A DNA stretch of 64,000 bases from the NCBI GenBank assembly GCA_017941085.1, contig JAGAXF010000020.1, forward strand, positions 36,386 to 100,385, given 5' to 3'. Within the stretch, counting starts at the first letter, position 1, and every line of letters begins with the position of its first letter. This document shows, piece by piece, positions 1 to 64,000 of the stretch. Position numbers and translations under genes: made by a program. The notes under the pieces were generated by a model, which was not told the origin of the DNA, did not search any database, and was given only the letters and a program-made list of their open reading frames with translations. Source of the stretch: Bacillota bacterium (GTDB lineage: Bacteria; Bacillota; Clostridia; Peptostreptococcales; Anaerovoracaceae).

Positions 1-4
1 ACAT

Positions 5-1069
5 ATGATACATGTATTGCGTTTGGATCATAGAGCTCCCGAAGAAAAGGGGCCCGATAGATTAACGGATATACTAAAGGCCACCATGGGTGGACGAGAG
101 TTTAAAAGAATTAAGAGTGTATCCGATTTTTTGCTTACTGCTCTTTCCGGGGAGATAGAAAGGGTTTTCTTTGCTGTAAGTATTACCAAGAATGGATATG
201 CTCCTGAGTGGCAGGATTTAATCTCATCCCTAATGGATAGACCTTCTCTTCTTAAGGGAGTAAAGGGGGCTATCGTAGTGGATGGAGAGGGTTCTCTTTT
301 TACCAAGGGGCTGGCAAGAAGAATTATCTTTGCTGCTAATCAGGCGGGATGTACTTTTCCGGGACGTCCTTTGGTTGAGGCAACGGGAGATTTATACAAC
401 TTCAATACCATGGCATCCATAAAGGGAACGGATAATTATTCTGCCTATAAGGAATCGGTGGCGGAGCTCTTAGATAGATTGGAAGATTTTGAACCAACGG
501 AAATTCAAGGTAGAAAAAAAGTATTAGCCATTCATGCAAGCAGCAGAGAGACTTCCAACAGTTTAATGCTTTTGGATATGGTTAAGGCTAACCTTAAAGA
601 TAAGGTGGACTATCAGGAAATTTCCATCAGAAACGGTGAAATAATAGACTGCAGAGGCTGCGGCTTTGATACCTGCAAACACTTTGGAGAAAACGGAGAA
701 TGCTTCTATGGCGGGGTAATGGTGGAGCAGGTATATCCTGCGATTCTTGAATGTGACCATTTAATTCTGGTATGCCCCAACTACAACGATTCAGTAGGCG
801 CTAATATGATGGCCATGTTCAATCGTCTAACCGCTCTCTTTTATAACAATAGTTTTGGAGATAAGAAGATTCATGCTCTTATTGTATCAGGTTATAGTGG
901 CGGAGAGCTGCTGGCTGAGCAGATAATAGGTGCCATGAATTGCAACAAGGGATTTACTCTTCCGGCTCATTTTGCTCTTTTGGAAACTGCCAATAATCCC
1001 GGCTCCATCAAAGAGGTTCCGGATATACTTAATAGAGCAAAGGAATTTGCTTTGGAGATTTCTCGCTAG
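5..1069 (+). CDS. Flavodoxin-like / NADPH-dependent FMN reductase family protein (two flavodoxin-like halves, iron-sulfur-flavoprotein-like Cys motif); start may lie outside the window
   Basis: 354-aa ORF. C-terminal half has ASSRETSNS, CRGCGFDTC and PNYNDSVG motifs typical of the ISF/FMN_red family. Confidence 0.65.
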   Translation: MIHVLRLDHRAPEEKGPDRLTDILKATMGGREFKRIKSVSDFLLTALSGEIERVFFAVSITKNGYAPEWQDLISSLMDRPSLLKGVKGAIVVDGEGSLFTKGLARRIIFAANQAGCTFPGRPLVEATGDLYNFNTMASIKGTDNYSAYKESVAELLDRLEDFEPTEIQGRKKVLAIHASSRETSNSLMLLDMVKANLKDKVDYQEISIRNGEIIDCRGCGFDTCKHFGENGECFYGGVMVEQVYPAILECDHLILVCPNYNDSVGANMMAMFNRLTALFYNNSFGDKKIHALIVSGYSGGELLAEQIIGAMNCNKGFTLPAHFALLETANNPGSIKEVPDILNRAKEFALEISR

Positions 1070-1078
1070 AGAAGAGGG

Positions 1079-1945
1079 TTAGGCTTCGTTGCACAAAAGC
1101 TCAAGGCCTTCAAAGAATTTATCGATGGAGGGACTACCTCCGTACTGGGATTTGCCTCGTATTAAATCCATTTCGCTGCGAACGGCTTCAAAGTTAAATA
1201 GAGTATTTGCATATTCGCTGAAGTTATCGTTATAGTAGTCTTCTACACCAAGAGAGGCCACGTTTGTAAGGCCTTTTTTTATTGCCCTACGTATACGCTG
1301 CTTAACGATTTTGGGATCGGAGTCCAAGGACTGGGCGTACTTATCTAGGGTAATCTTGCTGGTATAACTTTCGCCGTTGTTTATCATCATTTCTGTTACA
1401 GACATAATATCCTTGGTGCCTGCTTCTCCCAGCATGCCGATGGTTCCAAGAATTCTTCTGGTTTTGGTAAGAATGGCCTCCTGAGGAGAGACAGTGGAGG
1501 AGGCAGGCTGCTCGCTGCCGCCGGAAGCAACTTTATCGTCTCCTATAACATTTCTAATTCCCTTAAGGACCTCTGCCATCTGGCGTTTCTCTATAACGTT
1601 ATTAATAACCTTTTCGATTTCTATTCTGTTATTGGGTTTGGTAATGAAGAATTCTATTCCTGCTTCATAGGCGTCCTGGATCATATTCTTATCCGCCACC
1701 TGGGAAACCATAATAAAGCTGATATCAGGATTAACGTCTCTTATTTCCCTTACTACAGTAATGCCGTCCTTTTTTGGCATGAGAAGATCCACCATTACAA
1801 TATCCGGTTCCTTTGCCAGAATTTCAGGAATGGCCTTTTCCACATCTGTACTGGATCCTACCACCTCTCCCAGATTCTTTGTCTCTATAATGTTTTCAAG
1901 AACTTTTACTGACGCTACTAAATCGTCCAATACATAGAATTTCAT
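1079..1945 (-). CDS. Response regulator with YcbB-type DNA-binding domain (GlnL-like)
   Basis: Receiver domain (LDD, DLLMP, KP) plus C-terminal KQRIRRAIKKGLTNVASLGVEDY..F, typical of YcbB/GlnL regulators. Overlaps the kinase by 4 bp. Confidence 0.8.
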   Translation of the reverse strand: MKFYVLDDLVASVKVLENIIETKNLGEVVGSSTDVEKAIPEILAKEPDIVMVDLLMPKKDGITVVREIRDVNPDISFIMVSQVADKNMIQDAYEAGIEFFITKPNNRIEIEKVINNVIEKRQMAEVLKGIRNVIGDDKVASGGSEQPASSTVSPQEAILTKTRRILGTIGMLGEAGTKDIMSVTEMMINNGESYTSKITLDKYAQSLDSDPKIVKQRIRRAIKKGLTNVASLGVEDYYNDNFSEYANTLFNFEAVRSEMDLIRGKSQYGGSPSIDKFFEGLELLCNEA

Positions 1946-3315
1946 TTGTCACCTCTAGATACTGTTTCATATAACTCCACGTTGTCCTCTGAATTTATGG
2001 ATGGTCCAAAATTACTATAGCTGTTTACATTTTCTATTAGCTTATCCACCGGAAACCAAAGGGTGAAAAGGGTACCCTTTGGGTTGGAGTCAACTTCTAT
2101 AGAACCATGGAATTGATCCTCTATTAAATCCTTTGCCAGGGTAAGGCCTACCCCTCGATTAATATCCCCGGTATCCTCATCGAATTTGGTTGAATAGCCG
2201 GGAACAAAGATGTATTCCAATTCATCTTTCGGTATGCCAGGACCATTATCCTTAATTTCTATGGCACAGTATTTAATGCCTTCCTTTGTCATATCTCTGC
2301 AGCGGAGAAAGATTTCTCCGTGATGAGACTTGGGCATTAGGGAAAGGGCGTCAATGCTGTTGGATATAAAGTTTCTGATTATACTCATAAAGGCAAAGTG
2401 CTTTTGAATGGAATAATTGGTTTCAAAGCTTGACCTGAAGGAAAGATTTATTCCTTCTTCCTCCCGGGATCTGTCCACATCAATGGACAGAATCTTAAGA
2501 AGGTCACTTATGTAGAGGCGGCTGTCGTCGGTGAAATCCGACAGGAAATTGTCCTGAAGCCCCTGGATTACTCGCCTGTATCCCTTTTTTACCTCATGTA
2601 TATCCTTTGCTATCATAAGGGCCTTGTTTTTTAGCTCCGCAGGATAGGCTTCATCACTGAGATTCTGATATAAAGAAAAGGCATTGGTCATGATGTCTTC
2701 AATTTCATTCATGTTTTTTCTCATGGAATACACTTCGCTTTCGAAGGTAGAGGCCATGAGAACCAACCTTTTATAATTCTCCTCGTGTTCTCTCTTCTCC
2801 AAAAGGGACATATATGCATCTGTGGCTATGCAAACCAAAATAACAATAAACCCTCTAATCAGTGCAATTACGGCAAAGGTAGCAAAGCTATCCAGAGAGT
2901 AGGAGGTAAGGGAGAACATTACTCTAAGGGTCTGTTCAAGGCAGTTCCCCAGGAAATCACAGATGACTATTCGTATATAAAAGAAATGATAGGGGGAATA
3001 CCCCAGCTTATTGGTTATATATGTATAGGCCAGAGCAAAGCCGAAGAAAAAGCCCGTGTCGGGAAATACATATAGGAAGGTATTCCCGAAGGATCCTCCT
3101 TTGATTAGTTCCACCAGGAATCGGACCAAAGGGGAGAAAAATGTCATAAGGCAAATGGCCTTAAAGGAATCCAAATCCTTAAATAGGTACAAAAAAACGC
3201 ACATCATAAGAGGTGACATGGCTAAAATGAATCCGCTTTGGAACATATTAAGTGAAATCTGTGAAGCCAGGGAGCTTACAGCCACCATTAAAAAAAGTCG
3301 GGCGTTTTTATTCAT
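1942..3315 (-). CDS. Sensor histidine kinase (GlnK/YcbA-like)
   Basis: N-terminal TM helices, DIHEVKK H-box, N-box NFISNSIDA, DNGPG, STK and GVGL boxes. Start reassigned to ATG 3315 (MNKNARLF). Confidence 0.85.
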   Translation of the reverse strand: MNKNARLFLMVAVSSLASQISLNMFQSGFILAMSPLMMCVFLYLFKDLDSFKAICLMTFFSPLVRFLVELIKGGSFGNTFLYVFPDTGFFFGFALAYTYITNKLGYSPYHFFYIRIVICDFLGNCLEQTLRVMFSLTSYSLDSFATFAVIALIRGFIVILVCIATDAYMSLLEKREHEENYKRLVLMASTFESEVYSMRKNMNEIEDIMTNAFSLYQNLSDEAYPAELKNKALMIAKDIHEVKKGYRRVIQGLQDNFLSDFTDDSRLYISDLLKILSIDVDRSREEEGINLSFRSSFETNYSIQKHFAFMSIIRNFISNSIDALSLMPKSHHGEIFLRCRDMTKEGIKYCAIEIKDNGPGIPKDELEYIFVPGYSTKFDEDTGDINRGVGLTLAKDLIEDQFHGSIEVDSNPKGTLFTLWFPVDKLIENVNSYSNFGPSINSEDNVELYETVSRGDK

Positions 3316-3411
3316 GTATACATTATAACACATAAGAAAAATAAATTTATTCCATGAAAAAAATTGCATTTATAATTATAAGTATGTATAATTATGCAGT
3401 GCGAAAATTTG

Positions 3412-3450
3412 TGAAGCCTTGTGAAGCAAATTGAAGCAGATGGCTATAAT
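3412..3450 (+). promoter_or_regulatory. Putative liv promoter: three TGAAGC direct repeats at 10-bp spacing followed by a TATAAT -10
   Basis: TGAAGC at 3412, 3422 and 3432; TATAAT at 3445-3450; no good -35. Confidence 0.5.
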
Positions 3451-3609
3451 ACAAGTATAGTTTTAGCGCGTACGGCTCCCAGGGCCGGCGCCCTGGGAGC
3501 TTGTGAGCTGGTCAAAGCTATGATTTAGCCCACAGCTCTAATCTAACCAGTTGCAGGAGCCATGCTCCGTGACAACTTGCGGGATTCGTTATTGAGAAAG
3601 GAGAATGAA

Positions 3610-4818
3610 ATGAAGCTAAAGAAAGTATTGGCCGTATTGCTTGCCTGCGTATTAGTATTTGGTCTTGCAGCTTGCGGCGGAAACAGTAGTGGTGGAGACA
3701 GCAGCTCCTCCGGCGGTGGAGACACCATCAAACTTGGTTGGCTTGGTGCTCTTACAGGTGATGGTGCTGTATGGGGTACCTGCGAAAGCCAGACATTGGA
3801 AATGCTTATTGAACAGAAGAACGCAGAGGGTGGACTCCTTGGCAAGCAGATTGAGCTTGTTAAGTATGACACACAGGGAAAGGCTGACGAGGTTCCAAAC
3901 GTAACAACAAGATTGACCTCTCAGGACAACGTATCTGCTATCATCGGACCTAACTCTTCCGGACAGGCTATTGCTATGACACCGATTCTTACTTCTGCTA
4001 AGACAGCCGGTATAGCAACAGTTGCTACCGGTGAAAGAGTAACTGTGGACAATGGAGTTCTCAATGAGTACAACTATCGTGTATGCTTCATCGATCCATA
4101 TCAGGGTGCAGTTGTAGGTTCCTATGCTTATGACAAGCTTGGAAAGAGAAAAGCAGCTGTTCTTTATGACCAGGGTTCCGACTATTCTGAAGGATTCAAG
4201 CAGTACTTCAAAGAAGAATTCGAAAAGCTGGGCGGCGAAGTTGTAATCGAAAAGGCATACAGTGCCGGCGATCAGGACTTCCGTGTACAGCTTACAGACA
4301 TTAAGAATGCAGGCGTTGACTGCATGCTTATGCCAGTAGGATCCAATGGTGACATTTACACCATCGTACCTCAGGTTGCAGAACTTGGTCTCGATGATGT
4401 AACTCTCCTTGGTGGTGACACATGGCAGTCTGAGGACGTTAACAAGATGTCCGGACCAAGACTTGCAGGTTCCTATGTATGTAACCACTATGATGCTTCC
4501 GATCCGGCTCTCAAGCCACTTCAGGATGCATACCATGAAAAGTATGGTGCAGATGCTACAATCGAAATCAACGCTTACATGGCTCACGACGCATTCCTTC
4601 TCTGGTGTGCAGCTGTTGAAGCAGCAGGAACAGATGAGCACGAAGCAGTAGCAGCACAGCTTACAAAGGTTGAGGTTGATGGTCTCACAGGACACATCAA
4701 GATTTCTGAAGAAGATCACAACCCAGTTGGCAAGGAAGCTTCCATCCAGACATATGTATATGATGAAGCTAACCAGGTCAATGTTGAGACCTTCGTTGAG
4801 AAGTACAGCCCACTGTAG
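3610..4818 (+). CDS. livK: Branched-chain/hydrophobic amino-acid ABC transporter substrate-binding lipoprotein
   Basis: Lipobox LAAC, Peripla_BP_6-like sequence, SD AAAGGAG before ATG 3610, first gene of a liv-type operon. Confidence 0.88.
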   Translation: MKLKKVLAVLLACVLVFGLAACGGNSSGGDSSSSGGGDTIKLGWLGALTGDGAVWGTCESQTLEMLIEQKNAEGGLLGKQIELVKYDTQGKADEVPNVTTRLTSQDNVSAIIGPNSSGQAIAMTPILTSAKTAGIATVATGERVTVDNGVLNEYNYRVCFIDPYQGAVVGSYAYDKLGKRKAAVLYDQGSDYSEGFKQYFKEEFEKLGGEVVIEKAYSAGDQDFRVQLTDIKNAGVDCMLMPVGSNGDIYTIVPQVAELGLDDVTLLGGDTWQSEDVNKMSGPRLAGSYVCNHYDASDPALKPLQDAYHEKYGADATIEINAYMAHDAFLLWCAAVEAAGTDEHEAVAAQLTKVEVDGLTGHIKISEEDHNPVGKEASIQTYVYDEANQVNVETFVEKYSPL

Positions 4819-4838
4819 AATTAATAAATCATCAAAAA

Positions 4839-4868
4839 GGGGCGGTCATATAAGATCGCCCCTAATTT
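4839..4868 (+). terminator. Intercistronic hairpin after the binding-protein gene (stabiliser or partial terminator)
   Basis: GGGGCGGTC-ATATAA-GATCGCCCC stem. Confidence 0.6.
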
Positions 4869-4899
4869 CTAAGTTATACCAAAGTCATGGAGTAGAAAC

Positions 4900-5784
4900 A
4901 TGAATGTATTTCTTCAACAACTGATAAATGGACTCTCCATCGGAAGTATTTATGCTCTGATGGCTGTAGGATATTCATTGGTCTATAGTATACTAAACTT
5001 CTCCAACTTTGCTCACGGAAGCGTAATCATGCTGGGGGCTTATTTTGGATATTTTGCTACTACGCTAATTGTTCCAAACCCTGTAATTGCCTTTATTATT
5101 TCTTCTGTGGGATGCGGTGCAATTGCAGTTATATTGGAGAGATTCGCATATAGACCATTAAGACTCAGAAACGCGCCGAGTCTATACTTTATTATAGCTG
5201 CCATGGGTGCATCTATCTTTATTGAAAACCTGGTAGTTGCAACCATTGGTCCAAACTTTAAAACCTATCCTTCCATCTTTCAGAATCCGTCTATTTCTCT
5301 GAGCGGTGGAAAACTGATGATCAGTAAGATAGACATTTTAATGTTCGTTATTGCGGCAGTCAGTCTTCTGATCCTCGTATTAATTCTGGAAAAGACAAAA
5401 ATCGGCCTCGGAATCCGAGGTGCATCATATAGCTCAAAGGGAGCCACACTGATGGGTGTAAACGTTGACCGTGTTATATTCACTATCTTCCTACTGGGCG
5501 GTATATTGGCAGGTCTTGCAGGTACCTTGTACGGAATGAGATACAAGGTTTATCCTCAGATGGGTGTAATAACCAACAAGTCCTTCGTTGCAGCAGTATT
5601 TGGCGGCTTGGGAAGCCTGCCGGGAGCTGTAATAGGATCTATTCTTTTGGGACTGATAGAAACCTTTGGTTCCAGCTATATTGCATCCCAATACAGAGAC
5701 CTTATTGCCTATGTACTTTTGGTTATTGTTTTGGTAGTTAAGCCATCCGGCCTAATGGGCAAGATGACTGAAGATAAGGCATAG
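4900..5784 (+). CDS. livH: Branched-chain amino-acid ABC permease
   Basis: QQLINGLSIGSIYALMAVGYSLVY..NFAHG signature. Confidence 0.92.
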   Translation: MNVFLQQLINGLSIGSIYALMAVGYSLVYSILNFSNFAHGSVIMLGAYFGYFATTLIVPNPVIAFIISSVGCGAIAVILERFAYRPLRLRNAPSLYFIIAAMGASIFIENLVVATIGPNFKTYPSIFQNPSISLSGGKLMISKIDILMFVIAAVSLLILVLILEKTKIGLGIRGASYSSKGATLMGVNVDRVIFTIFLLGGILAGLAGTLYGMRYKVYPQMGVITNKSFVAAVFGGLGSLPGAVIGSILLGLIETFGSSYIASQYRDLIAYVLLVIVLVVKPSGLMGKMTEDKA

Positions 5785-5795
5785 GGGGTGAAGAT

Positions 5796-6794
5796 ATGAA
5801 TATTGGTTGGTCATATATTGAGAGTATCCTCATCCTTTGTGGAATAAATATGATGGTAGTAATGGGACTATCCCTGCTTACCGGATTTACGGGACTCTTC
5901 TCCTTCGGTCATGCCGGATTCATGGCTATAGGGGCATATACAGCAGGTGCACTATCTACCATGGCCCATGTTCCCTTTGTATTTGCCGTTCTGGGAGGAG
6001 GCATTGTAGCAATGCTGGTGTCCTTCTTCATTGGGGCTCTTACCCTTAATCTGAAGGGAGACTATTTCTGCATTGCCACCTTGGGCTTTGGTGAGTCCAT
6101 ACGATTGCTTCTTAATAACCTAGATTTTCTGGGTGGTGCCAGAGGTATGTCCGGTATTCCTCAGAAGAGTACATTGATTCCCGTATTCTGCTTTGTAGTT
6201 ATCGGTGCTATCTTCATGTGGTACCTTCTTAAGTCCCGCCATGGACGCAATATGATTGCTATCCGTGAGGAAGAACTGGCATCCCAGTCCATAGGAATAA
6301 ATGTATTTGGATATAAGATGAGATCCCTGGCGATCAGTGCTCTCTATGCCGGCATCGGCGGAGCTCTTTGGGCTCACAGACTATCCTTCATTCAACCACT
6401 TAACTTCCAGTTAACAAAGTCAACGGAAATGACCATCATGGTTATTATCGGAGGCTTGGGATCCATAACCGGTTCCATAGTGGGTGCTTTCTTCCTGACA
6501 TTCCTGCCGGAACTCTTCAGAGAATTCAGCACATGGAGAATGGTTGTTTATGGCTTGGCCGTAGTATTGGTAATGGTATTTAGACCTCAGGGACTACTGG
6601 GTGGTATAGAGTTTAGCCCCTCAGGAATCCTGAGAAGAATAAAAGGTATTGGCAAAGACAGCGAAGGGTTGGAACTTAACGAAATTGCCGCGGCCTCGCC
6701 TGAACTGGCGGAGGAGGTCAGGCGAAAACGTGAAGAATATGACGAGATCCATGGCAGCCAGGCCATAAGATCCTTGGAAGGAGGCGAAGCGTAA
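5796..6794 (+). CDS. livM: Branched-chain amino-acid ABC permease
   Basis: GLFSFGHAGFMAIGAY and LKGDYFCIATLGFGE motifs. Confidence 0.92.
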   Translation: MNIGWSYIESILILCGINMMVVMGLSLLTGFTGLFSFGHAGFMAIGAYTAGALSTMAHVPFVFAVLGGGIVAMLVSFFIGALTLNLKGDYFCIATLGFGESIRLLLNNLDFLGGARGMSGIPQKSTLIPVFCFVVIGAIFMWYLLKSRHGRNMIAIREEELASQSIGINVFGYKMRSLAISALYAGIGGALWAHRLSFIQPLNFQLTKSTEMTIMVIIGGLGSITGSIVGAFFLTFLPELFREFSTWRMVVYGLAVVLVMVFRPQGLLGGIEFSPSGILRRIKGIGKDSEGLELNEIAAASPELAEEVRRKREEYDEIHGSQAIRSLEGGEA

Positions 6795-7708
6795 TGGGAA
6801 AAGTGCTTGAACTTAAGAACGTCACCAAACGCTTCGGCGGACTGACAGCTGTGGGAGATGTTAGCTTCACCATAAACGAAGGTGAAATCTATGGTCTCAT
6901 TGGACCTAACGGTGCAGGAAAGACCACTATCTTCAACCTAATAACAGGGGTTTACACCATTACTGAAGGTGAAATAATCTACGGTGATGACAATTCAGGA
7001 GATACACCTACTGCAGTTAAACCTGCCATTACTTTGGCAGTGGCTGACCCCTACGGTACAGGATTCTTTGATGATATAAAGAGAAGATTTATATTCAAGC
7101 CAAAGAAACCTTCCGATATCGCCAACTTGGGTATTACAAGAACCTTCCAGAACATCAGACTCTTTAAGAATGCAACAGTATACAGCAATGTTCTTACTGC
7201 TTGCCATAAGAGTGCCAAGTATGGACTTATAAGTGCCTTCTTCCCAAGAAAGGTTCCTTATACCAACATAGTTTACCCTTGGTTTAAGAAACAATATAAA
7301 GAAGAAGTTGAACTTAACGTAAAAACAGAGAACCTACTTAAGATGATGGGTCTCTGGGAATACAGAGATATGAAGGCAGCAAACCTTCCTTACGGACTTC
7401 AGAGAAAGCTGGAAATCGCCAGAGCCCTGGCTTTGGATCCCAAGCTCCTTCTGCTGGACGAACCGGCAGCAGGTATGAACCCGGAGGAAACCTTTGCTCT
7501 GGTAGACCTGGTAAAAGAAATCAGAGATAAGTTTGATCTTACAGTACTTATTATCGAGCACCACATGGACCTTATTATGAATCTATGTGACAGAATGTAT
7601 GTACTGAACTTTGGTAAGTTCCTGGCAGAAGGTGTTCCTTCAGAGATTCAGAACAATCCGGAGGTTATAGAAGCTTATCTTGGAAAGGAGGAGGATGGAA
7701 ATGCTTAA
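6794..7708 (+). CDS. livG: Branched-chain amino-acid ABC ATPase (with insertions)
   Basis: GPNGAGKTT, RTFQ, LPYG..RKLEIARAL, LLLDEPAAG and AYLG motifs. Confidence 0.92.
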   Translation: MGKVLELKNVTKRFGGLTAVGDVSFTINEGEIYGLIGPNGAGKTTIFNLITGVYTITEGEIIYGDDNSGDTPTAVKPAITLAVADPYGTGFFDDIKRRFIFKPKKPSDIANLGITRTFQNIRLFKNATVYSNVLTACHKSAKYGLISAFFPRKVPYTNIVYPWFKKQYKEEVELNVKTENLLKMMGLWEYRDMKAANLPYGLQRKLEIARALALDPKLLLLDEPAAGMNPEETFALVDLVKEIRDKFDLTVLIIEHHMDLIMNLCDRMYVLNFGKFLAEGVPSEIQNNPEVIEAYLGKEEDGNA

Positions 7709-8402
7709 AGTAAGAGATTTAAACGTCCATTACGGCGGTATCCACGCTATTCGCGGCATCGATATCGATGTTGAAGAAGGCTCCATCGTTACCATTATAG
7801 GAAGTAATGGTGCCGGCAAATCCTCCACCTTGAACGCCATCAGTGGTGTGGTTAAATACCAGGGTACTATTGAACTTAATGGAGAAAAGCTTTCCACTCA
7901 TCCTCATAAGGTTGTTAAAGAGGGTGTGGTACAGGTACCGGAAGGCAGAATCATATTTGCCAACCTAACGGTGGAAGAAAACCTTAGAATGGGAGCATAT
8001 CTCAGAAACGATACCAAGGGAATTAAAGAAGACTTTGATCACGTTTATGAATTGTTCCCCAGGCTTAAGGAAAGAGAGAAGCAAAGAGCAGGAACACTAT
8101 CCGGCGGTGAGCAGCAGATGCTGGCCATGGGTAGAGGCCTAATGGCATCACCTAAGCTTATCATGTTGGATGAACCTTCTCTGGGTCTTGCCCCGCTGCT
8201 TATCAATACAATCTTTGATATCATCAAAGAAATAAAGGCTATGGGTAAGACAATGCTTCTGGTAGAGCAAAATGCTTTTAAGGCTTTATCAATTGCAGAT
8301 GAGGCCTATGTATTGGAGCAGGGTGTAATTAAGCAGCACGGTAAGGCGGCAGACTTAATTAAGGACCCAAGTATTCAGGAAGCATATTTAGGAAAGAAAT
8401 AA
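7701..8402 (+). CDS. livF: Branched-chain amino-acid ABC ATPase
   Basis: GSNGAGKS, VPEGR, LSGGEQQM and LDEPSLGLAP motifs. Start at ATG 7701 after GGAGG. Confidence 0.93.
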   Translation: MLKVRDLNVHYGGIHAIRGIDIDVEEGSIVTIIGSNGAGKSSTLNAISGVVKYQGTIELNGEKLSTHPHKVVKEGVVQVPEGRIIFANLTVEENLRMGAYLRNDTKGIKEDFDHVYELFPRLKEREKQRAGTLSGGEQQMLAMGRGLMASPKLIMLDEPSLGLAPLLINTIFDIIKEIKAMGKTMLLVEQNAFKALSIADEAYVLEQGVIKQHGKAADLIKDPSIQEAYLGKK

Positions 8403-8448
8403 GTTTCATACTTCTCCTTCACACTTAATTATGATGAACAAAGCCGGT

Positions 8449-8486
8449 AAAAGAGCGCACTTAGGACTTGCGCTCTTTTGCTTTTA
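8449..8486 (+). terminator. Intrinsic terminator of the liv operon
   Basis: AAAAGAGCGCA...TGCGCTCTTTT stem plus T-tract. Confidence 0.75.
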
Positions 8487-8642
8487 GTTGAGACAATGGT
8501 GGCCCGGGGAATTACTCAGGGGCGTGAATTATCAAGGGGAAAAAGAATTATTAAGGATTCTAATCTTTTACTAATAAAAGGGTATTAATGTAGGATATAA
8601 TAGAATATATGCTTAGAAGCATAATGTGTGGAGGTACAAAGT

Positions 8643-9320
8643 ATGCGTATTCTTTTTGCTGAAGATGAAAGGGATTTGAACAACATAATAACAAGGCGAT
8701 TAACAGAGGAAGGATATAGTGTGGACTCTGTGTATGATGGAGAAGCGGCCTTTGAGTATTTGGAATCCACAGACTACGATGGAGCGATTCTGGACGTGAT
8801 GATGCCCTATATGGATGGATTTCAGGTCTTAACCAAAATTAGAGAAAAGGGAATCGATGTGCCGGTACTATTTCTTACTGCCAAGGATTCGGTGAATGAC
8901 AGAGTAATGGGTTTGGACCTGGGAGCAAAGGATTATCTGGTAAAACCCTTTTCCATAAAAGAACTATTGGCAAGGGTCAGAGTTCTTACCAGAAGCAGAA
9001 CTATGTCAATCAGCAGCAAGCTGGAGGCAGCAGATCTGGTTATGGATACTGCAACACATAAGGTAACCAGGGGAGGAAAGAATATAGACCTTTCTCCCAA
9101 GGAATATGCCTTGTTAGAATATATGATGCATAATAAAAACGTGGTGCTAACCAGAGAGAAAATTGAAGACCATATTTGGAACTTTGATTATGAAGGAGGA
9201 ACCAATGTGGTGGATGTATATATAAGCTATTTAAGAAGAAAAATAGATGATGACTTTGATAAAAGATTGATTAAGACAGTGAGGGGAAGTGGATATATGT
9301 TGAAGGTAGATGAGGAGTAG
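8643..9320 (+). CDS. OmpR/PhoB-family response regulator
   Basis: AEDE, LDVMMP, DYLVKPF and TVRGSGY motifs. SD GGAGG before ATG 8643. Confidence 0.93.
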   Translation: MRILFAEDERDLNNIITRRLTEEGYSVDSVYDGEAAFEYLESTDYDGAILDVMMPYMDGFQVLTKIREKGIDVPVLFLTAKDSVNDRVMGLDLGAKDYLVKPFSIKELLARVRVLTRSRTMSISSKLEAADLVMDTATHKVTRGGKNIDLSPKEYALLEYMMHNKNVVLTREKIEDHIWNFDYEGGTNVVDVYISYLRRKIDDDFDKRLIKTVRGSGYMLKVDEE

Positions 9321-9328
9321 TTAGATAA

Positions 9329-10741
9329 ATGAGGAATAAAAGCATACGATTCAAAATAATGATAGGCTTTACAATCATGCTTCTAATTACGGCTGGACTG
9401 ACCTTTCTCATTTCCAGATTTGCCAGCAGCGTGGTCCTAAGGGGTACCATAAGAAATTACCTCATAGGAATGGTGGAGGAAAACACAAATAAGATTGCCT
9501 ATGTGGAACCAAAGGAAAAGCCGGAAGCAACGGTGGGAAGTATGTTTATTGAATATGGAGATGGATATCTTCAGATAGACAATGACTTTCTGGATAAGAT
9601 AAACGATGTACATGCTGCCCTATATGAATCGGATGGATCCATGATCTACGGAGAGAATCCCCTGGAGAAGCATATTAATGATACGGGATTTGCAGCCTCA
9701 AGAATTTGGTCCATAAAGGTAAACGGCGAGCAGTACGATATTTATGACAGGCAGCTTAACATAGAGACTCCCGATGGTGCCACCTTGTGGATAAGAGGAA
9801 TTCTTTCCAGAACCAACAGCGTGGCCCAACTTAATGAAATGACCCGCATTTCTTTAATAGCCATTCCGGTGCTCCTACTGCTTTGCCTGGTGATGGCATA
9901 CTTCTTAATAGATAAGCTTTTTGCTCCTCTTAGAAGTATAGAGAGGACTGCAGAGCAAATATCCGAAGGATATGATCTTAAGAGAAGGATAGAAGTGAAG
10001 AATACTCAAGACGAGGTGGGACATCTGGCAGTTATGTTTAACGGCATGCTGGACAGATTGGAAAGAGCCTTTAATTCCGAGAGGCAATTTACCTCCGATG
10101 CATCTCATGAGCTGAGAACACCTACAGCGGTAATAATGACTCAAGCAGAGTATACGCTGGAGAAGGAAAGAAGTGTTGAGGAATATATTGATGCCATGGA
10201 GGTAATCCACAAGCAAAGTCACAGAATGAACGACCTTTTAGGAGATATGCTGGACTATACCAGAATGGATCAGAAATCCGACAGATATGAAATGGAGAAA
10301 CTGGATATCTCCAGGCTGGTTACAGAAATATCCGATCAGATGACTTTGTTAGGGGAAAAGAATATTCATCTAACGGTAAACGTTGAGCCTTGGTTAAAGG
10401 TAAATGGAAACGAAGTGCTGCTTACAAGAATGCTTCAGAACCTCATTAGCAATGCCTACAGATATGGAGTACAGGACGGAAATATAAGAGTGAAGCTAGA
10501 TAAGGTGGGAGAGGATGCGGAACTGGCCATAATAGATGACGGTATCGGAATATCAAAGGAAGACCAGGAGAAAATCTTTGATCGATTCTTCCAAAGCGAC
10601 TCATCCAGAAGCATTCAGGGAACAGGCCTGGGGCTTTCAATGGTAAAGAAAATAGTTGAGCTCCATAAGGGAGAAATAGAAGTGGAGAGCGAAGAAAAGC
10701 AGGGAAGTATATTCAGAGTCAGAATTCCTTTATGCAACTGA
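9329..10741 (+). CDS. HAMP-domain sensor histidine kinase
   Basis: Two TM segments, HAMP, SHELRTP H-box, NLISNA, DDGIG and GTGLGL boxes. Confidence 0.93.
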   Translation: MRNKSIRFKIMIGFTIMLLITAGLTFLISRFASSVVLRGTIRNYLIGMVEENTNKIAYVEPKEKPEATVGSMFIEYGDGYLQIDNDFLDKINDVHAALYESDGSMIYGENPLEKHINDTGFAASRIWSIKVNGEQYDIYDRQLNIETPDGATLWIRGILSRTNSVAQLNEMTRISLIAIPVLLLLCLVMAYFLIDKLFAPLRSIERTAEQISEGYDLKRRIEVKNTQDEVGHLAVMFNGMLDRLERAFNSERQFTSDASHELRTPTAVIMTQAEYTLEKERSVEEYIDAMEVIHKQSHRMNDLLGDMLDYTRMDQKSDRYEMEKLDISRLVTEISDQMTLLGEKNIHLTVNVEPWLKVNGNEVLLTRMLQNLISNAYRYGVQDGNIRVKLDKVGEDAELAIIDDGIGISKEDQEKIFDRFFQSDSSRSIQGTGLGLSMVKKIVELHKGEIEVESEEKQGSIFRVRIPLCN

Positions 10742-10864
10742 CAGGATCTAAATAGTCTAAACCAACGGAAAAACATTTTAAGATATTTTCTTCGCTAATA
10801 ATATTTTAATAATCATTCTTTAAACTAGACCTATGATAAGGGGGTTGGCCCCGAAGGAGGTACT

Positions 10865-12025
10865 ATGAAAAAGACAACAATAGCAGCAATTGCATTGGCG
10901 GGTATCGTGCTTCTGGGAAGTAGCGGAGTATACGCCACAGGGCAGATTGCAAGAAGCAACGCAATTACGGAAAACGATGCAGTAAACTTTGCCTGTGTGG
11001 ACGCAGGTGTATCACCTGATGAGGTGTTTGTAACAAAGATAGAATTCGATTTTGATCATGGAAAATTCGTATATGAAATTGAATTCAATGTAGACGGAAC
11101 AGAATATGACTATGTGGTGGATTCATCCAATGGATATGTGTTGGATAAGAGCACTGAAAAGGTGTATAACGGCGCCTTCAATAATCAAGGGAATGCAGTT
11201 ACCATAACACAGCCCCAAGGTCAGACATTAAACAACCTTCCTGCAACGGATATCATAGGAATAGAAAAGGCCAAGGAAATAGCCCTTGCCAATGCAGGAT
11301 TAAAGGAAGCGGATGTGGTATTCAGTAAAGCAAAACTTGAGAGAGATGACGGTAGAACAGTTTACGACATAGATTTCTATGTATACGGAAAAGCCGAATA
11401 CGGATATGAAATCGATGCAACCACCGGTACAGTCTTGGAGGAAGGCTTTGAAAACTGGGAAAAGGAAGACGAAATAGAGTATGCTCTTGCAGCAAAAACC
11501 GCGGAAGGTGGAAGCAATGCAGCCTCTTCCTCAACAGGAACCTCCGGTTCAGGTAGTTCCACTGCAGCAGCTCCAAGCACTCCCGCCAGCTCCGGTTCTT
11601 CCGGAAGCTCTTCCGGCGGCAAGACTAACAGCAGCTCAGCCAGCAGTGCTTCTAATAGTTCAACCAGCAGTTCTTCCAATAGTTCTGCCGGCAGCAAGCC
11701 TGCAGCATCAACACCGGCACCGGCTCCGACCCCGGCACCGGCTCCGACCCCGGCACCGGCTCCAACACCGGCACCGGCACCGGCAGAGCCCAGCACCATC
11801 AGCAGCGAGTCTGCCAAATCCATAGCCTTAGGCAGAGCAGGGGTATCAGCTGGATCAGTAGTATTCGAAAAAGTTAAACTGGAAAGAGATGACGGCACAA
11901 TGAAATACGACATCGAATTCTATGTGGCAGGTAAGGCAGAATATGATGTAGAAGTAGATGCGTATTCCGGAGCAATCCTTGACTTCGATTATGATGAATA
12001 CGAATACGACGATGACGATGATTGA
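10865..12025 (+). CDS. Secreted multi-PepSY-domain protein with Ser-rich and Pro-Ala-Thr linker
   Basis: Signal peptide; three copies of a (K)LExDDG...YxIxF...EYxYxIDAxxG motif; acidic C-terminus. Confidence 0.85.
   Translation: MKKTTIAAIALAGIVLLGSSGVYATGQIARSNAITENDAVNFACVDAGVSPDEVFVTKIEFDFDHGKFVYEIEFNVDGTEYDYVVDSSNGYVLDKSTEKVYNGAFNNQGNAVTITQPQGQTLNNLPATDIIGIEKAKEIALANAGLKEADVVFSKAKLERDDGRTVYDIDFYVYGKAEYGYEIDATTGTVLEEGFENWEKEDEIEYALAAKTAEGGSNAASSSTGTSGSGSSTAAAPSTPASSGSSGSSSGGKTNSSSASSASNSSTSSSSNSSAGSKPAASTPAPAPTPAPAPTPAPAPTPAPAPAEPSTISSESAKSIALGRAGVSAGSVVFEKVKLERDDGTMKYDIEFYVAGKAEYDVEVDAYSGAILDFDYDEYEYDDDDD
11711..11782 (+). repeat. Four tandem 18-bp coding repeats (TPAPAP)
   Basis: ACACCGGCACCGGCTCCG / ACCCCGGCACCGGCTCCG units, in frame. 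Confidence 0.85.
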
Positions 12026-12060
12026 TTATAAACTATAGGTTATATATTATAATCTAAAAT

Positions 12061-12088
12061 AGGAGCCACCTCTTAGGTGGCTCCTTTT
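12061..12088. terminator. Intrinsic terminator between the convergent PepSY and rubrerythrin genes
   Basis: AGGAGCCACC-TCTTA-GGTGGCTCCT-TTT. Confidence 0.8.
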
Positions 12089-12184
12089 AGTTGGATCTAC
12101 TAATGTAGATTAATTTTTATTTACTTGCTACGATTCTATTCTTTAGGCAAAGTAGCTATTTTTGGCTGACTGCGATTCTGCGGC

Positions 12185-12727
12185 TTAGCCAAAGTATCTC
12201 TTTAAAAGTCCGGCGAAGGCTTTTCCGTGTCTTGCCTCGTCTCTGGCCATTTCGTGAACGGTGTCATGAATAGCATCAAGACCTTCTTCCTTTGCTCTTT
12301 TGGCTAGATCGAATTTACCCTGTGTTGCTCCGTTCTCAGCATCTACTCTCATCTCAAGGTTTTTCTTGGTGGAGTCTGAGAGAACCTCTCCCAGAAGTTC
12401 TGCAAATCTGGATGCGTGGTCAGCTTCTTCAAAAGCAGCTGTCTTCCAATATTCGCCGATTTCAGGATATCCTTCTCTAAAAGCTACACGGCTCATTGCC
12501 AGGTACATGCCAACCTCAGTACATTCTCCAGTGAAGTTTTCTCTAAGACCCTGCATAATGTCTTCCGGTGCACCCTGTGCCACGCCCAGAACATGCTCTG
12601 CAGCCCAGGTCATTTCGCCTTCATTCTGCTGTGTAAACTTTTCGGCAGGTGCCTTACATACAGGACACTCCTGTGGTGGCTGATCGCCTTCATGAACGTG
12701 TCCGCAAACTGAACATACCCATTTCAT
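12185..12727 (-). CDS. rbr: Reverse rubrerythrin (N-terminal rubredoxin domain, peroxidase)
   Basis: CSVCG..CPVC followed by [18 protein letters not shown] and DEARHG diiron motifs. Confidence 0.92.
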
Positions 12728-12880
12728 AATTGTTTCCTCCTAAATATTTCATTTGCTAAATAAAAAAATCATCTTGTGATATTTTTATTCTACCACAAAA
12801 TGATTCCTTGTAAACAAAAAATGATAATCAAAATCAAAAATTTTCTAGAATATTGAAATGTTAGGGTATTCTAACTATTA

Positions 12881-13396
12881 TCAGTCTTCTACAAGAACCC
12901 CAACTTTTCTTAAGGCATCACATACTCTGCCAAAGGTCTCGGCGTCCTGACAGCCAATCTTGTGCATATGGAGACCACCGGAAAGGGTGCTTAATGGTCT
13001 GTCTTCTCCGGACATTCTTTCAGCAAAGAGTCTTACATCGAACTTGGTGCTGATATCAAGCTTACCGGTTATCTCGCCATAAACTGCGTGGTCAATGGTT
13101 ACATCAATACAAGTAGCGCCACATTCAACAATGGCGTTTAATTCCTCTGCTACTCCTGCTGCATCATGTTTACAAACTATAACACCCACAAACGGGAAGG
13201 TGGCTCTGTCGTCACCCATGATATAGCCTCTGGATGTGGCTTCGATAAAGTGTCCTGAAGCTCTCAGGATAGATATATCGCCTACGATAATCTGTCTGCT
13301 TACATCAAACATGGATGCTAAGGATGAAGCGGTAAGCGGCGAACCTGCCGTTACCAGGGCACTTAAAATAGCATTGCGTCTTTCGCTTGCTGTCAT
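12881..13396 (-). CDS. NiaR/YrxA-like transcriptional regulator (HTH_11 + 3H domain)
   Basis: VSRQIIVGDISILRA HTH; CKH, IDHAVYG and HMHKI His motifs. Confidence 0.88.
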   Translation of the reverse strand: MTASERRNAILSALVTAGSPLTASSLASMFDVSRQIIVGDISILRASGHFIEATSRGYIMGDDRATFPFVGVIVCKHDAAGVAEELNAIVECGATCIDVTIDHAVYGEITGKLDISTKFDVRLFAERMSGEDRPLSTLSGGLHMHKIGCQDAETFGRVCDALRKVGVLVED

Positions 13397-13578
13397 GACA
13401 ATATCCTTTCTTTCCCCCTACATATATATTTACATTTCTTTGTTTAACAAATCAAATGTTTGTAGTATACTTGTAGGTGTAAATATACTACATATTATAC
13501 AGTATATAGTAATGAATGTATAGAGATAGTTGTGTTACTATCAACAAAAATAAAAGGTAGCAGAAAGGGAGAATAATA

Positions 13579-13809
13579 ATGGCTATTGAAACAAAAAATG
13601 TAACTGAAGCCTTGGATCAGATCAGACCCATCCTTCAGAGAGACGGTGGGGATATTGAGCTGGTAGATGTTGTAGATGACGTAGTTAGAGTAAGACTTCA
13701 GGGTCATTGTGCAGGATGCCCCGGAGCCAGAATGACCTTAACTCACGTAGTTCAGCAGATTTTGGCCCAGGCATGCCCGGACTTAAAAGGCGTAGAGGCA
13801 GTAGAATAA
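13579..13809 (+). CDS. Stand-alone NifU/Nfu-type Fe-S carrier domain
   Basis: IRPILQRDGGDIEL and GHCAGC (CxxC) motifs. Confidence 0.9.
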   Translation: MAIETKNVTEALDQIRPILQRDGGDIELVDVVDDVVRVRLQGHCAGCPGARMTLTHVVQQILAQACPDLKGVEAVE

Positions 13810-13826
13810 TAGAGGCAGTAGAATAA
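13793..13826 (+). repeat. Perfect 17-bp tandem duplication spanning the nifU-like stop codon
   Basis: TAGAGGCAGTAGAATAA twice (13793-13809 and 13810-13826). Confidence 0.9.
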
Positions 13827-13838
13827 AGGTAAGAAACG

Positions 13839-15320
13839 ATGGAAAAAAAGGACTATTTGGCAAAGATAGAGGCAAATATGGAGGAGGAAATTAGTTTTCT
13901 CCAGAAACTGATACAGTTAAACAGCGAAGAACGTCCTGAAGAAAAAGGACCCAATGGGGAGGTATATCCCTTTGGTAAAGGGGTGTATGATTCCCTGGCC
14001 TTGACCCTGGAAGAAGGGGAAAAAATGGGCTTTGTCCCCAAAAACGTGGACAATTACGGAGGACACATCGATTGGCTTGCTCCCCTGGAGGAAGGTGAAG
14101 AAAAGCCAAAGACCATGGGTATTCTGGGGCACCTGGATGTGGTGCCTGCAGGAGAGGGCTGGAGTTTTGAGCCCTATAGCGGCGCCGTGTCCGATGGATA
14201 CATATACGGAAGAGGAACCACCGACGACAAGGGACCGGTGGTGGCAGCTCTCTTTGCCATGAAGGCTTTAAAGGAAGTGGGCTATACCCCGGCAAAGAAT
14301 ATTCGAGTCATACTGGGCTGCGATGAAGAAACCAATTGGAAGGGAATGGACTACTACCTGGAAAAGGAAGGAACCCCGGACTATGGTTTCACCCCTGACG
14401 GAGATTTCCCTGTAATCAACGGAGAAAAGGGAATAGCCAATTTTGACATTGTTAGAAAGATAAATGACAGAGAGGCCAAGGGGTTAAATCTAAGAGCCCT
14501 GGAAGGGGGTTCTGCCAAGAACATGGTTCCGGAAAAGGCCAGAGCCCTTCTGAATTCCACGGAAAAGGGTGCCTACGACAAGATCAAAGAGAAACTGGAG
14601 GATTTTAAGGCCACCCATTTGGAGATTAACGGAATTGAACCCATTATTACAGGAAAGCCTGTGGGAAAGAGCTATGAGGTTTCCTTTGAAGGTAAGTCCG
14701 CCCACGGAGCCCACCCTGAATTGGGACTTAATGCAGTGTCTCTGCTGATGGAATTCCTGGGAGAACTTAATTTTGCCAACGAAGAAATCAACGACACTGT
14801 GGACTTTTATAACAAGCATATTGGATATGATGTATATGGCCAGAGAATCGGATGCCAGCTGGAGGACGAAAAAAGCGGAAAGCTGACCTTCAACGTGGGC
14901 GTACTCAGCTTTGACAAGAAGTCCATAACCATATCCGTAAATGTCCGTTATCCGGTAACAAAGTCCGATGAGGATTTCTATCCTAATGTATCTGAAATTG
15001 CAGGAAGATATGACCTGGGAATAGTTAAATATCCCAGCCAGGAACCTATTTATTTCGATGTGGATTCGCCAATGATTAAAACCTTTATGGAAATCTACAG
15101 AGAGAATACAGGCGACATGGAAAACGGCCCCATCACCATAGGAGGAGGGACCTATGCAAGATCCATGAACAACTGTGTGGCCTTTGGTGCCCTGTTCCCG
15201 GGAGATCCGGATCTGATGCACCAAAGGGATGAAAGATTGGCACTGGACAGATTGGAGACCATGACAAAAATCTACGCTGATGCCATTTATAAACTGACTC
15301 AGCCGGATTTTGAAATGTAG
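13839..15320 (+). CDS. pepV: Dipeptidase PepV (M20 metallopeptidase)
   Basis: GHLDVVP, GRGTTDDKGP, CDEET and GGGTYAR motifs. Confidence 0.9.
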   Translation: MEKKDYLAKIEANMEEEISFLQKLIQLNSEERPEEKGPNGEVYPFGKGVYDSLALTLEEGEKMGFVPKNVDNYGGHIDWLAPLEEGEEKPKTMGILGHLDVVPAGEGWSFEPYSGAVSDGYIYGRGTTDDKGPVVAALFAMKALKEVGYTPAKNIRVILGCDEETNWKGMDYYLEKEGTPDYGFTPDGDFPVINGEKGIANFDIVRKINDREAKGLNLRALEGGSAKNMVPEKARALLNSTEKGAYDKIKEKLEDFKATHLEINGIEPIITGKPVGKSYEVSFEGKSAHGAHPELGLNAVSLLMEFLGELNFANEEINDTVDFYNKHIGYDVYGQRIGCQLEDEKSGKLTFNVGVLSFDKKSITISVNVRYPVTKSDEDFYPNVSEIAGRYDLGIVKYPSQEPIYFDVDSPMIKTFMEIYRENTGDMENGPITIGGGTYARSMNNCVAFGALFPGDPDLMHQRDERLALDRLETMTKIYADAIYKLTQPDFEM

Positions 15321-15326
15321 CAAAGT

Positions 15327-15746
15327 ATGAGGGAAGTATTTATTCCTAACCGGGAAGCCACAGAGGCCTTTGGGCTGGAACTGGCTGAAACCTTAAGGGC
15401 CGGAGATGTGCTGGCTCTCATGGGGGACCTGGGAACGGGAAAAACAACTTTAACAAAGTATATAGCAAAGGGGCTTGGTATCACTGAGTTGATTACAAGC
15501 CCTACTTTTACTATTGTGAACGAATATCATAGCGGCAGGATACCTTTATATCACTTTGATGCATATAGGCTCGAAGGAGCTGAAGAGGCATTTGAAACGG
15601 GAATAGAGGAGTATTTCTATAAAGATGGAATTGCCATTGTAGAATGGGCGGAAATTATAGCGGATATTTTGCCGGATGAAACCAAGTGCATTTTTATGGA
15701 ATACGGAGATAATCCCGGAGAGAGAATATATAAATGTACATTTTAG
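15327..15746 (+). CDS. tsaE: t6A biosynthesis ATPase TsaE
   Basis: GDLGTGKTT, SPTF, HFDAYRL and VEW motifs. Confidence 0.95.
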   Translation: MREVFIPNREATEAFGLELAETLRAGDVLALMGDLGTGKTTLTKYIAKGLGITELITSPTFTIVNEYHSGRIPLYHFDAYRLEGAEEAFETGIEEYFYKDGIAIVEWAEIIADILPDETKCIFMEYGDNPGERIYKCTF

Positions 15747-16498
15747 GATTTGAAACCACAGGGCCCCTGGGATCGGCGGCAATAATAGAAATTGAAACAG
15801 GAGAGGTTAAGACTCTCCTTATTAACGAGCCCATGAGTCATTTGAAAAATGTTGCGTCCCTGGGGGAAAGGTTGCTGCAGGAGGAAATATCCACAGGCAA
15901 AGTGAGAGATAATCTTGCTGCAGTTTCTGCCTCCATCGGTCCCGGCTCCTTTACGGGAATCAGAATTGGAGTGACTTTGGCCAGGAGTATTGGCCAAGCC
16001 CTTGAAATTCCGCTTATTTCTGCACCCACCCTGGAACTCTTTCGCGAAAGATGCACTTCTAAAGACAGTAGTGTTGCAGTTATTCTAAATGCCAGAAGGG
16101 GTCAGGTGTATGGAGGAGTATTCGCATATTCCGAAAACCAGGTGAAGGACCTGCTTACTCCCGGACCTTATATGCTGACGGATGTCCTTACAATTACCGA
16201 TGAACATCCCGGAACCATATTCTATGGTGATGGAATTGACTACTACGATGAGGAGCTTAAGGAACGAGAGAAAAATAAGACCTTAGTATATGCAGGGGAA
16301 GATATTAGATATCAAAGTGCAGACATGGTAGTTAGACTTGCCCTGGAAAAATATAAAAGAGGAGAGATTCTTAATTCTCCTTTGGAGCTTCTTCCGGATT
16401 ATATGAGGCTTTCAGAGGCGGAACAAAAACTGAAGGATGGCACTCTTCAAAAGCTCAGAGAAGAGAAAATGGCGCGATTCATTAAACACAATTCATAA
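15734..16498 (+). CDS. tsaB: t6A biosynthesis protein TsaB
   Basis: GPGSFTGIRIG and NARRGQVY motifs; gene context. Confidence 0.93.
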   Translation: MYILGFETTGPLGSAAIIEIETGEVKTLLINEPMSHLKNVASLGERLLQEEISTGKVRDNLAAVSASIGPGSFTGIRIGVTLARSIGQALEIPLISAPTLELFRERCTSKDSSVAVILNARRGQVYGGVFAYSENQVKDLLTPGPYMLTDVLTITDEHPGTIFYGDGIDYYDEELKEREKNKTLVYAGEDIRYQSADMVVRLALEKYKRGEILNSPLELLPDYMRLSEAEQKLKDGTLQKLREEKMARFIKHNS

Positions 16499-16499
16499 C

Positions 16500-16958
16500 A
16501 TGGAAGATTTTTTTTTTAGAACAGCAGAAGAAAAAGATGTACCAACCCTTTTGGAATTGGAAAGGCTCTGCTTTTCCGATCCCTGGTCAGAGGATTTAAT
16601 CAGGGACGACGTGGTTAAGAATCCTATTTCTTCCTATCTGTTGGGAGAAATAGAAGTACAAGGGATTAGAACCATAGTTGCCTATCTGGGAATTTGGGTG
16701 GTGAGAAATGAATGTCAAATTAACAATGTGGCAGTTCATCCGGATTACAGAGGAAGAGGTATCGGTAAAAGAATACTTACAGAAGTATTGGAAATTACCC
16801 AGGAGCTGGGGGTGGTATACTGGACCCTGGAGGTAAGGAAGGGCAATGATCCTGCTATTCTTCTATACAAGTCCGCCGGCTTTAAGGAAGACGGTATAAG
16901 ACCAAATTACTATGAAAACGGAGAGGATGCTTTGCTTATGAGCAAAGAGATTAGTTAG
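16500..16958 (+). CDS. rimI: Ribosomal-protein-alanine N-acetyltransferase
   Basis: NVAVHPDYRGRGIG, LEVRKGN, LYKSAGF and RPNYY motifs. Start reassigned to ATG 16500. Confidence 0.9.
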   Translation: MEDFFFRTAEEKDVPTLLELERLCFSDPWSEDLIRDDVVKNPISSYLLGEIEVQGIRTIVAYLGIWVVRNECQINNVAVHPDYRGRGIGKRILTEVLEITQELGVVYWTLEVRKGNDPAILLYKSAGFKEDGIRPNYYENGEDALLMSKEIS

Positions 16959-16969
16959 AGAACATAATT

Positions 16970-17983
16970 ATGAAGGAAAGATTTTTAACTTTGGCAATTG
17001 AATCCAGTTGTGATGAAACTGCTGCAGCCGTGTTAGATGGCGGCAGACAGGTTCTTTCCAATGTTATCAGTTCTCAGATACCCATACATGAAGCCTATGG
17101 TGGCGTGGTTCCGGAGATCGCTTCAAGGCATCACCTTAAAAACATTAATCCGGTGGTGGATAAGGCTCTTAAGGATGCGGGAGTAGGTTGGAAGGACATT
17201 GACCTTATTGGCGTAACCAATGGTCCCGGGCTTATTGGGGCCCTGGTAATTGGAGTTGCTGCAGCAAAGGGATATTCCCTGGCTACAGGAATTCCTTTGG
17301 TGGGGGTAAACCATATGTATGGACATGTATGCAGCAATTTAATTACCTATCCCCACCTGGAACCTCCCTTCCTTTGCTTGGTTGTATCGGGAGGTCATAC
17401 CAATATTGTGGAAATGGAAAGTTATACAAAATGCAAAGTCCTGGGAGGAACCAGAGATGATGCTGTTGGCGAGGCCTACGACAAGGTGGCAAGGGTTATA
17501 GACCTGGGTTATCCCGGTGGTCCCAAAATCGACAAACTGGCAAAGGAAGGTAATCCTGAGGCCATTCATTTTAAAAGGGTTTATTTGGAGAAGGACAGCT
17601 TTGACTTTAGCTTCAGCGGCATCAAAACCGGGGTTCTCAATTACGTAAACTCTGAGAAACAAGGGGGAAGAGCCATTAATACTGCAGATGTTGCAGCAGG
17701 ATTCCAGGAGGCCGTGGTGGAGGTGCTGGTGGCAAAGTCCGTAGAAGCAGCCAAGGCCCTGGGAGAAAAAAGACTGGTGGTGGCAGGGGGAGTGGCAGCC
17801 AACAGTAGATTAAGAGAAGCCCTAACCCGGGAATGCGAAAAAGAAGGTATCAAGCTCTACCTTCCTGAAATAGGACTTTGTACGGACAATGCAGCCATGA
17901 TTGGTTCCGCTGCCTATTACAAATATATAGAGGAAGGTCCTGACGATCTTCTCATAGATGCCTATGCGGACTTGCCTTTCTAG
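16970..17983 (+). CDS. tsaD: t6A threonylcarbamoyltransferase TsaD
   Basis: IESSCDET, GGVVPEIASRHH, VSGGHT and TDNAAMI motifs. Confidence 0.97.
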   Translation: MKERFLTLAIESSCDETAAAVLDGGRQVLSNVISSQIPIHEAYGGVVPEIASRHHLKNINPVVDKALKDAGVGWKDIDLIGVTNGPGLIGALVIGVAAAKGYSLATGIPLVGVNHMYGHVCSNLITYPHLEPPFLCLVVSGGHTNIVEMESYTKCKVLGGTRDDAVGEAYDKVARVIDLGYPGGPKIDKLAKEGNPEAIHFKRVYLEKDSFDFSFSGIKTGVLNYVNSEKQGGRAINTADVAAGFQEAVVEVLVAKSVEAAKALGEKRLVVAGGVAANSRLREALTRECEKEGIKLYLPEIGLCTDNAAMIGSAAYYKYIEEGPDDLLIDAYADLPF

Positions 17984-18046
17984 TTTATTTGATTTAGGAA
18001 AACACACTTTAATAAATAAGAACTAAAATATTTAATTGGTAAAGAG

Positions 18047-19993
18047 ATGATAGTTTTATCCTGTACCGGCCTGGGAAAATCCTATGGCACGGATGTAATT
18101 CTTGAAAATGTTTCGTTCCATGTAAATGCCGGCGACAGAGTCGGCATTGTTGGCGTGAACGGAGCAGGGAAAACTACTTTGATGAATATGCTTACCGGTG
18201 AATTGGAACAGGATACCGGTAGTTTTTTTATTGCCAAGGATACTTCCCTTGGATATCTAAAGCAGAGAGATTATTTTGACCCCAATAAAACCGTTCTTCA
18301 GGAGGTATCGGGAATCTTTTCCGGCCTGGATGAAATGGAAAGAGAAATATCTTCCTTAAACGATGAAATCGCTGCAGCAAAGGATGAGAAAGAGCAAAAC
18401 AGACTTTGGAATAGGCTGACAGCTCTCCAAAGCCATTTTGAAAGACAAGGTGGCTACACATATAAAAGCGAAATAACCGGAGTAATGACCTCCATGGGCT
18501 TTGGTGAGGAAAGTTATAATATGCTAACGGGAAGTCTTTCCGGAGGGGAAAGAACCCGATTGGCCTTGGCCTGTCTTCTTTTGAGAAAACCGGATATCCT
18601 TATGTTGGATGAGCCTACTAACCACTTGGATATAGGAACCCTTAAGTGGCTGGAACAGTATCTTAAGGCCTATAGCGGTACCATTATCCTCATATCTCAC
18701 GATAGATATTTCCTGGACACCCTGGTTACTCACGTATTCGATGTGGAAAACCACGGCCTAAAGGTGTATCAGGGAAATTACACTCAGTATGCGGAGAAAA
18801 AGAAGCAGGACAGGGATATTGCCCTAAAGGCATATACCAAGCAGCAGGAGGAAATCAGAAGACAGGAGGATTTAATCAGATCCTATAAGGAGCGAGGAAC
18901 GGAGAAGCTGGCAAAGAGAGCTCAGTCTCGAGAGAAGAGACTGGCCCATGTGGAAAGGCTTGAAAAACCCGGCCCTCAGCAGTCCTCCATAAAGGTTAAC
19001 TTTAGCCCCAGATTCCAAAGCGGCACAGATACCTTGCTGGGAGAGAACCTTTCCTTTGGTTATCCCGGAGGAGGAAGGGACTTATTTAAGGATGTTAACT
19101 TTGATATAAAACGAGGAGAAAAAATCTGCATAGTAGGTGACAACGGCACAGGAAAAACAACTCTTCTAAAGGTAATGATGGAGGAGCTTTCCCCGAAAAC
19201 AGGTTATGTCAAAAGGGGACACAATGTGGAACTGGGGTATTATGACCAGGGACAGTTGCTGCTGGATGACAGCCTAACGGTAATGGATGAAATTCATAAT
19301 CGCCACAGACTCATGACGGATGGTGAGGTTAGAAATATTCTGGGACGTTTTCTCTTTAGGGGAGATAGAGTATTTACCTACGTGAGAGATCTGTCCGGAG
19401 GAGAAAAGGCCAGACTCTCTCTGCTTAAGCTTATGCTTAGCGGTGCCAATACTCTTATTCTGGACGAACCCACCAATCATCTGGACATAGCATCAAAGGA
19501 AGCCTTCGAGGAGGCTTTGATGGAATATCCCGGAACGGTTATAACCGTAACCCACGACAGATATTTCCTAAGCAGAATTCCCGATAGGATTTTTGAGTTA
19601 ACTGAAGGGGGCCTAAGGGAATATCTGGGCAAATACGACTATTACCTAGAGAAAAAGAATCAGATAGAATCGGGAAAGGCCTATGTAAAATCCTTTGGCA
19701 AAGAAGAGGATAGGGAGGAAGGCAGCAGTCAAAACGTATCTGCCCGTGAATCCAGGGAGCAGAAGAAAAAGGCGGATATGGAATCCAGAAGAAGGGAAAG
19801 GGAGAACAGGCTTCTTATGGAAGAAATAGAGAAGTTGGAGGCTTCCATTAGCAAAATTGAAGAGGAAATGTGTCTTCCGGAGAATCTTTCAAATCACGAG
19901 AAATTAGCCCAACTGTCTTTGACAATGAATGAAGAAAAAAACCGACTGGAGGAGGCCTACGCCCGTTGGATGGAGATAGCCGAAAAGGGGTAA
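18047..19993 (+). CDS. ABC-F family ribosome-associated ATPase (YdiF-like)
   Basis: Two ABC cassettes (GVNGAGKT, GDNGTGKT, LSGGE, LDEPTNHLD), no TM segments, coiled-coil C-terminus; syntenic with tsaD. Confidence 0.92.
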   Translation: MIVLSCTGLGKSYGTDVILENVSFHVNAGDRVGIVGVNGAGKTTLMNMLTGELEQDTGSFFIAKDTSLGYLKQRDYFDPNKTVLQEVSGIFSGLDEMEREISSLNDEIAAAKDEKEQNRLWNRLTALQSHFERQGGYTYKSEITGVMTSMGFGEESYNMLTGSLSGGERTRLALACLLLRKPDILMLDEPTNHLDIGTLKWLEQYLKAYSGTIILISHDRYFLDTLVTHVFDVENHGLKVYQGNYTQYAEKKKQDRDIALKAYTKQQEEIRRQEDLIRSYKERGTEKLAKRAQSREKRLAHVERLEKPGPQQSSIKVNFSPRFQSGTDTLLGENLSFGYPGGGRDLFKDVNFDIKRGEKICIVGDNGTGKTTLLKVMMEELSPKTGYVKRGHNVELGYYDQGQLLLDDSLTVMDEIHNRHRLMTDGEVRNILGRFLFRGDRVFTYVRDLSGGEKARLSLLKLMLSGANTLILDEPTNHLDIASKEAFEEALMEYPGTVITVTHDRYFLSRIPDRIFELTEGGLREYLGKYDYYLEKKNQIESGKAYVKSFGKEEDREEGSSQNVSARESREQKKKADMESRRRERENRLLMEEIEKLEASISKIEEEMCLPENLSNHEKLAQLSLTMNEEKNRLEEAYARWMEIAEKG

Positions 19994-20035
19994 ATTTTCA
20001 CGAAAAACAAATAAAAAAATCCACATAAAAAACAG

Positions 20036-20064
20036 TTGCACTTGTGGCTGTAGTTGTCTATAAT
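20036..20064 (+). promoter_or_regulatory. SigmaA promoter of acpP
   Basis: TTGCAC-N17-TATAAT. Confidence 0.7.
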
Positions 20065-20131
20065 AAGCGTGTAAATCGGGGGTATGACATTTAGGAAATA
20101 TACTCATTAATACAATTGGGAGGATATAAAA

Positions 20132-20365
20132 ATGGTATTTGAAAAAATCAAGGAAATCATCATGGAGCAGCTTAGCGTTGATGAAGCAATGGTCACCATG
20201 GAGACTAACCTTATGAAGGACCTGGAGGCAGATTCACTTGATGCAGTAGAAATCATTATGGCAATCGAAGAAGAATATGATATTGAGATTCCTGATGAAG
20301 AGGCTGAGAAATTTCAACTGGTCGGTGACCTGGTAAAGTATGTAGAGGAGCAGACAGAGCAGTAA
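20132..20365 (+). CDS. acpP: Acyl carrier protein
   Basis: [27 protein letters not shown] phosphopantetheine-Ser motif. Confidence 0.96.
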
Positions 20366-20372
20366 AACACCG

Positions 20373-20398
20373 CCCGCCTAAAAAGGCGGGTTTATTTT
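20373..20398 (+). terminator. Intrinsic terminator after acpP
   Basis: CCCGCC-TAAAAA-GGCGGG-TTTATTTT. Confidence 0.65.
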
Positions 20399-20417
20399 AA
20401 CGCGAGGTTAAATAAAT

Positions 20418-21086
20418 ATGAAGAACGCTAAAATATCAAATGCTGTAATCAATAGATTACCCAGATATAGAAGATATCTTCTGGAGCTTCAGAAGAAGGG
20501 CGTGGAGAAAATATCATCAAAGGAGTTTAGCTCTCTTATTGGCTATACAGCGTCCCAGATTAGACAGGATTTAAATAACTTTGGTGGATTTGGTCAACAG
20601 GGCTATGGATACAGTGTTGAAGGCCTAAGGGAGGAAATCGATGCTATCCTTGGACTGGACAAGGAATACCGAATGGTTATTATCGGTGCAGGAAACCTGG
20701 GTCAGGCCATTACCAAGTACACTCAAACCATCAAAGGGGGCTTTAAGATTTCCGGTGTATTTGAAAAAAACAAGGAACTCATAGGCAATATGCTGGAAGG
20801 CATAGAAATAATGGACTATGAGGATATTGTAGACTTTGTTGAGAAGGAAAAAATAGATATAGGTATTATCTGCGTTAATAGGGAAAGTGCCCAGGAAGTG
20901 GCGGACAAGCTTTGCTTTGCAGGAGTTAAAGGCATCTGGAGCTTTGCCAGAGTAGATATTGAGGTGCCAAAGCATGTAGCCTTGGAGGTGGTTCATCTTT
21001 CCGATAGCCTTCATACCTTGGCCTACAGAATGAATGATATAAAAAAGAGCGGCACCAGAAAAAACAAAGAGGACAAAAAAGAGTAA
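20418..21086 (+). CDS. rex: Redox-sensing transcriptional repressor Rex
   Basis: RLPRYRRYL, QIRQDLNNFGGFGQQGYGY and GAGNLGQA motifs. Confidence 0.96.
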   Translation: MKNAKISNAVINRLPRYRRYLLELQKKGVEKISSKEFSSLIGYTASQIRQDLNNFGGFGQQGYGYSVEGLREEIDAILGLDKEYRMVIIGAGNLGQAITKYTQTIKGGFKISGVFEKNKELIGNMLEGIEIMDYEDIVDFVEKEKIDIGIICVNRESAQEVADKLCFAGVKGIWSFARVDIEVPKHVALEVVHLSDSLHTLAYRMNDIKKSGTRKNKEDKKE

Positions 21087-21122
21087 AAAAAGTAGGCTGC
21101 TGTTTGCAGCCTACAGTTTTTT
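21085..21122. terminator. Bidirectional terminator between rex and ferredoxin
   Basis: A-tract, GTAGGCTGC-TGTTT-GCAGCCTAC, T-tract. Confidence 0.75.
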
Positions 21123-21130
21123 ACTTCTAA

Positions 21131-21301
21131 TTAGCCAGCGTGTGGTGCGTCTACAGGGCAATTCTCAAGGCAAGAACCACAATCAATGCACTGACCTGCG
21201 TCGATAACATACTGTGTATCTCCCTCGGAAATGCATCCTACAGGGCAATCAGCAGCACATGCGCCACAACTAATACAAGCATCAGAAATTACATATGCCA
21301 T
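21131..21301 (-). CDS. fdx: Clostridial-type 2[4Fe-4S] ferredoxin, 56 aa (absent from the ORF track)
   Basis: Manual translation MAYVISDACISCGACAADCPVGCISEGDTQYVIDAGQCIDCGSCLENCPVDAPHAG gives two CxxCxxCxxxCP motifs. SD AGGAGG upstream. Confidence 0.97.
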   Translation of the reverse strand: MAYVISDACISCGACAADCPVGCISEGDTQYVIDAGQCIDCGSCLENCPVDAPHAG

Positions 21302-21465
21302 ATTAATATCCTCCTTAACTAAGACATTTGTCTATATTTCGTCATTATTATAACAGTTGTAAATATGGTTGTAAAGCGAATTTTGATTAGGGGATACTAA
21401 CGTAAATTAGTTGATTTTTGGGGCTTTTGGCCCAGTGGTTTATACAGTTAACCAGGTGAAATGAA

Positions 21466-22326
21466 ATGAAGGTATATTCACTTACAGGATCCAGCGGAAC
21501 AGGTAAGTCCTATCAGGCTCCCGGGGTCATGACAGAAAAAGGAATAGATATGTTAATCGATGACGGTCTTCTTATCTACCAGGATCTGGTGGAGGCAGGA
21601 GTATCGGCAAAGAGACAAAAGACCAGAGTAGGGGCAATTAAAACTGCTCTATTTACCGATGAAGAACATAGAAAAACTGTGGCGGAAAAAATCAGACAAC
21701 TGAATCCCGCTTCCATTTTAATTGTAGGTACGTCGGACAAGATGACGGATGTAATTGCAGAAAGGCTGGAACTACCGCCGGTAGAAGAAAGAATATATAT
21801 AGAAGATATAACCACAGAAGCGGAAAGGTATAAGGCGGGAAAATCCAGAGAGCAGCAGGGGAAACATGTAATTCCCGTTCCCACAGTTCAGCTTAAGCGA
21901 GACTTTGCCGGGTATTTTATGAACCCGGAAATGCTTATAAGAAGGGCCAAGGATATGTCAGACAAAGCCCAGGAAGCTATTAAGAATCCCGGGGCATTTC
22001 TTCCTTGGGGTAAGGACCATGAAACCGCTAAAACAGTGGTAAGACCAACCTATAGCTATTTAGGTGACTTCATAATAAATGACAAGGTAGTTACGGATAT
22101 AGCAAAGCTGGTTGGAGGAGAAATAGAGGGAGTAAGCAAGGTAGTCAGTGTATATGAAAATACTGAGCCGGATAACCTTAAAATAGTTGTGGTTCTGGAT
22201 TTGGACAGAGAGACTAAGATTTGGGAGACTGCAATTAAGTTTCAGAAAAGGTTAATGGAAGTGGTGGAGACGATGACCGCCTTTAATGTGGTGTCTTCGG
22301 ATATAGAAATAAGGAAGCTGGTATGA
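21466..22326 (+). CDS. Uncharacterised P-loop protein with C-terminal Asp23/Gls24-like domain
   Basis: Walker A GSSGTGKS at the N-terminus; C-terminal ~100 aa resembles Asp23. Confidence 0.65.
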   Translation: MKVYSLTGSSGTGKSYQAPGVMTEKGIDMLIDDGLLIYQDLVEAGVSAKRQKTRVGAIKTALFTDEEHRKTVAEKIRQLNPASILIVGTSDKMTDVIAERLELPPVEERIYIEDITTEAERYKAGKSREQQGKHVIPVPTVQLKRDFAGYFMNPEMLIRRAKDMSDKAQEAIKNPGAFLPWGKDHETAKTVVRPTYSYLGDFIINDKVVTDIAKLVGGEIEGVSKVVSVYENTEPDNLKIVVVLDLDRETKIWETAIKFQKRLMEVVETMTAFNVVSSDIEIRKLV

Positions 22327-23195
22327 GTGATATCATTATCGAAAATGTAAAGGACTTTAATCCGGACCATATCTTTGATTGTGGGCAATGTTTCAGATGG
22401 CGAAGGGAAGCCGACGGTAGTTGGACGGGAATCGCCGGTAAAAGAATAGCTAATATAGGATATGTGCCCGGATTAAAAGAGGTTCACATAAATGAATTGG
22501 ATAAGAAGGGATCCCGGGATTTAAAGGAATCGGAAGAATTCTGGAGGAACTATCTGGATTTAAATCGTGATTACGGCAAAATAAAAAGAAGTCTTTCCAA
22601 AAAGGATCCCCTTATGAAGGAAGCTATTGCCAGTGGAGAAGGGATTCGTATTCTCAACCAGGATCTTTGGGAAACCATCATCTCATTTATTATTTCACAG
22701 AACAATAATATTCCCAGAATTAAGGGTTGTATAGAAAGGCTGTCGGAGGTGGCAGGTGAAAATATTCCCCTGACCGGCGGTAAAAGGGCAGGGAAGGAAC
22801 TGGAGGATTTAGGTCTAAATCCCAGAACTTTGCCCGGGCCTAAAAAGCTGGCCTCCATGAGGGAAGAAGATTTAAAAGAGGTTAGATTGGGGTATAGAGC
22901 TAAATACCTGATTAAAGCAGGAGAAGAGATTTTGGAAAGGGGTCTTCCTAATAATTACGAGGAGGTTCTGGCCCTTACGGGGGTGGGACCAAAGGTAGCA
23001 AATTGTATCGGCCTATTTGGACTTCATAATGAAGCCAGTTTTCCCATCGATGTATGGGTTAAGAGAGTTATGAAGGAGCTCTACGGCTTTGATGAAGGGG
23101 ATGTTAAAGGAATGGCAGAATTTGCAGAGAAAAACTTTGGTAAGCTAAGCGGAATAGCTCAACAATATCTTTTCTACTACATACGAGAGAAATAG
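22323..23195 (+). CDS. ogg: 8-oxoguanine DNA glycosylase (Ogg, HhH-GPD)
   Basis: CGQCFRW, ISQNNNIPRI, GLGYRAKY-like, GVGPKVANC and FPIDVW motifs. Confidence 0.9.
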   Translation: MSDIIIENVKDFNPDHIFDCGQCFRWRREADGSWTGIAGKRIANIGYVPGLKEVHINELDKKGSRDLKESEEFWRNYLDLNRDYGKIKRSLSKKDPLMKEAIASGEGIRILNQDLWETIISFIISQNNNIPRIKGCIERLSEVAGENIPLTGGKRAGKELEDLGLNPRTLPGPKKLASMREEDLKEVRLGYRAKYLIKAGEEILERGLPNNYEEVLALTGVGPKVANCIGLFGLHNEASFPIDVWVKRVMKELYGFDEGDVKGMAEFAEKNFGKLSGIAQQYLFYYIREK

Positions 23196-23206
23196 TAAAA
23201 ACTCTA

Positions 23207-23235
23207 TTGACATTGTACATTAAAAAGACTACAAT
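23207..23235 (+). promoter_or_regulatory. SigmaA promoter of groESL
   Basis: TTGACA-N17-TACAAT. Confidence 0.85.
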
Positions 23236-23245
23236 AAGTTCTGGG

Positions 23246-23272
23246 TTAGCACTCTCTAGTCTAGAGTGCTAA
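23246..23272. promoter_or_regulatory. CIRCE element (HrcA operator)
   Basis: Exact TTAGCACTC-N9-GAGTGCTAA between the promoter and groES. Confidence 0.98.
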
Positions 23273-23332
23273 AATAATGCCCGCAGATTATGTAATATAA
23301 AAATCTAAATATATTAACCGGGAGGTAATGAA

Positions 23333-23617
23333 ATGGCAAAATCGATTGGAATCAAACCGCTGGGAAGCAGAGTTTTGATCAAAAAAGTTGAAGCTGAGGA
23401 GAAGTCCGAGGGCGGAATCATCCTTACAAGTTCAGCAAAAGAAAAACCGCAGATTGCAGAGGTTGTGGCAATTGGTCCCGGAACCAAGGATGAACCTATG
23501 CAGGTAAAGGTTGGAGACAAGGTTGTATTCTCCAAATATGCGGGAACAGATATAAAGTTTGAGGGTAAGGAATATACTCTCATGAACCAGTCGGATATTC
23601 TGGCTACAGTAAACTAA
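23333..23617 (+). CDS. groES: Co-chaperonin GroES
   Basis: IKPLGSRV, GGIIL and KYAGT motifs. Confidence 0.98.
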   Translation: MAKSIGIKPLGSRVLIKKVEAEEKSEGGIILTSSAKEKPQIAEVVAIGPGTKDEPMQVKVGDKVVFSKYAGTDIKFEGKEYTLMNQSDILATVN

Positions 23618-23640
23618 TTAGAAATAACTATTGGAGGTAG

Positions 23641-25281
<1,641 letters not shown>

Positions 25282-25297
25282 TTAATAAGCAAAGTCT

Positions 25298-25331
25298 GAG
25301 AGACGGCTCCCTATGAGGGCCGTCTCTTTTA
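25298..25331 (+). terminator. Intrinsic terminator after groEL
   Basis: GAGACGGC..GCCGTCTC-TTTT. Confidence 0.8.
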
Positions 25332-25349
25332 TGTTATAATCATAGAGTT

Positions 25350-26600
25350 ATGAGCAAGAAAGAGCATGGAGGAGAAACCCCTCTCTGGACAAAGAATTTT
25401 ACCATAATAACCATAGGCACATTAATTTCCTTAATTGGAAATGCCATTGCCGGATTCGCCACAGGCCTATTGGTTCTGGATTATACCGGCTCTGTCTTTT
25501 TGTTTGCAATTTATCTTATTCTTTTTGAGGCTCCCAGGATTTTTATGCCTAGTCTGGCGGGACCTTTTCTGGATAAGTTCTCCAGACGAAAGGCTATTTA
25601 CACTTTAGACTTTTTATCCGCTGCAGTTTACGGTATTTTCGGATTAGTCCTTTTAAAAGGTGAAATCAATTTTGTGCTGCTGGTAATAGGAGCTTCTCTT
25701 CTGGGGGCCATAAGCAGCGTATATACCGTTGCTTACGATAGCTTTTATCCCTTGCTAATAACCAAGGGTAATATGGGAAAAGCCTATTCCATTTCCAGTA
25801 CCATGGAATCTCTGGTAATGGTGGTTACGCCTCTTTCCATATTCCTATATCATCAAATAGGAATAGCTCCTTTGTTCTTTATTAATATGGCATCCTTCTT
25901 TATTGCCGCTGTATTTGAAACTCAAATTAAAGTGGAAGAAAAGTATGTGGTAAAGGAAGGGGAGAAGTTTGGCCTAAGTCAATACAAGAAAACCTTTATA
26001 GAAGGCATGGAGTATCTTAAGTCAGAAGCAGGCCTTAGATGTATTGTGTTTTATTTTATGTTCTCTTCCTTTAGCGGAGGAGGACATATGATTGTGGGGC
26101 TGCCATACTTTAGAGACACCTATGGTATGCGAGGAGAATATATTTATATTTTCGTAATGGCCTTTGAAATGATTGGAAGGGTAATTGCCGGAGCCTTTCA
26201 TTATAGATTTAAGATTAAACCTCAAAACAAATTCATAATTGCATTTATCGTATATACCAGCATAGCCATTATAGGAGGTATTTACCTCTATCTGCCTGTT
26301 TGGACCATGATGATCTTGGTATTTATAATGGGGGCCATGGCCATGACCTCATATAACATAAGAATATCAACCACTCAACGCTATGTACCGGACGAAAAGA
26401 AGGGTAGGTTCAATGGAACCTTCCAAATGATGAATACCTTTGGCGTGATGTTGGGAGAATTCCTTGCCGGCGGTATGGCGGATTATATGGATAAGAGATT
26501 GGTTGTAGTAATGTTTTCCGCAGTGGAATTTATCGCTGCCTGGTTAATCATGTATAGAGGTAGAGAGCATGTTGGCCAAATATATAATCAGGAGACCTAA
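25350..26600 (+). CDS. MFS transporter (DHA3/macrolide-efflux-like)
   Basis: About 12 hydrophobic segments; GPFLDKFSRRK motif A. Confidence 0.85.
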   Translation: MSKKEHGGETPLWTKNFTIITIGTLISLIGNAIAGFATGLLVLDYTGSVFLFAIYLILFEAPRIFMPSLAGPFLDKFSRRKAIYTLDFLSAAVYGIFGLVLLKGEINFVLLVIGASLLGAISSVYTVAYDSFYPLLITKGNMGKAYSISSTMESLVMVVTPLSIFLYHQIGIAPLFFINMASFFIAAVFETQIKVEEKYVVKEGEKFGLSQYKKTFIEGMEYLKSEAGLRCIVFYFMFSSFSGGGHMIVGLPYFRDTYGMRGEYIYIFVMAFEMIGRVIAGAFHYRFKIKPQNKFIIAFIVYTSIAIIGGIYLYLPVWTMMILVFIMGAMAMTSYNIRISTTQRYVPDEKKGRFNGTFQMMNTFGVMLGEFLAGGMADYMDKRLVVVMFSAVEFIAAWLIMYRGREHVGQIYNQET

Positions 26601-26602
26601 AA

Positions 26603-27946
26603 GTGTTTGAGCTACCCAAGGAAGTAGAAAGAATAATGGAAATTATTACGAATGCAGGCTTTGATGCTTATTTGGTAGGAGGTTGCATTCGTGATTTTTT
26701 AATGGGGGAAAAACCAAAGGACTTTGATGTGACTACAGACGCCACACCGGAAGAGATTCATAGGGTGTTTGATTCCCGGGGAGAGGTCCATTTAATAGAT
26801 ACAGGTATTAAGCAGGGAACCGTTACGGCTATTCTAAACCATGTGCCGGTGGAGGTTACCACCTTTAGAAGGGAATCCGGCTATAGCGACAATAGACATC
26901 CTGACCAGGTAACCTTTAGCAAATCCATTGAGGATGATCTGGCCAGACGGGATTTTACAATGAACGCTATTGCTTATAATCCCAGGGGAAATGGGGAATT
27001 TGTCGACTTATATTATGGACAGGTTGACATTAAAAATAGCCTTGTTAAGGCGGTGGGAGATCCTGATGAAAGGTTTAGGGAGGATGCCCTAAGGATAATG
27101 AGAGCACTGAGATTTGCTTCCCAACTGGACTTTGAAATAGATGAAGCCACTGCCCGGGCAATGAAGACCCTTAAGGACAGTTTGAATAATATAAGCAGGG
27201 AGAGGATACAGAAGGAATTGGAGGGAATTCTTTGTGGCAAAGCCGTTGAAAGGATTCTGAGGGATTATAGGGAGATTATTGAAGTGATAATTCCTGAAAT
27301 TACTCCCATGGTAGGATTAGACCAGTGTACTCCCTATCATATTTATGACGTATGGGAGCATACTATTAGAGTGGTTTCCGGCATTTCTCCGGAGCCGGTT
27401 CTAAGGCTGGCAGCTTTATTCCACGACATTGGAAAACCTTCCTGCTTTACAAAGGATGAAGAAGGAGTGGGGCACTTTTATGGGCATCCTGAGGTAAGCA
27501 CGGAAATTGCTCGAGGAATAATGAATAGACTTAAGTTTGATAATCACTCCAAGGATAAGGTGCTCACTTTGGTTAGATGGCATGACTTAAGACCTGAACC
27601 AACGGAAAGATCCCTTAGACGAGTTCTTGTTAAATTGGGTAAGGAAAACTTTGATGGATGGATACAAATAAAGAGGGCAGATAATAGAGCTCAGTCCCAC
27701 TTTGTTTCAGACAGGCAAGTGGTAATAGACCAATTGGAGGAAATAGGCCATAGGTTGATTGAAAGGGAAGGAGTTCTGTCGGTAAAAAGCCTGGATATAA
27801 GCGGAAGAGATCTTATGAATTTGGGCTTAAAGGAAGGTCCTTCTGTTGGAAGGATTCTTAAGCTGCTGCTGGAGGATGTTATGGAACAAAGAATATCCAA
27901 TAGCCATGACGAATTAATCAATAGAGCTAAAAAATATTTACAATAA
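26603..27946 (+). CDS. cca: CCA-adding tRNA nucleotidyltransferase with HD domain
   Basis: VGGCIRD, DFDVTT, DLARRDFTMNA, EDALRIMRALRF and LFHDIGKP motifs; GTG start. Confidence 0.92.
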   Translation: MFELPKEVERIMEIITNAGFDAYLVGGCIRDFLMGEKPKDFDVTTDATPEEIHRVFDSRGEVHLIDTGIKQGTVTAILNHVPVEVTTFRRESGYSDNRHPDQVTFSKSIEDDLARRDFTMNAIAYNPRGNGEFVDLYYGQVDIKNSLVKAVGDPDERFREDALRIMRALRFASQLDFEIDEATARAMKTLKDSLNNISRERIQKELEGILCGKAVERILRDYREIIEVIIPEITPMVGLDQCTPYHIYDVWEHTIRVVSGISPEPVLRLAALFHDIGKPSCFTKDEEGVGHFYGHPEVSTEIARGIMNRLKFDNHSKDKVLTLVRWHDLRPEPTERSLRRVLVKLGKENFDGWIQIKRADNRAQSHFVSDRQVVIDQLEEIGHRLIEREGVLSVKSLDISGRDLMNLGLKEGPSVGRILKLLLEDVMEQRISNSHDELINRAKKYLQ

Positions 27947-27965
27947 TAGATTGTCGTGATAGAAT
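27937..27965 (+). promoter_or_regulatory. SigmaA promoter for tRNA-Ala
   Basis: TTTACA-N17-TAGAAT with extended TG. Confidence 0.65.
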
Positions 27966-27998
27966 ATCATCCGTGGGAAATAACCCCGCGGATAATTT

Positions 27999-28074
27999 GG
28001 GGCTTTAGCGCAGCTGGGAGCGCGTTTGACTGGCAGTCAAGAGGTCACGGGTTCGAGCCCCGTAAGCTCCACCA
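27999..28074 (+). tRNA. tRNA-Ala (anticodon GGC)
   Basis: 76-nt cloverleaf: acceptor GGGGCTT/AAGCTCC with G3:U70, anticodon loop CT-GGC-AG, TTCGA T-loop, encoded CCA. Confidence 0.97.
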
Positions 28075-28079
28075 TAACG

Positions 28080-28108
28080 AAATGACCACTATCAGGTGGT
28101 CATTTTCA
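28080..28108 (+). terminator. Terminator after tRNA-Ala
   Basis: AAATGACCAC-N6-GTGGTCATTT-T. Confidence 0.75.
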
Positions 28109-28203
28109 TTATACGTAGAATAGAAGGGGTTCGGACCCGTCGGGTTGGGAAACCTACCCCGGTGATTGGCGAGCCGAAGGGCTCGCACTCCCACCACGTA
28201 TAA
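28109..28203. repeat. Multi-hairpin GC-rich element bounded by 8-bp inverted repeats (REP/MITE-like)
   Basis: TTATACGT ... ACGTATAA ends enclose hairpins GGGT-TCGG-ACCC, GGTTGG-GAAA-CCTACC and GCGAGC-CGAAGG-GCTCGC. Confidence 0.45.
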
Positions 28204-28255
28204 AGGAGAAGATATTACTAAATGGTGGGGTTATAAGCGCATTTTTCTATGGCGT

Positions 28256-28987
28256 TTATGATTTTCCTTGTTCCACTTCTTTTATTTCTTTGTCTGAGGC
28301 TTCCTTCAAGGAATAGGTGTCAAAGGCAGCTTCCTCCGGAAGCTGTATTTCTATTCTGCTGATTTTGTCCAAATAGGCTTTTCCCTCCGTCAGTGAAAGG
28401 TCAAAGACGTGGCCTCCTTTGCTACGATCCTCAGAAACAAAGTGAAGGTGCCAGCCGGGAGCATTGATTCCATCCATATAGTCAGGGAAATAAACACATA
28501 CCATGGTGCCTTTAATATCATTAAAGACAAAATCCTTTTGAGTCTTCTTAAGGACTTCCTTCAAGGTGATGTGCTGAGAACGATAGGGAGCCTCGCTGCG
28601 GGCCATAACCTTACTGAAGGTGCCCTCGATTCTGGCTATGTGCATACTGTTTAAGCCGAAGTCTTCTTCAATTTTTAAATTCAAAATTGTCTTTAATCCA
28701 TCTATGTCCTGGACTTTTTCCAACCCAAAGTTCCTATTTCCGGAAAACCGGGTTATGGCACAGAAGGGCACGCCGGTTTCTTCCCCCACTTCCTCAATAT
28801 TGCCATTTTCGTCGGCCCTATAGGGATGTCCGTCAACTAAAATCATTTCTCCGTTTACATCCTCATAGGTTCCCAGACCAATATCGCCGTGGGTAAGAAG
28901 ATCCTTTACCTTGATTACGGAACGGGTGTATCCCATGGCCAAAGCCTGCAGCGTAGATACCTGGTACAAGGTTTCCTTATCATTCAT
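28256..28987 (-). CDS. alsD: Alpha-acetolactate decarboxylase
   Basis: YQVSTLQAL, GDIGLGT..NGE and G(W)HLHF Zn motifs. Confidence 0.92.
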   Translation of the reverse strand: MNDKETLYQVSTLQALAMGYTRSVIKVKDLLTHGDIGLGTYEDVNGEMILVDGHPYRADENGNIEEVGEETGVPFCAITRFSGNRNFGLEKVQDIDGLKTILNLKIEEDFGLNSMHIARIEGTFSKVMARSEAPYRSQHITLKEVLKKTQKDFVFNDIKGTMVCVYFPDYMDGINAPGWHLHFVSEDRSKGGHVFDLSLTEGKAYLDKISRIEIQLPEEAAFDTYSLKEASDKEIKEVEQGKS

Positions 28988-29033
28988 AAACTAAACTCCC
29001 AATAGCAGAATTGACTTTCTCTTGGCTTAAAAC

Positions 29034-29597
29034 TTATTTTAATTTAAGTCCGTCCTTAAAGGATTCGCCTACACGTTCTGATACTCTGTAATATCCATGG
29101 GTATAGGGATCAAAGGCAATGGCATTTACCAAGCTCATATCGATTTTGCCATCCACCATAACCTTTTCATCGGCGGTAATATTAACAACCTGACCGATAA
29201 CTCCAAGACCATATTCATTGTCCTGATATTCGATGAATTCACATTCGAGACAAATAGGGAATTCCTTAATTACAGGAGCATCCACAAATTCTGCCTTTTC
29301 AGCCGTGAGGCCGCTTTTGGCAAATTTGTCAGCAACATTGTTGCCGGATTCAACACCAAAGTAGTCAGCTTCCACCACATGGTCAGCGTCTGCAATGCTG
29401 ACTGTGAAAGCTCCTTTGGCTTTGATGTTTTTAACAGTCTTATGGGTTTCCGTCAGGTTTAGGGCGACTCTTCCTCTCTCTTGCATGGTGCCCCAGGCTG
29501 CATTCATAACGTTGACGCTGCCGTCTTCGTTGTAGGTTCCAATCATCAAAACCGGCATGGGGAAAATGCCTTCGGTTAGATTAAGTTTCACTCTCAT
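29034..29597 (-). CDS. Flavin reductase-like (flavoredoxin) protein
   Basis: PMPVLMIGTY..NVMNAAWG and APVIKEFPICLEC motifs. Confidence 0.88.
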   Translation of the reverse strand: MRVKLNLTEGIFPMPVLMIGTYNEDGSVNVMNAAWGTMQERGRVALNLTETHKTVKNIKAKGAFTVSIADADHVVEADYFGVESGNNVADKFAKSGLTAEKAEFVDAPVIKEFPICLECEFIEYQDNEYGLGVIGQVVNITADEKVMVDGKIDMSLVNAIAFDPYTHGYYRVSERVGESFKDGLKLK

Positions 29598-29631
29598 TTT
29601 TGGTCCTCCTTTTAGTTATGAAATAAAAAAG

Positions 29632-30075
29632 TTAATATCCTCTTAAATCGAAGACAGATAATACATTGTTGCTGGATCCCCAGGCGTAGACTATATAATA
29701 GTCGTGGGTTCCAGTATTAAGCATACTCAGGAATCGTGGGGGATCATTTTCAATAACTGTGATTTTGCTCTCCGGCTGCGCCTCCACAATGTATTCAAGG
29801 TGGTCTGTGGAGTACTGTTTATAATATCTCTTCAAGGTGGCCAGGTCCAACTTTGTTTTTATAAGGGCGGCTCCAAAATACTCCATACCTTCGGTGGCAG
29901 ATGTTAGGTCCCCTGATTTATATGAAGTTTCTACTATGTCGGTGTTCTTGGGTGTAGGGATATCTACTATGGAACGCACAATACCCTTGGCTATGTAGTC
30001 GTTAACAAAGGGACCTACCAACCAAGGAATCAAAAGCAGTAATATGATTATAAGTGTGATAATTCTTTTCTTCAT
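29632..30075 (-). CDS. Hypothetical membrane-anchored or exported protein
   Basis: 147-aa ORF with N-terminal hydrophobic helix; no family recognised. Confidence 0.6.
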   Translation of the reverse strand: MKKRIITLIIILLLLIPWLVGPFVNDYIAKGIVRSIVDIPTPKNTDIVETSYKSGDLTSATEGMEYFGAALIKTKLDLATLKRYYKQYSTDHLEYIVEAQPESKITVIENDPPRFLSMLNTGTHDYYIVYAWGSSNNVLSVFDLRGY

Positions 30076-30196
30076 ACAAAAGGATTTGATAGCAATACAA
30101 TTTACTCTTCAGTATACCAAATAAATGTGAGTTTATAAAGGGTTCGGGGGCTCTTTTTCTTGCACGACCTTGGATTTTGGGGGTATAATACAGCGT

Positions 30197-31582
30197 ATGA
30201 ATGTAAAGAAATTATTTGGTCCGGTGGACATGACGGAAGGCAGTCCCATTAAAAAGATAATGCTATTTGCCATTCCCATGATATTAGGTAATTTTGCTCA
30301 GCAAATGTATAATACTGCTGACTCTGTTATAGTGGGAAGATTCGTTGGGGACAATGCCTTGGCTGCTGTTGGAAGTGCCGGACCAATTCTAAACCTTATG
30401 TTGGTTCTTTTCATGGGAATTTCCACGGGAGCCAGCATAATGGTTTCTCAGTACTTTGGTGCCAGGCGAAGAGAAGAATTGTCCAGATCCATCTGCACCT
30501 GTATTACATTAACTGCCATAGCTTCTTTAATAATCATGGTGGTGGGAACCCTTTTAGCAAAGCCTCTTTTAAGGCTTATGGGAACTCCGGGAACCATTAT
30601 AGATTGGTGCACATCATATCTTACAATCCTCTTCCTGGGCTTTGCAGGCATGGGATACTACAATATTCTTGGAGGAGTTCTAAGAGGATTGGGAGATTCT
30701 GTTTCCGCCCTTATATATCTAATTGTAGCTACGGTTATTAACATAGGATTGGATTTACTCTTTGTAGCAAAGTTCGATATGGGAGTTGCTGGTGTTGCCT
30801 TGGCTACAGTAATAGCCCAGGTGATTTCTGCCATACTTACCATGCGAAAGCTTCTTTCAATGACGGACGTCTTTGAAATCAAAAAAGAGTATTTGATTCC
30901 GGAGATGAATTATTCAGCTAGACTTATAAAGCTGGGCATTCCCTCGGGAATAACCCAGGGAATTTTTTCTCTTTCCATTTTGGTGGTTCAGAGTTTAACC
31001 AATACCTTTGGTGAACAGTGCATTGCGGCCAACGTAATTGTTATGAGGGTGGATGGCTTTGTTATGCTCCCTGCATTTTCCTTTGGTATTGCCATGACCA
31101 CATATGCAGGCCAGAATATTGGAGCAGGGAAGGTGGATAGAATAATCACCGGAGCAAAGCAGGGGACGCTTTTCGCCATGAGCGTAAGCGCCACTCTGTC
31201 TCTACTAATAATTATTTTCGGTCGATACCTCATGGGAATCTTTACGGAGACCCAGGAGCTTATCGACATGAGCTATCACATTATGCTTATTTTGGTGGCA
31301 GGATATATTGCGGTGGAAGTTACCCAGTGTCTTTCCGGTCTTATGAGGGGAGCGGGAGATACGGTGACACCTATGTGGATATCCATATTTACCAGTGTAA
31401 TCTTTAGAATTCCTGCAGCCTATATTTTGGTCAATCTGTCCAAAAGCCCTGAACTTCCCCAGGGTGATTTCTACATGATGTCCACATCCCTTCTTTTGAC
31501 TTGGCTTTTAGGTGCTGTGGTTACCTTAATTGCTTTTAGAAGAGGAAAGTGGAAAAACAAGGCTATCGTCGGAAAAGAATAA
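30197..31582 (+). CDS. MATE family efflux transporter
   Basis: DMTEGSP, QQMYNTADSVIVGRFVG and LRGLGDS motifs. ATG 30197 preferred over TTG 30170. Confidence 0.92.
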   Translation: MNVKKLFGPVDMTEGSPIKKIMLFAIPMILGNFAQQMYNTADSVIVGRFVGDNALAAVGSAGPILNLMLVLFMGISTGASIMVSQYFGARRREELSRSICTCITLTAIASLIIMVVGTLLAKPLLRLMGTPGTIIDWCTSYLTILFLGFAGMGYYNILGGVLRGLGDSVSALIYLIVATVINIGLDLLFVAKFDMGVAGVALATVIAQVISAILTMRKLLSMTDVFEIKKEYLIPEMNYSARLIKLGIPSGITQGIFSLSILVVQSLTNTFGEQCIAANVIVMRVDGFVMLPAFSFGIAMTTYAGQNIGAGKVDRIITGAKQGTLFAMSVSATLSLLIIIFGRYLMGIFTETQELIDMSYHIMLILVAGYIAVEVTQCLSGLMRGAGDTVTPMWISIFTSVIFRIPAAYILVNLSKSPELPQGDFYMMSTSLLLTWLLGAVVTLIAFRRGKWKNKAIVGKE

Positions 31583-31597
31583 AACCTACGGAGGATT

Positions 31598-32161
31598 ATG
31601 CTAAAGGAACTGGCTGAAATCTACATATCCAGTGCTAAGGTGGGCGCTCTTACCTTTGGTGGAGGCTACGCCATGCTTCCGATACTCCAAAGAGAAATAG
31701 TTGAGAACAAGAAGTGGAATAAGGAAGAAGAAATTCTGGATTTTTACGCATTGGCCCAGTGTCTTCCGGGGATTATAATGGCCAATACTCTAGCCTTTAT
31801 AGGACATCAAAGAAAGGGAAAGCTGGGTGGCTTGGCCGCAGCTATTGGAGCAATTACTCCCTCTTTGATAATCATCATTATTATCGCCAGCCTTCTTACA
31901 AGATTTGCCCATGTTGCCCTAGTTCAAAATGCCTTTGCCGGGGTGAGGGTATGTGTGACAGTTCTTATTTTCAATTCCATTTTAAAGCTTTGGAAGAATT
32001 CCATTATAGATAAAATTACCCTGGTTATTTTTATGGTGGTGGCCTTTGGGTCTCTGCTATTTGATGTGTCGCCGGTTTTGTTTGTGATTCTGGCAGGGAT
32101 AACGGGAATTATTGTAACTCTCATGGGAGTCACAGACTCAGGGAAGGGAGGTAGTAAATGA
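31598..32161 (+). CDS. chrA: Short-chain chromate transporter subunit
   Basis: KVGALTFGGGYAMLP and AQCLPG motifs. Confidence 0.9.
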   Translation: MLKELAEIYISSAKVGALTFGGGYAMLPILQREIVENKKWNKEEEILDFYALAQCLPGIIMANTLAFIGHQRKGKLGGLAAAIGAITPSLIIIIIIASLLTRFAHVALVQNAFAGVRVCVTVLIFNSILKLWKNSIIDKITLVIFMVVAFGSLLFDVSPVLFVILAGITGIIVTLMGVTDSGKGGSK

Positions 32162-32742
32162 TCTACCTTCAGCTATTCTTTGAGTTTCTAAAAATTGGAA
32201 TGTTTTCAGTAGGAGGTGGAATGGCAACCCTTCCCTTCCTCTATGATTTATCGGATAAAACCGGTTGGTTCACCCACGCTCAGATTGCCGACATGTTGGC
32301 CGTTTCTGAATCTACTCCCGGTCCAATGGGAATCAATATGGCCACATATGTGGGTTATACCGTGGCGGGAATCCCCGGATCCATTTTGGCTTCCGTTGGT
32401 TTAATCCTTCCCGGTGTGATTTTGGTGCTGCTGATTATGGCGGTGCTGGAAAAGTTTAGAAACAACAAGTATGTGGAGGGGGCCTTCTATGGTCTTAGAC
32501 CTGCCTCTGTGGGACTTATTGCAGCAGCAGGAATTCTGGTGGCCAGAATCGCCTTCCTATCGTCGGATAGTCCGGTGACAGTCTCTGAGTTCCTTAATGG
32601 AATAAGCATAAAGGCGGTTATCCTTGCGGTCATTCTTCTAATCTTAACAAGGGGAGTTAAGGCTACGAAGAATCTTCATCCCGTTGTTTTCATCGGATTT
32701 TCCGCCTTGGTGGGCATTGTATTTTCCTTTGCCGGTGTCTAA
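32158..32742 (+). CDS. chrA: Short-chain chromate transporter subunit
   Basis: KIGMFSVGGG and SESTPGPMGINMAT motifs; paired with the upstream gene. Confidence 0.9.
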   Translation: MIYLQLFFEFLKIGMFSVGGGMATLPFLYDLSDKTGWFTHAQIADMLAVSESTPGPMGINMATYVGYTVAGIPGSILASVGLILPGVILVLLIMAVLEKFRNNKYVEGAFYGLRPASVGLIAAAGILVARIAFLSSDSPVTVSEFLNGISIKAVILAVILLILTRGVKATKNLHPVVFIGFSALVGIVFSFAGV

Positions 32743-32804
32743 TTTTATGATTCTAATAAACTAATGCCTCATTAAACAAGACCTATCTGTGGTATAATAT
32801 TCCC

Positions 32805-35800
32805 ATGGCATTTACACATTTACATTTACATACTGAATACAGCCTTTTGGATGGAGCATCCAGGATAAAAAAGGTGGTGCCTCGAGCAAAGGAATTGGGC
32901 ATGAACTCCTTGGCTATTACGGATCACGGCAATATGTTTGGCGTGATCGATTTCTATAAGGAGTGTCAAAAGCATGGAATTAAGCCCATTATCGGTTGCG
33001 AGGTATATATGGCTGCCAGATCTTTGGAGGACAAAGACGGAGAACTGGATCGTCATCAGAACCACCTGATTTTGCTTGCGGAAAACAACCAGGGCTATAG
33101 TAATTTAATAAAAATCGTATCCACCGGATATATAAAGGGCATGTACTACAAGCCCAGGGTGGACAAATCCATTCTTAGAAAATACAGTGGCGGAATCATT
33201 GCCACTTCTGCTTGTCTTGCGGGAAAAGTCCAGAGTCATTTAATCAATAGAGACTATGAAGGAGCAAAGAAAGAGGCTCTGGAATTGGACGAGATTTTTG
33301 GTCATGGCAATTTCTTCTTGGAAATACAGGACCAGGGTCTGGAGGAAGAGGCTGCCATCAACCCGGATATAATAAGACTCTCCAGAGAACTGGATATTCC
33401 TCTGGTAGCAACCAACGATGTCCACTACATCAATCGGGAAGATGCTGAAATGCATGACGTACTTCTTGCCATTCAGACGGCCACCACCTTGGATGATGAA
33501 AAGAGAATGAGATTCAAAAATGATCAGTTCTATTTAAAGTCCGAGGATGAAATGAGAGAAATCTTCTCTCATATTCCTGAAGCTTGTAACAATACCCAGA
33601 AAATTGCAGACCGCTGCAATGTAACCTTTACCTTTGGTGAATATCATTTGCCTGAATATACTCCTCCGGAGGGATTTACCAACCAGGAGTATCTTAGGTA
33701 CCTATGTGACAAAGGCTTAAGGGAAAGATATGAGGTTATTACCCCTGAACTAGAGGAAAGAATGGAATTTGAAATAAAGACCATAGAGAACATGGGCTTT
33801 GTTGAGTATTTCCTTATTGTTTGGGACTTTATTAATTATGCAAAGGAAAATGAAATAGTAGTGGGCCCGGGAAGAGGCTCTGCCGCAGGAAGTATAGTTT
33901 CATATTCTCTGGGCATCACCAATATCGATCCCATAAGATATAACCTGCTCTTCGAAAGATTTTTAAATCCCGAGAGAATCAGCATGCCGGATATAGATAT
34001 TGACTTCTGCATTGAAAGAAGAGGCGAAGTCATAGACTATGTTAAAGACAAATATGGTCATGAAAATGTATCCCAGATAATTACCTTTGGTACCCTTAAG
34101 GCGAAGCAGGCCATTAGAGACGTGGGCCGTGCCTATGGAGTAAGCTATGGAGACTGCGACAAAATTGCCAAGGCGGTACCCAGAGATCCTAAAATCAGTC
34201 TTAAAGAAGCTTTAAATGTTAGCCCCGAACTGGCGGAAATGTATAAAAACGACGAGACTGTTAAGAAGATAATCGATATGGCAATTAAGGTTGAGGGAGT
34301 TCCCAGAAATACCTCCACCCATGCTGCAGGAGTGGTTATCTCCAAGTTGCCATTGGACGAATATGTACCCCTGTACAACGGAGATAAAGGGGTTGCAACC
34401 CAGTTTAATATGACAACTATTGAGGAACTGGGGCTTCTAAAAATGGACTTCCTGGGTCTTAGAAATCTAACGGTAATAAGAGACGCCCTGGAACTAATAG
34501 AGAAAAACCACGGTGTAAAAATAGACTTTAGCAAAATGGGCTTTGAGGATCCAAAGGTTTATGAAATGATAGCCGAAGGGGATACCATGGGAGTATTCCA
34601 GCTGGAAAGCGGCGGCATGACCAGCTTTATGAAGAACCTTAAGCCCAGCGGATTTGAGGATGTGGTTGCTGGTATCGCTCTATACCGTCCCGGCCCCATG
34701 CAGTCTATACCAAAGTATATTGCAAATAAAAAGGATCCATCAAAGATACAATACGCCACCCCAAAATTGGCGCCAATATTGGACGTTACCTATGGCTGTC
34801 TCATTTATCAGGAACAGGTAATGCAAATAGTAAGAGACCTGGCAGGATACAGCTATGGTCGTTCCGACCTTGTTCGTCGTGCCATGAGCAAGAAGAAGGC
34901 AGATGTGATGCAGGAAGAGCGTCGCTGGTTTATCCATGGTAAGGATGACGAAAATGGGAATGTAGAAATTTTAGGATGCCTTAGAAACGGCATATCTGAA
35001 GAGGCTGCCAACGACATCTTTGATCAGATGGAAAGCTTTGCTGAGTATGCCTTTAACAAGAGCCATGCTGCAGCATATGCTATTGTGGCCTTTGAAACAG
35101 GTTATTTAAAGAAATATTATCCCCTGGAATTTATGGCGGCTCTCATGACCAGCGTAATAGGTAAGTCCGATGAGGTTTCGAAATACATTAACTACTGCAG
35201 GCAAAGAGGAATAGAGGTGCTTCCGCCGTCTATAATCAAAAGCGAAAAGAAGTTCACCGTTGAAGGTGATAAGATTCGCTTTGGCCTTTTGGCCTTAAAG
35301 GGAGTAGGAGAAGGAGCCATTGATTCTGTTATTAAAAGCAGAGAGCTAACGGGACCTCCCGGAGATATTTTCTCCTTTGTGGAAGGTATAGATGTAACTC
35401 AGGTAAATAAAAAGGCCATGGATAGCTTTATTCGTTCAGGGGCCTTGGATTGTCTCAATCCTAACAGAGCTGCACACCTTGCAGTGTATGAATCCCTTCT
35501 GGAAAGCGCCCAGAAAAACAATCGAAAGAATGTGGAGGGACAGTTATCTTTGTTCCAGCTGGCTGAGGATACAATGAATACGGGAGATGTTAGCCTAAGG
35601 CTTCCGGATATAGAGAACTTTAACAATGATCAACTGTTGGCTCTGGAAAAAGAGGTGACAGGAGTATATATAACGGGACATCCTCTTAAGAATTATGTAG
35701 AGAGGATTGAGTCCATTGCAACCTTGGAACTGGGGGCACTAAATCTAACTGCCCCGGAGGAGGACTCCGATGAAGGTATGGTAGAGGAAGAGGGCCCCAT

Positions 35801-36434
35801 TGCCATTGACGGAAGCGTGCTGATGGACGAGGACAAGGTTACAGTGGTTGGAATGATTGTGGGCCGCAGAAGACTGATAACCAAGAGCAACAAAATGATG
35901 GAATTCATCCAGTTGGAGGATATGACGGGAACCGGAGAAATTATTCTGTTCCCCAACACCTATGAAAAATACAATTCCGAACTGGATGAGGACAGAGTTC
36001 TGGTGGTTTCCGGAAGGCTGAATTTCAAAGAAGGGGAACAACCCAAAATCATAGCCGATGCAGTAGTGGATATTGATAGATTTGTTCCGGAGGAAAAGGC
36101 AGCATCAAATGGATATTCAGCCGCAGGAAAAACAAATCCTCCCGAGAAGAAAACCATGGTATCCGTTGATGCGGTAAAGATAAGAATCCCACAGGAGGGT
36201 GAAAACATTGGCCAGGCCTCCAGCCTTAGTGAGGATGAGGTTCTGGAAAGAATAAAGAAACTAATGACCAGATACCCGGGAAGGGAACAGGTTCTCATCT
36301 ATAAAAGAGATGGAAAGATAATCGGTGCCGGAGGCCCCTCCGGCGGTGGAGTTAGACCCACTTTGGACTTTGCTGAAGAAATGGCTTTGTTGGTGGGGAA
36401 TGCCAATATAAAAATCAAAAGCATAGCCAGATAA
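32805..36434 (+). CDS. dnaE: DNA polymerase III alpha subunit
   Basis: PHP HLHLHTEYSLLDG, GPGRGSAAGS, SMPDIDID, KMDFLGL and FNKSH motifs; OB-fold. Confidence 0.98.
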   Translation: MAFTHLHLHTEYSLLDGASRIKKVVPRAKELGMNSLAITDHGNMFGVIDFYKECQKHGIKPIIGCEVYMAARSLEDKDGELDRHQNHLILLAENNQGYSNLIKIVSTGYIKGMYYKPRVDKSILRKYSGGIIATSACLAGKVQSHLINRDYEGAKKEALELDEIFGHGNFFLEIQDQGLEEEAAINPDIIRLSRELDIPLVATNDVHYINREDAEMHDVLLAIQTATTLDDEKRMRFKNDQFYLKSEDEMREIFSHIPEACNNTQKIADRCNVTFTFGEYHLPEYTPPEGFTNQEYLRYLCDKGLRERYEVITPELEERMEFEIKTIENMGFVEYFLIVWDFINYAKENEIVVGPGRGSAAGSIVSYSLGITNIDPIRYNLLFERFLNPERISMPDIDIDFCIERRGEVIDYVKDKYGHENVSQIITFGTLKAKQAIRDVGRAYGVSYGDCDKIAKAVPRDPKISLKEALNVSPELAEMYKNDETVKKIIDMAIKVEGVPRNTSTHAAGVVISKLPLDEYVPLYNGDKGVATQFNMTTIEELGLLKMDFLGLRNLTVIRDALELIEKNHGVKIDFSKMGFEDPKVYEMIAEGDTMGVFQLESGGMTSFMKNLKPSGFEDVVAGIALYRPGPMQSIPKYIANKKDPSKIQYATPKLAPILDVTYGCLIYQEQVMQIVRDLAGYSYGRSDLVRRAMSKKKADVMQEERRWFIHGKDDENGNVEILGCLRNGISEEAANDIFDQMESFAEYAFNKSHAAAYAIVAFETGYLKKYYPLEFMAALMTSVIGKSDEVSKYINYCRQRGIEVLPPSIIKSEKKFTVEGDKIRFGLLALKGVGEGAIDSVIKSRELTGPPGDIFSFVEGIDVTQVNKKAMDSFIRSGALDCLNPNRAAHLAVYESLLESAQKNNRKNVEGQLSLFQLAEDTMNTGDVSLRLPDIENFNNDQLLALEKEVTGVYITGHPLKNYVERIESIATLELGALNLTAPEEDSDEGMVEEEGPIAIDGSVLMDEDKVTVVGMIVGRRRLITKSNKMMEFIQLEDMTGTGEIILFPNTYEKYNSELDEDRVLVVSGRLNFKEGEQPKIIADAVVDIDRFVPEEKAASNGYSAAGKTNPPEKKTMVSVDAVKIRIPQEGENIGQASSLSEDEVLERIKKLMTRYPGREQVLIYKRDGKIIGAGGPSGGGVRPTLDFAEEMALLVGNANIKIKSIAR

Positions 36435-36449
36435 AACCGGAGGATTGAA

Positions 36450-37490
36450 ATGAGAGATGTAATACTGGGAACTACAGGAATAAAGGTTCCGCAAAATGGA
36501 TTTGGAGCACTTCCTATTCAAAGAGCAACAGATGAAGAGGCCACAAGAATTTTACGACGGGCCTATGAAGGTGGCATGAGGTATTTCGATACTGCCAGGG
36601 CATATACCGACAGTGAAAGAAAAATAGGAAATTCCTTTGATCTTTCCCATGAAGACTTTAGAAGCAAAATTATAATAGCTACCAAAACCATGGGAAGGAC
36701 TCCGGAAAAGTTTTGGGAGGATTTGGAGACTTCCCTTCAGGAACTTAAAACCGACTATATCGATGTATATCAGTTTCACATGGTTAGTGAATGCTATAGG
36801 CCGGGAGATGGCTCCGGAATGTATGAAGCCATGGAGGAGGCCAAGGCCCAGGGAAAAATAAGACACATAGCCATAACCACCCACAAACTACCGGTGGCTA
36901 TGGAGATAGCAGAATCCGGTCTTTATGAGGTGCTGCAGTTTCCCTTTAGCTATCTTTCTTCGGATAAGGATATAGAACTGGTTCATACATGCAAGAAAAA
37001 CAACGTGGGATTTGTGGCCATGAAGAGTTTGGCAGGGGGACTGATTAATAAGTCCAATGTTGCCATGGCTTTTCTTCAGGACTTTGATAATGTGATTCCA
37101 ATTTGGGGCATTCAGAGAATGAGTGAGCTGGAGGAATGGCTTTCCTTTATGAGTGAAACGCCTCTTCTCACTGAGGAAATCAGATCTTTTATTTCCAAAG
37201 AAAAAGAGGAGCTGGCAGGAGAGTTTTGCCGCGGCTGCGGTTACTGTATGCCCTGCCCCATGGGTATTCAGATTAATAACTGTGCCAGAATGTCCCTTAT
37301 GCTAAGAAGGGCTCCCTCCCAAGGCTGGTTAAGTCCTGCCATGCAGGAGGAGATGCGTAAGATTGAGGATTGTGTTAACTGTCGTCAGTGCACAACCAAA
37401 TGCCCTTATGAACTGGACACCCCTGAGCTTCTTAGAAAAAACTATGAGGATTATAAGAAGGTGCTGTCAGGAGAAGTATCGGTTCAGTGA
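36450..37490 (+). CDS. Aldo/keto reductase with C-terminal 4Fe-4S dicluster domain
   Basis: GFGALPIQ, YFDTARAY, CRGCGYCMPCP and CVNCRQCTTKCP motifs. Confidence 0.88.
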   Translation: MRDVILGTTGIKVPQNGFGALPIQRATDEEATRILRRAYEGGMRYFDTARAYTDSERKIGNSFDLSHEDFRSKIIIATKTMGRTPEKFWEDLETSLQELKTDYIDVYQFHMVSECYRPGDGSGMYEAMEEAKAQGKIRHIAITTHKLPVAMEIAESGLYEVLQFPFSYLSSDKDIELVHTCKKNNVGFVAMKSLAGGLINKSNVAMAFLQDFDNVIPIWGIQRMSELEEWLSFMSETPLLTEEIRSFISKEKEELAGEFCRGCGYCMPCPMGIQINNCARMSLMLRRAPSQGWLSPAMQEEMRKIEDCVNCRQCTTKCPYELDTPELLRKNYEDYKKVLSGEVSVQ

Positions 37491-37883
37491 TTATTTATTT
37501 CCTTTGGAGTTTGTCTTCTCCAGGAATTTTTCGTTGTCTATAATAAAGCGTTGGTGGGTTCCTTCACCGATGGGGCCCACCTGATCAAAGGCTTGTACCT
37601 TAAATACCAGCCTTTTTCCATCCACTTCCACAAGCTGGGATTCACACCACACCTTCATCCCTACGGGTGTTGCTGCGGTGTGTTTTATTTCCAGAGATAT
37701 TCCTACGGTTCCTTGACCTTCCTCCAGGAACTGACCTATGGATGTATGACAAGTTTCTTCCATAAGTGCAATCATATAGGGGGTGCCATAAACCTCCAAA
37801 AGGCCGCTTCCTACAGCTGCAGCTGTTAGTTCCTTGGTTACTATGTATTCCTTTCTGCCTTTGATTCCCTTTGTTATTTCCAT
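37491..37883 (-). CDS. Hotdog-fold thioesterase (fluoroacetyl-CoA thioesterase-like)
   Basis: GSG..EVYGTP.MIALME, TVG and HTAATPVG motifs. SD GGAG before ATG 37883. Confidence 0.85.
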   Translation of the reverse strand: MEITKGIKGRKEYIVTKELTAAAVGSGLLEVYGTPYMIALMEETCHTSIGQFLEEGQGTVGISLEIKHTAATPVGMKVWCESQLVEVDGKRLVFKVQAFDQVGPIGEGTHQRFIIDNEKFLEKTNSKGNK

Positions 37884-37983
37884 TGTATTCTCCCGGTTTA
37901 TTACAATTACTGTGGTTTTAACGAATTTCACTTGGCTTAAAATTATTTAATTGGACCTTGTCTATGGATGCTTAGATATAAAG

Positions 37984-39087
37984 CTAATCGCTTATATCGG
38001 AATCCAAGGTTATGCGAATGTTGTTATGGGGGTACAATTGTTGCACCTCCTTCATAACCTCTTCATATACCTTGGCTCTGTCAGAGGCAAAGTCCACTAC
38101 TATATCAAAATTAATGTTTCCAGAACCTTGGTCAAAATAGAAGCCGTGCATCTGAAGTACCTCCGGATGGCTCATTACCTTGTTGGTAATATTGGATCTT
38201 ATTTCAGAGGCTTGGTCGTTCTTGGTGTTCCTGGAATAAATACTTACTGCAGTAAGTATTACGTTGCATTCTGTATATACCTTCTGCTGGATGGCCCTGG
38301 TTAACTCGTCGATTTTATCTGCTGTATATGTATCGGGAACTTCTATATGAACGGAACCCATTAAAGTATCCGGGCCATAGCTATGCAGTATTAAATCATA
38401 GGCTCCGCTAACGTCGGGAAAAGAAGAAACTATCTCCTTTATATTTTTTGAAAGATCCGAATCTACTCTCTCTCCAATGATTTGAGATAGGGTTTCCCTT
38501 AGCATGTCATAGCCGGCTTTGATGATAACGAAGGATATAATGGCGCCTAACCAGGCCTCAAGACTAAAGCCTGTTTTAATGTAGATAAAGGCGGCCACCA
38601 AGGTAGATGCGGAAATAACTGCGTCCAATGTGGCGTCGGACCCGGATGCAATAAGTGATCCGGAATTGACCTTTTGGCCCACGGACTTAACGTATCTGCC
38701 CAGAAGTATTTTAACTATTACTGCGGCAGCCACAATGATTAAAGCTACTGTTGAGTAGTCCGGAGTATCCGGTGAAATGATTTTTTTGATGGATTCTATT
38801 AGGGATGTTATTCCGGCGTATAGAACCAGTACCGCAATTATCATGGCAGTTAAGTATTCCACTCGGCCATGACCAAGGGGATGTTTTTTGTCAGGAGCCT
38901 TTCCCGCCAGCTTTGTTCCTACAATGGTAATTACAGAGGAAAGGGCATCGCTTAGATTATTTACTGCGTCCAAAACTATTGCAATGGAATGGCTAAGGAG
39001 ACCGATGGTGGCCTTAAAGCCGGCCAAGAAGATATTGGCTATAATTCCTATTATGCTTGTTCTTACGATTATTCTTTCTCTTTCCAT
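37984..39087 (-). CDS. Cation diffusion facilitator (CDF) transporter
   Basis: DAVNNLSD, HPLGHGRVEY and HSYGP motifs. Confidence 0.9.
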   Translation of the reverse strand: MERERIIVRTSIIGIIANIFLAGFKATIGLLSHSIAIVLDAVNNLSDALSSVITIVGTKLAGKAPDKKHPLGHGRVEYLTAMIIAVLVLYAGITSLIESIKKIISPDTPDYSTVALIIVAAAVIVKILLGRYVKSVGQKVNSGSLIASGSDATLDAVISASTLVAAFIYIKTGFSLEAWLGAIISFVIIKAGYDMLRETLSQIIGERVDSDLSKNIKEIVSSFPDVSGAYDLILHSYGPDTLMGSVHIEVPDTYTADKIDELTRAIQQKVYTECNVILTAVSIYSRNTKNDQASEIRSNITNKVMSHPEVLQMHGFYFDQGSGNINFDIVVDFASDRAKVYEEVMKEVQQLYPHNNIRITLDSDISD

Positions 39088-39189
39088 TTATAAAACCGCC
39101 TCCCCTAGGGTTTTTAATATGAGTATTCTATCACAAATCGTAAGAATATCTAAAGAATTATATATGCAAACGTATATTATAATTTAGGC

Positions 39190-41064
39190 ATGGAAGAGTA
39201 TATGAAAGAAAACAAAAAGAGAATAACCCTGTTTCTACTGGCTGCAATAGTCTTTGTGGTATCTGCCACTTTGGTTCTGGTAGGTGGAATTGCCATGTTC
39301 AATCTAACCAGCCTTCATGTTAGTGCCACCAGCAGTATGGAATATGGTTACGATGTTTATTATATTCATGGAGCGGAAGTCCATCCTCAAGAGTATTATT
39401 CCAAACTGGAGGACTACAGCATAATGGTGGAGATGAATGAGGAGGAAGAGGAACCTATCTCCTTTGAGGATTGGGAGGCGCAAGAGGGTCTAAAGGTAGA
39501 GCATGTAGATGCAGATTTTACCTTTAATGAAGAGCTTTACTCCGATTATATGGGGAAACTATGGATAACCGTGATTATCACCGGAATCCTTATGGTTATT
39601 TCCTTGATTGTGGGATGTATATATTCAGGGAAGAAAAAAGAAGATGGCACCATAGCCGTTAATTTCTTTGATAGAGTCTTCCTGGAGATACAAATTGTTT
39701 TAGCTGCCCTATCCCTGGTGGGTTGCTATGTGGTATTCGTTCTGCTGGATTCCTGGTTCCTCAGCAGCGGTACAGTGAGAAATATTGTGTCCGATTTATT
39801 CGACAACTATTCAAAGGTTTGGAACCTGCTTTCCTGGTATTCCTTTGAAGAGTATCACGGTGTTTATTGGGCTAATTTTCTTCAGCCCTCCTGGGTGCTG
39901 CTGCTTTTGGCCTTTATAGGTGGGGGATTGGTATTTACCCTTTTGTACTTGGTTATTACATCCGTTGTAAAGAAGCTTAAGGCACGTTGCCTCCTGCGCC
40001 ACACCATTCCCGGTGCCCTGGCCAGCGGAGTATCAAAGACCATGGCCAATAGTAAGAACCTTAGACTAAAGGTATATGGAGGAATAATTGGATTTGCATT
40101 TTTAGTGGCCCTAGATGTTGTCCTGGTGCTGTTAAGCCTGCTGGAAGGATCTGAATTCATCTCTATTTTGGCTATGCTGGCCGGTGGGGCGTTGCTTGTG
40201 GTTGTACTTCGTTTGGCAACAAAGCAGATTAAAAAGTTTGAATCCCTAAGGGAAGGGGTGGAAGAAGTTCAAGGAGGTAATTTCTCCTACAAGATTCCCG
40301 CCATAGAGGAAGGGGAGCTTGGCAGACTGGCGAAATCTATTAACGCCATTAGAGAGGCCCAGGAAGAGGCCATTAGAAATGAATTAAAAAGCGAGCGTCT
40401 CAGATCGGAGCTAATTTCAAACGTTTCCCACGATCTTCGAACTCCTCTTACTTCTATTATGTCCTATGTGGATCTATTAAAGAAAGAAGGACTGGATAGC
40501 CCTAAGGGAGAAGAATACTTAAACATTATCCAAGAGAAAACCAATAGGCTTCATCAACTTACCGACGATTTATTTGAAGCGGCAAAGGCTTCTAGCGGAG
40601 ACCTTCCCCTGAATATTGAAACCATTGATTTGGACGCCATGGCCCGTCAGGCCATAGCGGAGATGGAGGAAAACCTGTCTCAAAATAACATAGAGATAAT
40701 CTATAGTTGCAAAGCGGAGGAGTCGGAAGTTTTAGCCGACGGCAATTTGCTATGGAGAGTTATTGAAAATCTTTTTACCAACGTAGGAAAATATGCCTTG
40801 CCTAATACAAGGGCATATGTGGATATAATGGATAAGGGTGAAAGGTTGGAACTAAGTGTAAAGAATACCTCCAATGCTCCTCTGAACATCTCCAAGGAGG
40901 AGCTTATGGAGCGCTTCCAAAGGGGAGGCGCTTCCAGAAATACCGATGGAAGCGGCCTGGGGCTAGCCATTGCCAATGATCTTACGGAATTAATGCAGGG
41001 TCATTTCGACATATATATTGACGGTGATTTATTTAAGGCTACCCTGGACCTTGCCAAACCTTAG
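39190..41064 (+). CDS. Orphan multi-TM sensor histidine kinase
   Basis: SHDLRTPLTSI H-box, ENLFTNVGKY, ERFQRG and GSGLGL boxes; no adjacent response regulator. Confidence 0.9.
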   Translation: MEEYMKENKKRITLFLLAAIVFVVSATLVLVGGIAMFNLTSLHVSATSSMEYGYDVYYIHGAEVHPQEYYSKLEDYSIMVEMNEEEEEPISFEDWEAQEGLKVEHVDADFTFNEELYSDYMGKLWITVIITGILMVISLIVGCIYSGKKKEDGTIAVNFFDRVFLEIQIVLAALSLVGCYVVFVLLDSWFLSSGTVRNIVSDLFDNYSKVWNLLSWYSFEEYHGVYWANFLQPSWVLLLLAFIGGGLVFTLLYLVITSVVKKLKARCLLRHTIPGALASGVSKTMANSKNLRLKVYGGIIGFAFLVALDVVLVLLSLLEGSEFISILAMLAGGALLVVVLRLATKQIKKFESLREGVEEVQGGNFSYKIPAIEEGELGRLAKSINAIREAQEEAIRNELKSERLRSELISNVSHDLRTPLTSIMSYVDLLKKEGLDSPKGEEYLNIIQEKTNRLHQLTDDLFEAAKASSGDLPLNIETIDLDAMARQAIAEMEENLSQNNIEIIYSCKAEESEVLADGNLLWRVIENLFTNVGKYALPNTRAYVDIMDKGERLELSVKNTSNAPLNISKEELMERFQRGGASRNTDGSGLGLAIANDLTELMQGHFDIYIDGDLFKATLDLAKP

Positions 41065-41831
41065 GCCAATTCAATAGAGGCGCCGGCCTGTCGCATTTCT
41101 TCAAGAATGGTTGGATTGAGTTTGGAATCTGTTATGATGGAATCCACCTCCGTAATCCCACAACTTCTGTAAAAGCTGGTTTTGCCGAACTTGGTGCTGT
41201 CGGCTAAGGCTATACATAGGTTTGACTGAGATAGGAAGGTGGATCGATAGACTTCCACTGCTGCCAGGTCGTTTGTGAAGCCTTCGTTTACAGTGACGCC
41301 ATCGGTGCTTAAAAAGAATACATCCACCTTTGATACACTTTCCAGGAATTCCTTTAAAAACTCCCCGGAGGTTGTTCCTCTCTCTCCCAAAAAGCCGCCA
41401 ACCAAATAGACTTTATTGGTGGGATGCTCAAACAAAGCCGTAGCCAAAAGCACATCCTTGGTGATTATCACCAGGTTGTTTTTTTTGTTTAGCTCTCGTC
41501 CCAGCATTCTGGTGGTGGAGCCTATATCCACTGCAATGGTGGCACCGTCATTAACATAAGATATGGCCTTTCTTGCAATGGCTTCCTTCTCCTCCTGATG
41601 GTCGGTGGAGGGGATATAATTAAAGAAAGAGAAGCTGCTTTCGTCGGTTTCTCGTCCCACCAAAGTGGCCCCTCCGTACATTTTTATTAGAATGCCTTGC
41701 CTTTCCAGGGCGTCAAGATCTCTTCTTATGGTTTGAGAAGAAACATCAAAATGGGCGGCCAGGGCTTCGGTAGATACAAAGCCTTCCTCATTTATTAAAT
41801 CTATGATTTCTTGTTGTCTTACCTGTTTCAT
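41061..41831 (-). CDS. DeoR/GlpR family transcriptional regulator
   Basis: VSSQTIRRDL HTH, DIGSTT and ADSTKFG motifs. Confidence 0.92.
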   Translation of the reverse strand: MKQVRQQEIIDLINEEGFVSTEALAAHFDVSSQTIRRDLDALERQGILIKMYGGATLVGRETDESSFSFFNYIPSTDHQEEKEAIARKAISYVNDGATIAVDIGSTTRMLGRELNKKNNLVIITKDVLLATALFEHPTNKVYLVGGFLGERGTTSGEFLKEFLESVSKVDVFFLSTDGVTVNEGFTNDLAAVEVYRSTFLSQSNLCIALADSTKFGKTSFYRSCGITEVDSIITDSKLNPTILEEMRQAGASIELA

Positions 41832-42031
41832 TTTTATTCCTCATAATATGGAAGATACACAATATTTCTTACTTTTTACCACAAAAATCAACAAAAAACA
41901 ACACAGATAGCAGAAAACATTGAAAAATAGCCTGTTTTAAGGACCCTTCCCTTGCTTTTTATTTTTTTATGGGATATCATAACATATCTGTGGAGAATCA
42001 ATTTCTTATTATTTCGAAAGGGAGAAGAGAA

Positions 42032-43975
42032 ATGAAAAAATACAATATAAAAGGTATTGTGTCCCTGTTATTGATTTTGGTTATGGTTTTCTCCATGGCC
42101 GCCTGTGGAAGCAATACCAACGAAGGTGGAGGAAGCAGTCAGCCGACCAATCCCAATGGAGCTGGGGAAACGGAACCTAAGGAAATTAAGCTTACTGCAA
42201 GCCTGGGATTTGAACCGGAGACCCTGGACCCGGCTTTTAATACTGCTGTAGACGGAGCCTCCATGATAGTTCATCTGTTTTCAGGACTGGCAAAGTGGGA
42301 CCAGGATGAAAATGGCGCACTTAAGGTAGTTCCGGACCTGGCTCAGGAGCTTGTTGAAGGGGTAAGCAACGACAATGGAACAGTTACATATACATATACA
42401 TTAAAGGATGGAGTGAAATGGTCAGACGGTAAACCCGTTACGGCTCAGGACTTTGTTTACGCCTGGCAAAGAGCCTCCAACACCTCCACCGGTGCAGACT
42501 TTCAATATATGTTTCAGGTAATTGACGGATATAGCGAGGCGGATCCGGAGGCAAAACTAAATGCCAAGGCGGTGGATGAAAAAACCATAGAAATAACACT
42601 GGCAGCTCCCGTTTCCTATTGGAATGAGCTTTTGGCCTTCCCCACATATTTTCCTGTAAGAGAGGATGTGGTGGAGGATCCCCTGTGGGCAACAGAACCT
42701 TTGTCCCTTATTGGTAATGGCCCATATAAGATGACAGGTTGGGCTCACAATAGCATGATTACTTTAGAAAAGAATCCCAACTACCACGATCCGGACTCGG
42801 TAACCATGGAGAAGATAGAATTCTATCTTACAGATGATGCAGGGAACATGGTATCAAACTTTAGAACCGGTTCATGGAAGATAATCGATGATGTTCCGGC
42901 TAATGAAATTTCCACTTTAAAGGTGGAATATCCCGATGAATTTCAGGTGAAAGGACAAATCGGAACCTATGCCATTTGCTGGAATGTAAATAAGGAAATA
43001 CTGCCGGCAAATACCCAGTTAAAGGGAGAGGAAGCGGAGAAGGCCAGAGAAGAAATAAGAAAGGCTCTTTCCTTGCTTATAGACAGAAACTATATAGTAA
43101 ATGAAATAGGCCAGGCGGGACAGGTGCCGGCTTCCTCCTTTGTTGCCATGGGTATGACGGATACAGACGGAAAGGAATTTTACCAGAATGCCAATAAGGC
43201 AGCGGGAAATCCTTACCTTGGATATTTCAATACAGCTCCTTCCGCCATGGAAGGAAATATTGCTTCTGCCCTAGAGACTCTCAAGAAGTATTATGAGTTC
43301 GATGAGTCCGCAGAAATGTTTACCAATTTCCCTGAGATTACTTATCTCTATAATACTTCCCTGGGACACAAGGCCATTGGTGAATATATTCAGTCTGCCT
43401 TTGCCTTTGTTGGAATTCCCATGACTCTGGAAAATCTGGAGCATGGCAGCTTCCTGGAGGCTCGAAAAGAAGGGGATTTCTATTTAGCAAGAAACGGTTG
43501 GCTGGCGGATTATAATGATCCCATCTGTTTCCTGGAAATGTGGACCACCTTCTCCGGCAGCAATGATGCTCAGTTTGGCAGAGCAGGACATAAGGACTTA
43601 AAAATCTACAACCTGGATCTGACGGATTTGGAATATAAAACAAAGGTGGAAAATGGTACCTGGGCAGAGACCTATGATGTGCTTATTGACACCATCAACA
43701 AAGAGACAAATCCGGAGAAACGCTATGCCCTTATGCATAAGGCAGAGGATTTGCTTATGTCCACCGGTGCAGTATGCCCCATTTACTACTATACGGACAT
43801 TTATATGATAAACAAAGAGGTGGAGGGCTTTTACTCCAATCCTCTGGGATATAAATACATGATGCATACAAACCTGGTGGAGGTTGTGGAGGAAGCTTCT
43901 CAGGAAGGAGAAGAAGCCCAAAACCAGGGAGATGAATCCTCGGAAGAAAGTGCTGAAGACAAGGATCAAGGCTAG
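42032..43975 (+). CDS. Oligopeptide ABC substrate-binding lipoprotein (OppA-like, orphan)
   Basis: Lipobox MAAC, EPETLDPA, KWSDGKPVTAQDF and NGPYK motifs. ATG 42032 has an SD. Confidence 0.9.
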   Translation: MKKYNIKGIVSLLLILVMVFSMAACGSNTNEGGGSSQPTNPNGAGETEPKEIKLTASLGFEPETLDPAFNTAVDGASMIVHLFSGLAKWDQDENGALKVVPDLAQELVEGVSNDNGTVTYTYTLKDGVKWSDGKPVTAQDFVYAWQRASNTSTGADFQYMFQVIDGYSEADPEAKLNAKAVDEKTIEITLAAPVSYWNELLAFPTYFPVREDVVEDPLWATEPLSLIGNGPYKMTGWAHNSMITLEKNPNYHDPDSVTMEKIEFYLTDDAGNMVSNFRTGSWKIIDDVPANEISTLKVEYPDEFQVKGQIGTYAICWNVNKEILPANTQLKGEEAEKAREEIRKALSLLIDRNYIVNEIGQAGQVPASSFVAMGMTDTDGKEFYQNANKAAGNPYLGYFNTAPSAMEGNIASALETLKKYYEFDESAEMFTNFPEITYLYNTSLGHKAIGEYIQSAFAFVGIPMTLENLEHGSFLEARKEGDFYLARNGWLADYNDPICFLEMWTTFSGSNDAQFGRAGHKDLKIYNLDLTDLEYKTKVENGTWAETYDVLIDTINKETNPEKRYALMHKAEDLLMSTGAVCPIYYYTDIYMINKEVEGFYSNPLGYKYMMHTNLVEVVEEASQEGEEAQNQGDESSEESAEDKDQG

Positions 43976-43983
43976 AAATACTG

Positions 43984-44012
43984 AAGGGCCGGCATAGCCG
44001 GTCCTTTGGGTT
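43984..44012 (+). terminator. Probable terminator after the OppA-like gene
   Basis: AAGGGCCGGC-ATA-GCCGGTCCTT stem followed by T-rich sequence. Confidence 0.55.
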
Positions 44013-44080
44013 TTGGTTGAGTTTATTCAAAAGTTCATTTACAATATAAAGGTATATTATTTTTAATCAGGAGACATATT

Positions 44081-45733
44081 ATGAGCGAAGTAATGGCCAA
44101 CAATTTTATCCATAATTTTATAGACGAGGATCTGGCGGAGGGTAAGCACAAGGAAATAATAACCAGGTTTCCACCGGAACCAAATGGTTATCTCCATGTG
44201 GGACATGCCAAGTCCATATGCCTGAATTTTGGAACAGCCATGAAATATAATGGCAAATGCAACCTAAGATATGATGATACCAATCCTGTGAAAGAGGATG
44301 TGGAATATGTTGATGCTATTGAAGACGATATCAGGTGGCTGGGCTTTACCTGGAACAAGCAGCTATGGGCTTCCGATTATTTTGAAACCATGTATGAAGC
44401 TGCCGTTGAATTGATAAAAAAGGGTTTGGCTTTTGTGGATGACTTATCTGCAGAGGAAATTAAGGAACATAGAGGAACCCTTAAGGAACCGGGCAAGGAA
44501 AGTCCCTATAGAAATAGAAGTGTGGAGGAAAACCTGGCCCTCTTTGAGGAGATGAAGGAAGGTAAATATGCCGATGGAGAGAAGGTTCTTAGAGCAAAGA
44601 TAGATATGGCATCTCCCAACATCAATATGAGAGATCCTGTTATTTACAGAATTGTTCATGCTCCACATCACAATACGGGAGACAAGTGGTGCATCTATCC
44701 CATGTATGACTTTGCTCATCCGATAGAAGACGCCATTGAAGGCATAACCCATTCCCTGTGTACCATGGAATTTGAAGACCATAGACCTTTATATGACTGG
44801 GTTCTGGAAAAGGTAGGCTTCTGGCCCAATCCGCCTAGACAAATAGAATTTGCCAGACTGAACCTAACCAATACGGTAATGAGTAAGAGATATCTTAAGG
44901 CCCTTGTGGACGAGGGGAACGTTACAGGTTGGGACGATCCCAGAATGCCCACCATTGCCGGTCTTAGAAGAAGGGGATATACACCTGAGTCCATTAGGGA
45001 TTTCTGCGACAGAGTGGGAATAGCAAAGGCCAACAGCATGGTAGATATTTCTTTGCTGGAGCATTGCGTGAGAGAGGACCTGCAAAACAAAGTCCAGTCC
45101 AGAAATGTGGTGGAGGATCCCATCAAAGTTATAATCACCAATTATCCGGAAGATGAATCGGAAATGATCAAGGTGGAGAATAACAAGAATGTCCCGGAGA
45201 TGGGAGAAAGGGAAATACCCTTTTCAAGAGAACTCTATGTTGATGGAGCGGATTTCATGGAAGTGCCGGCTAAGAAATACTTCAGACTTTTCCCGGGAAA
45301 CGAGGTTAGGTTTAAGGGAGCCTATTTTATAAAGTGCGAAGAGGTTGTAAAGAACGAGGACGGCAGCATTAAGGAACTTCTGTGCACCTACGATCCGGAA
45401 ACAAAGAGCGGAGAAGGCTTTGATGGAAGAAAGGTGAAGGGCACTATTCACTTTGTGGATGCTAAGACGGCAGTTCCTGTAACCATCAGAAACTACGGAT
45501 ATCTAATGATTGAGGATGAGAATGGAGAGAATGTGCTTAATCCGGAATCCTTGATTGTTAAGGAAGGATTTGCAGAGCCTTCCCTGGGGGAATCAAATCC
45601 CGGAGAAAGATTCCAATTCTTCCGCCATGGGTATTATTATGCGGATCCCAAGGATCACAAGGCCAATGGAAGTAACCAGTTGGTGTTTAATCGAATCGTT
45701 GATTTAAAGAGCAGTTACAAACCCGGTAATTAA
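44081..45733 (+). CDS. glnS: Glutamine--tRNA ligase
   Basis: [28 protein letters not shown] and MSKR motifs. Confidence 0.96.
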
Positions 45734-45738
45734 TAGAT

Positions 45739-46641
45739 ATGTTAAAGGTTTATAAAGGATTAAATATTGCCTATTATATAGTTTCAAGTTTTCTTGGAGT
45801 TATTCTGGCTCTTATATTGATTTCCATAAATGTAAATGAAATCCTGGCCCTGGTTATTATAGCTCTGTGGATTATTGTTAATAGCATAGTGTTTAATGCC
45901 ATAGCAAACAAACGAGGTGCAGCTTTAATTAATCTAAGGGATAGTTGCAATACCAGGTCCTTTGTTAATGAGTATGCCAAACTTCTTCCTAACCAAAAGG
46001 AAGGATCATCCTCAGATGCTTTAGTGAGACTTAATATGGCTGCGGGATATTTGGACCTGGGAGATGTTCAAGGGGCTATGAATATTATGAGCAGAGTAAA
46101 TCTTCCTGAGGCTAAATTCAATAATTTTGCCAAGGGATTGGCAGCGGTTTATCACAGCAATTTCTGTTTGGCCTTTATTAAATCCGGGGACATACCCATG
46201 GCTGAAAAGGCTTTGGCTGCTTGCTACAATGTGGTTAATGATGAAAAGTTTCCCCCGGCAGAGCGAGGAAAATTTTTAAAGTATTGTGCTCTTCGTCAGG
46301 CTCAGATTGATATTGCAACGGGTAATCCTGAAAGAATAGATGGAGCGGAGAAGGCCTTCCTGGACTACTTTCATTCCTCGGAAACTCTCCTGGAGAAAGT
46401 TTCCGCCGGTTATTGGCTGGCAAGAATTAAATACATGCAGGGAGACAGAGAGGAAGAAAAGAAATATCTTAACTATACCTATGCCAACGGAGGAGACACC
46501 ATGTATGGCATGGAAGCAAAGAGAATCCTGGAGGGCTATAAGGCTGAAGAAGCCTCCTATGGCAATTACATTGATGATATAACAGAGAGTATTCCTGAAG
46601 AAGAAGTAAGTCCGGAGAGTTTTTTAGATGAGAGCCTATAA
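45739..46641 (+). CDS. Hypothetical membrane protein, two N-terminal TMs plus TPR-like helical domain
   Basis: Hydrophobic N-terminus; repeats such as NMAAGYLDLGDVQGA; paralog of the next ORF. Confidence 0.65.
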   Translation: MLKVYKGLNIAYYIVSSFLGVILALILISINVNEILALVIIALWIIVNSIVFNAIANKRGAALINLRDSCNTRSFVNEYAKLLPNQKEGSSSDALVRLNMAAGYLDLGDVQGAMNIMSRVNLPEAKFNNFAKGLAAVYHSNFCLAFIKSGDIPMAEKALAACYNVVNDEKFPPAERGKFLKYCALRQAQIDIATGNPERIDGAEKAFLDYFHSSETLLEKVSAGYWLARIKYMQGDREEEKKYLNYTYANGGDTMYGMEAKRILEGYKAEEASYGNYIDDITESIPEEEVSPESFLDESL

Positions 46642-47443
46642 AGATATTTATTATAAATACATAACCTTTGCCATGATAGGGGCAATCCTTATTGGGGTTT
46701 CCGCCGGTTTCACATCCATTGATAAGAGAATACTGGTGGTTGCTCTTGCTGTTTGGTTAGTGGGAAATGCCCTGTTTTGGCAATTCCTTGCAATTAAAAG
46801 AAAGAAGGATTTGGAAAAGCTTCTTGATGAATGTAAGTTGGCAGACTATGTTGACTCCTATGAGGCTCTGGATCAAAGGTTTCCCAAGTTTGGGGACATG
46901 CAGAGCAAGGCGGATATAAAGCTAAACCTGGCGGAAGGTCTTTATGCCCATGGTGAATTTACCGAAATGAAGAGAGTCCTGGATTCTATAGAACTAAGGA
47001 AGTCTACGGATTTAAAGGACCTGGTACAAAAGGTTTCCTTCCATAATCTTCTGGCTCTTTATTACATAGAAAGGGGAGAACTGGGAATGGCAGAAGCTGA
47101 ACTTTCGGAATGCTATCCCCTGTTCGATTTTGTTAAGTTTAAGGAACCAAAGAGAAGTCAATGTCTGGAGTCCAGTGAAATCATTTATGCCACTTTGCAA
47201 CTTAAGAGAGGAGAGCTGGAGGGACTGGATAAGAAATTCAGAACCTGGATGACAGAGGTAAGTCGCCCCCTTACTAAGGTAATATGCAGCTATAGGCTGG
47301 GGGAAGTTTATACCAACCACAATATGACAGAGGAGGCCAATCAACAGTTTAACTTTGTTGTAAAATACGGTGGAGATTCATTTTTTGCAGAGAGGGCTGA
47401 GGCAGCTTTAAAAATCAAGGGTAAACATAGGCCCATGCTTTAA
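46628..47443 (+). CDS. Hypothetical membrane protein, two N-terminal TMs plus TPR-like helical domain
   Basis: NLAEGLYAHGEF, LALYYIERGELGMAE and YGGDS tail shared with the upstream ORF. Confidence 0.65.
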   Translation: MRAYKDIYYKYITFAMIGAILIGVSAGFTSIDKRILVVALAVWLVGNALFWQFLAIKRKKDLEKLLDECKLADYVDSYEALDQRFPKFGDMQSKADIKLNLAEGLYAHGEFTEMKRVLDSIELRKSTDLKDLVQKVSFHNLLALYYIERGELGMAEAELSECYPLFDFVKFKEPKRSQCLESSEIIYATLQLKRGELEGLDKKFRTWMTEVSRPLTKVICSYRLGEVYTNHNMTEEANQQFNFVVKYGGDSFFAERAEAALKIKGKHRPML

Positions 47444-47529
47444 GCGGTATTGACAAAATGCCCTGAAAATACCATAATATCAATGTATAAATAGAGATAA
47501 TAATTCGTTTATAATAGAAGGAGTAAGAC

Positions 47530-47685
47530 ATGAAGAGAATTAAAACAATTGAAACAAGAGATCTTAACAAGAGCATGGAAATGGGCGGCTGCGGAGAATG
47601 TCAAACCAGCTGTCAGTCTGCTTGCAAGACATCTTGCGGTGTAGCAAATCAGCCCTGCGAAAACCAGGAGTATGTTGCAGAATAA
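47530..47685 (+). CDS. scfA: SCIFF (six-Cys-in-45) ranthipeptide precursor, 51 aa (absent from the ORF track)
   Basis: Manual translation MKRIKTIETRDLNKSMEMGGCGECQTSCQSACKTSCGVANQPCENQEYVAE. SD AAGGAG. Confidence 0.97.
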   Translation: MKRIKTIETRDLNKSMEMGGCGECQTSCQSACKTSCGVANQPCENQEYVAE

Positions 47686-47697
47686 GAAAGGCTTAAT

Positions 47698-49251
47698 GTG
47701 ATACATCAGTATAAACTTAACGGATACAATGTTGTTTTAGACGTTTATAGCGGTGCGATACATGTGGTGGATGATGTAGCTTATGACATCATCCGTCTTT
47801 TTTGTGAGGAAAGTAAGGAAGAAATAGTATCCAAGGTTATGGAAAACCTAAGGTCCGGAGTCTATGGAGAGCCGGGAAGGCTGGGAACCGGAGAGGATGC
47901 AGAGGTGGTAAGGGAAGAAGACATCCTGGAATGCTATGAAGATGTTAAGGCCCTTAAAGAAGCCGGAAAACTCTTTACTGAAGACAATTTCCGCATTAAT
48001 GCAGGAATCCTTAAGGAAAAAAATTCGGATATAAAGGCTCTTTGCCTTCATGTGTCCCACGCCTGCGATTTAACCTGTTCCTACTGCTTTGCAGGGCAAG
48101 GACGGTTTAATGGTCCCAGCGCCCTTATGTCATTGGATGTGGGGAAAAGGGCCATAGATTTTTTAATAGAGAATTCAGGTACCAGACATAATCTGGAGGT
48201 GGATTTCTTTGGCGGGGAGCCACTCTTAAATTTTGATGTGGTTAAAGATATTGTAAAATACGCAAGAACGCGTGAAAAGGAAACCGGTAAAAACTTTAGG
48301 TTTACATTAACCACCAACGGTATGGGCATAGATGATGAGGTAATTGACTTTGCCAATAGGGAATGCCACAATGTGGTTCTTTCTCTGGACGGAAGAAGGG
48401 AAATCCACGACAGGGAAAGAAAGACTCAAGGGGGAAAGGGTAGCTATGACATTATAGTACCTAAGTTCCAGAAGTTGGTTGAAGCCAGAGTAGGAACAGG
48501 GGAGGAAGGCTCCCATATTGCTTTGGGACGAGATACCGGGAATACCAATTACTATATCAGGGGAACCTTTACCCATTACAATCCTGATTTTACCGAGGAT
48601 ATATTTCATATGACGGAATTGGGCTTTGATGAGCTATCCATGGAACCGGTAGTGACGGATCCCCAAAGTCCCTTTGCCCTTAAGGAAGAAGACCTTCCCG
48701 TTTTATTTAAGCAGTATGAGATATTGGCAGAGGAAATGCTGAAAAGGGAAAGGGAGTACAAAGAGAAAAGAAAAGAAGATAAGGGGTATAATCCTCCCAA
48801 GGGAAGGCAGCCCTTTACCTTTTATCACTATATGCTGGATTTGGAACATGGCCCTTGCATTCATAAGCGAATATCAGGCTGCGGTTCCGGTACGGAATAC
48901 TTTGCTGTAACGCCTTCAGGAGAGCTTTATCCCTGCCACCAGTTTGTGGGGGATGAAAAATATCTTATGGGGGATATTTGGAAGGGAATCTATAAGGAGC
49001 CTCTTAAGGAAGGTGAAAGGTCCGGAGAGGAGATCCGGGGAGAGTTTAAAAAATGCAATGTTTATGCCCGTCCCCAATGTGATGACTGCTGGGCAAAGTT
49101 TTATTGTAGCGGTGGATGTGCTGCCAACTCCTATCATGCCACAGGAAGCATTTTAGGTACCTATGACTATGGATGCAAACTCTTTATGAAGAGAATGGAA
49201 TGCGCCATTATGATGGAAGTGGCCAGAAGAGATTACGAGGAGAAGGAATGA
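47698..49251 (+). CDS. scfB: SCIFF radical-SAM/SPASM thioether maturase
   Basis: CDLTCSYC CxxxCxxC, FFGGEPL, GCGSG..PCHQF and C-terminal SPASM cysteines; directly after scfA; GTG start. Confidence 0.95.
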   Translation: MIHQYKLNGYNVVLDVYSGAIHVVDDVAYDIIRLFCEESKEEIVSKVMENLRSGVYGEPGRLGTGEDAEVVREEDILECYEDVKALKEAGKLFTEDNFRINAGILKEKNSDIKALCLHVSHACDLTCSYCFAGQGRFNGPSALMSLDVGKRAIDFLIENSGTRHNLEVDFFGGEPLLNFDVVKDIVKYARTREKETGKNFRFTLTTNGMGIDDEVIDFANRECHNVVLSLDGRREIHDRERKTQGGKGSYDIIVPKFQKLVEARVGTGEEGSHIALGRDTGNTNYYIRGTFTHYNPDFTEDIFHMTELGFDELSMEPVVTDPQSPFALKEEDLPVLFKQYEILAEEMLKREREYKEKRKEDKGYNPPKGRQPFTFYHYMLDLEHGPCIHKRISGCGSGTEYFAVTPSGELYPCHQFVGDEKYLMGDIWKGIYKEPLKEGERSGEEIRGEFKKCNVYARPQCDDCWAKFYCSGGCAANSYHATGSILGTYDYGCKLFMKRMECAIMMEVARRDYEEKE

Positions 49252-49946
49252 GGATTAATAAATACATTGCCATGTCGGGAGTGGCCAGCAGAAGAAAGGC
49301 CGATGAACTGATAGAAAACGGCAATGTAAAGGTAAATAGTATAACTCTTAAGTCTCCCGGCTACGATGTAAAAGAGGGAGATATTGTAGAGGTAAACGGA
49401 AGAATAATAGAGGCTGAGGAGAAGAAAGTCTATCTTATGCTTAACAAGCCGGTGGGATATATTACATCGGTGAAGGACGAGCATATGAGACCAACGGTAA
49501 TGGATCTGGTGACGGATATTGAAGCCAGAGTTTTTCCTGTAGGTAGGCTGGACTTTAACACCTCCGGTCTTTTGCTTCTTACCAATGATGGGGATTTTGC
49601 CTATAAGGTGGCCCATCCCAAACACAGCACAGGAAAAACCTACAGAGCAAAGGTTCAGGGAATAATCTCCAGAGAAAAGCTGGCTAAGCTAAGGAGAGGT
49701 GTTGATATTGGAGGCTTTGTAACATCTCCTGCCCAGGCGAATATAGTAAAGGAGTTGCCCAAGCATACAGTTGTGGAAATTACTATTCATGAAGGCAGAT
49801 ATAGACAGGTAAGAAAAATGTTTAAAGCCATCGGAAATCCGGTGGAGGAGCTGGAGAGAATAGCCATAGGATCTGTAAAGCTGGGAAGGCTTGCGGTAGG
49901 AGGCTATAGGAAGTTAACAAAGGAAGAGATAGAGGCCCTTAAATGA
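49248..49946 (+). CDS. rluB: 23S rRNA pseudouridine synthase (RluB/RsuA family)
   Basis: S4 domain MRINKY..SRRKAD, LNKPVG and PVGRLDFNTSGLLLLTNDG motifs. Start at ATG 49248. Confidence 0.88.
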   Translation: MRINKYIAMSGVASRRKADELIENGNVKVNSITLKSPGYDVKEGDIVEVNGRIIEAEEKKVYLMLNKPVGYITSVKDEHMRPTVMDLVTDIEARVFPVGRLDFNTSGLLLLTNDGDFAYKVAHPKHSTGKTYRAKVQGIISREKLAKLRRGVDIGGFVTSPAQANIVKELPKHTVVEITIHEGRYRQVRKMFKAIGNPVEELERIAIGSVKLGRLAVGGYRKLTKEEIEALK

Positions 49947-50749
49947 CAGATGGCTTTGATGTAAAAATAAATAGCAAAGAAGTAACCTGTCCCAGCTGTG
50001 GCGGAGTTTTTCATATTGATGAACCTAAGTGTCCCTTCTGTGGAAGCTTTAATCCGGTGGGGGCAGAAAAGGAATACATGGAAAAACTCTATGACTTAAA
50101 GGACAGTACAGAGGAGCTTCCTGAGCTGGCCCAGGATGAAGTGGAAGAGGATCTAAAGACTAATTCCAAAGGAATACTTCGCCTGGTTGTTATAGTAGGG
50201 GTTATTGCAATTATAGTTATAATTCTTTTTAGCCGTCTGGGCCGAAGGGCAGAAGACATGGCAATGAAGGAGTATAAGGCTAGAGAGGCTTTTAGGGAGG
50301 CTCACCTGGATGAGTTTAATAGGCTTTATGAAGAAGGAAAGGATGAGGAACTTCTGGAATTATCAATAAGCCTCATGGAGGATCCCGGTTATGATGCCAT
50401 TTACAGATGGGAGCATTACGGATATTTAAATGCCTACTATATCTATAATGACCTTAAGGATTGGCAGGAACTGTATAAGACGGGAGATGTGGATGACTTA
50501 ACCTACGCAGTGTATGCGGCCTTGGATTTAACCAGAGGAGATAAGTATTATGAGTCCACTCTTACAGAAAGAGATTTGGAAAAGATAAAAGAGTTTGAAG
50601 CCTATGCAGAGAATTTCCTTAAGGAGAATCTAAAGATGACCAGTGAGGAATTGGATGCCTGGGTTCTGGAACTAAAGGGTGACAAGGGTTATATAGACAG
50701 AGCCAGTCTCAGAAGATATTTAAAAGAAAACATTAAGGAGGATTCTTGA
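49943..50749 (+). CDS. Double-zinc-ribbon membrane protein, hypothetical
   Basis: CPSC..CPFC, one TM, helical C-domain. Confidence 0.7.
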   Translation: MTDGFDVKINSKEVTCPSCGGVFHIDEPKCPFCGSFNPVGAEKEYMEKLYDLKDSTEELPELAQDEVEEDLKTNSKGILRLVVIVGVIAIIVIILFSRLGRRAEDMAMKEYKAREAFREAHLDEFNRLYEEGKDEELLELSISLMEDPGYDAIYRWEHYGYLNAYYIYNDLKDWQELYKTGDVDDLTYAVYAALDLTRGDKYYESTLTERDLEKIKEFEAYAENFLKENLKMTSEELDAWVLELKGDKGYIDRASLRRYLKENIKEDS

Positions 50750-51492
50750 TGAAGTGCCCAAATTGTGGATCCCCATTGGGTTTGGAAGATAAATTCTGTC
50801 CATACTGCGGATCCCCCAATAAACTGGCAACAAAGCATCAAAGGGATATGGACCGTTTTGATGCGGAGTATCAAAGCACCAAGGATAGGGTTTTTCGTAG
50901 GACGGAAGTCCTAAGAAACCACGGAGGACTTCTCATTATCCTGGTCCTTGTTCTTATTGCCTTAATAGGGGCGGTGATTTTGAATGCCTATGCCTGGGAT
51001 ATTAGCTTTAGATTAAGAGACAGAAACTCAGATAAATATGCGACCCTGGATAAGGAAGTCATGGAAGAATATCTGGCGGCAGGAGAATATGGCAAATTTG
51101 TCGGCTACGTAAGCTCCAACGATGTAAGTTACGAGGTAGAGGGTGATTACTGGCCCATAAGAACTGCCTCCAGGTCCTATACTGCTCTTTTCGAGTATAT
51201 TTCTGCCATAGATAATCCTTCCGATTATTTATTTACGGATAGAGAGATGTCATATGGCTGTGGTCGAATTGCAGAGGATCTTCTTACTATTTATAACGTG
51301 GAAAAAGAAAATGATAGCTATTATAAGGAATATTTCACTGAAGATAAGCTTGCATATATTAGAGATATTCAGGAAAGAACAACTTTAATTGCCAAAACCT
51401 ATTTTGGTCTAACGGATGAGGAGATTGAGGAAATCCCAAATATGTCCAAAAGTAAGCTGGCGGCAATTATAGAGGAGGGACTGGGAAGATGA
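50749..51492 (+). CDS. Double-zinc-ribbon membrane protein, hypothetical (paralog)
   Basis: CPNC..CPYC, one TM; TGATG coupling with the upstream gene. Confidence 0.7.
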   Translation: MKCPNCGSPLGLEDKFCPYCGSPNKLATKHQRDMDRFDAEYQSTKDRVFRRTEVLRNHGGLLIILVLVLIALIGAVILNAYAWDISFRLRDRNSDKYATLDKEVMEEYLAAGEYGKFVGYVSSNDVSYEVEGDYWPIRTASRSYTALFEYISAIDNPSDYLFTDREMSYGCGRIAEDLLTIYNVEKENDSYYKEYFTEDKLAYIRDIQERTTLIAKTYFGLTDEEIEEIPNMSKSKLAAIIEEGLGR

Positions 51493-51905
51493 AGAAGAGA
51501 GTAAAAGAAAAGAAGTCCCTTCTTAGGATAATAACGAGGATACTGGTTGTAATAACGGTTATTGCCTACGTTATGGCAGCTTTTAGAATATCCAACTATT
51601 CCAATAATTATTACTATGATCAGAAAGTAAGCAACTATTTGTATGACATAGAGGCTAATCGTTTTGGCGAAGTATATACCACTGCCTTGGATGATATGAG
51701 AAGAGACATTTCATATGACAGCGATGTAATGGAGTGCAGAGCTTTGGGGTTCTACTATGAACAGGCCGTTCTTGAAAAGGCATATAGAGAAGCAGGGAAT
51801 GAGGAAAAGGCTAGGGCTTTTGCAGAGAAAAAGGCTGAGTATGAAAAGGAGCTGGGGTCCATGGCATCAAAGATTAAGGATGTGGAAGCCATACTCCAGG
51901 ACTAG
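51489..51905 (+). CDS. Hypothetical single-TM protein
   Basis: 138 aa, N-terminal basic region plus TM; ATGA-coupled to the upstream gene. Confidence 0.65.
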   Translation: MKKRVKEKKSLLRIITRILVVITVIAYVMAAFRISNYSNNYYYDQKVSNYLYDIEANRFGEVYTTALDDMRRDISYDSDVMECRALGFYYEQAVLEKAYREAGNEEKARAFAEKKAEYEKELGSMASKIKDVEAILQD

Positions 51906-51932
51906 ATATATTAATCATTCTAAGGGAACGGA

Positions 51933-53201
51933 ATGAATGGATTATTTGAAGATAAAATAAATAACGAAAAGTCCAATGGGGAGGAAAAAGAAAAATATAT
52001 TCTCTTTGCTGTTTCTCAAGGAGACCAGGAGAAGACGGACAGGTCTCTGGATGAGTTGGAGGAACTTCTTGAAACGGCGGGAGGTATATGTGTTGCCAGG
52101 ATGATTCAGAATCTGGACCTGCCTGACCGCTCTACCTATCTTGGAAAGGGAAAAGCGGCGGAGCTAAAGGAACTTATGGATAATCTGGAGGCAGATGCAA
52201 TCCTCTGTGACGACGAACTTACTCCTGTTCAACACAGAAACTTGGCGGAGCTTTTGGATACCAAGGTGGTGGACAGGACTATGCTTATATTGGATATTTT
52301 TGCAGAGCGGGCCACCACGAGAGAAGGTAAGATTCAGGTGGAAATGGCTCAACTAAAGTATAGGGCTTCCAGACTTACGGGAAGAGGAACAGCCCTTTCC
52401 AGACTGGGAGGAGGAATCGGAACCCGTGGTCCGGGAGAAACCAAACTGGAATCCGACAGAAGAGCAATTAGGCGAAGAATGGATAGCCTTTCCGCCCAAA
52501 TCAAATCCATGGAAAGGGTGAGAGAAACCACCGGAAAGAAACGAAGGGAAAGCGACACTCCGGTAATAGCAATAGTTGGATATACCAATGCGGGAAAGTC
52601 GACTTTGCTAAATAGGCTGACGGATTCAGACATTCTGGCGGAGGATAAGCTCTTTGCCACTCTGGATCCCACCACCAGGGTTTGCACTCTTCCGGGAGGT
52701 CAGGAGGTTATGATGACGGATACCGTTGGTTTTATAAACAAGCTTCCTCATCACCTGGTGGAGTCCTTTAAAAGCACTTTGGAAGAAGCAAAGAAGGGGG
52801 ATATTATTCTTCATGTAATTGATGGAACCTCGGATGAGAGGGATCTTCATAGGCAGGTAGTCTATGAAACCCTTAAGTCCCTGGGGATTAAGAATAAACC
52901 TATTATTACTGCCTACAATAAGATGGATATGTTTTCAGAGAAAGAGGATGCTGTCTATCTAAGGGATGAAGAGGCTGAAGAGGTTGTGCTTATTTCCGCC
53001 CGTACAGGGGAAGGATTGGACCGACTTTTTTCCGGCCTGGAAAAGATAATTAGAAACAATCGAGAATATATTGAAGAGATTATTCCCTATTCAAATGCCA
53101 GAAGGATTTCCCTTATAAGGCGATATGGAGAACTATTGGAAGAAGAGTATTTGGAGGATGGAATAATGATTAAAGCTTATGTACCGAGGTCGATAAAATG
53201 A
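51933..53201 (+). CDS. hflX: Ribosome-splitting GTPase HflX
   Basis: GGGIGTRGPGETKLE, GYTNAGKST, DTVG and NKMD motifs. Confidence 0.96.
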   Translation: MNGLFEDKINNEKSNGEEKEKYILFAVSQGDQEKTDRSLDELEELLETAGGICVARMIQNLDLPDRSTYLGKGKAAELKELMDNLEADAILCDDELTPVQHRNLAELLDTKVVDRTMLILDIFAERATTREGKIQVEMAQLKYRASRLTGRGTALSRLGGGIGTRGPGETKLESDRRAIRRRMDSLSAQIKSMERVRETTGKKRRESDTPVIAIVGYTNAGKSTLLNRLTDSDILAEDKLFATLDPTTRVCTLPGGQEVMMTDTVGFINKLPHHLVESFKSTLEEAKKGDIILHVIDGTSDERDLHRQVVYETLKSLGIKNKPIITAYNKMDMFSEKEDAVYLRDEEAEEVVLISARTGEGLDRLFSGLEKIIRNNREYIEEIIPYSNARRISLIRRYGELLEEEYLEDGIMIKAYVPRSIK

Positions 53202-53968
53202 TTACAGATTCCTTTGATAGAAGTAAACCCATCATTACTCCCGGGGATTATTACGGTGAGCAAAAGCATATACTGGATATCTGCATAATAACCTTTTCAA
53301 AGGTTATTTTCCAGGAGGTTTTGGACAATTACAGGAGTCAAAGCCTTCGAAAGGAAGGGGAAATCGTAAGCTGCGGTGGCAACATTCCAATCTACTCCTT
53401 TGAGATTGAAGACCTTAAGGGAGAGGCAATGAGAATAGGAATCCTACTAAGCAGTATTGGATCCGTTGCCGCTGGAATTAATATAACCGAGTGTAACTGG
53501 CTTACGGGAGCGACTAAATTTATCATGTTTGGTTCCGCCGGTGCTTTAAATGAACCTTTAACCAAGGGAAAATATGTGGTACCTGCCAAAGCCTATCGTG
53601 ATGAAGGTATGTCTTATCACTATATGCCTCCCTCGGATTATGTGGATGTGGATATGGCAGACAGGGTTGGTGAAATCTTTGATGAAATCAAAGTGCCCTA
53701 TGTGAAGGGACCCTGCTGGACCACCGACACATGGTACAGAGAAACGGTGGAGCAAATGAAGGCCAGGGTGGAAGATGGATGTTTAGCTGTAGATATGGAG
53801 GTTTCAGGAGCCCAGGCGGTTTGCAGCTTTTATGGATGGGAACTTTACTGCTTCCTGGTTACCGGGGATGTGCTGGGCGAAGAGGAGTATAGTCTAGGTG
53901 GTTTGGCTTCCGCCAATCACGATTTGGATAAACTTCATTTGGGCTTTGAGATAGCCAAGAGGATTTAA
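53198..53968 (+). CDS. Nucleoside phosphorylase family protein (PNP/UDP)
   Basis: FGSAG, RDEGMSYHY, WTTDTWYRET and VDME motifs. Confidence 0.85.
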   Translation: MITDSFDRSKPIITPGDYYGEQKHILDICIITFSKVIFQEVLDNYRSQSLRKEGEIVSCGGNIPIYSFEIEDLKGEAMRIGILLSSIGSVAAGINITECNWLTGATKFIMFGSAGALNEPLTKGKYVVPAKAYRDEGMSYHYMPPSDYVDVDMADRVGEIFDEIKVPYVKGPCWTTDTWYRETVEQMKARVEDGCLAVDMEVSGAQAVCSFYGWELYCFLVTGDVLGEEEYSLGGLASANHDLDKLHLGFEIAKRI

Positions 53969-53969
53969 T

Positions 53970-54003
53970 AAAGAGGCGAAGGAATAATTTCCTTCGCCTT
54001 TTA
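53970..54003. terminator. Bidirectional terminator
   Basis: AGGCGAAGGA-ATAATT-TCCTTCGCCT with flanking A and T runs. Confidence 0.8.
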
Positions 54004-54054
54004 TGTAAGTACTATTCTGTATCTTGGATGTTATCTAAATGTCATAGATGATCT

Positions 54055-54447
54055 TTATTTGCGCTTGCACTCCTTTGGTGTTACGCAGGTTCCCGTGGCT
54101 CTGGCCACTACTACAGGCTCTTCCAGGAAGTCTGCTGCAGAAGCGCTGATGTCAGGCCTTGTGGCAATAACCTTGCGAGCTTCAAAGGACATCTTTCTGG
54201 ATGTATTACCGATGGTTGTTATTTCTCCATATGCTTCGATATAATCTCCTGCATATACCGGTGCCAGGAATTCGATGTTATCGTAGGCGCAGAAAAGACC
54301 TTCGTCTCCGTCGCATTTAATTAAAAGCTCTGTGGCAACATCTCCAAAGAGATGAACCATATGTGCTCCGTCTACCAAATTACCGCCGTAGTGAGCATCC
54401 TTTGCTGACATTCTAAGTCTTAATGTTGATGTGATTTTGTCGCTCAT
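54055..54447 (-). CDS. kal: 3-aminobutyryl-CoA ammonia lyase (lysine fermentation, hotdog fold)
   Basis: [46 protein letters not shown] matches known Kal proteins; kam context. Confidence 0.92.
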
Positions 54448-54489
54448 TTCTTTATCTCCTTTTTAGTTAATAGCACTCTACCTGATTGG

Positions 54490-54518
54490 ATTGTAGCACA
54501 GCTTAACAGATATTTGAA
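54490..54518 (-). promoter_or_regulatory. Putative sigmaA promoter of kal
   Basis: On the minus strand: TTCAAA-N17-TACAAT with extended TGn. Confidence 0.6.
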
Positions 54519-54564
54519 AGTTGCAAAAGCACATATTTTAATGTATTATTTCAACAAATAATCC

Positions 54565-54612
54565 TGAACCGATTTCTGTTCAAATATAAATACGTGAACC
54601 AATTACAATTCG
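54565..54612. promoter_or_regulatory. Paired putative operator boxes (TGAACC-N6-GGTTCA type) between kal and the regulator
   Basis: TGAACC-GATTTC-TGTTCA (54565-54582) and TGAACC-AATTAC-AATTCG (54595-54612). Confidence 0.65.
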
Positions 54613-54636
54613 ACTACAAATCCTAAGGAGACTCCC

Positions 54637-56703
54637 ATGAAAATTCCTCCCACCATGATAGAAAGAGTGCTGGAACCCAAGCATGTACTACCTACCTCCG
54701 CCTGGAAACTAGATAACAGCAGATACCTTTTTCCCGGTGAAATGCGCATCGATGTAAAGCGCATACATATTGAAGGAACCAGCTTTAAGGAAATTTGCCT
54801 GGAGGGTGGCGAAAACGATCAGAAGATAAAGCAGAAGATCATGGATATCGTCATTAGAAGAGGCAAGCTCCATAATCCTGTAACAGATACGGGAGGTCTT
54901 CTCTTTGGTGTAATTTCTGAAATAGACAAAAAGTATCCCAATACCAAGAATTTTAAAGTGGGGGACGAGGTAATATGCAACGCCTCCCTGGCTTCTGTGC
55001 CTTTAAGCATTGACGATATAACCTCTATAGATCGCGCCTATGGACAGATATCTGTAGATGGATATGCCATTATTTCCCCGGAAATGCCGGTGCTTAAAAA
55101 GCCTAAGGATCTTCCTTTGAAACTGTTAATGTATACCCTGGATGAATCGGGAACCCTTTATAGAATCAGCACAACTGCAGTAGGTAAGAAAAGATTTCTG
55201 GTGGTAGGAAACAACCTGCTGTCCAATTTGCTCTTTGGTGTAGCTATAAGAAAGGTGGCCAGAAATGATGCAGAGGTGGTTTGCCTTTTGGACAGAAATA
55301 CCACGGCGGTCTTAAAGGGAGAAAGCATCGATCGTCTTACCAAAAAAATATTTACAGAGGTTCACTATGTGGATATTCTAAGGCCCCTGGAAACCTTGGA
55401 AACAATAAAGGATGGAGGGCTTTTTGATCTCTCTGTTAACTGCGTGGATATTACAGGGGCTGAAACCATAAATATTCTGGCAACAAAGAGCGGCGGTACC
55501 GTGGTATTTGCCAATCTTATAAACAACTACAATATTGCTCTCTATATTACAGAGGCCATTTCAAGACAGCTGGATATTAGATGTGCCGATGGTTATTTGG
55601 AGGCCTACGATGCCTTCGATTTTGAAATCGTAAGAGAAATGCTTCCCTATATAGAAGGGGCGGAGGAAACCGTTACACCCATGGGAGGAGATCCCGTTCA
55701 TCCCATCAGCAAAAAGAGTCAGATGATGAAAACTGCCGGTGCCAGGTTAAGTCTTATGGGTGATTTCATTTATGACAGCACCGCCATGCAAATGGTGATG
55801 GATGAAATTCTTACAGTATCCAAATACGATTGCAATGTTTTAATTACGGGAGAAAGCGGCACAGGAAAAGAAAAAATCGCCAGTATTATTTGCAAGAACA
55901 GCGACAGAAAACTGCAACCATACATAAAGGTAAATTGTGGATCCATTGCTCCAGAACTCTTTGAAAGTAAGCTCTTTGGCAAAGAAGGAGGAAGACGTGT
56001 TCCCAATGAAAAGGGATTCCTGGAACAAGCGGAAAACGGTACTGTATTCTTGGATGACATTGGAGAGATGCCGCCGGAAATGCAGATAAAGCTTCTCAGG
56101 GCAATTCAGGACGGGGAATACTTTAGACAGAATGGAGCCACGGCGGTAAAAATGAATGTAAGACTGATTTCCGCCAGTAGAAAGGATTTGGAAGAATTAA
56201 TAGATAAGGATACATTTAGAAGGGATCTTTACTATCAATTGAATGTGGTAAGAATTAGAGTTCCTGCCCTTAGAGAAAGGACCGCCGATATACCCGGACT
56301 GGTAGATCATTTCCTTGAGGAATATGGAAAGAAATTCGGAATTAAGAGAACCATCAGTGAAGACGCCGTTGATTATCTATGTCAATCCGACTGGCCCGGT
56401 AATGTAAGAGAGCTGGAAAATGTGGTTCAGCGTATTATGATAGGGGCCACCAGCGAACAAATAAGCCTAATCGATGTAATGAAGGAAATGCATAGTGATG
56501 TCTTTGATGTAAGCATAGCGGGAATGTCTGAAGAGCTGGATGAAAATATTGAAGAAGTAAATATGGAAACCATGGTGGAGAATTTTGAGAAAAACATCAT
56601 TAGACATGCTTTGGAAAAATACGGTTCCACCAGAAAGGCGGCCAAGGCCATAGGAGTAAGCCAGACTCAGCTGGTAAGAAAGAAAAATAAATACGGCCTT
56701 TGA
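54637..56703 (+). CDS. Transcriptional regulator: Kdd-like (pseudo)enzyme domain + degenerate NtrC-type AAA+ domain + TyrR/Fis-like HTH
   Basis: Residues 1 to about 340 align by eye with Kdd. GESGTGKE Walker A, VNCGSI, FLDDIGE and WPGNVRELEN are present. HTH STRKAAKAIGVSQTQLVRK. No GAFTGA. Confidence 0.88.
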   Translation: MKIPPTMIERVLEPKHVLPTSAWKLDNSRYLFPGEMRIDVKRIHIEGTSFKEICLEGGENDQKIKQKIMDIVIRRGKLHNPVTDTGGLLFGVISEIDKKYPNTKNFKVGDEVICNASLASVPLSIDDITSIDRAYGQISVDGYAIISPEMPVLKKPKDLPLKLLMYTLDESGTLYRISTTAVGKKRFLVVGNNLLSNLLFGVAIRKVARNDAEVVCLLDRNTTAVLKGESIDRLTKKIFTEVHYVDILRPLETLETIKDGGLFDLSVNCVDITGAETINILATKSGGTVVFANLINNYNIALYITEAISRQLDIRCADGYLEAYDAFDFEIVREMLPYIEGAEETVTPMGGDPVHPISKKSQMMKTAGARLSLMGDFIYDSTAMQMVMDEILTVSKYDCNVLITGESGTGKEKIASIICKNSDRKLQPYIKVNCGSIAPELFESKLFGKEGGRRVPNEKGFLEQAENGTVFLDDIGEMPPEMQIKLLRAIQDGEYFRQNGATAVKMNVRLISASRKDLEELIDKDTFRRDLYYQLNVVRIRVPALRERTADIPGLVDHFLEEYGKKFGIKRTISEDAVDYLCQSDWPGNVRELENVVQRIMIGATSEQISLIDVMKEMHSDVFDVSIAGMSEELDENIEEVNMETMVENFEKNIIRHALEKYGSTRKAAKAIGVSQTQLVRKKNKYGL

Positions 56704-56755
56704 TAATAGTTTTAAATAGTTTTCCCGGACAGCTAAAAGTCAGCAAAATAATAGT

Positions 56756-56805
56756 TGAACCAATAATGGTTCAACTATTTTTGTATGTGAACCAAATTTA
56801 GCTCA
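56756..56805. promoter_or_regulatory. Paired putative operator boxes upstream of kdd
   Basis: Perfect TGAACC-AATAAT-GGTTCA (56756-56773) and TGAACC-AAATTT-AGCTCA (56788-56805). Confidence 0.7.
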
Positions 56806-56850
56806 CTATAAATTTTTGGCAAAAATTAGCCATTTTCTAAAGCTTTGCCA

Positions 56851-56879
56851 TAGACTAGATTTTTCCCTCATTCTATAAT
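56851..56879 (+). promoter_or_regulatory. Putative sigmaA promoter of the kdd-kam operon
   Basis: TAGACT-N17-TATAAT. Confidence 0.65.
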
Positions 56880-56962
56880 TTAACAAGGACAAAAAACAAA
56901 TTTAGGATTTATTATTTGACTACTTTCGGGTAGAAACTAGAACTAATTAGGAGGACAAAGCT

Positions 56963-58027
56963 ATGAAAAAGGGAGGAAATCCTTACGGAACACACAGAGT
57001 TATTTCACCAAAGGGTGTACTGCCACAGCCGGCAGACGTTATCGATAACGATATGGAAATCTATGATAACGAGATTAAGATTGATGTTAAAACCCTTAAC
57101 ATTGACTCCGCATCATTTACATCCATAGTAGATCACGCCTGTGGCAAGAAGCCTACCGATGATCTTAGCGATGCAGACATTCAGTCCATCAAAGATACTA
57201 TGATGGGCATCGTAGAAAAGGCCGGTAAGCATAAGAATCCTTGGACAGGATCCGGCGGCATGCTTATTGGAACAGTGGAGGAAATCGGACCTGAGTGGAG
57301 GGGTGACCTTAAGGTAGGCGACAAGATTGCAACTTTGGTATCCCTTTCTTTGACACCCCTTGTAATAGATGAGATTTTGGAAATGAGACCTGCCATCGAC
57401 CAGGTTGATATTAAGGGACATGCAATTCTTTTCCAGAGCGGTATCTATGCAAAGCTTCCTGATGATATGCCTGAAGGACTTGCTCTCTCCGCATTGGACG
57501 TTGCAGGTGCACCGGCCCAGGCAGCAAAGCTGGTTCAACCGGGAATGAAGGTTATGGTTATCGGTGGTGGCGGCAAGTCCGGACTTCTTTGCCTCTATGA
57601 AGCAAAGAAGAGAGCTGGTGTTACAGGTCAGGTAATCTGCGCTGCCGGTTCCCAGAAGTCTGAAGACAGAGCAAGAAATCTTAATCTGGCTGATGATTAC
57701 TTCCATCACGATGCCACAGATGCTGTGGGTATGTATGAAAAGGTTATGGAACTTACCAATGGTGAGCTTTGTGACCTGGTAATTAACTGCGTAAATATCG
57801 AGAATACAGAAATGGCTTCCATTCTCTGCACAAAGGATGGAGGAAGAGTATACTTCTTCTCCATGGCTACCAGCTTCACAAAGGCTGCTCTTGGTGCTGA
57901 AGGTGTTGGCAAGGACGTAGAGATGATCGTAGGTAACGGCTATACAAAGGGTCATGCTGAAATTACACTTCAGGTTCTTAGAGAGCATGAAGGCATCAAG
58001 AAGCTCTTTGAAGAAATGTATGCATAG
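56963..58027 (+). CDS. kdd: L-erythro-3,5-diaminohexanoate dehydrogenase
   Basis: YGTHRVISPKGVLPQ, GKHKNPWTGSGGML, ALDVAGAPAQ, IGGGGKSG and VYFFSMATSFTKAALGAEG motifs. Confidence 0.93.
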   Translation: MKKGGNPYGTHRVISPKGVLPQPADVIDNDMEIYDNEIKIDVKTLNIDSASFTSIVDHACGKKPTDDLSDADIQSIKDTMMGIVEKAGKHKNPWTGSGGMLIGTVEEIGPEWRGDLKVGDKIATLVSLSLTPLVIDEILEMRPAIDQVDIKGHAILFQSGIYAKLPDDMPEGLALSALDVAGAPAQAAKLVQPGMKVMVIGGGGKSGLLCLYEAKKRAGVTGQVICAAGSQKSEDRARNLNLADDYFHHDATDAVGMYEKVMELTNGELCDLVINCVNIENTEMASILCTKDGGRVYFFSMATSFTKAALGAEGVGKDVEMIVGNGYTKGHAEITLQVLREHEGIKKLFEEMYA

Positions 58028-58106
58028 TACCAAAGAATAGAAGTTGCAGATAAGAATGAAGAGAACTTTTGCCATGAAAGATTTGGCATTAAGATAGGAG
58101 TATCAT

Positions 58107-59369
58107 ATGGCAACCAGAAATTGGAAAGACATCCCTTTGTTTAAGGATGTTACGGACGAACAGTGGAACGACTGGCACTGGCAAGTATCCCATAGACTAT
58201 CCACAGTGGAAGAGATTGCTCAGGTTGTGAATCTAACGGATCAGGAGAAGGAAGATATCGAAAAGGTTCTTGGTGGATTCAGAGTAGGAATCACTCCCTA
58301 CTATGCATCTTTGATGGACCCCGACGATCCAAGAGATCCGGTGAGAATGCAGGCAGTTCCCACATTGGCAGAAATGCATAGATCCGAGGCTGATGATGCT
58401 GATCCTCTCCACGAGGATGCAGATTCTCCGGCTCCGGGACTTACACACAGATATCCGGACAGAGTGCTTTTCCTGATTACAGATCAGTGCTCTATGTACT
58501 GCCGTCACTGTACCAGAAGAAGACTGGCAGGAGAAACTGACGGTGCCAGATCCAAGGAAGATATCGAAGCATGTCTGGAATACATTAGAAAGACACCACA
58601 GGTAAGAGACGTTCTTCTCTCCGGCGGCGATGCACTTCTTGTAGAGGATTCCACATTGGAATACATCATAAGCGAGCTTAGAAAGATTCCCCATGTGGAA
58701 ATCGTAAGACTGGGATCAAGAACCCCGGTGGTTATGCCCATGAGAATAACCGATGACCTGGTTAATATGCTTAAGAAGTATCATCCTATTTGGCTCAATA
58801 CTCACTTCAACCATCCAAAGGAAATGACTGAGGATGCAAAGGAAGCCTGCAGAAAGCTGGCAGATGCCGGTATTCCGCTGGGAAATCAAAGCGTACTTCT
58901 TAGAGGAGTAAACGACTGTAAATTCATAATGATGGATTTGGTTCACGAGCTTGTTATGAATCGTGTAAGACCATACTATATCTACATCTGTGATTTGTCC
59001 GTAGGTATCGAACACTTTAGAACACCGGTATCTAAGGGAATTGAAATCATTGAAGGATTAAGAGGCCATACCTCCGGCTACTGCGTGCCTACATTTGTAG
59101 TAGATGCTCCCGGTGGAGGTGGTAAGACTCCGGTAATGCCGAATTATGTAATCTCCGAAACTCCGGATAAGATTATTCTGAGAAATTATGAAGGCGTAAT
59201 CACCACCTATACACAACCGAGATTACCGGCTCTGCCATGTAAGTGCGACTACTGCACCGGCAAGAAGAAATCCTTCTATCAAGGTGTTTCTGCCTTAGGT
59301 GAAGGACTGGAAATCAGATCTATGGAACCGGCAGGATTGGAAAGACACAAAAGAAACGAACATCATTAA
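58107..59369 (+). CDS. kamA: L-lysine 2,3-aminomutase (radical SAM, PLP)
   Basis: THRYPDRV, CSMYCRHC, LSGGD, HFNHP and DAPGGGGK motifs. Confidence 0.97.
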   Translation: MATRNWKDIPLFKDVTDEQWNDWHWQVSHRLSTVEEIAQVVNLTDQEKEDIEKVLGGFRVGITPYYASLMDPDDPRDPVRMQAVPTLAEMHRSEADDADPLHEDADSPAPGLTHRYPDRVLFLITDQCSMYCRHCTRRRLAGETDGARSKEDIEACLEYIRKTPQVRDVLLSGGDALLVEDSTLEYIISELRKIPHVEIVRLGSRTPVVMPMRITDDLVNMLKKYHPIWLNTHFNHPKEMTEDAKEACRKLADAGIPLGNQSVLLRGVNDCKFIMMDLVHELVMNRVRPYYIYICDLSVGIEHFRTPVSKGIEIIEGLRGHTSGYCVPTFVVDAPGGGGKTPVMPNYVISETPDKIILRNYEGVITTYTQPRLPALPCKCDYCTGKKKSFYQGVSALGEGLEIRSMEPAGLERHKRNEHH

Positions 59370-59455
59370 GCAGGTGTAGATAAGGGCACATGGATTCAAA
59401 TTAGAATGCTTATGGGTAGGAGCATATGATGAATCTTATGGGCTTAGGACTTGAA

Positions 59456-59487
59456 GATATAGGGAGGCCTAAAGGTCTCCCTATATC
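59456..59487 (+). other. Strong intercistronic hairpin between kamA and kamB
   Basis: GATATAGGGAGGCC-TAAA-GGTCTCCCTATATC; no clear U-tract. Confidence 0.6.
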
Positions 59488-59508
59488 GGTAATTAAATAA
59501 GGAACTAA

Positions 59509-60537
59509 ATGGGACTTCTTTCAAGGATTTTAAAAGAGCATGGCGAATACAAGGCTATTTCCATTGTGGGAATGGCAAAAAATGCAGGGAAGACTACAGC
59601 CCTGAATTTCCTTATTGAAGAAGCCTATGATGAAGGAATAATACTTGGTATAACCTCCACAGGAAGAGACGGTGAAACGGTGGACCTGGTAACAGAAACA
59701 GAGAAACCAAAGGTATATCTTTACGAGGATACAGTGGTTTCCGTTCCCCGGCAGCTCTTTGATTTGGCAGAGGCGGGACTTGAGATTCTTTCTACCACCA
59801 ATTACAGAACTTCCCTGGGAGAGTTATTTCTTTGTAAGGTAAAGGACAGCGGGTATGTGCAGATTGCAGGTCCTGTTGCTTCAGCTGATACAAAGAAAAT
59901 GTACGAAGAAATGCTTTCCCTTGGTGTGGATCTGGTTCTAATAGATGGAGCCATAGACAGAAAGTCCGTGGCTGCACCGGAGTCCTCCGACGGAGTAATC
60001 TTATCCACGGGAGCCGTGCTTTCCAGGGATATAAAAAAGGTGGTAAGAGAAACTTCTCATGTGGTGGAACTATATTCCCTGCCGGAAGTAGAGGATGAAA
60101 AACTAAAGGAGATAATTAGGGAGAAGCTTAGTGAGGAAAGAATCCTTACCATTAAAGAAGACATGACCTATGAGGTGTTGGATTTAAAAACCGGATTAGG
60201 CAGTGGAAGGAAAATCAACGAGGCCATCTCCCAGGAAGTGAAATATGTTTTCCTGCCGGGGGCCTTTACAGGAAGCATAATGGGGGACATTGACCCGGCC
60301 AAGTTTAAGAATGTAGAGTTTATTCTAAAGGACCCCACCAGAATATTTATGGATTCAATTCTTTGGATGCAAATGAAGAAAAGGGGCCTAAAGGTAAAGG
60401 TATTAAAAAACATAAATGTATGTGCTGTTACGGTTAATCCCTTTGCTCCTGAAGGATATTCCTTTGATAGTGAAGTGTTGAGAGATAAAATGCAGGAGGC
60501 CCTGCCTCATATTCCTGTAATAGACGTAAGGAAATAG
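59509..60537 (+). CDS. kamB: Lysine 5,6-aminomutase reactivase subunit (KamB-like)
   Basis: SIVGMAKNAGKTT, TSTGRDGE and IDGAIDR motifs; position between kamA and the MutS-like gene. Confidence 0.8.
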   Translation: MGLLSRILKEHGEYKAISIVGMAKNAGKTTALNFLIEEAYDEGIILGITSTGRDGETVDLVTETEKPKVYLYEDTVVSVPRQLFDLAEAGLEILSTTNYRTSLGELFLCKVKDSGYVQIAGPVASADTKKMYEEMLSLGVDLVLIDGAIDRKSVAAPESSDGVILSTGAVLSRDIKKVVRETSHVVELYSLPEVEDEKLKEIIREKLSEERILTIKEDMTYEVLDLKTGLGSGRKINEAISQEVKYVFLPGAFTGSIMGDIDPAKFKNVEFILKDPTRIFMDSILWMQMKKRGLKVKVLKNINVCAVTVNPFAPEGYSFDSEVLRDKMQEALPHIPVIDVRK

Positions 60538-60586
60538 ACTTATTGATAAATCGTTAAATCATAAGAAGCAGATATAAGGAAGAAGA

Positions 60587-62230
60587 ATGAAAAGGGGAAG
60601 CAACAGAAGACTTTCAAATATTAAAACCAGAACCGAAACGGGTTTTGATTTTGTTGCTTCCAAGTTGGATATCATATGTCCCTTAGGGAAAAAGGCTCAG
60701 AAGGATGCCAAGGTTTTCTATCCGGGAGAAGAAGAACTGCTGGAGGAAGAGCTGGGAAAGGTGGAAGCCTTAAAGGCTTTGGCTGAAAAGGATTCTTCCA
60801 GGGTTGAAAAGATCAGAGAGATTTTACATTGCCTTAAGGATGTTACCTCATCCATTGAAAGGGCAGAGAATGACACCCTTACGGTAATCGAAATATACGA
60901 GATTAAATCTCTTCTTCTGTATATGGAATCCCTGGGAAAGGTTCTTGGGGAAGGGAACTCCAATATTCCGGAGGAATTTATTGTTAGGGATGCCTCAGAA
61001 GCCTTAAATCTATTGGACCCCAAGAAGGACAGAATAAATACTTTTTATATTTACGATGACTATTCTTCGGAGCTTGCAAATCTTAGGGCAAGAAAAAAAG
61101 AACTGGATGGAGAAATAAGAAAGCTTCAGAAGATTGAAAGAGACAGGATAAAGGAAACCCACGGAATCATTTTAACTCCCAAGTTTGACATAGTTATTCC
61201 CAAGTCTTCAGATAAGGTGGAATTGGCAAAAAGCATAAAGGAGCTGGAACAAATTGCCGAGGACTACAGTTCCATAACCTTTGCTCTGGCTATGATAGAA
61301 GGAATAGAGGAACTGGCAAAGGAAAGGGAGGACCTGAACCTAAGGATAGAAGAGGAAGAATTCCGGGTGAGGAAGGAACTGTCCGGTGAAATCGGAAAGC
61401 ATAAGGAACTTCTGCTGGATAACTGTGACAGAATAGGAAGACTGGACTACGTTCTTGCCAAAGCCATCTTTGCCAAGAATGAAAATTGCGTAAGGCCAAT
61501 TATTACCCGGGATCATTTAATCCATATTGAAGGCGGAAGACAGCTTCAGGTTGAATGGATTTTAAAATCCAAGGGAAAGGAATATATGCCCATTACCATG
61601 GAGCTTAATCAGGGAGTAACCTGTATAACCGGAGCCAATATGGGAGGAAAGACCATCAGCTTAAAACTGGCAGGCCTAATTCCCATAATGACCCAATATG
61701 GATATTTTGTGCCATGCGAAAAAGCTGCAATAGGCCTGTCCAACTTTGTTCAGATACTTATAGGAGACAGCCAGTCTGTGGAGAGAGGTCTTTCCAGCTT
61801 CGGAAGTGAAATGGAGGAGCTTAAGGAGATTCTGGACCATGCAGATGACAGATCCCTTATTCTGGTGGACGAGATTGCCAGCGGAACTAATCCGGTGGAG
61901 GGGTTAGCTCTTACCAGGAGCATCATCGATTATCTGGTGGACAAGCCATATATAACTTTGTTAACCACCCATTACGAAACGGTTACAAATAGCGAGAAAA
62001 TATGTAATATTCAAGTACGAGGGCTGGCGGAGGCGGACTTCAGAAAGCTGAACAGTGAACTTTCCAGGGCAAATAGGAGAGAGCGAATAGAGATAATCGG
62101 AAAGTACATGGACTATAGCCTGATTCCTGTGGAAACAGGTAAGGAGGTCCCCAAGGACGCCCTTAATATAGCAAGAATGCTGGGTCTTCCGGCTGAAATA
62201 ATAGATAGAGCATCAGAGTATATCAAATAA
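60587..62230 (+). CDS. kamC: Lysine 5,6-aminomutase reactivase ATPase (MutS-like, KamC)
   Basis: ITGANMGGKT, GLSSFGSE, LVDEIASGTNP and TTHY MutS-type motifs without a mismatch-binding domain; directly before kamD. Confidence 0.82.
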   Translation: MKRGSNRRLSNIKTRTETGFDFVASKLDIICPLGKKAQKDAKVFYPGEEELLEEELGKVEALKALAEKDSSRVEKIREILHCLKDVTSSIERAENDTLTVIEIYEIKSLLLYMESLGKVLGEGNSNIPEEFIVRDASEALNLLDPKKDRINTFYIYDDYSSELANLRARKKELDGEIRKLQKIERDRIKETHGIILTPKFDIVIPKSSDKVELAKSIKELEQIAEDYSSITFALAMIEGIEELAKEREDLNLRIEEEEFRVRKELSGEIGKHKELLLDNCDRIGRLDYVLAKAIFAKNENCVRPIITRDHLIHIEGGRQLQVEWILKSKGKEYMPITMELNQGVTCITGANMGGKTISLKLAGLIPIMTQYGYFVPCEKAAIGLSNFVQILIGDSQSVERGLSSFGSEMEELKEILDHADDRSLILVDEIASGTNPVEGLALTRSIIDYLVDKPYITLLTTHYETVTNSEKICNIQVRGLAEADFRKLNSELSRANRRERIEIIGKYMDYSLIPVETGKEVPKDALNIARMLGLPAEIIDRASEYIK

Positions 62231-62242
62231 GGAGAGAATTAA

Positions 62243-63799
62243 ATGAAGAGTAAGTTGAATCTGGACCCAAAGGTAGTGGAAAGCGCTCGCAATCACGCCA
62301 GAAATATTGCTCGTGATATGCAGGACTTTATAGACAGACATACTACCGTAAGTACCGAGCGTACTATTCTGAGACTCCTGGGAGTTGACGGAGTGGACGA
62401 TGTGGAAACACCTCTGCCTAATGTGGTGGTGGACCATATCAAAGAAGCAGGAGCCCTGCCCAGGGGTGTGGCCTACTGGATTGGTAATGCCATGATTCAG
62501 ACGGGCCTTAGTCCCCAGGAGATAGCAGAGAAGATTGCTGTTGGTGAGCTGGATATTACCAAGCTGGATACTGCATCGCCGGAGGAAGCAAAGGAAGCCA
62601 TTATGCCGGCGGTTCATGCATCCCTTCATAGAATCAAAGAGCAGACTAAAAAGCGTGAAGAATATCTGGAAAGATTAGGAGAAGGTCGTCAGCCATACCT
62701 TTATGTAATTGTAGCCACCGGTAATATCTACGAAGACGTTATTCAGGCTCAGGCTGCAGCGAGACAAGGTGCAGACATTATAGCTGTAATTAGATCTACC
62801 GCTCAATCTCTCTTGGACCACGTTCCCTACGGCCCAACCACTGAAGGCTTTGGTGGAACCTGGGCAACCCAGGAGAACTTTAAAATCATGAGAAAGGCCC
62901 TGGACGAGGTGGGAGAGGAAGTAGGCAGATACATAAGACTCTGCAACTATTCCTCCGGTATGTGTATGCCTGAAATCGCTGCCATGGGTGCCTTGGAGAG
63001 ATTGGATGTAATGCTGAACGATGCCATATACGGAATTCTCTTTAGAGACATCAATATGCAAAGAACCATCGTTGATCAATATATGAGCCGTGTAATCATC
63101 GGTTACTGCGGAATCATTTTCAACTCTGGTGAGGACAACTATCTCACTACCGATGACGCCTACGAGGCAGCTCACACCGTAACGGCATCTCAGTTTATAA
63201 ATGAGCAGTTTGCAGTTTTGGCAAATATTCAGGAATGGCAGATGGGATTAGGCCATGCCTTCGAAATGGATCCGGATATTGAAAACGGTTTCCTCTATGA
63301 ATTGGCTCAGGCGGTAATGGCTAGAGAAATCTTCCCTAAGGCCAGCCTTAAATACATGCCTCCAACAAAGTTCATGACAGGAAATATATACAAGGGACAC
63401 ATCCAGGATGCTCTCTTTAATCTGGTGGCAGTTTGGTCCGGCCAAAGCCTGCAGCTCCTGGGAATGCTTACTGAGGCAGTACATACTCCCCATATGCAGG
63501 ACAGATATCTATCAATAGAAAATGCCAACTATATCTTCAACAACTGCCGTGACCTGGGTGAAGAAGTTGAATTTAAGGAAGGCGGTATTATCCAGACCAG
63601 AGCTCAAACAGTTCTTAAGAAGGCTGACGAGCTGCTGGCTGAAGTTGAAAAGGATGGACTCTTTAGCACCATCGAGCAAGGTAAATTCGGCGGAGTCAAA
63701 CGACCAAAGGATGGAGGCAAGGGCCTTGAGGGAGTTTGCACCAAGGACGATAAATATTTCAACCCCTTTATTCCATTGATGCTGGGAGGTGAAGAATAA
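62243..63799 (+). CDS. kamD: D-lysine/L-beta-lysine 5,6-aminomutase alpha subunit
   Basis: MKSKLNLD..HTTVSTERTILRLLG, YVIVATGNIYEDV, IRSTAQSLLD and YMPPTKFMTGN motifs. Confidence 0.96.
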   Translation: MKSKLNLDPKVVESARNHARNIARDMQDFIDRHTTVSTERTILRLLGVDGVDDVETPLPNVVVDHIKEAGALPRGVAYWIGNAMIQTGLSPQEIAEKIAVGELDITKLDTASPEEAKEAIMPAVHASLHRIKEQTKKREEYLERLGEGRQPYLYVIVATGNIYEDVIQAQAAARQGADIIAVIRSTAQSLLDHVPYGPTTEGFGGTWATQENFKIMRKALDEVGEEVGRYIRLCNYSSGMCMPEIAAMGALERLDVMLNDAIYGILFRDINMQRTIVDQYMSRVIIGYCGIIFNSGEDNYLTTDDAYEAAHTVTASQFINEQFAVLANIQEWQMGLGHAFEMDPDIENGFLYELAQAVMAREIFPKASLKYMPPTKFMTGNIYKGHIQDALFNLVAVWSGQSLQLLGMLTEAVHTPHMQDRYLSIENANYIFNNCRDLGEEVEFKEGGIIQTRAQTVLKKADELLAEVEKDGLFSTIEQGKFGGVKRPKDGGKGLEGVCTKDDKYFNPFIPLMLGGEE

Positions 63800-64000
63800 T
63801 GCTAGATAAGAAATTTTTAATGTCAGCATCGCCGGCAGACAATTCCGGTGGAGAAGGAACTGCAGCAGTAAACCAGGAGAGGGAAGCCTTTGAGGCAGCT
63901 GTTCCTGAAGAGGCGGGATCCTCCACCTCCAACGCCACATCGGTGGTGGATTTAACAAAGGTAAAGCCCTATGGTGATACATTAAACGACGGCATGATGC
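63799..64000 (+). CDS. kamE: Lysine 5,6-aminomutase beta subunit, 5' part (truncated by the window end)
   Basis: TAATG overlap with kamD; manual translation ends ...VVDLTKVKPYGDTLNDGMM, matching the KamE KPYGDT.NDG motif. Confidence 0.88.
   Translation, partial: MLDKKFLMSASPADNSGGEGTAAVNQEREAFEAAVPEEAGSSTSNATSVVDLTKVKPYGDTLNDGMM

Follow-up and report, generated by a model that had tools for sequence, protein, structure and literature searches.

The four 18-bp palindromic boxes found in the window (the 64,000-nucleotide stretch of DNA analyzed here, from genome G000) are very likely binding sites of the adjacent regulator, as predicted from comparison of orthologous loci. At a probability of roughly 0.65, we favor a reading in which the boxes are the regulator's sites, the sigma-54 ancestry of the system has been lost, and the protein now stimulates sigma-A promoters in the manner of TyrR or PhhR, represses its own gene, and has one of its boxes, box 1, in a terminator stem. 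The identity, conservation, and geometry of the sites, and the loss of the sigma-54 apparatus, emerge from the comparison with related loci.

The regulator gene (54637–56703, + strand) encodes a protein of 688 amino acids in which a Kdd-like pseudo-enzyme makes up the N-domain, ahead of a degenerate AAA+ domain of the sigma-54 type and a TyrR-type helix-turn-helix. On one side lies the predicted target gene kal (54055–54447, − strand), encoding 3-aminobutyryl-CoA ammonia-lyase (NF052388, 193 bits, cut-off 160), and on the other lies kdd (56963–58027, + strand), which encodes L-erythro-3,5-diaminohexanoate dehydrogenase (NF052381, 243.7 bits, cut-off 200) and is the first gene of the predicted target operon. 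The genes kamA, kamB, kamC, and kamD follow downstream of kdd, and KamA, KamB, KamC, and KamD all exceed their profile cut-offs.

All four boxes and three promoter-like sites were re-read at the positions given in a preliminary description of this DNA, which had proposed the motif TGAACC-N6-GGTTCA. On the kdd side, box 1, the distal site (56756–56773, TGAACCAATAATGGTTCA), is a perfect match and box 2, the proximal site (56788–56805, TGAACCAAATTTAGCTCA), has two mismatches; on the kal side, box A (54565–54582, TGAACCGATTTCTGTTCA) has one mismatch and box B (54595–54612, TGAACCAATTACAATTCG) combines a perfect left half with a right half carrying three. The boxes form tandem pairs about three helical turns apart, the offset being 30 bp from box A to box B and 32 bp from box 1 to box 2. 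With up to two mismatches allowed, TGAACC-N6-GGTTCA matches eight times in the window against 2.09 expected, and none of 100 shuffles reached eight; the whole genome has only one perfect site and seven with one mismatch. The genome-wide scan suggested in the preliminary description was run with a weight matrix trained on orthologous loci of other genomes only (family consensus YGAACCGAWWTCGGTTCR, an 18-bp palindrome). Scored over the whole 1.66-Mb genome, boxes A, 1, B, and 2 took ranks 1, 2, 7, and 11 of all positions (25.1, 21.8, 15.6, and 13.0 bits, respectively), and sites at transporter genes were also found. By shuffling and by genome rank, the proposed motif and box positions are real and stand above chance.

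Box B was probably created by a 30-bp tandem duplication, as 54565–54594 and 54595–54624 are identical at 21 of 30 positions, a level reached by 6 of 10,000 shuffles. A YGAACM half-site is present at +28 to +33 in 17 of 45 loci; as judged from these comparisons, this second kal-side box is specific to the window's lineage.

Querying related loci with a single protein returned only three true orthologues, and the wider set used here, 49 regulator loci comprising that of the window and 48 others, came from a genome search. In most of the 49 loci, a box lies about 40 bp before the ATG of the regulator gene, and box A is the orthologue of this single preceding box. After the regulator stop codon, relatives have two boxes 31 to 32 bp apart, a spacing that holds in 30 of 33 pairs. 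In one clade (L031 and L033–L035) whose neighbors are not kal or kdd, the boxes still accompany the regulator gene, and the regulator helix-turn-helix is nearly invariant among the 49 proteins. We assign the boxes to the regulator because they travel with its gene, because their sequence and position are conserved, and because the helix-turn-helix hardly varies. Phylogenetic footprinting, which had also been suggested, thus found the motif present and its position kept, and the comparison with 48 orthologous loci speaks in favor of the earlier proposal that these are the sites of the Kdd-fusion regulator.

The regulator family is, by the features of its members, ancestrally a sigma-54 enhancer-binding protein, and the boxes are its predicted inherited enhancer (UAS) sites. 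The AAA+ sigma-54 interaction domain matches PF00158 (E 3.9e-51, residues 378–540). The GAFTGA loop is kept in 36 of the 49 orthologues and deleted in the window's protein (FGKEGG----RRVPNEKGF versus FGYEKGAFTGA....KKGY). The window's protein keeps Walker A (GESGTGKE), while Walker B reads DD, the sensor-I N has become R, and the Arg finger R has become Q. Walker-B, sensor-I, and Arg-finger substitutions occur only in GAFTGA-less proteins; the Walker-B DE, the sensor-I Asn, and the Arg finger are all kept in 35 to 36 of the 36 GAFTGA-containing orthologues. Based on these residues, the window's protein is predicted to be unable to contact sigma-54.

The C-terminal domain matches HTH_50 of Pfam (5.3e-14; HTH_8 reaches only 2.3e-5), and its best match in the PDB is 1G2H, the DNA-binding domain of a TyrR homologue (E 2.8e-4). 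The analogy to TyrR drawn in the preliminary description therefore gains from both the HTH_50 match and the closest solved relative. The protein is not an orthologue of TyrR as judged by NF008085 (243.8 bits versus a cut-off of 576) and by its N-domain, which is Kdd-like instead of ACT plus PAS. This N-domain (NF052381, 132.8 bits) shows 29% identity to Kdd over the full length and is a full-length Kdd copy whose nucleotide-binding loop has decayed. Among NCBIfam models, PrdR best matches the part comprising the AAA+ domain and the helix-turn-helix, with a score of 271.5 that is below the cut-off of 795.

Promoters of the type TGGCAC-N5-TTGC occur at kal and/or kdd in 31 of the 36 GAFTGA-containing orthologues; at the 13 GAFTGA-less orthologues, the window's included, no sigma-54 promoter was found. 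Neither side of the regulator gene in the window has such a −24/−12 promoter, and only a decayed relic of the kal sigma-54 promoter is present at 54521–54536 (− strand; ATATGTGCTTTTGCAA versus TGGCACGCCTTTTGCA in relatives), which no longer has the −24 GG and retains the −12 TTGCA. The distance from the box start to the sigma-54 16-mer is 43 to 45 bp in 23 loci and 44 bp in the window. The tree calls for about five losses of GAFTGA, and its well-supported branches force at least two. Loss of rpoN was considered as a cause and ruled out, given that rpoN is present in the window's genome (PF04552, 211.9 bits, C1:1138–1614) and in 20 of 20 relatives checked.

A congener, G279, is intermediate: its protein retains GAFTGA and the ATPase residues, and a sigma-54 promoter is still found at kal, but kdd and an NhaC transporter already have sigma-70 promoters at the 77- to 79-bp position described below. 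On this reading, the intact protein could drive both polymerase forms. We tentatively suggest, at somewhat less than even odds, that a single orthologous group switched from sigma-54 to sigma-70 several times using the same boxes, with the intact protein driving both polymerase forms, and that the 77-bp rule reflects an undescribed long-range, position-dependent activation of sigma-70 promoters by a catalytically dead AAA+ protein.

The predicted sigma-70 promoter of the kdd-kamABCDE operon (56851–56879, + strand) consists of TAGACT (56851–56856), a 17-bp spacer, and TATAAT (56874–56879) and scores 10/12, the best in the region. That of kal (54490–54518, − strand) is TTCAAA (54518–54513), a 17-bp spacer, and TGcTACAAT (54495–54490), with a TG extension. 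In GAFTGA-less lineages with a kdd neighbor, the kdd promoter is near consensus; these sigma-70 promoters have TATAAT with four to five of six matches in the −35 element. The regulator's predicted target promoters are of consensus type and at a fixed distance, and no sigma-54 promoter is present. Measured from the box centers to the start of the −10 element, the distances are 77.5 and 109.5 bp at kdd and 78.5 and 108.5 bp at kal, where box A lies at about −90. The center of box 2 is 77 to 79 bp from the −10 start in every GAFTGA-less lineage with a kdd neighbor, and the DNA between box 2 and the promoter is mostly unalignable across these lineages (10 to 21 of 45 identities). In GAFTGA-containing loci, the distance from box to sigma-54 promoter ranges from 49.5 to 202.5 bp.

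Sigma-A promoters with boxes far upstream, as proposed in the preliminary description, agree with the missing GAFTGA loop and key ATPase residues, the missing −24/−12 promoter, and the 77-bp spacing kept at kdd. The matching geometry claimed for kdd and kal holds in the window, where the distances are as described, but not more widely, since the kal spacing in relatives varies from 77.5 to 87.5 bp, which rules out a universal 78.5-bp spacing at kal. A kal sigma-70 promoter is already found beside the sigma-54 promoter in GAFTGA-containing relatives, and it may therefore not depend on the regulator.

The regulator gene has a predicted sigma-70 promoter of its own at 54521–54549 (+ strand, TTGCAA-17-TATTAT), whose −35 element once served kal as the −12 element of its sigma-54 promoter. 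The pattern TTGCAA-17-TATYAT is conserved in GAFTGA-containing and GAFTGA-less loci, and the box center lies 29.5 to 31.5 bp after the start of the −10 element in most loci scored. Box A occupies about +9 to +26 of this promoter (center about +18). Because box A is just downstream of the predicted start site, the protein probably represses its own gene, and the arrangement suggests autorepression through box A. The conserved promoter and its fixed distance to the box strengthen the case for autoregulation made earlier.

Of the 11 best sites genome-wide, 4 are followed at 76.5 to 78.5 bp by a sigma-70-like promoter, compared with a random rate of 0.62%. Two of these four lie outside the lysine locus, upstream of genes for an NhaC-family transporter and a YfcC-family basic-amino-acid antiporter. 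The NhaC site was seen only in G000, G279, and, with a sigma-54 promoter, G125; no box was found upstream of YfcC homologues in the other genomes searched, and neither transporter site is conserved outside the genus. As they are seldom or never found in relatives, these sites are lineage-specific at best. The predicted regulon comprises kal, the kdd-kam operon, and two candidate lysine transporters.

In the mechanism that we favor, the ancestral boxes would have been upstream activating sites for kal and the kdd-kam lysine-fermentation operon, and in the window's lineage the GAFTGA loop and the residues for ATPase catalysis would have disappeared, with sigma-70 promoters taking the place of both sigma-54 promoters. 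The protein would now most likely work like TyrR or PhhR. Its Kdd-derived N-domain would sense a pathway metabolite, and from the paired boxes the regulator would stimulate sigma-A RNA polymerase through a position-dependent contact at about −90/−120, with the center of the proximal box 76.5 to 78.5 bp from the predicted −10 start at kdd, kal, and the two transporter genes. It would also repress its own gene through box A, and box 1 would double as the stem of its transcription terminator. For physical binding, transcription start sites, ligand, and the sign of regulation, that is, activation rather than repression, this mechanism states what we infer. For a protein that is to touch sigma-70 RNA polymerase, position −90 is a long way upstream, and activator-dependent promoters are usually not near consensus. 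The near-consensus sigma-70 promoters thus make a negative or modulating role possible.

Box 1 forms the inner stem of an intrinsic-terminator-like hairpin of the regulator gene (56750–56784, + strand), which starts 47 bp past the stop codon and has a 13-bp stem (AATAGTTGAACCA/TGGTTCAACTATT), a 4-nt loop, and then TTTTTG. The palindrome at 56750–56779 with its T-run has a ΔG of −19.4 kcal/mol (z −6.4). With a stable stem-loop and a T-run at a gene 3′ end, and with pairing kept as the sequence changes, it has the hallmarks of an intrinsic terminator. Stem-extending flanks of differing sequence occur at box 1 in 14 of 33 loci, at box 2 in 1 of 33, and at the upstream box in 0 of 46. The 13-bp stem, T-run, and z value are what one would expect if the palindrome were only the terminator and the likeness of the four boxes a coincidence, a view that is scarcely credible because the inner 18 bp are conserved across genomes and the flanks alone vary, yet stay complementary, because the hairpin-less boxes 2 and A share the motif, because the motif in orthologous loci already contradicts it, and because all four boxes are in the genome-wide top 11. 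Read from sequence, box 1 is a predicted operator and a terminator stem at once. The preliminary description would have abandoned the operator if the palindrome acted only as a terminator and the motif was absent from orthologous loci; given the double role of box 1, that clause does not apply, and the motif is present in the orthologues.

That another, unlinked transcription factor binds the boxes is very improbable, as they lie on either side of the regulator gene in most of the 49 loci and accompany it when its neighborhood changes, and the 6-N6-6 format fits the regulator's TyrR-type helix-turn-helix. It is also improbable, though less so, that the kdd- and kal-side boxes are leftover enhancer sites that no longer take part in kdd/kal control, with only autoregulation at box A and termination at box 1 still mattering. 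A protein that has lost all it would need for sigma-54 activation and the part of box 1 in a terminator are in line with this, but every GAFTGA-less lineage has kept its boxes near consensus, even box 2, which takes no part in a hairpin, their spacing to the new promoters is fixed, and new sites of the same geometry, namely box B and those at the NhaC and YfcC promoters, arose in the lineage. We regard as unlikely, but deserving of more weight, that the degenerate protein uses the same sites to repress strong sigma-70 promoters, or to act on them as an anti-inducer, until ligand relieves the repression. It might oligomerize over each pair of boxes, or a loop might join the kal-side pair to the kdd-side pair, 2.2 kb away. 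The near-consensus promoters should fire unaided, box A certainly lies where it would repress the promoter of the regulator gene itself, and NtrX, an atypical enhancer-binding protein, is a reported repressor (PMC6158489). Stimulation remains our preferred reading, as the core promoters of kdd, kal, and the transporter genes are not overlapped by any box, the ancestors were activators, and contact activation typically shows a constant upstream distance such as the 77 bp seen at four promoters and in several lineages.

TyrR of Escherichia coli and PhhR of Pseudomonas putida are sigma-54-independent members of the NtrC/enhancer-binding protein family that control amino-acid genes, and the TyrR box, TGTAAA-N6-TTTACA, is a 6-6-6 palindrome. 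Like these proteins, the window's regulator has an AAA+ "sigma-54 interaction" domain without GAFTGA and a TyrR-type C-terminal helix-turn-helix, with 18-bp 6-N6-6 boxes in strong/weak pairs upstream of (here predicted) sigma-70 promoters and a (here predicted) amino-acid-pathway regulon that includes transporters. Unlike TyrR, its box is YGAACC-N6-GGTTCR, not TGTAAA-N6-TTTACA, and its sensor is a Kdd copy, not ACT plus PAS; unlike both TyrR and PhhR, it comes from a Firmicute and has close orthologues that remain canonical sigma-54 activators. In Rhodobacter capsulatus, NtrC works through tandem sites located over 100 bp upstream. According to a title cited in PMC6158489, PhhR binds two upstream sites and stimulates sigma-70 transcription. 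The GAFTGA loop is lost or deleted, often with Walker-B substitutions, in R. capsulatus NtrC and HupR, Caulobacter NtrC, Vibrio cholerae VpsR, and Brucella NtrX, which act at sigma-70 promoters (PMC6158489; bioRxiv 10.1101/2023.06.06.543975). The window's protein resembles this group in lacking GAFTGA and in its changed Walker B. Those proteins are response regulators of Proteobacteria with receiver domains, whereas its sensor is enzyme-derived, its ATPase catalytic residues are also gone, and the change from sigma-54 to sigma-70 is visible within a single orthologous group. The GAFTGA-containing orthologues are like the canonical clostridial sigma-54 enhancer-binding proteins of amino-acid fermentation, such as PrdR, in having upstream boxes and TGGCAC-N5-TTGC at catabolic operons; the window's protein differs from PrdR in its score (271.5 versus the cut-off of 795) and in its predicted inability to contact sigma-54.

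We know of no described regulator of lysine-to-butyrate fermentation. A literature search found no described Kdd-domain regulator, lysine-fermentation operator, or regulator of the lysine-to-butyrate pathway, and the survey of clostridial sigma-54 enhancer-binding proteins by Nie et al. 2019 (PMC6615313) has no kam, kdd, or lysine-gene group. What the comparison adds to the pathway is a regulator, a binding motif, and a small regulon, all of them predicted. The system also bears on the origin of sigma-54-independent enhancer-binding proteins (TyrR, PhhR, VpsR, and R. capsulatus NtrC), as canonical, intermediate, and fully switched versions occur in closely related genomes with the same operator. 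This makes the individual steps (promoter swap, GAFTGA loss, and ATPase decay) and the 77-bp rule directly testable; if true, the rule would be a previously undescribed mode of long-range sigma-70 activation.

A search of the two intergenic regions and the kdd leader against Rfam gave no credible match to a structured RNA, all scores being far below the gathering scores. Between box 2 and the −35 element lies a palindrome/A-tract (56817–56832, no strand assigned; TGGCAAAAATTAGCCA). A sequence similar to this palindrome/A-tract, GCAAAAATT, is found at the same offset in other GAFTGA-less lineages. The sequence TGGCAAAAATTAGCC at 56817 was considered as a hidden sigma-54 promoter and rejected, as its GG-N9-GC falls short by one base and box 2 is only about 20 bp away.

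The regulator (688 aa; gene 54637–56703) combines a Kdd-like N-domain with a Sigma54_activat AAA+ domain and an HTH_50/HTH_8 helix-turn-helix. The N-domain matches the Kdd equivalog with a score below the cut-off, is 29% identical across its whole length to the neighboring true Kdd, and has GNNLLSN where Kdd has the glycine-rich loop GGGGKSG. Both kal (54055–54447, minus strand) and kdd (56963–58027) score above the NCBIfam cut-off, as do kamA, kamB, kamC, and kamD, each above its own. The nearest named relative is [Eubacterium] infirmum, of the family Anaerovoracaceae.

The preliminary description proposed that tandem pairs of TGAACC-N6-GGTTCA boxes are operators of this regulator, with matching spacing at the kal and kdd promoters. 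Rereading the sequence located all four boxes, both promoters, and the distances as described. Box A (TGAACCGATTTCTGTTCA, 54565–54582) and box B (TGAACCAATTACAATTCG, 54595–54612) lie between kal and the regulator gene, and box 1 (TGAACCAATAATGGTTCA, 56756–56773) and box 2 (TGAACCAAATTTAGCTCA, 56788–56805) between the regulator gene and kdd. The proposed promoters are of the sigma-70 type: TAGACT-17-TATAAT for kdd (56851–56879, plus strand) and TTCAAA-17-TACAAT with a TG extension for kal (54518–54490, minus strand). The distances from box centers to the start of the −10 element are 77.5/109.5 bp at kdd and 78.5/108.5 bp at kal. The window contains 8 motif matches with two or fewer mismatches versus 2.1 expected, a number reached by none of 100 shuffles; the 1.66-Mb genome has one perfect site and seven one-mismatch sites. 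Positions 54565–54624 form two consecutive 30-bp units with 21/30 identity (reached by 6 of 10,000 shuffles), and box B is probably the product of a 30-bp tandem duplication that made the regulator leader 30 nt longer.

A family-wide genome search with the regulator yielded a comparative set of 49 loci, in which a box lies about 40 bp ahead of the regulator ATG and a box pair follows the stop codon (spacing 31 bp in 17 pairs and 32 bp in 13). A weight matrix was built from 54 distinct boxes, leaving out those of the window (consensus YGAACCGAWWTCGGTTCR). In a whole-genome scan, this matrix ranked 54565 first (25.1 bits), 56756 second (21.8 bits), 54595 seventh, and 56788 eleventh. In the clade comprising L031 and L033–L035, the neighbors are genes other than kal and kdd, and the boxes still lie beside the regulator gene. 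The helix-turn-helix (GSTRKAAKAIGISQTQLVRKK.KY) is nearly invariant among orthologues, and its closest solved structure is the TyrR DNA-binding domain (1G2H). Together, the matrix ranks, the conserved layout, the co-travel of boxes and regulator gene, the nearly invariant helix-turn-helix, and its similarity to that of TyrR argue strongly, on comparative grounds, for the neighboring regulator as the protein that uses these sites, as had been proposed.

The motif G[AS]FTGA is kept in 36 of the 49 orthologues. TGGCAC-N5-TTGC promoters adjoin the boxes in 31 of these 36 loci, on both sides in 23, and none was found at any of the 13 GAFTGA-less loci, the window's included. In 23 loci, the box and the start of the kal-side sigma-54 element are 43–45 bp apart, and exactly at the expected place the window carries a relic (54521–54536) with the −12 TTGCA kept and the −24 GG lost. 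GAFTGA-less proteins also have substitutions in Walker B (DD or NE), sensor I, and the Arg finger that essentially never occur in the 36 GAFTGA-containing proteins. The window's regulator has all three, with Walker A intact, and by the defining tests it is not a functional sigma-54 activator. Some five losses of GAFTGA were placed on the maximum-likelihood tree, at least two of them forced by well-supported branches. Since rpoN is retained in this genome and in 20/20 relatives checked, among them 12 of the 13 genomes with the loss, the change is specific to the regulator. These comparisons indicate that the regulator family is ancestrally sigma-54-dependent and that the window's lineage has switched. 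The congener G279 (L016), with GAFTGA and ATPase motifs intact, a sigma-54 promoter at kal, and a sigma-70 promoter at 79 bp at kdd, is an apparent intermediate. What this regulator family adds is a sigma-54 to sigma-70 transition that nature has replicated, with one congener apparently midway and a spacing rule fixed at 77 bp.

In GAFTGA-containing loci, box 2 lies 49.5 to 202.5 bp from the sigma-54 promoter; in all GAFTGA-less lineages that have kdd as a neighbor, its center lies 77–79 bp from the −10 start. The latter promoters have a T[AGT]GAC[AT]-like −35 with TATAAT, TAAAAT, or TAGAAT, and 10–21 of the 45 positions between box 2 and the promoter are common between lineages. At kal, the spacing is 78.5 bp in the window and 77.5–87.5 bp in other loss lineages, and GAFTGA-containing relatives already have a TTTACA-17-TATAAT promoter alongside the sigma-54 promoter. 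The match between kal and kdd is therefore specific to the window's lineage: the equal spacing noted earlier holds in the window but not across relatives. In L010, L018, L024, and L037, the kal sigma-54 promoter is immediately followed by a TTTACA-16/17-TATAAT-like sigma-70 promoter, and one is present in the kal–regulator intergenic regions of L019, L020, and L022, where no sigma-54 element was detected. Having both promoters in tandem may have made the later switch easier.

Among the 11 best matrix matches in the genome, four have a sigma-70-like promoter at 76.5–78.5 bp, compared with 0.62% of random positions. The lysine locus accounts for two of the four; for 2 of 7 sites outside it, the random-position rate gives a chance probability of about 8e-4. 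Third in the genome-wide ranking is CGAACCATATCTGGTTCA (17.9 bits; contig C28:883–1060, box at C28:903), located ahead of the gene for an NhaC-family transporter that is a candidate carrier of lysine. A weaker box precedes it by 20 bp, and a TTGACG-17-TAAAAT promoter has its −10 start 76.5 bp from the center of CGAACCATATCTGGTTCA; the G279 NhaC site is arranged alike, at 77.5 bp. Box TGAACCAGAATTGGGTCA (13.7 bits; contig C32:47583–47720) precedes the gene for a putative basic-amino-acid antiporter of the YfcC family, with a TATAAT promoter at 76.5 bp, and is not conserved upstream of the homologues in relatives.

Most likely, the regulator stimulates sigma-A RNA polymerase from paired boxes and represses its own gene; we infer its binding to DNA, the transcription starts, whether it activates or represses, and its ligand. 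Dimers would occupy the paired boxes on one helix face, the Kdd-derived pseudo-enzyme domain would sense a pathway metabolite, and the degenerate AAA+ domain would serve assembly only, possibly ATP-bound. The complex would then act on the polymerase from about −90/−120 and on its own promoter from +18. The promoters are near-consensus, which calls for caution about activation and would suit a regulator that represses or modulates them. However, the upstream spacing is fixed at four promoters, no box covers a core promoter, and the protein descends from activators; we therefore favor activation and consider repression or modulation unlikely.

In its probable mode of working, the regulator resembles TyrR/PhhR and further enhancer-binding proteins of the atypical kind (PMC6158489; bioRxiv 10.1101/2023.06.06.543975), but its box sequence and sensor differ from those of TyrR. 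Given these differences and a score below the NCBIfam cut-off, assignment as a TyrR orthologue was rejected. The regulator is best placed among the enhancer-binding proteins that work independently of sigma-54, and its boxes resemble those of TyrR in format. The kam/kdd genes are not covered in a published survey of regulons under sigma-54 control in clostridia (PMC6615313), and our literature search found no description of the regulator or the motif. Overall, the preliminary reading is supported, with corrections.

The predicted promoter of the regulator gene itself, TTGCAA-17-TATYAT, is conserved whether or not the locus encodes GAFTGA, and its −35 corresponds to what was once the −12 element of the sigma-54 promoter on the opposite strand. 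The box center lies 29.5–31.5 bp past the −10 start, at about +18, a position that points to negative autoregulation and fits the autoregulation suggested earlier. In L033 (genome G294), tgtgccattgccttttgattaa occurs four times in tandem ahead of the regulator promoter.

Box 1 is part of a 13-bp stem (56750–56779; dG −19.4, z −6.4) followed by TTTTTG. Extra complementary arms, differing in sequence by genome and running into T-tracts, surround box 1 in 14/33 loci; such flanking arms occur at box 2 in 1/33 and at the upstream box in 0/46. The inner stem shows the sequence conservation of an operator, and the outer stem retains only its pairing, as in a terminator; the comparison therefore supports both functions for box 1. 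The stretch separating box 2 from the −35 contains a palindrome/A-tract, TGGCAAAAATTAGCCA (56817–56832), which could be a bend or the site of another factor; a 'GCAAAAATT'-like sequence occurs at an equal offset in other GAFTGA-less lineages (L021, L025–L027).

About 7 kb past the window end (contig C13:107360–109945), there is a gene for another enhancer-binding protein (454 aa), which shares 33% identity with the regulator in the AAA+ and helix-turn-helix parts. It is followed by a gene for a Kdd paralogue (348 aa), and the two may form a related regulator–enzyme pair. Many Anaerovoracaceae genomes encode 2–4 paralogues of about 700 aa with a Kdd-like N-domain and AAA+ (30–45% identity), which suggests that a family of enhancer-binding proteins with sensors derived from enzymes has expanded.

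Follow-up and report, generated by a model that had tools for sequence, protein, structure and literature searches.

The 64,000-nucleotide stretch of Bacillota DNA analysed here (the window) carries, at 54637..56703 on the plus strand, a gene for a 688-aa protein composed of a Kdd-like sensor, a degenerate sigma-54-type AAA+ domain, a lid and an HTH domain (delimited by ORF reading, Pfam, NCBIfam and BLASTP). The protein is best explained as a one-component regulator whose targets are the lysine-fermentation genes kal and kdd-kamABCDE, and for this explanation as a whole, independence from sigma-54 included, we estimate a probability of about two in three. Since both the regulator and its target promoters are devoid of what sigma-54 requires, it most likely acts on ordinary promoters. 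Judging by its motifs, it would most likely be a sigma-54-independent enhancer-binding protein (EBP) of the TyrR/PhhR/VpsR kind, equipped with an enzyme-derived sensor.

The AAA+ core occupies residues 378-545 (55768..56271, plus strand), where Pfam places Sigma54_activat (PF00158) at residues 378-540 (E 4e-51), followed by AAA_lid_14 at residues 546-620. The C-terminal residues 646-688 (56572..56700, plus strand) match HTH_50 (E 5e-14, 52 bits; HTH_8 scores 24.5 bits), which agrees with the TyrR-like HTH proposed in the first-pass annotation. This HTH type is family-wide, and for this reason it is uninformative on the sigma factor used. The NCBIfam TyrR model (NF008085) gives 243.8 bits, under its cut-off of 576, and the best NCBIfam match of the C-terminal half, PrdR, gives 271 bits, well under the cut-off of 795. 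At the N-terminus neither ACT nor PAS was matched in Pfam or NCBIfam, and the Kdd-like domain is present instead (residues 1-345; 54637..55671, plus strand). Direct reading of the ORF and its motifs recovered all the sequence features that the first-pass annotation had listed. Its view that the architecture is uncharacterised stands in part: the literature search found no paper describing the Kdd-like, AAA+ and HTH combination, and the regulator is described in neither of two sigma-54 regulon papers (PMC6615313, PMC12316311), but a match to Pfam KDD_N (PF26370) is already pre-computed in the protein database on the regulator's protein cluster and its homologues. Because of these KDD_N matches the domain combination is on record, yet it is unnamed and unstudied.

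The sensor region derives from Kdd over its full length, and its cofactor loop is degenerate. BLASTP aligns 344 of its residues with the adjacent Kdd (56963..58027) at 29% identity (E 2e-42), and a sequence search of PDB with residues 1-345 retrieved only the Kdd structures 7DL0, 7DL1, 7DL3 and 7DL7 (E 1e-24 to 9e-26), no MDR dehydrogenase appearing at E<=1; the suggestion that about 340 N-terminal residues are Kdd-like is thereby borne out. Foldseek, run on an AlphaFold model of the domain (pLDDT 90.3), also ranks Kdd ahead of generic MDR dehydrogenases as its structural neighbour: the four Kdd structures are matched at E about 1e-28 with TM 0.70-0.86 (the best being 7DL0_B, E 3e-28, TM 0.86), and the generic enzymes at E of at least 1e-13 with TM about 0.45-0.55. 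Like Kdd (EC 1.4.1.11; 7DL0/7DL1/7DL3/7DL7), the domain has the whole fold and the motif GK-x-x-NP-x-T-x-x-GG. Unlike Kdd, it is fused to AAA+ and HTH domains, it scores 132.8 bits (residues 9-173) with the NCBIfam model Lys_ferment_KDD (NF052381), under the enzyme cut-off of 200, and its cofactor loop is replaced. The Rossmann loop, which is IGGGGKSG in Kdd, reads VVGNNLLSN in the regulator; as the first-pass annotation had noticed, GNNLLSN (residues 191-197) stands in place of the glycine-rich NAD(P) loop G-x-G-G-K-S-G, and this form is conserved across the close clade. Of 188 positions that are at least 95% conserved in the Kdd enzymes of the family, 37 are also kept in the regulators, the equivalent of Glu310 among them; about 150 are changed, many of them to different but equally conserved residues, e.g. 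GNNLLSN and Y324. The sensor, a full-length Kdd paralogue, has lost the NAD(P) loop and retains a strongly conserved surface of its own. We suppose that it is non-catalytic and that its ligand is a pathway metabolite, in the simplest case 3,5-diaminohexanoate or something closely similar.

In EBPs, the GAFTGA motif of loop L1 makes the contact with sigma-54. The L1 loop of the regulator reads LFGKEGGRRVPNEKGFLEQA, as against FFGYEKGAFTGAxxxGKKGYFELA in homologues; at residues 446-465 (nt 55972-56031), where GAFTGA is replaced, the loop reads GKEGGRRVPNEKG. It is three residues shorter, shares no residue with GAFTGA and is hypervariable among close relatives. An alignment of 139 homologues, used for the AAA+ and Rossmann motifs alike, reveals further changes: Walker B is FLDD instead of FLDE, its glutamate being gone; sensor I is ISASRKDL instead of ISATNRDL (Asn to Arg); and in the R-finger region FRRDLYYQL replaces FRRDLYYRL, the second arginine finger having become Gln. 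The degenerate AAA+ domain described by the first-pass annotation (no GAFTGA, FLDD, a Gln finger) is therefore read directly in the protein. Walker A (GESGTGKE) is intact, with the P-loop lysine kept. The AAA+ domain is without the sigma-54 contact and key ATPase residues, and ATPase activity would probably be lost.

The gene lies among those it is proposed to control. Upstream and divergently transcribed is kal (54055..54447, minus strand), encoding a 130-aa 3-aminobutyryl-CoA ammonia-lyase (NF052388 Lys_ferment_KAL, 193 bits, cut-off 160), an arrangement annotated in most fetched loci. Downstream, all on the plus strand, follow kdd (56963..58027), encoding a 354-aa L-erythro-3,5-diaminohexanoate dehydrogenase (NF052381 243.7 bits, cut-off 200; 7DL3 E 2e-107), and the NCBIfam equivalogs kamA (58107-59369), kamB (59509-60537), kamC (60587-62230) and kamD (62243-63799); kamE is next after kamD, just past the window end.

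Two pairs of inverted repeats of the form GAACC-N6-GGTTC flank the regulator gene. In the kal-regulator intergenic region these are K1 (GAACCGATTTCTGTTC, 54566..54581, one mismatch) and K2 (GAACCAATTACAATTC, 54596..54611, two mismatches), 30 bp apart; upstream of kdd they are D1 (GAACCAATAATGGTTC, 56757..56772, a perfect match) and D2 (GAACCAAATTTAGCTC, 56789..56804, two mismatches), 32 bp apart. Across about 100 loci, three classes of intergenic region contain this box over 20-fold more often than shuffled sequence does, e.g. 155 matches against 6.8 in shuffles for the kal-regulator regions of 100 loci. The TyrR-type HTH would bind such paired boxes, 30-32 bp apart.

The promoters of the locus are all consensus matches and hence predictions. 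A sigma-A-type promoter of kdd-kamABCD (TAGACT-N17-TATAAT, 56851..56879, plus strand) is predicted 46 bp downstream of D2, and for kal we predict TTCAAA-N17-TACAAT with TG before the -10 element (54490..54518, minus strand), its -35 element being 47 bp from K1 by geometry analysis. The regulator gene itself has a predicted sigma-A promoter, TTGCAA-N17-TATTAT (54521..54549, plus strand); K1 and K2 are located between it and the start codon, which suggests autoregulation. No strict match to the -24/-12 promoter TGGCAY-N5-TTGCW was found in the window locus or in L135 and L137, two loci of its own all-lost clade. What persists at 54521-54536 (minus strand) is a remnant of the ancestral kal sigma-54 promoter, with its -12 element TTGCA kept and its -24 element changed from TGGCAC to TATGTG, as recognised by a box-anchored comparison with relatives bearing TTGGCAC-N5-TTGCA at an equal distance from the box. 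Between D2 and the kdd promoter, TGGCA-N9-GC (56817..56832, plus strand) is one base short of sigma-54 spacing and is either a relic or a chance match; by consensus it is no functional -24/-12 promoter. A search of the regulatory regions for known RNA elements, such as the lysine riboswitch, gave none at gathering score.

Comparison with relatives demonstrates that this condition is derived. About 20 clusters (50% identity) of regulators of 680-717 aa bear the Kdd-like domain, and nearly all of them have GAFTGA or GSFTGA, FLDE and FREDLYYRL. Among 116 orthologous loci from the window's GTDB family, TGGCAY-N5-TTGCW occurs beside the regulator, ahead of kal, kdd or kamA, in 91 of the 99 with intact GAFTGA and in none of the 17 without it, a correlation that is not phylogenetically independent (three to five independent contrasts, all in agreement; sign test p 0.25). 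As a background, the motif occurs 30 times on the two strands of 781 kb of coding sequence. Of the eight GAFTGA-intact loci without a sigma-54 promoter, six are partial or are situated in other genomic contexts and two (L018, L040) are complete. In the N-domain tree the GAFTGA state changes at least eight times, always within one 61-row clade (support 96), and at least three changes are forced by well-supported branches. Judging from these distributions, the regulator family is ancestrally one of normal sigma-54 activators, and the window presents a derived loss that evolved repeatedly. The idea that the protein was built as a TyrR-like sigma-70 regulator does not hold for the family, most members of which have canonical GAFTGA, FLDE, arginine fingers and sigma-54 promoters; for the window's lineage, control independent of sigma-54 is the best reading, with no -24/-12 promoter left and with sigma-A-type promoters and conserved operators.

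The decay of GAFTGA is not explained by a loss of rpoN: the gene is intact in the window's genome (TIGR02395 454 bits, 484-aa frame) and in 30 of 30 relatives tested, including all the GAFTGA-less ones, so that the survey proposed by the first-pass annotation found rpoN in every genome. Another EBP of the window's genome, AtoC-like, has GAFTGA and comes with a canonical TTGGCATGATTATTGCT promoter. The loss of kdd2, an extra kdd paralogue, as the only driver of GAFTGA loss proved only partly right: L021 and L023 have kept kdd2 with a converted promoter, and L007 and L012 have lost kdd2 and retain both GAFTGA and, at kal, a sigma-54 promoter. A better rule would be that GAFTGA is lost when no sigma-54 promoter remains anywhere in the locus.

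The promoter layout at kdd is wider spread than the loss of GAFTGA. Of 28 loci analysed in the subclade, 25 have a box followed after 46/48 bp by T(A/G)GACA-N17-TATAAT ahead of the main kdd gene, GAFTGA being either intact or lost, and the two-box arrangement with a sigma-A promoter is also found in L135 and L137. The spacer sequences visibly differ between loci despite the fixed 46-48 bp. The domains evolve unequally: at equal N-domain divergence, AAA+ core conservation is 0.67-0.81 in GAFTGA-less pairs versus 0.82-0.91 in intact ones, and HTH conservation is 0.87-0.96 versus 0.81-0.89, the HTH being the best conserved domain among the GAFTGA-less relatives.

Based on these data, the following scenario may be proposed. 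The regulator would descend from a sigma-54-dependent EBP that used GAFTGA and ATP hydrolysis to activate -24/-12 promoters, a condition which most relatives still display. In the window's subclade, the boxes upstream of kdd-kam would already have been followed, 46-48 bp downstream, by a promoter of sigma-A type, and kal would have had a tandem of sigma-54 and sigma-A promoters. The window's lineage would then have lost the remaining sigma-54 promoters, and the regulator its GAFTGA, Walker B Glu, sensor I Asn and one arginine finger, selection probably being retained on the sensor, P-loop, lid and HTH. At present it would most likely be an atypical sigma-54-independent EBP that assembles under ligand control on two boxes, centred near -89 and -121, tunes the activity of sigma-A RNA polymerase at Pkdd and Pkal, and impedes transcription from its own promoter. 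We lean towards an activator rather than a repressor.

The orthologous group may even form a natural series leading from a sigma-54 circuit to a housekeeping-sigma circuit, a tentative reading to which we give somewhat less than even odds. Its first stage would have sigma-54 promoters only (distant clades); at the second, the same regulator and boxes would serve sigma-54 at kal and kdd2 and sigma-A at kdd-kam (46 bp); at the third, represented by the window, only sigma-A promoters would remain, with GAFTGA and the ATPase residues changed. If this is true, the orthologues with intact GAFTGA also work in two modes, one of them an action on sigma-A polymerase from about -90/-120, and for that action an AAA+ ring without ATPase activity suffices, provided that an enzyme-derived sensor gates it. 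The fixed 46-bp spacing could partly be inherited from an ancestral tandem-promoter layout, for which selection is not needed.

The alternative in which the boxes serve repression alone deserves attention, since TyrR and NtrX repress at some promoters (PMC6158489). The ligand-free protein, possibly as a higher oligomer looping or wrapping DNA, would silence the sigma-A promoters of kdd, kal and its own gene until the ligand releases it. Repression by an ATPase-dead ring costs no energy, the perfect TATAAT -10 elements might make the promoters strong unaided, and the location of K1 and K2 between the regulator's promoter and start codon suits such a role. However, the kdd and kal boxes lie 46-56 bp upstream of -35 and overlap no promoter, the -35 elements (TAGACT, TTCAAA) are imperfect, as in activator-dependent promoters, and a spacing so strictly conserved points to a face-specific contact with polymerase; we regard pure repression or anti-activation as rather unlikely. 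It is far harder to maintain that the protein is still a sigma-54-dependent activator using a non-canonical L1 loop at a cryptic or distant -24/-12 promoter. Such a role could draw on the presence of rpoN, the intact Walker A, the TGGCA-N9-GC element and the tolerance of some GAFTGA variants in other EBPs (PMC6615313), but the spacing of that element is off by one base, the shortened, hypervariable loop retains nothing of GAFTGA, the R-finger Arg, sensor I Asn and Walker B Glu are changed too, and a correctly spaced -24/-12 promoter is present in 0 of 17 GAFTGA-less loci, the window included, against 91 of 99 intact ones. This possibility is highly improbable.

Equally little probability can be granted to a decaying relic, with the operon constitutive or under another factor. 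The degeneration of several catalytic motifs, the hypervariable L1 loop and the accelerated evolution of the AAA+ core relative to intact relatives are what decay would produce, and in L136 kdd-kam no longer follows the regulator and kal. Against this, every GAFTGA-less homologue examined is a full-length open frame, the window's clade keeps N-domain identity of 78-87% and HTH identity of 91-98%, the boxes are conserved in GAFTGA-less loci and the P-loop lysine is kept. Finally, the Kdd-like domain might sense the enzyme, pairing with the real Kdd in the way that DhaR pairs with DhaK/DhaL, or might bind NAD(P)H, thus reporting flux or redox state. The whole Kdd fold is kept, a G-rich Rossmann loop persists in distant family members (e.g. 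GAGGRSG, GAEGKIG), and Glu306 of the regulator is retained, being the equivalent of Glu310 in 7DL3, for which a contact with the NADPH amide is reported (PMC9902596). The GNNLLSN loop of the window's clade, with bulky residues at the pyrophosphate position, speaks against this option, which we consider improbable.

Returning to the sigma-54-independent regulator as the preferred reading, its closest functional parallels are the atypical EBPs without GAFTGA, which partner sigma-70 RNA polymerase or act as repressors: TyrR of E. coli, PhhR of P. putida, HupR of R. capsulatus, HsfA of M. xanthus, NtrX of B. abortus and VpsR of V. cholerae (PMC6158489). The VpsR authors proposed that atypical EBPs are a possible evolutionary link (PMC6158489). 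Like these proteins, the regulator combines an EBP-type AAA+ domain without GAFTGA and a non-consensus Walker B with target promoters that are predicted to lack -24/-12 elements and look like housekeeping-sigma ones. With TyrR it shares an HTH_50-type DNA-binding domain, a 6-N6-6 palindromic operator and the control of amino-acid metabolism, although its predicted operator GAACC-N6-GGTTC differs from the TyrR box TGTAAA-N6-TTTACA. Unlike the atypical EBPs, it has boxes near -89 and -121 and a whole enzyme paralogue as a sensor in place of an ACT/PAS or receiver domain. To our knowledge, all the characterised atypical EBPs listed in the review belong to Proteobacteria or Myxococcota, whereas the regulator is from a Firmicute (Clostridia); our search of the literature found no documented EBP-derived activator of sigma-A polymerase in Firmicutes. 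We also know of no close canonical orthologues of the characterised atypical EBPs, while the regulator has canonical sigma-54-dependent orthologues in sister genera, and the transition is visible within one orthologous group.

The ancestral state of the family resembles that of another lysine-catabolism activator. Its ancestral-type members combine an EBP with a TTGGCAT-N5-TTGC promoter ahead of the kam genes. KamR of Bacillus thuringiensis HD73 is described in PMC4428206, citing Zhang et al. 2014, as a sigma-54-dependent activator of the kamA promoter, and is likewise an EBP adjoining and controlling a lysine 2,3-aminomutase locus. PMC4428206 gives KamR a PAS sensor, an intact GAFTGA and a -12/-24 promoter, whereas the window regulator has a Kdd-like sensor and is without PAS, GAFTGA and a -24/-12 promoter. 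Sensor domains for small molecules also occur in other one-component EBPs, including XylR/DmpR (V4R), NorR (GAF), PrpR, AcoR and PrdR. As in these, an N-terminal ligand sensor would gate the AAA+ output and the gene adjoins a catabolic operon; the window regulator differs from them in the homology of its sensor to an enzyme of the very pathway it would regulate, and in its degenerate AAA+ domain.

The locus would be a clear-cut example, widespread and hitherto undescribed, of how the second copy of a catabolic enzyme (Kdd) loses its activity and becomes, by fusion to a transcription factor, the sensor of the pathway it came from, here the lysine-to-butyrate/acetate fermentation of oral and gut anaerobes. 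It also makes testable how sigma-54 enhancer circuits become sigma-70-type circuits. Sister genera display all three states, canonical, mixed and fully converted, with promoters changed to match, and because these are close relatives, swaps of regulators and promoters are feasible, e.g. among the cultivable [Eubacterium] infirmum and isolates of Ihubacter or Emergencia. A biosensor for intermediates of the lysine pathway could be built from the regulator and its GAACC-N6-GGTTC operator, and the two together mark lysine-fermentation loci in metagenomes.

Two observations on the boxes may be added. A classical sigma-70 activator of class I or II would not be expected to bind as far upstream as their positions near -89/-121. 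Box D1 is embedded in a 30-bp hairpin (56750-56779) with a T-run after it, which may also act as a terminator of the regulator gene; the palindrome as a terminator only was rejected, its core recurring upstream of the regulator gene and in about 100 loci.

The regulator is encoded by an ORF at 54637..56703 on the plus strand (688 aa) and carries the Pfam domains Sigma54_activat (aa 378-540, E 4e-51), AAA_lid_14 (aa 546-620) and HTH_50 (aa 646-688). A Pfam search returned no domain in its first 370 residues, and residues 9-173 match the NCBIfam model of Kdd (L-erythro-3,5-diaminohexanoate dehydrogenase), NF052381, at 132.8 bits, the model cut-off being 200. The architecture of a Kdd-like N-terminus joined to AAA+ and HTH domains, described in the first-pass annotation, is thus confirmed. 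The surrounding genes belong to lysine fermentation: the divergent kal (54055-54447), kdd (56963-58027), kamA, kamB, kamC and kamD (58107-63799), and kamE just past the window end.

The regulator and the adjacent Kdd share 29% identity over 344 residues (BLASTP, E 2e-42). When residues 1-345 were searched by sequence against PDB, the sole matches were four Kdd entries (7DL0, 7DL1, 7DL3 and 7DL7), and no MDR dehydrogenase matched even at E<=1. The AlphaFold model of the sensor (pLDDT 90.3, pTM 0.89) aligns with the same four structures at a Foldseek E of about 1e-28 and TM 0.70-0.86, versus E 1e-13 and TM about 0.5 for the top generic MDR dehydrogenases. Therefore, the N-domain is nearer to Kdd than to generic MDR enzymes, as had been proposed. 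Among the 188 positions conserved in at least 95% of 88 Kdd enzymes of the window's bacterial family, only 37 are retained in 125 regulators, and GNNLLSN has taken the place of the glycine-rich Kdd loop, GGGGKSG. Many Kdd-invariant positions hold other residues in the regulators that are conserved equally well, which points to a new, constrained function of the domain rather than to its decay. From this pattern we infer a sensor devoid of catalysis and of cofactor binding.

Five distant members of the family (P0143, P0148, P0164, P0180 and P0207; 29-35% identical) have a G-rich Rossmann loop (GAGGRSG, GAEGKIG, GASEKVG) together with a canonical GAFTGA, and their sensors may have retained NAD(P)(H) binding. 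In two proteins of 1042-1063 aa (P0240 and P0270), the Kdd-like domain is fused to what was judged by eye to be an acyl/acetoacetyl-CoA-synthetase-type (AMP-binding) domain, representing another fusion partner for the same enzyme fold.

When 1.8 billion representative proteins were searched by HMMER with the N-domain, about 20 clusters of 680-717-aa regulators were recovered besides enzymes of roughly 350 aa; nearly all of these regulators possess GAFTGA/GSFTGA (the L1-loop motif for sigma-54 contact), GETGVGKE, FLDE and FREDLYYRL. About half of the close homologues (N-domain 69-88% identical) keep the canonical AAA+ motifs; the remainder have unrelated, hypervariable sequences in place of GAFTGA, often with alteration of the Walker B glutamate and of the second arginine finger (R replaced by Q, H, I, K, A, Y, C or L). 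The window regulator and its eight nearest relatives are all GAFTGA-less. The orthologue in [Eubacterium] infirmum NCTC 12940 is likewise GAFTGA-less, and the motif is intact in orthologues from Ihubacter/Emergencia isolates. In the N-domain tree, all losses of GAFTGA fall within one 61-row clade (support 96); the tree holds at least eight state changes, at least three of them forced by well-supported branches. Judging from these sequences, AAA+ degeneracy is restricted to the window's lineage. The first-pass interpretation is thus partly supported: the Kdd-derived sensor stands, and sigma-54 independence agrees with the degenerate AAA+ domain and the lack of a sigma-54 promoter at the window's locus, but it does not extend to the family, which is mostly canonical.

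The most decayed members seen are two orthologues (loci L099 in G177 and L101 in G083) with a GDxSVGKE Walker A and FFANLYHAL or FLNELFNSL in the arginine finger region; neither has kal or kdd nearby, and they may have taken on a different role. In a close GAFTGA-less relative (P0008; L136 3501-6509), a LysR gene and unrelated genes take the place of kdd-kam after the regulator and kal, so that the regulator is retained apart from the main operon.

At equal N-domain divergence, GAFTGA-less pairs are 67-81% identical across the AAA+ core outside the L1 loop, versus 82-91% for intact pairs, and 87-96% identical in the HTH, versus 81-89%; the P-loop lysine is kept in every case. These values indicate that the AAA+ domain is relaxed yet not free, while the constraint on DNA binding is at least as strong as before. 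The constraint on both domains argues against the regulator being a dead relic, and the pattern would fit an AAA+ domain that undergoes nucleotide- or ligand-dependent assembly without hydrolysis.

In the window's GTDB family, the Kdd-like domain was found in 166 of the 301 genomes searched and the regulator in more than 130. The 120 loci fetched and annotated demonstrated the conserved order kal (minus strand), regulator, optional kdd2 (an extra Kdd paralogue gene), kdd, kamA, kamB, kamC, kamD. We scanned both strands for the sigma-54 pattern TGGCAY-N5-TTGCW (GG and GC exact, at most one other mismatch) and found it upstream of kal, kdd2, kdd or kamA in 91 of 99 loci with intact GAFTGA and in 0 of 17 GAFTGA-less ones, the background being 30 occurrences in 781 kb of coding sequence on both strands. 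It is absent as well from two further loci of the window's own clade (L135 and L137), and, by the strict pattern, from two complete GAFTGA-intact loci (L018 and L040). The correlation represents few independent events: the 3-5 independent contrasts all have the same direction and do not reach significance. The rpoN survey proposed beforehand revealed an intact gene in the window's genome and in 30/30 relatives tested, every GAFTGA-less one included. Since, in addition, an AtoC-like enhancer-binding protein (EBP) with GAFTGA adjoins a canonical TTGGCATGATTATTGCT promoter in the window's genome, the loss is specific to the lysine circuit.

In the intergenic regions, all promoters are predicted by consensus match. 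The frequency of the putative operator GAACC-N6-GGTTC (at most two mismatches) exceeds that in shuffled sequences more than 20-fold in the kal-regulator (155 hits vs 6.8), regulator-to-next-gene (175 vs 7.6) and kdd2-to-kdd (33 vs 1.1) regions. Upstream of the main kdd-kam operon in the 61-row clade, two boxes 32 bp apart are followed after 46-48 bp by T(A/G)GACA-N17-TATAAT; this layout is the same in GAFTGA-intact and GAFTGA-less loci, even though the spacer sequences visibly differ from locus to locus. In intact loci, kal is preceded by a box, 29 nt, TTGGCAC-N5-TTGCA and then a sigma-A-type promoter, i.e., by two promoters in tandem. In the window, box D1 (56757-56772, a perfect match) and box D2 (56789-56804) lie 46 bp upstream of the predicted kdd promoter TAGACT-N17-TATAAT (56851-56879), and boxes K1 (54566-54581) and K2 (54596-54611) lie 47 bp upstream of TTCAAA-N17-TACAAT, the predicted kal promoter on the minus strand (54518-54490). 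Where kal ancestrally had its -24 element, the sequence is now TATGTG; the -12 element TTGCA survives because on the other strand it forms the -35 TTGCAA (54521-54526) of the regulator's own predicted promoter. Location of K1 and K2 between this promoter and the start codon suggests autoregulation.

Box D1 is placed inside a hairpin with a 13-bp stem and a T-run (56750-56779) directly after the regulator stop codon, an arrangement also present in L021, L023 and L028; the hairpin may combine terminator and operator in one element.

We suggest that the regulator is a ligand-gated, sigma-54-independent EBP which would act on sigma-A promoters through a pair of boxes lying upstream, and would control its own gene as well. 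Its ligand, by pure inference, would most simply be 3,5-diaminohexanoate, the substrate of Kdd, or an intermediate close to it in the pathway. The main rival is repression. The GAFTGA-less atypical EBPs TyrR, PhhR, HupR, HsfA, NtrX and VpsR are sigma-70 polymerase partners or repressors (PMC6158489). Activation is favoured in view of the imperfect -35 elements and of boxes that lie upstream at a phase-conserved distance; we consider repression rather improbable. The regulator would be an atypical EBP itself, differing from the known ones in its enzyme-derived sensor.

In Bacillus thuringiensis, the kam locus is under sigma-54 control via the PAS-EBP KamR (PMC4428206). The regulator is mentioned neither in the Clostridiales sigma-54 regulon reconstruction (PMC6615313) nor in a 2025 cross-phylum survey (PMC12316311), and full-text literature searches turned up no account of a Kdd-like sensor. 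Pfam KDD_N (PF26370) is already pre-computed on these regulators, and their database names are generic, e.g., “sigma-54 interaction domain-containing protein”. The family appears to display a stepwise conversion from sigma-54 to sigma-A control.

The extra paralogue gene kdd2 (65-70% identical to Kdd) is located between the regulator and kdd in L005 (10256-11302), L006 (10392-11438) and about 30 other loci, in most of which it has its own sigma-54 promoter; the window lacks it. One relative has a 300-nt GC-rich, apparently structured kdd-kamA intergenic region (L006 12738-13046; no Rfam match above threshold), which has no counterpart in the 79-nt spacer of the window. About 5 kb past the window end (L134 5380-13086 = G000:C13:105379-113085), genes of an AtoS/AtoC-like two-component system with the GAFTGA of its EBP intact are followed by the TTGGCATGATTATTGCT promoter, by a second gene of the Kdd family, whose 348-aa product is 49% identical to Kdd and scores 232 bits with NF052381, and by a DctPQM TRAP transporter; together they may constitute a distinct module, under sigma-54 control, that takes up and oxidises a diamino acid.
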